A DNA stretch of 14,857 nucleotides, from positions 1-14,857 of the forward strand of contig JAFCCL010000016.1 in NCBI GenBank assembly GCA_017610205.1, written 5' to 3'. The stretch is from Candidatus Iainarchaeum sp. (GTDB lineage: Archaea; Iainarchaeota; Iainarchaeia; Iainarchaeales; GCA-2688035). Below are positions 1 to 14,857 of this stretch, one piece after another. A program made the position numbers and the translations under genes. A model generated the notes under the pieces. It did no database searches. It worked only from the letters and a program-made list of their open reading frames with translations, and was not told the origin of the DNA. Position 1 is the first letter of the stretch. Every line of letters begins with the position of its first letter.

Positions 1-249
1 GTCGCTAAGGTCGATAGCACTAACCTCAATTTTTCCACCAGTCACATTCTGCAAAACAAGCTCGGCACTATTCCCAGAAGCCGAGCTTCCTTTTAGCATG
101 ATTTTTGAAGGGTCTGAGCTTGAAAAACTGGCTGTAGTAGAAGTTGGGTTTATGACAAAAACAAGCACTCCAACAACACTGGCAATTATTACCAGTGCCC
201 AACCATAGGTCATTAAGTATTCTAATCCAGATTGTGCTTTTTGGTTCAT
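1..249 (-). CDS. Archaeal type IV pilin-like protein with class III signal peptide (3' end runs off the window)
   Basis: Not in the ORF track. Manual translation from ATG at 249 gives MNQKAQSGLEYLMTYGWALVIIASVVGVLVFVINPTSTTASFSSSDPSKIMLKGSSASGNSAELVLQNVTGGKIEVSAIDLSD..., open to position 1. It has a short basic leader, a KA|Q cleavage site, Gln+1/Glu+5 and a hydrophobic helix, and lies directly downstream of the Tad-like genes on the same strand. Confidence 0.9.
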   Translation of the reverse strand, partial: MNQKAQSGLEYLMTYGWALVIIASVVGVLVFVINPTSTTASFSSSDPSKIMLKGSSASGNSAELVLQNVTGGKIEVSAIDLSD

Positions 250-302
250 TTGTTTCAATTAGCTTTAAACTCTTATTTATTGTTTTGCTTTGATTTTTTT
301 TA

Positions 303-1226
303 TTAAAGCCCGCTTGCAACAAAGTAGGTGAAAAGAGAGCAGGGGAGGAGAATTGCTGCGTACAATACTGCCTTTTTGCTGTTGCCCTCCTGGTTTGCAA
401 TAAAAAAAGAGGCAATAATTGCGTATTCCGCGATATAAATCTTGTTTGCAAGAAGCACTGCTTCCAAAGCAGCCTGCCTTGCTCCTTCGCCCTGTCCAAT
501 TCCAAGCAATGAAAATGCCTCTAAATCAAAGCCGCTTACAAGTCCTGCAATAAGGCCAAGGACTGCCGGAACAATAAGGCCCCCTGCAAACAGCAAAGTG
601 TATTTTTCAATTACAAGCGAGGCATTTCTCTCCAAAAGAATTGCGTTTGTTTCAAGAATATCTGAAGCTGCTTCCCTAAATACTTTTCCCATGTCTGCAC
701 CTGTTTCATAGCCCTGTAAAAGCAATGCAACAGCTCTTGAAATTATCTGGCTTTTGTTTCTTTTGGCAAGCTCTTCAAGTGCCCTTTTTACGCTTGAGCC
801 CTTTTCAATTCCTGCAATTGCAGTTTCAAATTCTTTTGACAAAAGGCCAAAGTCCTGTTTTGAAATATATGAAAGAATTTTTGTTATCTCTGTTCCTTTT
901 GGAAAAATGCTTGCCTGCAGCAAGGCGTCTGGAACAAGCAATTCTTTTTTTCTCTTCCTCCATTCGAAAATGTATTGTTGAATGAAGTAGTTGAACATTG
1001 CTGGGGCGAGAAAACATCCAACAGCAACAATTGTTATGTAGAAGATTTGCATGTTTGTTGTGTAGCTTATAGCTATTGATGCAATGCTTAATGCAAATCC
1101 TGCAATCACTGCCTGTTTTGCAAAACCTTGCCAGCTGCTGTTGTTCATTTCAAGGGTTTCGCCAAAGCTGTTTAATGAATTGCTGCTGAAGAAGTATGAA
1201 AGCAGGTTGTTTACGTTTTTTTCCAT
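303..1226 (-). CDS. Type II secretion system F family (TadC-like) pilus platform membrane protein
   Basis: 307 aa with two N-terminal TM helices, a T2SSF-like helical segment ([64 protein letters not shown]) and C-terminal TM helices. AGGAGG at 1236-1241 (minus strand) lies just upstream of the ATG. It is in an operon with a secretion ATPase. Confidence 0.85.
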
Positions 1227-1229
1227 TTT

Positions 1230-1277
1230 TTATTGCCTCCTTAGAAAAGCAAGTTGGTTGTTGGAATGTTTTTCCAT
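1230..1277 (-). other. 15-codon mini-ORF (MEKHSNNQLAFLRRQ*) arising from duplication of the gene junction
   Basis: ATG at 1277 and TAA at 1232-1230. The start resembles the downstream gene start (MEKNVNN) and the end resembles the upstream gene end (VFLRGQ*). Translation is not demonstrated. Confidence 0.45.
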
Positions 1278-1279
1278 TT

Positions 1280-2038
1280 TTATTGCCCTCTGAGAAAAAC
1301 AGGTGTTTTGCCTTTTATGTAAAAGAGTACTGCAAGATCCAGTATTGGAAAGCCAACTGCAATTATCAGGAAAAGCTGGCTTGCTGTAAAATTCATGTGC
1401 AGTATTGCTGAGCCAACTATTGAAAAGCTTTGGAATAATGCCGGTACAATTGCTGAAACTGCTATAAATAAGAGGCTTAGCACTACGAGTTTTCCTGAGA
1501 ACAGTTTGCTTTCAACTTTTTGCCTTGTTAGAATTTCTAAGGCAATTTTTTTAACCGGCTCTTCGCTTCCTTTGCTTCCTTGTTCAAATGCTGCTGCAAG
1601 CTGTATTGCTGCTCTTTTTACAAGCCTGCTTTCAATTCTTTCTGAAAAATGTCTTAGTGCATCCTGCATGCTTGCGCCTTGTTCTTTTACTTCTTTTGCC
1701 ACTATGTTGAATTCGATTGCACTGCAATTGCTTGCTTTTGATGCGTGCTCTATTGTTTTTAGGAAGGGCACTCCCAATTCCAGTTCTATTGCAATGTTCA
1801 TTAAGGTAAATGGAATGCTTGCCTCTACAAGTCCTGCGTATTGTTTTCTTTTCATTTTTGGGTAATAATGCAGGGCTGCAAATGCCGGAAAAAAGCAGGC
1901 AATTGCAAGAGTTGCTCCCAACAGCATATTGTTCAAGTAAAGGCCTAGGGCAAGCCAGCATGCTATTGAAAAAACAATTGCCTGCCTTGCGTAATTTCTT
2001 GTTTTTGTATCAATTTTTGTAATTGAATTAAATTTCAA
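1280..2038 (-). CDS. Type II secretion system F family (TadB-like) membrane protein
   Basis: 252 aa with two N-terminal TMs, a T2SSF-like segment (IPFTLMNIAIELELGVPFLKTIE...EFNIVAKEVKEQGASMQDALRHFSERIESRLVKRA) and C-terminal TMs. It lies between the ATPase and the second F-family gene. The TTG start is uncertain. Confidence 0.85.
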   Translation of the reverse strand: MKFNSITKIDTKTRNYARQAIVFSIACWLALGLYLNNMLLGATLAIACFFPAFAALHYYPKMKRKQYAGLVEASIPFTLMNIAIELELGVPFLKTIEHASKASNCSAIEFNIVAKEVKEQGASMQDALRHFSERIESRLVKRAAIQLAAAFEQGSKGSEEPVKKIALEILTRQKVESKLFSGKLVVLSLLFIAVSAIVPALFQSFSIVGSAILHMNFTASQLFLIIAVGFPILDLAVLFYIKGKTPVFLRGQ

Positions 2039-2105
2039 AATTTGTTCGCCTTTTCATTTTTTTTTCATTGTTCTTTTTTTCCATTTTTTTCCAATTGTTT
2101 GTTGT

Positions 2106-3614
2106 TCAAATTTTGTTCACTTTTTCAAAAAATTCTTTCATTTTAATTTTGCTGCATTGCATTCCTGCAAGAATTCCTGCTCTGCGTTCAATTTCTTTTT
2201 CAAATCCTTTTCTGCCAAAGCAAAATCCCTGTTTTGCCTTTTCAAATACCTTTACACTCTTGCCTTTTCTTACAAGTTTTCTCTTATCATAATCAAATTT
2301 AAACAAGGTATTGCATTCAACTTTCCTGTTTTTTTCACATAGTTCGGCAACCTCTACAATGTGCCTTACTTCTCTGTTGCCTTTTTGGTCAATTGAATCC
2401 TTTTTTTCCATAACATTCCATCTTCTTTGTACAAGTACCAGGTCTATTGCTGCAAGGTCTATTTCAAGCACTCCAAGTGACCGCATTCTGTTTAAGGTTT
2501 CTTTAATGCTTTGTCCGTGGAATGTTGCATAAGAGCCTTTGCCTTGTCCTGCAAGCAGTGTGTCAATAAAGGCTGAAACTTCTTCCCTGCTTCTTACTTC
2601 TCCTATGATTATTCTGTCAGGTCTCATTCTGAGGCTTTCAACAATGAGGTTTTGCATTCCGACAGATTGTTCTTTTACTACGTTGAGTTTTACAAAATGT
2701 TTGTGCTGCACTCTTATTTCTGGAGTTTCTTCTACAACAATAATTCTTTCATTTTTTGGAACAAATGAAAGCAATGCATTCAAACTGCTTGTTTTTCCTG
2801 AACCTGTGTTGCCTGCAATTAGGATAGAGCAATCGCATTGCATTGCAATCCACAAAAATGCCATTAGTTCGTGTGAAAATGTTTTGTTTTCCAAAAGTTG
2901 TGTTGGTGTAAATGGCTCTTGTCTGAATTTTCTTATTGTAAGGCTTGGCCCTGAAAAAGAAACCGGGCTTAGGACTGCGCTAAGTCTGTTGCCATCTGGG
3001 AGTGTGGCATTTAGCACAGGGCTGTTCATTGAAAGCCGTCTTCCAACAGGTCTTGCCATTTTGTTTACTATGTCTGTTACTGCCTGCCTGTTGTTAAAAA
3101 ATACATTGCTTGCCATCCAACCGTGTCTTGTGTGAAAAATGTACAATGGCTTGCTTTTTCCTGTTCCAACAACTGCAATCTCTTCAATTTCTTCATCTTT
3201 TAAGAAGAAATCAAATGGCCCAAAGCCAAAAAGATTGCTTTCAAGGGCAAGAAAAAGATATGTTGCTTGTTTTTTTTCAAGCAAAATAAGGTTTTGTGTG
3301 CAGTATTTTTTGAAAAATTTTTTCAAATCTTTTTTTCCTGCTTTTCCTTCCTTTTTCTGGAAAAGCCTTGCAACAGATGCCAAAAGAACTTCTTCCTCTG
3401 CAGTAAATTTGGGAAATTCGTTAATACAATACCTTTTTTCATTGCCTTGCAACTGGCTTTGCACTGGAAGGATATTCCAGCCAATCCCTTCCTCGTTCTC
3501 TTCGTTGTCTTCCTCGTCTTCTTCGCATTTTCTTTTCAATTCTATTTGTTTACGTTTGTCTTCCTCGTCTTCTTTGCTTTTTCTTTCTTCAGCAAAATCG
3601 GTTTCCAAAGACAT
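2106..3614 (-). CDS. Type II/IV secretion system ATPase (CpaF/TadA/VirB11 family)
   Basis: Walker A GNTGSGKTS, Asp box VVEETPEI, Walker B LRMRPDRIIIGEVR, His box ATFHG, plus LPDGNRL...LTIRKF. Start placed at ATG 3614 (MSLETD) rather than TTG 3656, because a TATA-like element abuts 3656 and GGAAGTG precedes 3614. Confidence 0.93.
   Translation of the reverse strand: MSLETDFAEERKSKEDEEDKRKQIELKRKCEEDEEDNEENEEGIGWNILPVQSQLQGNEKRYCINEFPKFTAEEEVLLASVARLFQKKEGKAGKKDLKKFFKKYCTQNLILLEKKQATYLFLALESNLFGFGPFDFFLKDEEIEEIAVVGTGKSKPLYIFHTRHGWMASNVFFNNRQAVTDIVNKMARPVGRRLSMNSPVLNATLPDGNRLSAVLSPVSFSGPSLTIRKFRQEPFTPTQLLENKTFSHELMAFLWIAMQCDCSILIAGNTGSGKTSSLNALLSFVPKNERIIVVEETPEIRVQHKHFVKLNVVKEQSVGMQNLIVESLRMRPDRIIIGEVRSREEVSAFIDTLLAGQGKGSYATFHGQSIKETLNRMRSLGVLEIDLAAIDLVLVQRRWNVMEKKDSIDQKGNREVRHIVEVAELCEKNRKVECNTLFKFDYDKRKLVRKGKSVKVFEKAKQGFCFGRKGFEKEIERRAGILAGMQCSKIKMKEFFEKVNKI
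3505..3586. repeat. In-frame 51-nt-spaced duplication in the acidic N-terminus of the ATPase
   Basis: TTGTCTTCCTCGTCTTCTT occurs at 3505 and 3556, encoding RKCEEDEEDN and RKSKEDEEDK. Confidence 0.75.
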
Positions 3615-3656
3615 TTTTCTTTTACACTTCCAATGAAGGAAATGCCTTGGTTGCAA

Positions 3657-3670
3657 TTTAAACCTTTTGC
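3657..3670 (-). promoter_or_regulatory. Putative BRE/TATA promoter of the pilus operon
   Basis: Minus strand GCAAAAGG-TTTAAA about 45 nt upstream of ATG 3614, with the same architecture as the element at 7564-7580. Confidence 0.55.
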
Positions 3671-3750
3671 AGTTTTCGACAATTAACTAAGGGTCTTGTA
3701 ATGCTGGTGCTTGGTTTTTTTGCTTACTTGCTGGCTAAGCCTGTGTTAAT

Positions 3751-3780
3751 TAAAAAAAAGAAAAAGGGTTGGGAAAAAGG
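3751..3780 (-). terminator. Putative archaeal oligo-U terminator
   Basis: The minus strand immediately after the stop at 3783 is a pyrimidine tract with T runs of 5, 5 and 8. Confidence 0.55.
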
Positions 3781-3782
3781 CG

Positions 3783-6700
3783 TTACTTGCCTTTTCCCTT
3801 TGTTTTCATGTAATATGCTGCTGCACCAATTACTACCAGGATTATTATTATTATTGCAACTATTGGCAGTGTATAATCTACTGGTGGCTCTGGAGGTATT
3901 GGTGGTTCAGGTGGTGTAGTTGCTTTTTCAACACATGCGCCTGACTGGCACCATTTGTTGTCACCACAGCTTATTCCATCCTCGTAGTATTCGTAGTCGC
4001 ATATTCCTGTTGCAGGATTGCATTCGCCTGTTGCACAGATTTGTATTTCGCATGTTACTCCATCGCAAGGGGCTACCTCTGTGTATGCTGTTACCATTCC
4101 TAGTGGAAGCAGTCTTGCTGTAACATCGGAAATGCTTTTGTCTGTTGTGTACCTGATTTCCGCTGTTCCGCCAACCTGTATTTCTGGGATGATGAATTCA
4201 ATTATTGGGTCTGCTTTTAGTACTGTCATTGAATATTCGCTGTTTATTTGTGAAGCGTTTGATGCAATTCCTTTTGGAATTTCTGCAATTACTTTTACAT
4301 TTCTCCACTTTTTGTCTGAGGTATTATGCACCTTTATTGAAATCCAGGTTTGGTATGTTGAGCCTGTTTCGGTTGTTATTTTGTCAACTGCAACTGTCTG
4401 GTCTATTGCCGTATTCTCTGCAACTATTGTTGCTGTTGCAATTTCTTCTGTTGTGAATCCTGCTTCTTCAAGCGTGCTTGTTATGTCTTCTACTGCCGGG
4501 GTTCCCTGAATTTCCACTATCAAAATTGTTTCAGTTCCTTCAACTGGTGCTGGTGGAAGTCCTGGGCCAGTTGGACTGCCACCTCCTGGGATAACATTGC
4601 CGCTTGTTGGAGGTTTTAGTGTTACTGTGATTGTACTGTTTATATCACTGATGTTTCCTGCATAATCAAGGCATCCGCCTGTCCATATTTGTGTTTCTTC
4701 CTTTGATGAACTTGCACGTAGTGTAATTGTATCAGTGGCATTAGTGGTCCATTCACTTGCTGTGTTTTGTTTGAACAGGTATCCTTCTATATTTGAGGCA
4801 ACATTGTCGTCACAGTAGAGAGTTAAATTATAGCTACTGCTTTTTACTGTTGTAGCCGAATTCCCATAGTTTGTTCCGAATCTTGCTCTTGGAACATTGC
4901 TGTCGTTTACTGTAAAATTCAGCGTGCTACTGTTTATGTCCCATAATTCGTTTACATCAACTGTTTCTGCAAACCATTTATTTCCGTTTCCTTTTCCCAT
5001 TCCGAATGTTTTTTTTGTAGTGTTTAGTATGCGAACATCGAGGTAGTATTTCCCTTCCTGTACAAAGTTGGTATCAAATTGTGCATTGCAATTGTAGTCC
5101 AGCCATGGATCGCTGCGAGGCGGTTCTGTGCATTCTATTTTCATTGGAGCTGCTTCGCCTGGAAGTACAGCTGCCCAGAGGCCATTGTCTTGTAGTTCAA
5201 AATTTTGGTCCCATTGGTTTGTGTCCTTTCCTTGTCCTGAACCATATGCTATATTAAGGTCGTTTGTCAGTCCTCCTTGATACTCACTCAAGAAAAAGTG
5301 GATATTGTAGTCTGCCAGCGTGAAATTATTGTCTACGTTTGTATCAGGCAGATATATGTTGAAATCTATTACATAGTTTATGTCAAGACTTGCTGGGCCA
5401 TATTTATTTGCCAAAGTATATCCCTGTATCTGGAAATGATCTGCGGCGTTCAAGTTTGTGTCTGTTATTTCAATCAATGGAGGATTGAAGAAGACGTTTG
5501 CGTCACTTGAATCAAGAACAGACTGGTTTATGTCAGTTCTTTGAACTGTAAGATTGACATCAACTAAAAACTCTCCTGTTACGAAATTCAAATCATTTCT
5601 TGTCATGTCATAGACACAGGTTATCCAATCTGTTCTTGCCATATTCAAGTCATCATCCACTGTGCTTTCAAAGTAGCCGAATGTATCCCATTCATTGCAC
5701 CTTATTCCATTGGTGTCAAACAGGTTTGTATCATTGATAATCAAGCCTGTTCCTGCGCCTGAAACTGTTGAAAAGTACAGTTCGGCAACCATTGGTATTG
5801 CACCTGCTGCTGCAATATTGTTGTCCATTGTGTTCAGGTCTTTGAATTTGAAGCTTATTGTGTAATTTGAGTCGGAACCATTTCTTGGCTTTCTTATTTT
5901 TTCTCCGCCGTTAGGTGCCAGCATTTGGATTGTCAGCGGGCTTGCTTCATAGTTTGAAAATTCTGTTACTTTAAAAGAAAGATTTCCGTCGCCTACATCG
6001 CTGTTATAATCCCACGTAGTAGAGTTTTCTGAAAGCGTTGTTCCGTCAAGGTTTGTGCATATGCTTGAACTGCATGGCTGTCCGTCTTTGAGAACAAATG
6101 GAATCCATGCCTTTTCCATTTTTACATTGTACATAAATATGTTTGCGTCTTCTCTTGCAAATTCAGGCAGGTTTGTGGAATTTATGCTTACATAACCTGA
6201 CCTTCCGTTCATGTCTGTTGAATAATCTGCAACAGGTGTTTCCTTAAGGTTTACACCTGTATTGAACTTTACTTCAATTTCCCTTGTTCCAATATCATCA
6301 ATAGCTGTTCCCATTCTTACAATTAAGTTGCTGACTGCGTTGAAGTCTGTGAAAAGGCGGCTGAACATTGCTGTGTTAAGGTCGTATGTGTTATTGCTGA
6401 TTGTAACTGTTACATTCATGTCTACAGGCGCTGTTGTGATTTTTGGTGCTATGACAAAGACTGCATTCACATCTTTGTTTACTGATGAATATGCCCTTAA
6501 TGTATTTAGGTCTGACCTTCCAATAGTGCTTCCTGCTGAGTTGCTTACATATGGAATGGTGAGGTTTACGTCAAATTCACCGTTTTCGTCTGCCCAAATT
6601 TTGATTCCGTTCCAATCGCCTGCTAAAACATTCACATCTGCAGCGTCAATTACCATACTATTTGTGTCCAAGTCTGTACTTGCCCTATGAAATACCCCAA

Positions 6701-7487
6701 GTAATGGAACCGACTTTCCTCCAAAAGCGTAAGACTTTGAGAAATTCATATCGTTTTGGTATTTCAAAAATGCTGAGCTAAGCCTCTCACCGTTTGCATC
6801 GTAAATGCTTATTTGCACGTTGTTATCTGAATTATCACGTCCTGATGCAAACCCAAATCCAAAAATTGTAATGTTTTGGTCAATTGCTGCCACTATATTA
6901 CTGGTATTTGGAGTGTATACAAGTATCGCCGGTCCAATGATAAAGTTTCCGTCTGCAACTTTTGCTGCACCACATTTTGAAGCGTTATTTCCATTATTTA
7001 TAAGTGGCCATATTTCCACCATGACTTCGTGCCCAACAAGGTGGTTTATTTGACCTGTTGATGGAACTGTAACAGATACATTAAAAGTGTTCAAATCATT
7101 CCCTACTCCGGCTATAAAAGATAAAACATTCACATCTCCTGCACTGGCACAAGGGCCTTCTCCGCTTAAATTTCTTGTGACAACATTTGCATCAATTACT
7201 CCATCTGAATTGAAACTTGCAGTTGAACCCTGTGAGGTTGATGCTAACACTTTTACATTCAAATCCACATAAATTCCACCATAGTTTAGTGCAATAAGGT
7301 AATTGAAATCACTGTTTATATCTGTGGCAAATGCTTCTGGTAATAAAACATTAAAGTCTTCTCCTTTGTTTGCATGCCTTGAATTGTTTACGTCCCAAGC
7401 ATTCAAATCTTGAAAAATTGCGTTTGCGCTTGACATTATAAATATTAAAAGTGTCGAGAGCACTAAGAGTTTCATTAATTTATTCAT
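3783..7487 (-). CDS. Large secreted, C-terminally membrane-anchored surface (S-layer-like) protein
   Basis: 1234 aa. Sec signal peptide (MNKLMKLLVLSTLLIFIMSSANA), about 950 aa of beta-rich D/N/T/S-rich body with Ig-like hallmarks (LAPNGGE, CLDYAGN), a Pro/Gly linker and a further globular domain. These are followed by an 8-Cys module (CDGVTC...CQSGAC), a Pro-rich stalk, a TM helix (IVAIIIIILVVIGAAAYY) and a basic tail. The gene has a strong SD and its own promoter. The S-layer role is inference. Confidence 0.85.
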   Translation of the reverse strand: MNKLMKLLVLSTLLIFIMSSANAIFQDLNAWDVNNSRHANKGEDFNVLLPEAFATDINSDFNYLIALNYGGIYVDLNVKVLASTSQGSTASFNSDGVIDANVVTRNLSGEGPCASAGDVNVLSFIAGVGNDLNTFNVSVTVPSTGQINHLVGHEVMVEIWPLINNGNNASKCGAAKVADGNFIIGPAILVYTPNTSNIVAAIDQNITIFGFGFASGRDNSDNNVQISIYDANGERLSSAFLKYQNDMNFSKSYAFGGKSVPLLGVFHRASTDLDTNSMVIDAADVNVLAGDWNGIKIWADENGEFDVNLTIPYVSNSAGSTIGRSDLNTLRAYSSVNKDVNAVFVIAPKITTAPVDMNVTVTISNNTYDLNTAMFSRLFTDFNAVSNLIVRMGTAIDDIGTREIEVKFNTGVNLKETPVADYSTDMNGRSGYVSINSTNLPEFAREDANIFMYNVKMEKAWIPFVLKDGQPCSSSICTNLDGTTLSENSTTWDYNSDVGDGNLSFKVTEFSNYEASPLTIQMLAPNGGEKIRKPRNGSDSNYTISFKFKDLNTMDNNIAAAGAIPMVAELYFSTVSGAGTGLIINDTNLFDTNGIRCNEWDTFGYFESTVDDDLNMARTDWITCVYDMTRNDLNFVTGEFLVDVNLTVQRTDINQSVLDSSDANVFFNPPLIEITDTNLNAADHFQIQGYTLANKYGPASLDINYVIDFNIYLPDTNVDNNFTLADYNIHFFLSEYQGGLTNDLNIAYGSGQGKDTNQWDQNFELQDNGLWAAVLPGEAAPMKIECTEPPRSDPWLDYNCNAQFDTNFVQEGKYYLDVRILNTTKKTFGMGKGNGNKWFAETVDVNELWDINSSTLNFTVNDSNVPRARFGTNYGNSATTVKSSSYNLTLYCDDNVASNIEGYLFKQNTASEWTTNATDTITLRASSSKEETQIWTGGCLDYAGNISDINSTITVTLKPPTSGNVIPGGGSPTGPGLPPAPVEGTETILIVEIQGTPAVEDITSTLEEAGFTTEEIATATIVAENTAIDQTVAVDKITTETGSTYQTWISIKVHNTSDKKWRNVKVIAEIPKGIASNASQINSEYSMTVLKADPIIEFIIPEIQVGGTAEIRYTTDKSISDVTARLLPLGMVTAYTEVAPCDGVTCEIQICATGECNPATGICDYEYYEDGISCGDNKWCQSGACVEKATTPPEPPIPPEPPVDYTLPIVAIIIIILVVIGAAAYYMKTKGKGK

Positions 7488-7497
7488 AATTTATCCT

Positions 7498-7504
7498 ACC
7501 TCCT
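7498..7504 (-). promoter_or_regulatory. Shine-Dalgarno site of the surface protein gene
   Basis: AGGAGGT 10 nt upstream of ATG 7487. Confidence 0.8.
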
Positions 7505-7563
7505 ACAGTGGAATTTGAACGTTTACCCCCCAAAGGGAACTGGTAATACAAACATCATTCTAA

Positions 7564-7580
7564 TATATAAAGGTTTTTGC
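7564..7580 (-). promoter_or_regulatory. BRE/TATA promoter of the surface protein gene
   Basis: Minus strand GCAAAAACC-TTTATATA, matching the archaeal BRE plus TATA consensus, about 77 nt upstream of the ATG. Confidence 0.7.
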
Positions 7581-7599
7581 TTTGCATTTTTAAAAATGT

Positions 7600-7755
7600 T
7601 CCCAATTTTTTGTAAAATTCTGGAAATTGAATTTTAATAGAATTTTTTGTTTTTCCAATTTTTTTTTTTGAAATTTTTATATTTTTTTTTTGTTTTTTTT
7701 CCTTTTTTTTTTATTTTATTTTTTTTTGATTGTGTTGGTTTGTGGTTTTTTTTTA
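7600..7755. repeat. Low-complexity poly-T-rich spacer between divergent promoters
   Basis: Multiple T runs of 8-12 nt and very few C on the + strand. Confidence 0.8.
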
Positions 7756-7756
7756 C

Positions 7757-7770
7757 CAAAACCTTTAATA
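7757..7770 (+). promoter_or_regulatory. Putative BRE/TATA promoter for the P-type ATPase
   Basis: CAAAACC-TTTAATA, nearly the same as the opposite-facing CAAAAACC-TTTATATA at 7564-7579. Confidence 0.55.
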
Positions 7771-7809
7771 GTCGGGTGTTCTTTCTTATTTTTATTTCTT
7801 TAATATAGG

Positions 7810-7875
7810 GAAGTGTAATATATAAGAGTGTAATATAATAGAGTTCGGGTAGAAGTGTAATATATAAGAGTGTAA
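7810..7875 (+). repeat. Perfect 24-nt direct repeat (x2) containing four AGTGTAA units
   Basis: GAAGTGTAATATATAAGAGTGTAA at 7810-7833 and 7852-7875 (42-nt period). Confidence 0.9.
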
Positions 7876-7926
7876 ATATATATTAGAATGCAGGCAGGAT
7901 AGTTGAATTATATTGGAGTTGAATTA

Positions 7927-10629
7927 ATGCTTTGGCATAGTCTTGGTTTGGAGGATGTTTTTAAGCAGCTTGAGTCCGGGCGAAAGGGTCTTTCGTTTGG
8001 TTTGGCAAAGCAGAGGCTTAAGCAATTTGGTAAAAATGAAATAAGGCTTGAGAGGAAAATTTCTCCGCTGAAGATTTTTGCCGAGCAATTTAAGAGTGTT
8101 CTTGTTTTAGTGCTTTTGGCTGCGTCTTTTGTTTCCTTTGTTGTAAGCCTTTTTCCTGGTTATGAGGACAATTTAATCAATGCTATTCTAATTTTTGTGA
8201 TTGTTATTGCAAACGGGGTTTTTGGCTTTTTTCAGGAGTTTAAGGCTGAGAAGAGTTTGGAGGCTTTGAAGAAGATGAGTCCTAATAAGGCAATTGTGTT
8301 GCGTAATGGGCAGAAGCAGGTTGTTGATGCTGTTGAGCTTGTTCCTGGTGACGTGGTTTTTTTGGAGGCTGGTGAGCTTGTTCCTGCTGATGCGCGTGTT
8401 TTTCAGGCGAGGAATTTGCATTTGGATGAATCGCTTTTGACTGGTGAAAGCATGCCTGTTAGTAAGCGTACTAAGGTTTTGCCACAGCAGACAAATTTGG
8501 CAGAGCGCATTAACATGGTTTTCAAAAATAGTGTTGTTACAAGCGGAACAGGGCTTGCAATGGTAACTGAAACAGGTCTTAAGACCGAGGTTGGAAAGAT
8601 TGCTGAAAGCCTGCATGGTCCTGGTCAAAAGGCAACTCCGTTTCAGGTTGAGCTTGACAGGCTTGGGAAAAGAATTGGTTTTCTTGTTGTTATTGTTGTT
8701 GCTTTTGTTGCTTTGAATCAGTTGTTTTTTCTGAATGTTGACGGTTCTTTTGCAAACAGGCTTGTTATAGTTTTTTTGACTGCGGTTAGCCTTGCTGTTG
8801 CAGCTATTCCTGAGGGTTTGCCGGCGGTTGTTACCTGGAGTCTTGGTTTGGGAACGAGGCGGATGGCAAAAAATAATGCTTTGGTAAGAAAGCTTGCTTC
8901 TGTTGAGGGTTTGGGTGATGTTGATGTTATTTGCACTGATAAAACAGCAACTCTTACTGAGAACAGAATGACTGTTACCAGAATTTTTTCAAATGGAAAA
9001 ACTGTTAATGTTACCGGAACAGGCCATGATCTTGATGGAAATTTTTTGCTTGGTAAAATAAAAATTCCTGCTTCTGAGTTTGAGCCAATTTTAAGGGCTG
9101 GTGCTTTGTGCAATGATTCTGAGATTTCTTTTGATGAGGATAACAACAAGATTTTTGTAGGTGATCCAACTGAAATAGCGTTTCTTGTAAGTGCAAGGAA
9201 GGCTGGTTTTAGTGAGAAGAGGATTTTGCTTTCAATGCCACGAATTAATGAAATTCCATTTGAGTCTGAGAAAAAGAGAATGGTTACAGTGCATGATGCT
9301 GGGAACGGAAAGCAGGTTGTTTTTATGAAGGGCGCGCCTGAAATTGTGCTTGAGCATTGTTCAAAAATTTTGTTGCAGGGAAAAGAAGTTAAGTTGTGCA
9401 AAAAGAATGTTGATGAAATTCTTGAAAAAAACAAGTTTTTTGCTTCACAGGCTTTAAGGGTTCTTGGTTTTGCATACAAAAAGGAAAAGAAAGGCGGCAA
9501 AAAATTTGAGGAAGAACTTGTTTTTCTTGGATTGCAGGCAATGATTGACCCTCCGAGAAAAGAGGTAAAGGCAAGCATTTCAGAATGCAAGAGTGCTGGT
9601 ATAAGAGTTGTGATGCTAACAGGTGATAACATTGTTACTGCAAAGTCGATTGCTGAACAGCTTGGCATTAAGGGAAAGGCATTGGACGGAAACAAGGTTC
9701 ACAAGCTTACTGACGAGCAGCTTTCTTTTGCCGTTGAGGAAACAGGAATTTTTGCAAGGGTTTCTCCTGATGCAAAACTTCAAGTGCTTAAAGCATTGCA
9801 GGCAAATGGCCATGTGGTTGCAATGACTGGAGATGGTGTAAATGATGCGCCTGCATTGCATGCTGCTGATGTTGGGGTTTCAATGGGCTTGCGTGGAACC
9901 GATGTTGCAAGGGAGGCGTCTGATATAATTTTGCTTGACGACAATTTTAGCACAATTGTGCTTGCTGTAAAGGAAGGGCGTACTATTTTTGACAATATAA
10001 GAAAATTTGTAAATTATTTAATGACCTGCAATCTTGCAGAGGTTCTTGTGGTTTTTCTTCTTTCTTTTGGAGGCTTTATTGCCCTTTTTCCAGCCCAGCT
10101 TCTTTGGATTAATCTTTTAACAGACGGACCGCCGGCTCTTGCCATTGGAATTGACCCAGGCAATAAGGACATAATGAAACGAAAGCCAAAGAAAAAAAAT
10201 GAGGGCGTGATAAACAAAAGGCTTGCTTATTTGATTGCAGGAATTGGGGTTTGGATGACAATTCTTTTAATAGGAGTTTTCTTTATTGGATTTTCCTTTG
10301 GAGGAATTGTTCTTGCCCAAACAATGCTTTTCACAGGCTTTATCTTATACGAATTTGTCAGAATTGTAGTAATAAGGCAACAGGAGCATATTGGGCTTTT
10401 TGAAAACAAGTGGCTTGTTTACGCAGTTGGCTTTTCTTTGTTTTTACAATTACTGCTTTTGTACACGCCTTTAAGCAGCCTTTTTTCACTGGTTCAGCTT
10501 AGCTTGTTTCCAATCACACAGCTTGAAATATTCTTTTGGTCAGTACTCTTAGGCGGCGTGGCAATTGGCTGGATTGGGGCGTTTGTAATAACAAAGCTTG
10601 TTGTAAGTGCAACACCTACTCAAAACTGA
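7927..10629 (+). CDS. P-type cation-transporting ATPase, type IIA (SERCA-like Ca2+-ATPase)
   Basis: Motifs TGES, AIPEGL, CTDKTATLT (variant phosphorylation motif), KGAPE, DPPR, MLTGDN and TGDGVNDAPAL. M5 CNLAEV, M6 WINLLTDG and M8 LYE align by eye with SERCA Ca-ligands N768/E771, N796/T799/D800 and E908. Start set at ATG 7927 (GGAG at 7915-7918) rather than TTG 7903. Confidence 0.93.
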   Translation: MLWHSLGLEDVFKQLESGRKGLSFGLAKQRLKQFGKNEIRLERKISPLKIFAEQFKSVLVLVLLAASFVSFVVSLFPGYEDNLINAILIFVIVIANGVFGFFQEFKAEKSLEALKKMSPNKAIVLRNGQKQVVDAVELVPGDVVFLEAGELVPADARVFQARNLHLDESLLTGESMPVSKRTKVLPQQTNLAERINMVFKNSVVTSGTGLAMVTETGLKTEVGKIAESLHGPGQKATPFQVELDRLGKRIGFLVVIVVAFVALNQLFFLNVDGSFANRLVIVFLTAVSLAVAAIPEGLPAVVTWSLGLGTRRMAKNNALVRKLASVEGLGDVDVICTDKTATLTENRMTVTRIFSNGKTVNVTGTGHDLDGNFLLGKIKIPASEFEPILRAGALCNDSEISFDEDNNKIFVGDPTEIAFLVSARKAGFSEKRILLSMPRINEIPFESEKKRMVTVHDAGNGKQVVFMKGAPEIVLEHCSKILLQGKEVKLCKKNVDEILEKNKFFASQALRVLGFAYKKEKKGGKKFEEELVFLGLQAMIDPPRKEVKASISECKSAGIRVVMLTGDNIVTAKSIAEQLGIKGKALDGNKVHKLTDEQLSFAVEETGIFARVSPDAKLQVLKALQANGHVVAMTGDGVNDAPALHAADVGVSMGLRGTDVAREASDIILLDDNFSTIVLAVKEGRTIFDNIRKFVNYLMTCNLAEVLVVFLLSFGGFIALFPAQLLWINLLTDGPPALAIGIDPGNKDIMKRKPKKKNEGVINKRLAYLIAGIGVWMTILLIGVFFIGFSFGGIVLAQTMLFTGFILYEFVRIVVIRQQEHIGLFENKWLVYAVGFSLFLQLLLLYTPLSSLFSLVQLSLFPITQLEIFFWSVLLGGVAIGWIGAFVITKLVVSATPTQN

Positions 10630-10648
10630 AAAAGATGGCGTATCTTTT
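10630..10648. terminator. Short hairpin between convergent ATPase and tRNA genes, possible bidirectional terminator
   Basis: AAAAGAT-GGCGT-ATCTTTT inverted repeat directly after the stop codon. Confidence 0.4.
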
Positions 10649-10664
10649 GTTTCTGTTGCCACAA

Positions 10665-10737
10665 TAGCCCCGGAGAGATTCGAACTCTCGTCACTGCGCC
10701 CAGAACGCAGTATGCTTGGCCTCTACACTACGGGGCT
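10665..10737 (-). tRNA. tRNA-Gln (anticodon CUG)
   Basis: Cloverleaf with acceptor AGCCCCG/CGGGGCT plus discriminator A, anticodon arm CTGCG-TT(CTG)GG-CGCAG and T arm GAGAG-TTCGAAT-CTCTC. The A1-U72 pair is typical of archaeal tRNA-Gln. No intron and no encoded CCA. Confidence 0.97.
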
Positions 10738-10765
10738 TTGAAACATGTTATATAATTTATAAAAC

Positions 10766-10825
10766 AAATAATATTAAAAAGCTTCAAAAAATATTAAAAA
10801 TCTTTAAATAATATTAAAAAATTTT
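10766..10825 (-). repeat. Three 20-nt tandem units, each with a TATA-like core, upstream of the tRNA
   Basis: ATATTAAAAA at 10771, 10791 and 10811 (minus strand TTTTTAATAT, preceded by GAAGC, AAAGA and AAAAT respectively). Confidence 0.75.
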
Positions 10826-10846
10826 CAAAAAAAACCCTGTTGGAAT

Positions 10847-10966
10847 TATTCAATTTCAACGCTTTTTTTCCATTCCGTTTCAACATTTTTTTTTTCATTC
10901 AATTTCAATGCTTTTTTTTTCATTCAATTTCAATGCTTTTTTTTCATTCAATTTCAATGCTTTTTT
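10847..10966. repeat. Five about 24-25-nt tandem copies of the 3' end of the small membrane protein gene
   Basis: CATTCAATTTCAATGC exact at 10896, 10921 and 10945, degenerate at 10847 and 10871. Each copy is followed by a T run (7, 10, 9, 8, 6 from left to right). Confidence 0.9.
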
Positions 10967-11162
10967 CACTTCTTGTTATTGAATCAAGGCACCTGCATTC
11001 AATTTTTTCACCCAAAATTCTCGCACTTATTGTTATATCAAATCCTTCTTTTGCACATGCTGGTTCGCATTTCTCAACTATCTGCTGGTTAAAAATGTAT
11101 ACTGGCAGGGCAATTGCAAGATAGCAAACAATGGCTATTACAGCAATCTTTTCTAACTTCAT
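10944..11162 (-). CDS. Small membrane-anchored/secreted protein with CxxxC...CxC motif, function unknown
   Basis: 72 aa from ATG 11162: MKLEK, then hydrophobic IAVIAIVCYLAIALPVYIF, then CEPAC...CRC. Directly downstream of uppS on the same strand. Confidence 0.7.
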   Translation of the reverse strand: MKLEKIAVIAIVCYLAIALPVYIFNQQIVEKCEPACAKEGFDITISARILGEKIECRCLDSITRSEKSIEIE

Positions 11163-11187
11163 AAAGGTCACTTGCTTTAAAAAAAGC

Positions 11188-11883
11188 CTATTTGCCAAAA
11201 TTTCTTTTCCTTAATTCAAAGTCGTTTATTGCCTCTGCCAAATCATCTTTGCTAAATTCTGGCCAGTAGCTTTTGCAAAAATAGAGTTCACTGTAACCTG
11301 TTTGAAACGGCAAAAATCCAGAAGTTCTTTTTTCTCCGCTTGTTCTTATTACAAGGTCAGGATTTCTTAAATCAGAGTAAAGATATTTTTCAAAACTTTT
11401 TTCGTTAATGTCATCCAAGCAAATCTTGTTTTCTTGCACGTCCAAAGCAATCTTTTTTGCAGCGTCAACAATTTCAGCCCTTCCACTGTATCCAAGCGCA
11501 AGGTTAATTGTACTTGACTTGAATTCCCTTGTAATGTCCTCTGCCTTTCCAATTTTTTCAAAAAGCTTTTTTGGCAAAAGATTAAGCCTTCCAAAAAAAC
11601 GCAGTCTTATTTGCTTTTTCTCAAAATACCCAGAGCTTTTAACCCTGTCAAGTTCTTTGTCAAAAATTCTAAACAAAAGACTTAATTCAGCCTTTCTTTT
11701 CTGCATGTTTTCAAGGGAAAGCATCCAAAATGTTCCACTTTTTACTTTTGGATAATCCTCAAGCCAGTGCATTACATTCCAAGCCTTTTGTGTTCCCTGC
11801 TGGTATGCACTAAAAAAATTAATTCCGGCATTTCTTGCAAAACGCCTGTTTCCGTCAGGAATAAATGCAATAGATTCAAGCAT
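11188..11883 (-). CDS. uppS: cis-isoprenyl diphosphate synthase (UppS family)
   Basis: IAFIPDGNRRFAR, SLEN, NLALGYSGRAEIVDA, PDLVIRTSGEKRTSGFLPFQ, YSELYF...WPEF and C-terminal RKRNFGK: all conserved regions of cis-prenyltransferases. Confidence 0.96.
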   Translation of the reverse strand: MLESIAFIPDGNRRFARNAGINFFSAYQQGTQKAWNVMHWLEDYPKVKSGTFWMLSLENMQKRKAELSLLFRIFDKELDRVKSSGYFEKKQIRLRFFGRLNLLPKKLFEKIGKAEDITREFKSSTINLALGYSGRAEIVDAAKKIALDVQENKICLDDINEKSFEKYLYSDLRNPDLVIRTSGEKRTSGFLPFQTGYSELYFCKSYWPEFSKDDLAEAINDFELRKRNFGK

Positions 11884-11990
11884 TTGAAAAATACACTTCC
11901 ACAGTTAAACGACTTACCTTATCTATTAACTAAAACACTGAATTCCTTTAAAAAATTACTGTCCCCTGTACGATTTGATGATTGTAACAA

Positions 11991-12014
11991 TTGCCTTGTT
12001 TTTTTACAAGGCAA
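11991..12014. promoter_or_regulatory. Perfect 9-bp inverted repeat in the divergent uppS / small-ORF intergenic region (operator candidate)
   Basis: TTGCCTTGT-TTTTTT-ACAAGGCAA. The half-site CAATTGCCTT recurs at 12028. Confidence 0.5.
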
Positions 12015-12054
12015 GAATTAAATAATGCAATTGCCTTAATATAACGGTTTTCAA

Positions 12055-12246
12055 ATGACTAAAATAACCGAGAAAAAAAAAGAACAAATGGCTGAAATAG
12101 TTTCCGACCTCAAAGCAAAAATGGCAGAACTTGACGAGCTTGGAAAAAAAATCAAACTGGAAGGAAGGCTTGTTTCCCCAGGCAAAACAAAACAAATTCT
12201 TGAAGAAATAAAAGTTCCTCCACTAAAGCTTCTCAAAGAACACTAA
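12055..12246 (+). CDS. Small Lys/Glu-rich hypothetical protein, probable N-terminal coiled coil
   Basis: 63 aa with ATG start, filling otherwise empty space. A/C-ending codons match the neighbouring DUF192 gene. Heptad-like MAEIVSDLKAKMAELDELGKKI. Confidence 0.6.
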   Translation: MTKITEKKKEQMAEIVSDLKAKMAELDELGKKIKLEGRLVSPGKTKQILEEIKVPPLKLLKEH

Positions 12247-12363
12247 AAAAATCAGCAAAATTCCAACCCTTCAAAAAAAAAATTCAAAAAATTCAAAAAA
12301 ATCAAAAAAAACGAAAAAAATTCAAAAAAAAACGAAAAAAATTCAAAAAAAGGCTGATTCAAA
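12247..12363. repeat. Low-complexity A-tract repeat spacer
   Basis: Repeated (T)TCA(6-10) units, including two near-identical CA(8-9)CGA(7)TT copies at 12303-12343. Confidence 0.8.
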
Positions 12364-12714
12364 ATGCTTTCAAACAAAACAACCAAAAAAAAAATAATTG
12401 CCAAAACATTCCTTGCAGAAACCCACTGGCAAAAAATGAAAGGACTAATGTTTGAAGACGCAAAAAAATTCAACTACGGCCTGATATTCTGCCTGCCACG
12501 TGAATCAATTGCAAACGCAACAATTCACATGCTTTTTGTGTTCTTTCCAATTGACATAATATACCTTGACAAAAACAAAAAAGTTACAGACCTTGCAAAA
12601 AACATTCTCCCCTTCTCGCTTGGATATACTCCAAAAAAGCCAAGCAAATACTTTATAGAACTACCTGCAGGAAAAAGCAAAGGCACCAAAATCGGAGACG
12701 AACTTCACTGGTAG
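12364..12714 (+). CDS. DUF192 (UPF0127) family protein
   Basis: 116 aa. The AET...KGLMF, GLIF, IHMLFVFFPIDIIYLD and YFIELPAG...IGDEL pattern is characteristic of DUF192. Confidence 0.9.
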   Translation: MLSNKTTKKKIIAKTFLAETHWQKMKGLMFEDAKKFNYGLIFCLPRESIANATIHMLFVFFPIDIIYLDKNKKVTDLAKNILPFSLGYTPKKPSKYFIELPAGKSKGTKIGDELHW

Positions 12715-12757
12715 CCGCCACGCCCGGCTGGTGCGAGAGCCGCCACTGCCGGCTGGT
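12713..12757. repeat. Two GC-rich 20-nt palindromic direct repeats
   Basis: AGCCGCCACGCCCGGCTGGT (12713-12732) and AGCCGCCACTGCCGGCTGGT (12738-12757) are 18/20 identical. Each folds AGCCG-N7-CGGCT. Confidence 0.8.
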
Positions 12758-12857
12758 CAGAGTGCCATCTTCGCTTTGGCTTGATGACACGATTTTGACT
12801 ATAGCAATCGCGCTTTGTAGCCGCAAACAAGGCTAGCAATATAATTTCCTCATTTTA

Positions 12858-14855
12858 TCATGATCCAAACACCATTGCAGTGCCGTTGTAGTCAAGGTAC
12901 ATCTCCCCAAACCATATTCTGTTTAAGTCTGGTTCTATTGACACACCATTGTCTGTTCCAGTTTGAGTTATGTTCAAATCTCCTTCTATTAAAGTGTTGC
13001 CCATTATGTTTACGTCTCCAATTACATCTAGTTTGTTTTGTGGAACTGCTGTCCCAATACCAACGTCCCCTGCTGTTGTCATTGTAAACATTGTGCCAGT
13101 TGTCAATGTATTATCAGCATTCCAAGCCATCTTAAATCTTTTTTCATTACTGTTATCTGTTCCCAAATTCCAATAACCAGCACCACTAACTCCAAGAGCA
13201 AGTACAGGGTCGCCTGCATTAGCCCCCCCAGTCATAATTCGTAATCGTGCATTTGACCCTACTTCTGTATTATCTAAGTTTTGAAGTGTTAAATAAACAC
13301 TACTTGTAGATGTATCAGAAACATGCAAAAGAGCTGTTTGGTTTGTTATTCCAATGCCTACTTTTCCATCTGCATTAACACTCAAAGCAGGATTTGGAGA
13401 ACCATCAGACGCACTCAACTCAGAATGCCTATGCAAAGCATCAGCCATAGAATCATCAGTAAGGCTATCCAAATCATAGGAAAATAGTGAAGCATACATT
13501 GAATTAAAATCAGCAGTAGTCATAAAATTAGAATCAACACCAATTGCATTATTGTCAATATCTGCTTCAGTTGGAATGTAATCAGATGTTGTAATTCCGG
13601 TCAAACCAGAACCATCTCCAAACAAAAAGTCAGCTTCAACCGTATAAGCATTTACATCCCAAGAACTAAAACCAAACAAGCCAGTGTTAATATCATAGTC
13701 TGCTCCTATGTATGGTACGAAGTTTGCGTTTGTGTCTGTTTTTCCGTAGTAGTGTGTGTTTAGGTCTGCTATTGTTGTGTAGGTTAGTCTGCTTGTGTTG
13801 TTTGTGTCGAAGATGCTTAGGTATTGTGAGTTGAAGTCGGTTGTTGTCATGTAGTTTGTGTCTATTGCTATTGCGTTGTTGTCTATGTCGGCTTCTGTTG
13901 GGATGTATCCTGTTGCTATTCCTGTTAGTTGGCTTCCGTCTCCGAAGTATGTTGCTGTTAGGCTGTTGATGTTTGCGTCTCCTAGTGCATTCAAGTCGTT
14001 TACTACTACTGAGTTATCGTTGAAGTTGTTTAGATCTTTTCCCAGTGTTATTGCTGTGTCTCCGAATGCTCTTGCGTTTCTTCCTATTGCTATTGATCCT
14101 GTTCCTTCTGCTGTTGAGTTTGTGTCTGCGTATCCTAGTACTACTGTTCCTGATCCTGTTGAGTTTATTGTTCCGCCGTTTGCGTATCCTGCGGCTATGC
14201 TTCCTGGTCCGCTTGCTACCATGTTTGTATCACTGTATCCTAGTGCTACTGCTCCGTCGCCTATTGCAAAGAATTTATATGTAAACCCGCAGCCTGGGTC
14301 GTAGCATCCATATCCAGCCGCAATTGATCCTGTTCCTGCTGAATTTGGATAGTAGCCAATTGCTACGCTTGCAGAAGAACCACTTGCTGCTCCACCACTG
14401 CCGAGTGAAACTGAGTATAGGCCACTTGCTATTGAACCACTGCCTGATGCCATGCTTCCCATCCCGCTTGCAGTGCCATTTAATGATAGGCTGTAATTTC
14501 CGCTTGCTACTGAATTAAGTCCGATTGCTGTGCTTTGGTCTCCTGATGCGGTTGTTCCTGAACCAAGTGCTATGCTTTGGTCTCCAGAAGCTGTTGTTGC
14601 GTTTCCTAGTGCTACTGCGTTTGTTCCACTTGCGTCTGTTGCTGCACTGCTTATGAATTTTGCTCCTTTTATGAAGTTTGTGGCGTTTATGTCGTATGCT
14701 TCTAAGTCATATGTTCCCAAGTCTGTGTCGTAGTTTGCTCCGATGTATGGTACGAAGTTTGCGTTGATATCTGTTTGGGTTGGTATTCCTGTTAATTTAG
14801 AACCGTCTCCGAAGTATGTTTCTGCTGTTATGCTTGTTGTGTTTAGGTCGTTTGT
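12858..14855 (-). CDS. Fibre/adhesin-like protein with YadA-head-like repeats and tail-fibre-type motifs (5' end outside the window)
   Basis: The frame stays open upstream of the TTG at 14720 to the window edge (TNDLNTTSITAETYFGDGSKLTGIPTQTDINANFVPYIGANYDTD-LGTYD...). It has about 14-aa repeats of type ASGxxSxAxG, three FGDGSxLTGI, two NANFVPYIGAxYD, two YIPTEADIDNNAI, GKVGIG/GDVGIGT motifs and an HRH motif. Confidence 0.85.
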   Translation of the reverse strand, partial: TNDLNTTSITAETYFGDGSKLTGIPTQTDINANFVPYIGANYDTDLGTYDLEAYDINATNFIKGAKFISSAATDASGTNAVALGNATTASGDQSIALGSGTTASGDQSTAIGLNSVASGNYSLSLNGTASGMGSMASGSGSIASGLYSVSLGSGGAASGSSASVAIGYYPNSAGTGSIAAGYGCYDPGCGFTYKFFAIGDGAVALGYSDTNMVASGPGSIAAGYANGGTINSTGSGTVVLGYADTNSTAEGTGSIAIGRNARAFGDTAITLGKDLNNFNDNSVVVNDLNALGDANINSLTATYFGDGSQLTGIATGYIPTEADIDNNAIAIDTNYMTTTDFNSQYLSIFDTNNTSRLTYTTIADLNTHYYGKTDTNANFVPYIGADYDINTGLFGFSSWDVNAYTVEADFLFGDGSGLTGITTSDYIPTEADIDNNAIGVDSNFMTTADFNSMYASLFSYDLDSLTDDSMADALHRHSELSASDGSPNPALSVNADGKVGIGITNQTALLHVSDTSTSSVYLTLQNLDNTEVGSNARLRIMTGGANAGDPVLALGVSGAGYWNLGTDNSNEKRFKMAWNADNTLTTGTMFTMTTAGDVGIGTAVPQNKLDVIGDVNIMGNTLIEGDLNITQTGTDNGVSIEPDLNRIWFGEMYLDYNGTAMVFGS

Positions 14856-14857
14856 TT

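Follow-up and report, generated by a model that had tools for sequence, protein, structure and literature searches.

Introduction

What is one tripeptide, Asp-any residue-Asn (D-x-N), doing dozens of times over in a single archaeal surface protein? The question is raised by a 14,857-nucleotide stretch of DNA from the tiny DPANN archaeon Candidatus Iainarchaeum sp.—here called the window, meaning the whole stretch that was analysed—in which a preliminary description had noticed an extreme enrichment of D-x-N in extracellular proteins. It offered two readings: a recognition code for an oligosaccharyltransferase that reads the Asp at -2 and has relaxed the Ser/Thr requirement at +2, or dense Ca2+-binding turns. 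Here we examine counts, conservation, predicted structure, and genomic distribution of the motif, and find that it resembles a so far undescribed building block, structural or ion-binding, more than a new code for attaching sugars.

The two proteins concerned are P0001 and the fibre protein P0002. Read from its translation, P0001 consists of a signal peptide, a D-x-N-rich ectodomain, a shared C-terminal anchor module, and a membrane helix:

3783..7487, minus strand: P0001 gene, 1234-aa surface protein (open reading frame list and translation)
7419..7487, minus strand: putative Sec-type signal peptide, residues 1-23 (hydrophobic core, then A-N-A, read from the translation)
4623..7418, minus strand: D-x-N-rich all-beta ectodomain, residues 24-955, 54 D-x-N (counts, shuffles, AlphaFold2, Foldseek)
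3783..4622 (stop codon included), minus strand: D-x-N-free C-terminal module, residues 956-1234 (0 D-x-N)
12858..14855, minus strand: P0002, the last 665 aa of a tail-fibre-like protein, 5' end open, 23 D-x-N (translation, Pfam)

P0001 matches 0 families in Pfam and NCBIfam, and has 18 homologues at 31-55% identity. Residues 956-1234 comprise a Pro/Thr/Gly linker, an alpha/beta module, a Cys-rich stretch, a Pro-rich linker, the membrane helix, and a Lys-rich tail; this C-terminal module alone matches many other surface proteins, both within the same genome and in 36 of the 41 genomes searched (G000 included).

The D-x-N excess

The D-x-N excess in P0001 and in the fibre protein is real. Residues 1-955 of P0001 hold 54 D-x-N where 8.8 +/- 2.7 are expected (z 16.8, about six-fold), and none of 2000 composition-preserving shuffles reached that count; local shuffles in windows of 10, 20 or 40 residues gave 9.4-11.0, with a maximum of 24 (n = 3000). 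Residues 956-1234 hold 0 against 0.4 expected. The motif claims 54 of the 77 Asp in residues 24-955, and 12 of the 54 continue as N-x-S/T. P0002 has 23 against 5.0 expected (z 8.7; 0 of 2000 shuffles), and the N-terminal part of the same protein, located on contig C8 (4517-6607), has 27 against 5.1. The hand counts of the preliminary description—54 in the first ~955 residues of P0001, about a dozen continuing as N-x-S/T, none in the last ~280, and about 23 in the fibre—were thus accurate, and its excess survives the shuffling that it had proposed as a check. It was also right that the cytoplasmic enzymes of the window lack the bias (P-type ATPase, 4 against 1.6 expected; FlaI-like ATPase, 1 against 1.0).

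Related spacings show no excess in residues 1-955: DN occurs 6 times, DxxN twice, and NxD 7 times, each against 8.9 expected, and E-x-N is absent where 4.0 are expected. The canonical sequon N-x-S/T is found 27 times against 17.4 (z 2.6). At the DNA level, the three reading frames of the P0001 gene contain GAYNNNAAY 54, 0, and 2 times, and both Asp codons and both Asn codons are in use; the excess is therefore not caused by a signal in the DNA. Recent internal repeats were not found in P0001, the best window-to-window profile match having 75% probability over 18 columns. The proteins concerned are rich in D and N, and some of the 23 fibre motifs fall in duplicated segments (read from the translation), but it is extremely unlikely that the excess is an artefact, whether of composition, of internal repeats, or of a signal in the DNA, given the shuffles, the in-frame motif with mixed codons, the lack of recent repeats in P0001, and the conservation of D-x-N positions in homologues as distant as described above.

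Distribution of the motif

The preliminary description took the bias for a general property of extracellular proteins, and here it does not hold: the excess sits in a few giant surface proteins and is not secretome-wide. Once the four top proteins are removed, a heuristic "secreted" class has 241 D-x-N against 255 expected (0.94), and the cytoplasmic class has 424 against 439 (0.97). Observed/expected N-x-S/T in the two heuristic classes is 1.10 and 1.01, a small effect. By comparison, 21 proteins with a membrane tail contain 632 D-x-N against 151 expected, with 19 of them at least 2.5-fold enriched.

The motif marks an Ig-like domain, other ectodomains, and a fibre family; among the ectodomains beyond detection by the domain profile, L027 has 57 D-x-N against 10.9 expected and L028 has 42 against 8.4. 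Eight other large secreted proteins are depleted (33 against 60.8; z -3.8), LamG domains within D-x-N-rich proteins have none, and 36 of 50 pilin-like candidates have none either—pooled, the 50 candidates have 36 D-x-N against 27.9 and 83 N-x-S/T against 73.6 expected.

An Ig-like domain carries the motif

The AlphaFold2 model of the P0001 ectodomain is all-beta, and its Foldseek matches, with E as low as 8e-13, are strings of Ig-like domains; the low TM of these whole-ectodomain matches reflects domain arrangement. The model of the best single domain copy (pTM 0.73) finds generic Ig-like matches only (best E 7.7e-4, TM <=0.43). Foldseek thus places both ectodomain and single domain in the Ig-like beta-sandwich fold, on predicted models of medium confidence (mean pLDDT 66.8 and 77, respectively). 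A domain profile locates three copies of about 144 residues in P0001:

5472..5924, minus strand: best copy of the Ig-like domain, residues 522-672, 10 D-x-N (profile match, i-E 1.7e-43)
4899..5393, minus strand: second strong copy, residues 699-863 (profile match, i-E 8.5e-30)
6501..6920, minus strand: weaker copy, residues 190-329 (profile match)

Two further weak matches overlap each other (residues 21-102 and 44-184), and the three weaker matches have i-E of 5.6e-12, 1.8e-08, and 0.0013; the copy at residues 699-863 was also recovered by a whole-genome search with alignment A3. A set of 75 non-redundant copies shows 14 canonical D-x-N columns (e.g. 62/67, 67/75) and a mean of 9.1 motifs per copy, although the alignment was built by iteration on D-x-N-rich sequences, which makes these columns partly self-fulfilling. 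The preliminary description had named beforehand, as an outcome that would speak against a recognition code, motifs mapping to one repeated fold; D-x-N does fall at canonical columns of one repeated Ig-like domain. Its statement that the D-x-N proteins are unrelated stands in part. BLAST links neither the P0001 ectodomain, the C3-locus proteins, nor the fibre to one another, but the iterated profile joins the first two, with 5 matches in P0001 and 5 in C3:18739-24474.

Of 121 genomes sampled from the phylum Iainarchaeota, 69 yielded the domain, and in a collection of 5.8 billion proteins the profile matches only 26, the one named match being a Diapherotrites archaeon. Big_7 (Pfam PF17957) belongs to the same Ig-like fold class and is matched by 11 of 15 D-x-N-rich relatives scanned; P0001 itself and the domain copies within it, by contrast, have no family in Pfam at E<=10 (0 families for two copies, non-significant matches only for the third). 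One domain copy has a non-significant Pfam match to a trehalase Ca2+-binding domain (E 0.2), and the second half of the domain weakly resembles 9kvu, "bacterial immunoglobulin domain B1" (E 0.72).

Conservation, replacements, and sequence context

Strong selection on D-x-N, as the preliminary description proposed, is borne out. Across the 18 homologues of P0001, conservation reaches 86% for the motif D and 85% for the motif N, compared with 34% and 36% for D and N outside motifs; Cys (98%) is the only residue type conserved above them, and 41 D-x-N positions are each retained by 15 or more of 19 sequences. The two residues are lost together: in 924 alignment cells both were kept in 754 and both lost in 95, with N alone lost in 46 and D alone in 29.

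When the D is replaced (n = 124; D is kept in 800 of the 924 cells), the substitutes are N 32, S 20, T 16, A 13, G 7, P 7, V 7, and E 1, so that N, S, and T make up 68 of the 124. At the N position (n = 141) they are chiefly E 22, D 20, S 20, Q 19, and T 13, and swapped pairs such as NxQ (9), NxE (5), and SxE (5) appear in place of D-x-N. E-x-N is depleted in three protein sets (22 against 52 expected, 37 against 66, and 7 against 12).

Sequence context was read from 701 motifs in 13 diverse members of the P0001 family. The x position is enriched in L, M, V, A, and F, and the residue after the motif Asn in I, F, V, and Y—an alternation that fits a beta-strand. Pro is almost absent at x (1/701, 2/599, and 0/236 in three protein sets) and rare directly after the Asn (5/701); such scarcity is also expected for any beta-strand and does not discriminate between readings. 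At +2 of the motif Asn, Ser/Thr shows a mild excess in the P0001 family (182/701, 26.0%, against a background of 17.0%) and in other proteins with the anchor module (24.9% against 18.0%), and not in the fibre family (36/236, 15.3%, against 16.5%). In the AlphaFold2 model, 19 of the 54 motif D lie 1-3 residues ahead of a predicted strand start where 10.2 are expected, a number reached by 14 of 5000 random draws.

A proposed structural element, possibly with a cation

Taken together, the motif excess, the fixed positions in a repeated domain, the conservation (seen in the fibre family as well), the coupled loss of D and N, and the replacement pattern are observations that make it somewhat probable that D-x-N is a conserved local structural element of beta-rich ectodomains in the membrane-anchored surface proteins of this lineage. 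The Asp would lie 1-3 residues ahead of a beta-strand, or on its first turn, as an Asx-type cap with its side chain turned to a backbone NH; x and the residue after the Asn would face the domain core, which would leave Asp and Asn side by side on the opposite face of the strand. There the Asn may pair with the Asp, so that the two together set the strand start, and they would probably supply a cation such as Ca2+ with two oxygen ligands. Both the hydrogen-bond geometry and any ion binding are inferred.

The closest known parallels are the Asx-turn/ST-motif and the capping box. N, S, and T are, alongside D, the residues able to form Asx/ST turns, and the first position of D-x-N is restricted accordingly—exchanged mainly for these three and practically never for E. 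As in those motifs, the first residue co-varies with the third, which would serve as its hydrogen-bonding partner, and the unit is placed ahead of a secondary-structure element. No protein family is known to us where most strands are marked by such a D-x-N unit, at about 9 per 144-residue domain, and a literature search under the motif name returned nothing relevant to it.

Within the structural reading, our confidence divides about evenly between a motif that also binds cations and one that makes hydrogen bonds only. In favour of a cation, side-chain oxygens are present in both residues of the motif and in most residues that replace them, the ectodomain is acidic (112 acidic and 54 basic residues in 24-955), and a Ca2+-ATPase is encoded divergently from P0001 in a conserved arrangement:

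7903..10629, plus strand: P2-type Ca2+-transporting ATPase, divergent from P0001 (Pfam, NCBIfam)

The enzyme scores 510 bits with the NCBIfam PMCA-type model (cut-off 507) and 646-663 bits with PMR1- and SERCA-type models, under their cut-offs. In all 7 related genomes that have an upstream flank, it adjoins the homologue of P0001, although shared gene order between relatives says little about function. Against a cation, Glu is a good Ca2+ ligand and is almost never found at the D position. The dense Ca2+-binding turns of the preliminary description are possible; no known type of Ca2+ loop fits the motif, with Asp depleted to 0.07-fold directly after the Asn.

Some observations sit awkwardly with a structural element. 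A purely structural motif does not explain lineage-specificity, nor D-x-N in ectodomain types missed by the domain profile (L027, L028), nor the depletion in eight other large secreted proteins; the mild +2 Ser/Thr enrichment is what a sequon would predict and counts against the structural reading.

A possible recognition element for Asn modification

We consider it unlikely that D-x-N is a recognition element for Asn modification, read by the single AglB with the -2 Asp replacing the +2 Ser/Thr or by another Asn-directed enzyme, with dense decoration as the result. If true, this would be a lineage-specific Iainarchaeota sequon with one modification per ~17 residues of surface protein, and other giant secreted proteins would be poor in D-x-N because they avoid this code; a recognition code could indeed produce enrichment in some proteins and avoidance in eight others. 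The directionality of the motif, its recurrence in different protein architectures of one lineage, the exclusion of Pro at x, and the mild +2 Ser/Thr enrichment agree with such a code. Genes for an AglB and a cis-prenyltransferase are present, and Halobacterium reportedly glycosylates one Asn without need for the +2 Ser.

Conservation argues the other way. In the same protein, motif positions are 82-90% conserved, whereas for canonical sequons outside D-x-N the conservation of the Asn is 42% and the sequon stays complete in 21%; moreover, the Asn changes to E, D, Q, or S in step with the first residue, so that hydrogen bonding is kept and the acceptor Asn is lost. A surface sequon has no need of strongly hydrophobic residues at x and after the Asn. 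Neither the secretome without its top four proteins, nor most pilin-like candidates, nor LamG domains of the very same polypeptides carry the motif in excess, and the fibre family lacks the +2 enrichment.

The bacterial PglB of Campylobacter N-glycosylation uses the extended sequon D/E-x-N-x-S/T, its basic residue R331 reading the -2 acid. Like that sequon, D-x-N has an Asp two residues ahead of the Asn, excludes Pro at -1 and +1 of the Asn, and occurs in extracellular proteins; unlike it, D-x-N does not accept Glu, has Ser/Thr at +2 in only 22-26% of cases, has hydrophobic flanks and core-like conservation, and is used neither secretome-wide nor in most pilin-like proteins.

The preliminary description had suggested looking for an altered WWDxG pocket and for a PglB-R331-like basic residue. 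The single STT3/AglB match in the genome (L001:685-2847, minus strand) carries an intact WWD, as WWDEG, and a PDB sequence search at E<=1 gave no alignment of this AglB with PglB. Among 50 phylum loci, WWD was found in 35 (24 WWDEG, 7 WWDYG, 3 WWDQG, and 1 WWDNG), and the residue after WWD does not track the domain, with WWDEG in four genomes that lack a domain match and WWDYG in one that has it. The oligosaccharyltransferase with a -2 Asp and no +2 requirement fares poorly, since the motif is not secretome-wide, Glu is avoided (1/124), and motif Asn are better conserved than sequon Asn.

A possible interaction surface

It is less probable still that the exposed Asp/Asn pairs form an interaction surface—for lattice or filament, host-cell, or mineral contacts, possibly cation-bridged—and are not a fold element. 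The concentration of the motif in membrane-anchored giant surface proteins would suit such a role, as would the presence of the S-layer proteins 8c8l and 4aq1 among the many Ig-like strings matched by Foldseek. So would the position of P0001 at the head of a conserved cluster, its downstream block spanning 303..3656 on the minus strand:

2106-3656, minus strand, downstream of P0001: FlaI/TadA-like secretion ATPase (Pfam T2SSE, NCBIfam)
1280-2038 and 303-1226, minus strand, downstream of P0001: two FlaJ/TadC-like membrane proteins (Pfam T2SSF, NCBIfam)

The FlaI/TadA-like ATPase lies downstream of the P0001 homologue in most related loci. However, an intramolecular role is the better fit for 54 points that lie in every domain, at strand starts and next to hydrophobic residues, and the binding surfaces of symbiont adhesins usually vary, whereas the motif residues are among the most conserved.

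Comparison with calcium-stabilised arrays and fibres

The structural element with a possible cation may be set beside two further systems. Ca2+-stabilised Ig- or cadherin-like arrays occur in prokaryotic adhesins and S-layers; comparable cases are the DxNDN and DxD motifs of cadherins and the Ig repeats of RTX adhesins. P0001 resembles them as a long Ig-like string in an acidic surface protein with Asp/Asn at i and i+2; the adjacent Ca2+-ATPase gene is a further likeness. Unlike cadherin or EF-hand/DxDxDG motifs, D-x-N lacks the longer patterns around it and does not require Gly: among the 701 motifs the D-x-[DN]-x-[DN]-G continuation is not seen, with Asp 0.07-fold (4 cases) and Asn 0.28-fold directly after the motif Asn, and 0.54-fold and 0.37-fold two residues after it. 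Neither P0001 nor the domain has a sequence match among solved Ca2+-binding domains.

The fibre protein, which matches YadA_head and Chlorovi_GP_rpt in Pfam, invites another analogy: HxH metal-binding motifs line the axes of phage tail fibres. That motif uses His in place of Asp/Asn, and the analogy does not extend to the Ig-like domains; like HxH, D-x-N in P0002 places two putative ligand residues at i and i+2, on either side of a hydrophobic one, and recurs along the length of a fibrous beta protein. In the close fibre family the motif D is 77% and the motif N 69% conserved, against 31% and 15% for other D and N.

A repeated Ig-like domain with a dense D-x-N motif

The analysis points to a family of Ig-like domains, specific to one lineage, in which surface proteins carry unusually dense, conserved D-x-N tripeptides. 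The D-x-N-rich span of the preliminary description (positions 4630–7420) corresponds to residues 23–953 of the surface protein P0001 and lies entirely within one gene. We placed the window in its genome (G000; 1.37 Mb, 24 contigs), and its features are as follows:

3783–7487, minus strand: P0001 gene, 1234 aa; a Sec-type signal peptide is followed by a long ectodomain, and a membrane helix and Lys-rich tail form the C-terminus
Directly downstream of P0001, same (minus) strand: FlaI/TadA-like ATPase and two FlaJ/TadC-like membrane proteins
Upstream of P0001, divergently transcribed: P2-type Ca2+-ATPase
12858–14855, minus strand: P0002, C-terminal 665 aa of a tail-fibre-like protein, open at the contig end, with the rest on contig C8
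Further genes of the window: a cis-prenyltransferase and a DUF192 protein

Residues 1–955 of P0001 contain 54 D-x-N tripeptides, compared with 8.8 ± 2.7 expected from composition (z 16.8). The enrichment first counted by hand survives composition-preserving shuffling: 54 was reached in 0 of 2000 global shuffles, and shuffling only inside windows of 10–40 residues gave 9.4–11.0 motifs and never more than 24 in 3000 shuffles. Other early counts are borne out as well—the last, membrane-proximal 279 residues have no D-x-N, 12 of the 54 motifs ("about a dozen") continue as N-x-S/T, and P0002 carries the reported 23 motifs against 5.0 expected (z 8.7). Related patterns in residues 1–955 show no such excess (DN, 6 vs 8.9; DxxN, 2 vs 8.9; NxD, 7 vs 8.9; ExN, 0 vs 4.0); the D-x-N excess is specific and directional. 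An origin at the DNA level is ruled out, since the matching DNA pattern occurs in frame only (54, 0 and 2 times in the three reading frames) and Asp and Asn each use both codons; the signal is therefore at the protein level.

Two minor features of these genes may be mentioned. The fibre gene is split over two contig ends (window 12858–14855 and G000 C8:4517–6607), and because the C8 frame ends with the residues that open the window frame, the entire fibre would be about 1340 aa long. In P0001, a Cys-rich stretch before the membrane helix (window 3783–4100, residues ~1139–1187) has a weak likeness to the ADAMTS-1 disintegrin-like region (profile E 0.034); Pfam Dicty_CTDC matches fall at the equivalent Cys-rich place in two relatives (L026, L063).

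Neither P0001 nor its domains match a known family in Pfam, NCBIfam or PDB sequence profiles, and their best score in an ESM Atlas search, 0.82, is under the tool's lead level. An AlphaFold2 model of residues 24–960 (19 sequences) is all-beta and multi-domain, with a mean pLDDT of 66.8 and a pTM of 0.45; Foldseek matched it to strings of Ig-like domains, including titin, alpha-2-macroglobulins and the S-layer proteins 8c8l and 4aq1. Recent internal repeats were rejected as a source of the motif, as 120-residue window profile comparison of P0001 found none (best, 75% probability over 18 columns), and a repeated domain became visible only with an iterated profile. That profile, seeded with residues 522–672 and iterated four times over our protein set, gave 187 matches in 66 proteins, among them five in P0001 (two of these overlapping and weak) and five in a 1911-aa protein of contig C3; a diverged domain of about 144 positions is thus common to P0001 and the C3 proteins. 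Comparison of 75 copies with at most 60% mutual identity revealed 14 canonical D-x-N columns, which are partly self-reinforcing as the profile grew on D-x-N-rich sequences; the best columns are filled in 62/67 and 67/75 copies, with a mean of 9.1 motifs per copy. A single-domain model from 43 sequences (pLDDT 77, pTM 0.73) has a generic Ig-like sandwich fold, with no close relative among solved structures.

The domain has no Pfam family and no solved structure by sequence (Pfam and PDB sequence profiles). Of 121 genomes sampled from the phylum, 69 have it, and these cover 42 of 53 genera. Its profile retrieved 26 proteins from a 5.8-billion-protein collection; the sole informative name was an Ig-like protein of a Diapherotrites archaeon.

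Conservation of the motif

A search of 5.8 billion proteins returned 18 homologues of P0001 with 31–55% identity, and a full HMMER scan of 1.84 billion representatives showed the P0001 family to be small, with 29 proteins in all at E<=0.001. Motif numbers are 48–58 in the 16 full-length homologues, with 41 and 30 in two shorter ones (1086 and 860 aa). Within the family, motif Asp is 86% and motif Asn 85% conserved, compared with 34% and 36% for other Asp and Asn; Cys (98%) is the sole residue type above them. Both residues are kept in 754 of 924 alignment cells, Asn alone is lost in 46, Asp alone in 29, and neither remains in 95, a class inflated by shared ancestry and local misalignment; Asp and Asn are retained or lost jointly. 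Motif Asp (124 replacements) gives way to N (32), S (20), T (16) and A (13) and to Glu just once, while motif Asn (141 replacements) gives way to E (22), D (20), S (20), Q (19) and T (13), and swapped pairs occur as NxQ (9), NxE (5) and SxE (5). Three close relatives of the locus (L012, L013, L014) stand in records titled Chloroflexota, Chloroflexi and Candidatus Falkowbacteria, which are probably mislabelled or chimeric bins.

Distribution across the genome and the order

Gene calling was crude (longest non-overlapping ORFs, 1310 in total), and a hydrophobicity heuristic classed the ORFs as secreted, multi-membrane or cytoplasmic. With the top four proteins left out, the secreted class has 241 D-x-N against 255 expected (0.94) and the cytoplasmic class 424 against 439 (0.97). 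The cytoplasmic class shows no bias, as first noted for the cytoplasmic enzymes of the window, and the bias attributed to extracellular proteins in general is absent; the excess is confined to a few giant surface proteins and is not secretome-wide.

D-x-N in enriched and depleted proteins of the genome (observed vs expected)
P0001, residues 1–955: 54 vs 8.8
Contig C3 locus proteins: 71 vs 17.3 and 19 vs 7.0
Open frame at the start of contig C3: 93 vs 28.4
Fibre: 23 vs 5.0 (C22) and 27 vs 5.1 (C8)
Eight depleted large secreted proteins, pooled (C12:4204–12681, C18:3926–26703, C19:29771–36577, C19:92896–104679, C20:32352–35966): 33 vs 60.8

The giant D-x-N-rich region at C3:17900–28200 (L065) is broken by a run of N, an assembly gap, and its frames (26761–28260, 24449–26899 and 18742–24489) could be one or two genes. 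The eight depleted proteins (z −3.8) represent fewer than eight independent observations, as five resemble paralogues; DxxN and NxD are at expectation in them, and ND is low too (36 vs 61.4). A loose class-III signal pattern yielded 50 pilin-like candidates, false positives included, with 36 pooled D-x-N against 27.9 expected, none in 36 of the 50, and 83 N-x-S/T against 73.6.

The D-x-N-free C-terminal module of P0001 is common to many surface proteins of the order, and 40 loci with this anchor module were fetched by their longest frames, without use of motif content. The 21 proteins ending in a membrane helix contain 632 D-x-N against 151 expected (4.2-fold; at least 2.5-fold in 19), and the 15 with a Lys-Trp-type tail contain 119 against 77 (at least 2.5-fold in one). 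The latter tail belongs to a second surface-protein class (L037, L040–L044, L046–L052, L058) that has part of the anchor module and, in place of the membrane helix, a Lys-rich tail with a Lys-Trp-x-Tyr-type ending; this class is not D-x-N-rich.

The preliminary description took the enriched proteins to be non-homologous, and named a single repeated fold as what would undercut its reading. Motifs do fall in the repeated Ig-like domain that P0001 shares with the C3 proteins, but several other strongly enriched proteins, such as L027 and L028, have no match to the domain profile, and the unrelated fibre family is enriched as well. LamG domains within enriched proteins have no motifs. Of 120 fibre homologues listed, the nine closest are 4.4–6.9-fold enriched, and in this close family motif Asp (77%) and Asn (69%) are the most conserved residues (other Asp, 31%; other Asn, 15%). 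D-x-N thus marks several types of beta-rich ectodomain at the level of the lineage, and is neither peculiar to one fold nor general to extracellular domains. The remaining 111 listed homologues have a median of 0.97, with 10 above 3-fold. The distant ones mostly carry the tail-fibre Pfam domains PF05658 and PF13884; since most have PF05658, their homology probably runs via YadA-head repeats, and as the YadA-head region of P0002 (residues 75–270) holds just 2 of its 23 motifs, this fibre-fold comparison is not a clean test.

A proposed structural role for the motif

Sequence context was examined in 701 motifs from 13 diverse P0001-family members. Pro occupies x once; x is enriched in L, M, V, A and F, the position after Asn is enriched in I, F, V and Y, and Asp, Glu, Lys and Asn are depleted nearby. 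This hydrophobic alternation would place Asp and Asn on one strand face and their neighbours on the other. In the AlphaFold2 model of P0001, 19 of the 54 motifs have their Asp 1–3 residues ahead of a predicted strand start, compared with 10.2 expected (19 was reached in 14 of 5000 random draws).

A structural element fits the D-x-N data best, as judged from sequence and models—the motifs have fixed positions, extreme conservation and coupled loss, Asp is replaced by N, S or T with Glu nearly absent, Asn is replaced by E, D, Q or S, and the hydrophobic flanks lie ahead of strands. The Asp may act as an Asx-type cap with the Asn as its partner, and the pair would determine where strands begin in extracellular beta domains.

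Quite possibly, the Asp/Asn pair would also provide two oxygen ligands for Ca2+, as in the dense Ca2+-binding turns suggested earlier. This idea draws some support from the acidic ectodomain (112 acidic vs 54 basic residues in residues 24–955) and from a Ca2+-ATPase that adjoins the P0001 homologue in 7/7 related genomes with sufficient upstream flank, one of them a genome from another family (31% identity); set against it, the motifs of the 701-motif context do not match known Ca2+-loop patterns. The cluster (window 303–10629; L003–L019 in relatives) comprises the divergent P2-type Ca2+-ATPase, the P0001 homologue, a FlaI/TadA-like ATPase and FlaJ/TadC-like membrane proteins. The secretion ATPase follows the P0001 homologue in most loci; in G037 it was not found within 1.6 kb.

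Attachment to other cells is the way of life of DPANN archaea, and to our knowledge hardly any of their giant surface proteins has been characterised. For these proteins we now have a sequence signature (some nine conserved D-x-N in each Ig-like domain), a domain family defined by its profile and outside Pfam, and a conserved cluster of Ca2+-ATPase, surface protein and FlaI-like ATPase. As a unit that starts strands or binds Ca2+, D-x-N would amount to a new design rule for beta-sandwich proteins outside the cell and a handle to recognise them in metagenomes. A search-level check of the full-text literature on archaeal N-glycosylation, sequons, AglB, DPANN and Iainarchaeota/Diapherotrites found no description of such a motif; the "DxN motif" in the texts retrieved concerns glycosyltransferases, topoisomerase VI, EEPD1 and a lectin.

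A modification sequon and the oligosaccharyltransferase

Modification of the Asn would make D-x-N a new archaeal protein-modification sequon, a reading we consider unlikely. It accords with a motif that is directional and lineage-wide, with the mild enrichment of Ser/Thr at +2 in the Ig-like families (26.0% vs 17.0%), and with the avoidance of D-x-N in some other secreted giants. Conservation speaks against it: the 15 canonical N-x-S/T Asn of P0001 outside D-x-N are 42% conserved, with the full sequon retained in 21% of cells—the turnover expected of glycosylation sites—in contrast to the 85% of motif Asn.

In the oligosaccharyltransferase, the WWDxG motif that had been proposed for inspection is unaltered. 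The genome has one STT3/AglB match (L001:685–2847), with an intact WWDEG; by sequence, the solved structures closest to it are those of eukaryotic STT3 and of short AglB C-terminal domains from Archaeoglobus. Among 50 AglB loci of the phylum, WWD was found in 35 (24 WWDEG, 7 WWDYG, 3 WWDQG, 1 WWDNG) and not found in 15. These variants do not track the D-x-N domain, and no clean link emerged: four domain-less genomes have WWDEG, G016 has the domain and WWDYG, and in family f3 WWDYG goes together with the absence of a domain match. Within the phylum the residue after WWD is clade-dependent (L001, L078–L127)—mostly E, in rare cases Q or N, and Y in family f3 and a few more. The canonical DK motif is DxxK; the DK-like stretch downstream has one extra residue between Asp and Lys.

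Follow-up and report, generated by a model that had tools for sequence, protein, structure and literature searches.

Wobble-base tracts of opposite polarity adjoin within a modular fibre gene of Candidatus Iainarchaeum

A modular fibre gene of the small archaeon Candidatus Iainarchaeum sp. switches abruptly from codons ending almost exclusively in A or C to codons ending mostly in T, and comparable tracts recur across the genome. The wobble bias belongs to the DNA and not to translation, and it is strand-specific: in the lineage of this genome (G000), one strand gains T and G while its complement gains A and C. We tentatively attribute the pattern to a lineage-wide strand-asymmetric substitution bias, with tracts bounded by recombination at conserved linkers. 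The window analyzed is a stretch of 14,857 nucleotides, positions 1–14,857 of contig JAFCCL010000016.1 (C22) from assembly GCA_017610205.1; genome-wide results refer to this assembly, which is in 24 contigs and 92% complete.

Results

The 3′ part of the modular surface-fibre gene occupies positions 12858–14855 on the minus strand (665 codons plus stop; protein P0001 in the ORF list and translation). The gene is open at its 5′ end and runs off contig C22. Its 5′ part lies on contig C8 (C8:4517–6608), and positions 14759–14857 of the window form an exact 99-nt overlap with the reverse complement of the C8 3′ end. Apart from C8 itself, C22 alone contains the final 60 nt of C8, and at this overlap the assembly broke within a repeated fibre module. 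The archaeal host is marked by genes for eIF-6 and TrmB and by the absence of A34 tRNAs.

P0001 carries four stretches of the Pfam family YadA_head (PF05658, E = 2.9e-17; 3.4e-18 for the C8 part), a Chlorovi_GP_rpt match of 29 bits against a 27-bit cut-off, and a sequence match to the solved head of BpaC (PDB 7o23, E = 2e-10). The fibre protein starts with a signal-like segment at its N terminus. Its C-terminal domain (12858–13373, minus strand) begins at a GKVGIG motif at codon 497, and the sole relatives found for this domain are bacterial fibre-like proteins with 30–38% identity (47% over one 34-residue segment); the last 172 residues of P0001 match no Pfam family (E ≤ 5). The YadA membrane-anchor family is absent from P0001 (Pfam, E ≤ 0.01), and Peptidase_S74 (PF13884) was not detected in it, although many long homologues, which their sources label tail-fibre or endosialidase-like, have such a domain. 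The linker motifs are repeated within the fibre gene, as the initial annotation had noticed, GDGSxLTGI three times (codons 16, 305, and 413) and NxNFVPY twice (codons 31 and 376). Judged by its sequence, the gene product is a long, secreted and modular YadA-head-like archaeal fibre with conserved linkers between repeats, probably a cell-surface attachment protein. It resembles the trimeric autotransporter adhesins (YadA/BpaC) and the bacterial "tail fiber domain-containing" proteins in its YadA_head repeats, repetitive fibrous build, and linkers, and differs from them in its archaeal host, in having N- and C-terminal domains of its own, and in the lack of a detected YadA anchor or Peptidase_S74 domain.

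The third positions of codons 1–386 (13698–14855, minus strand) comprise 213 A, 124 C, 10 G, and 39 T. This A/C-wobble array extends on C8 back to about C8:5108, with 88% A/C wobble in C8 codons 198–697. Sliding windows outline a relaxed sub-tract inside it, at codons 90–196 (14268–14588, minus strand) in the second half of the YadA-head-like repeats, and the matching sub-region of the C8 copy is likewise relaxed. The bias culminates in codons 197–386 (113 A, 68 C, 4 G, 5 T), where 181 of 190 codons (95.3%) end in A or C; given the genome A3+C3 frequency of 0.535, P = 5e-38 for at least 181. The following 107 codons, 387–493, have 70 T, 15 G, 14 A, and 8 C. By a two-state maximum-likelihood split, the step follows codon 386 (13698|13697); the log-likelihood gain is 93, of which more than 2.5 units are lost one codon 3′. 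A second change point follows codon 494 (about 13374), beyond which the wobble is genome-typical (66 A, 22 C, 24 G, and 60 T in codons 494–665; 51% A/C in the C-terminal domain). The T/G-wobble tract delimited by these change points (codons 387–494, 13374–13697, minus strand) comprises the last repeat module and linker and is short and bounded at both ends; codons 457–497 qualify as a G/T tract under the genome-wide threshold given below.

The two regimes fall on homologous modules. Copy A (13764–13949, minus strand), with YFGDGSQLTGI followed further on by YIPTEADIDNNAI, is A/C-coded, and copy B (13440–13625, minus strand), with LFGDGSGLTGI and again YIPTEADIDNNAI, is T-coded. The copies share 40 of 61 aligned residues, only 11 of which have the same wobble base; the remaining wobble pairs include 16 of C in copy A against T in copy B and 9 of A against T, and amino-to-keto differences at first codon positions are biased 15:1 in the same comparison. 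The initial annotation had described opposite wobble bases in homologous repeats and an abrupt switch near 13700. The codons that it quoted are right (TAC ATC CCA ACA GAA GCC GAC ATA GAC AAC AAC in copy A; ATT CCA ACT GAA GCA GAT ATT GAC AAT AAT in copy B), the opposition is stronger than it stated (181/190 A/C, then 70/107 T), and the third-position analysis finds a step, not a gradient. Such a step is rare: a contrast of at least 23 between adjacent 30-codon windows occurs at only 3 of 323,879 positions genome-wide, and one of at least 19 at six loci, including the fibre gene (30 versus 11).

All three compositional borders of the fibre gene coincide with module borders: one is at C8 codon ~202, where the N-terminal domain ends, one at codon 386, following NANFVPYIGAD, and one at codon 494, ahead of GKVGIG. 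A 23-nt exact repeat coding NANFVPYI (13708–13730; partner at 14743–14765, 1035 nt upstream) lies 10 nt from the step and is the longest repeated word near it, whereas words across 13697/13698 do not exceed 12 nt. This linker repeat is a candidate crossover site, and the most economical account of the fibre step has differently biased DNA recombining at a conserved linker. The proposal that modules from different loci or orientations had been joined by recombination at linkers holds in part. The position of the step beside the repeat and of the borders at module borders speaks for the joining, but the search for a donor came up empty; orientation does matter, the bias being strand-bound, and both regimes occur among the homologues of relatives, but no paralogous modules were found in this assembly.

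The contig end within the same repeated module, the proximity of the exact repeat to the step, and the fragmentation of the assembly might also point to a chimera in which the fibre genes of two populations were joined at the conserved linker. However, the length of the end overlap, 99 nt, suggests that the assembly finished with k near 99, and words spanning the step must therefore have occurred in reads; the repeat near the step has just 23 nt, and repeated words across the step reach 12 nt at most. Comparable steps and tracts are, moreover, seen inside long syntenic contigs and in relatives, and we consider an assembly chimera highly improbable.

Programmed shuffling of adhesin cassettes, with the alternative modules kept elsewhere or inverted, would suit the modular build and the conserved linkers, as well as the many paralogs in the relative G003 (51 matches to the fibre family) and the presence of both wobble regimes in the family. 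The paralogous cassettes that the initial annotation anticipated did not appear: a tblastn search with P0001 over all 24 contigs matched only C22 and the C8 part of the same gene, and the assembly therefore contains no paralogous or silent cassettes. No recombinase family was detected among the nine larger window ORFs scanned, and none of the eight inverted repeats in the fibre gene (15–21 nt, 70–87% complementary) lies at 13698. The gene likewise lacks the near-identical template/variable repeat pair of a diversity-generating retroelement, its longest direct repeats being 49–51 nt long with 60–88% identity (the 49-nt repeat D7 has 88% identical copies). These data do not establish a cassette-shuffling adhesin family, above all because the tracts are not adhesin-specific, about 120 comparable ones occurring in about 80 genes, including genes unrelated to the fibre; we regard a programmed system as very unlikely.

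The genome was surveyed over 1316 ORFs, called by a crude greedy longest-ORF rule, in 30-codon windows with A3+C3 of at least 27 (A/C) or at most 3 (G/T). These thresholds were passed by 2621 A/C and 414 G/T windows of 363,359. Once merged, the windows yield 107 A/C tracts (70 genes) and 14 G/T tracts (12 genes), with polarity given for the coding strand; owing to the crude gene calls, a G/T tract may in some cases be an A/C tract read in antisense. The tracts are 30–350 codons long and range up to saturation (30/30 codons). Among the genes bearing them are those for a P-type ATPase, argininosuccinate synthase, RNase HII, eIF-6, and an IS66 transposase, together with conjugation-type genes. 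Since the tracts are spread over the genome, housekeeping genes included, the flip reflects the way in which the DNA of this lineage changes and is not a speciality of the fibre gene. Paralogs are found for 49 of 81 tract genes versus 295 of 1235 others (OR 4.9), 25/81 versus 188/1235 lie at most 5 kb from a contig end, and the tracts cluster on small contigs and islands, a distribution that connects them with recombination.

The polarity of the tracts follows the DNA strand. A regional skew exists irrespective of gene orientation, and its sign flips along contig C3: between 0 and 105 kb, G/T3 is 0.46–0.68 in plus-strand genes and 0.29–0.43 in minus-strand genes, a relation that is reversed beyond about 120 kb. 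Genes with A/C tracts lie on the regionally A/C-rich strand in 45 of 56 cases, versus 577 of 1027 for all genes (OR 3.4, p = 1.4e-4), and non-coding flanks match the tract polarity in 16 of 20 cases. Runs that oppose the regional skew number 30 of 137 (27/123 A/C and 3/14 G/T), the fibre T tract included. Within tracts, Leu shifts to CTA (0.51 vs 0.08), the amino-acid composition moves likewise, and four-fold sites turn mainly into A (into T in G/T tracts), not by transitions only. Given these Leu and four-fold sites, we rejected a saturation by transitions alone (G>A and T>C). Translational selection or codon adaptation is ruled out by codon use in ribosomal-protein genes and by the tRNA set: the ribosomal-protein cluster, EF-1alpha, and EF-2 show A/C3 of 0.43–0.66 with C3 of about 0.08–0.2 and abundant T3, and the 37 tRNAs found include 12 with C34.

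The tracts are lineage-specific. Sampled relatives yielded, as A/C plus G/T windows, 17+17 of 52,514 (G006), 0+2 of 19,821 (G004), 3+3 of 54,523 (G020), and 3+24 of 54,027 (G019), and 26 bacterial and viral loci gave no A/C and two G/T windows of 87,491. Fibre homologues are A/C-coded in G001, G002, G004, and G005 and G/T-coded in G007 and G014, and at orthologous positions the wobble regime differs between sister species. A viral donor was rejected, as 19 IMG/VR loci with distant fibre relatives (28–42% identity) had no A/C tract. An exact 40-nt word across the linker had no match in metagenome contigs, and a protein-guided metagenome scan returned no fibre relative.

Directional change could be followed in a conserved P-type ATPase gene of the window (7903–10629), which carries three G/T-wobble tracts at codons 9–40, 97–193, and 245–288 (7927–8766, plus strand). 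Within these tracts, ancestral A/C wobble sites changed to G/T at 19 of 30 sites in the G000 lineage and the reverse occurred at 1 of 80, versus 49 of 174 and 40 of 298 outside; forward change is thus about 2.3-fold more frequent in the tracts and reverse change about 10-fold less frequent. From G002 to G000, codons 97–193 show 16 A>G, 8 A>T, and 8 C>T changes, compared with 2 T>C, 3 T>G, and 0 G>A. Protein identity is 0.91 in the tract versus 0.89 in the gene remainder, and tract replacement or a fixation bias accounts better for these rates at unchanged protein identity than would a plain mutation hot spot. The tract protein of G000 is nearest to G002 (0.91, versus 0.80 for G003), and the edges of this tract are fuzzier than the fibre step. 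Import of a divergent tract is unsupported, as identity to G002 stays highest within the tract; any import would need a source within the small clade because G000 is closest to G002. A 3-kb inverted block (10.65–13.7 kb) was also discarded, the order and orientation ATPase-orf94-uppS-DUF192 being conserved in G006 and G002. The uppS gene is compositionally neutral here, and its directional difference from G002 stems from an A/C tract of G002's own.

The strongly directional, lineage-specific changes in ATPase codons 97–193 and the separate uppS tract of G002 would also be expected of mutational hot patches, in which short stretches of one strand are repeatedly exposed or misrepaired (for instance as single-stranded DNA at stalled forks or in R-loops, with C and A deamination) and each tract forms in place without recombination. 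The same reading draws on the general agreement of polarity with regional strand skew, on the extension of the bias to first codon positions and non-coding flanks, and on the similarity of the T-coded module to its neighbour: the A/C-coded copy within the fibre gene matches it best (58% identity, E = 4.6e-18), followed by the relative G007 (40%, E = 2.5e-6), as for a tandem duplicate diverged in place. A further point in its favour is that none of the 13 genomes searched, among them G000, yielded the Endonuclease V family, with the control recovered from 7 of 14 named genomes. UDG is present in G000, G001, G002, G004, and G005; a repair-gene difference behind the tract excess of G000 was dismissed, as neither pattern separates it from its relatives. 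Against hot patches, higher mutation should raise amino-acid change, which the ATPase identities do not show, and a forward hot spot does not predict the roughly 10-fold lower reverse rate. The passage of four-fold sites to A (T on the other strand) makes C and A deamination insufficient, and neither a polarity flip within 1–2 codons at a conserved linker nor the 107 to 14 excess of A/C over G/T tracts on the coding strand would be expected. On balance, formation in place without recombination is possible but rather unlikely.

Raised forward and lowered reverse rates with an unchanged protein are also the signature of a fixation bias, as would arise from selection at synonymous sites for unstructured A/C-rich mRNA, for local translation speed, or for G/T-rich pairing strands. 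Such selection would agree with the preponderance of A/C tracts on coding strands, with A/C-ending codons being the Watson-Crick partners of the G34 and U34 tRNAs present, and with the A/C state being seen again in the fibre homologues of four further species in the genus. However, this codon set is not the one used by highly expressed genes, the tracts also occur in genes for a transposase and RNase HII and in conjugation-type genes, non-coding flanks share the bias, which goes with the regional DNA strand, and sister species differ at orthologous positions. We judge selection of this kind to be quite unlikely.

Discussion

The account that we tentatively prefer combines the lineage-wide strand-asymmetric substitution bias with recombination at conserved linkers. 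Purifying selection confines most of the bias to synonymous sites, and tracts long held in one polarity become saturated. Homologous recombination or gene conversion at near-identical linker DNA, we infer, adjoins tracts of different history; such recombination would yield both the sharp 386/387 step beside the 23-nt repeat and, at the conserved motif that comes next, the second border. The wobble flip is a border between tracts of opposite strand-compositional regime, and the fibre gene would then be a mosaic as the initial annotation had it, but one case of a genome-wide patchwork and not a dedicated cassette system. Counting against this account are the failure to find a donor and the closeness of the T-coded module to the A/C copy of its own gene, as well as the opposition of the fibre T tract to the regional skew and the fuzzier edges of the ATPase tract.

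A recombination-linked, strand-specific fixation bias, that is, biased gene conversion favouring G/T on the invading strand, is a more doubtful variant. A preference of RecA for G/T-rich single strands is reported in one study (PMC3763553), and biased conversion would be plausible by analogy if the RadA of this lineage shared that preference, which we assume here. Such biased conversion would rewrite the synonymous sites of recombination-prone genes to saturation within sister-species divergence, leaving A/C-only or G/T-only tracts whose polarity follows fork direction.

Several known systems share parts of this pattern. The light-strand wobble of vertebrate mitochondria is A/C-rich, which is attributed to deamination of the single-stranded complementary strand, and the effect covers the whole genome, graded by the time spent single-stranded. 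As in mitochondrial genes, the coding-strand wobble here is nearly without G and T is scarce; unlike in mitochondria, the tracts are short and sharp, of both polarities, and in a cellular chromosome. Phage tail fibres are mosaics, in some cases with invertible C-terminal cassettes (Mu Gin, P1 Cin, the R64 shufflon). The fibre gene would resemble them in modules exchanged at linkers and in a distal part whose history differs from that of the proximal part, whereas no invertase, inverted cassette, or crossover-site repeats like those of Mu Gin, P1 Cin, or the R64 shufflon were found here. Replication-linked strand asymmetry is seen as GC and keto skew, and strand-dependent codon usage has been described for spirochaetes. 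Aspects of strand compositional asymmetry are treated in two reviews (PMC3269016, PMC2099444). Similarly, the wobble studied here depends on the coding DNA strand, with a regional skew and a sign flip on C3; in contrast to the smooth and moderate replication-linked pattern, it is saturated and confined to tracts, flips within genes, and differs between sister species. Passages of a study on Gracilibacterium (PMC6851277) describe a hypervariable repeat gene with atypical codons, in which GAC is much commoner than in the genome (6.2:6.7 versus 0.83:4.79), that, like the fibre gene, is repeat-rich, probably has an extracellular product, and broke the assembly; unlike here, it is one gene with one codon pair and 9-mer repeats, and those passages mention no genome- or strand-wide tracts. 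Full-text literature searches of limited scope brought up no account of a saturated, tract-wise wobble bias in archaea.

If the tracts are taken at face value, synonymous sites in this lineage are not neutral clocks, one strand becoming saturated over a few hundred bases within sister-species divergence. Estimates of dS, codon-usage-based detection of transfer, and gene calling would be distorted, the last because long spurious ORFs arise on the A-poor strand of the tracts. The tracts would be a readable footprint of the strand used in a repair, replication, or recombination process, in hosts that are little-studied and probably host-dependent archaea. In the fibre gene, the step marks a module border in a probable attachment protein, a kind of gene expected to diversify.

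Architecture of the divided fibre gene

The source genome, G000, was assembled as 1.37 Mb in 24 contigs with about 38% G+C, and the window is one entire contig, C22. The host is an archaeon, with genes for eIF-6 and a TrmB-type regulator. On C22, the fibre ORF (12858–14855, minus strand) is open at the contig end, where window 14759–14857 is an exact 99-nt match to positions 6510–6608 of contig C8 (L001), the end of C22 pairing with the reverse complement of the end of C8. A 697-codon frame on C8 runs into the overlap end, and the fibre gene is thus divided between the two contigs. As the assembly broke within such a repeat unit, the gene may have more modules than were assembled. The combined parts comprise a signal-like hydrophobic segment at the N-terminus, an N-terminal domain that relatives share, a long middle array of modules with the linkers GDGSxLTGI and NxNFVPY between them, YadA-head-like repeats in two blocks, and a C-terminal domain that matches no known family and whose only relatives are distant, bacterial ones. 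For the head repeats, matches were obtained to the Pfam family YadA_head (E 2.9e-17) and to the BpaC head, whose structure is solved (E 2e-10); longer fibre homologues in public data carry tail-fibre-like labels.

On the same contig (303–7487, minus strand), two T2SSF-like genes are clustered with one for a T2SSE-like ATPase and with a 1234-codon ORF that has no Pfam family. The cluster is syntenic in the relatives G002, G004 and G006, the large ORF being only 48–58% identical, and looks like a type IV pilus-like machine of archaea, paired with a rapidly evolving partner.

An abrupt wobble flip between homologous modules

Numbered on the C22 part, codons 197–386 of the fibre gene have A or C as third base in 181 of 190 cases, codons 387–493 have T in 70, G in 15, A in 14 and C in 8, and from codon 494 onward third-base use is back to genome-typical. 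The abrupt switch near 13700 described in the initial annotation is real and very sharp: the step follows codon 386, between window positions 13698 and 13697, and a split there raises the log-likelihood by 93. The opposite wobble use reported for homologous repeats is likewise correct, as two 61-residue modules have 40 identical residues and a common wobble base at only 11 of these; at 25, the upstream copy has A or C where the downstream copy has T. Between the copies, first codon positions show 15 amino-to-keto changes against one reverse, in the same direction as at the wobble position, which indicates that the pressure extends beyond codon choice. The A/C regime begins near C8 codon 202 and spans about 850 codons; in both head-repeat blocks, the homologous part contains a stretch where it is relaxed. 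The A-poor strand facing A/C tracts is almost without stop codons, resulting in long spurious antisense ORFs (e.g., window 13858–14304, plus strand), a trap for gene callers.

All three compositional borders of the gene coincide with module borders. Between the main border and an exact linker repeat of 23 nt there are 10 nt, and repeated words across the step itself are at most 12 nt long. That the step is an assembly chimera is the least probable of the explanations considered, given the 99-nt overlap signature and these short repeats.

Tracts across the genome

Wobble tracts are not peculiar to the fibre gene. In 1316 ORFs, called by a crude longest-ORF rule instead of a gene finder, 27 or more of the wobble bases are A or C in 2621 of the 363,359 thirty-codon windows, and 3 or fewer in another 414; merged, they give 107 A/C tracts (70 genes) and 14 G/T tracts (12 genes). 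Tract genes include those for a second P-type ATPase, argininosuccinate synthase, a radical-SAM enzyme, RNase HII, eIF-6, an IS66 transposase, TraG- and PrgI-type proteins, subtilases and giant LamG-repeat proteins. A search of six congeners did not find the largely A/C-coded argininosuccinate synthase gene (C15, 17461–18645); the closest match, 72% identical, comes from another genus (L019, genome G014), which suggests that the gene, located on a small contig, was acquired. In an ORF on C20 (15913–17133, plus strand), codons ~230–390 have almost exclusively G at the wobble position, with some C and A; it makes a third type of extreme tract and may be of low complexity.

Outside G000 the tract pattern is unusual. 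In 26 bacterial and viral loci, several of the viral ones near-duplicates of one another, 0 A/C and 2 G/T windows were counted among 87,491. The relatives, covered by samples of their genomes and not independent of one another, gave 17 and 17 of 52,514 (G006), 0 and 2 of 19,821 (G004), 3 and 3 of 54,523 (G020), and 3 and 24 of 54,027 (G019). Within the terms and collection searched, no earlier description of tract-wise saturated wobble bias was found in the literature.

The bias is a property of DNA strands

Codon adaptation is ruled out, since the genes for ribosomal proteins, EF-1alpha and EF-2 use T-ending codons freely and C-ending ones seldom, and C34 tRNAs reading G-ending codons are present (of the 37 tRNAs detected, none has A at position 34, all having G, U or C there). 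Selection on synonymous sites, ranked third, seems improbable. Within A/C tracts the third base is A at four-fold sites and C at two-fold pyrimidine sites, and Leu is encoded by CTA; G/T tracts make the complementary choices, and amino-acid composition is shifted the same way. Adjoining non-coding DNA has the polarity of the tract in 16 of 20 cases. Regional skew is independent of gene orientation and flips sign along contigs; of the 137 tract runs that could be scored (six others could not), 107 have the polarity of this skew, and A/C-tract genes agree in 45 of 56 cases versus 577 of 1027 for genes overall. The bias is thus a property of DNA strands, and a coding-strand effect remains, as A/C tracts greatly outnumber G/T tracts. 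A search of 13 genomes of the order, with G000 among them, yielded no member of the Endonuclease V family; the control was detected in 7 of 14 named genomes.

Tract turnover between sister species

The conserved P-type ATPase gene carries three G/T tracts (window 7927–8766, plus strand), of which the strong one, at codons 97–193, is missing in the orthologues from G002 and G004, whose proteins are 90% and 89% identical. Assigning each change to the lineage differing from the other two, in three taxa with no outgroup, the G000 lineage shows A/C to G/T changes at 19 of 30 wobble sites in the tracts and the reverse at 1 of 80, versus 49 of 174 and 40 of 298 outside them. Import from outside the clade is not suggested, the tract protein being closest to that of G002 (identity 0.91 versus 0.80 to G003). 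A tract of its own (A/C only, ~codons 108–135), lacking in G000, is present in the G002 uppS orthologue (L068, contig C146, 4130–4822). These ATPase and uppS differences indicate that tracts arise or move on a sister-species time scale.

The plus-strand G/T excess begins upstream of the ATPase start, in very T-rich runs (7600–7745) of the divergent intergenic region next to the 1234-codon ORF. In G004, the ATPase orthologue lies in two overlapping frames, codons 7–330 and 338–908 (L066, contig C17, 1719–4375), which may reflect a frameshift or an assembly error.

Patches of elevated mutation acting in situ, ranked second, are a less likely alternative: the closest match to the T-coded fibre module is the adjoining A/C-coded copy in the same gene, yet in the ATPase the forward rate is raised, the reverse rate lowered and the protein unchanged, a combination that accords more with tract replacement or a fixation bias than with a plain hot spot of mutation.

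Recombination and the fibre family

Paralogs exist for 49 of 81 tract genes versus 295 of 1235 others, and 25 of 81 versus 188 of 1235 lie within 5 kb of a contig end, gene length being a partial confounder. Tracts cluster in a few islands and on the small contigs. The initial annotation had proposed a cassette-shuffling adhesin family; its suggested search for paralogous modules returned no further copy in the assembly, which is estimated to be 92% complete, and the regimes are genome-wide and strand-specific. With tracts in many other genes as well, a programmed cassette system is very unlikely and ranks fourth. The related proposal, that differently oriented histories were joined at linkers by recombination, is reasonable for the one sharp border, but no donor of the T-coded module was found and wobble regimes occur throughout the genome.

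Among relatives, fibre homologues are A/C-coded in G001, G002, G004 and G005, ordinary in G003, and G/T-coded in G014 and in part of G007. A long open frame of G007 (L081, contig C52, 3–6689, minus strand) has A/C tracts and a T-dominated tract at its fibre-homologous end, so intragenic mixtures recur in the fibre family. The explanation ranked first, which we hold tentatively, is that of tracts of strand-asymmetric bias bounded by recombination: the wobble regimes are part of a strand-specific, genome-wide process, and recombination at a conserved linker, which would leave the border pattern seen in the fibre gene, would join differently biased stretches into its sharp border.
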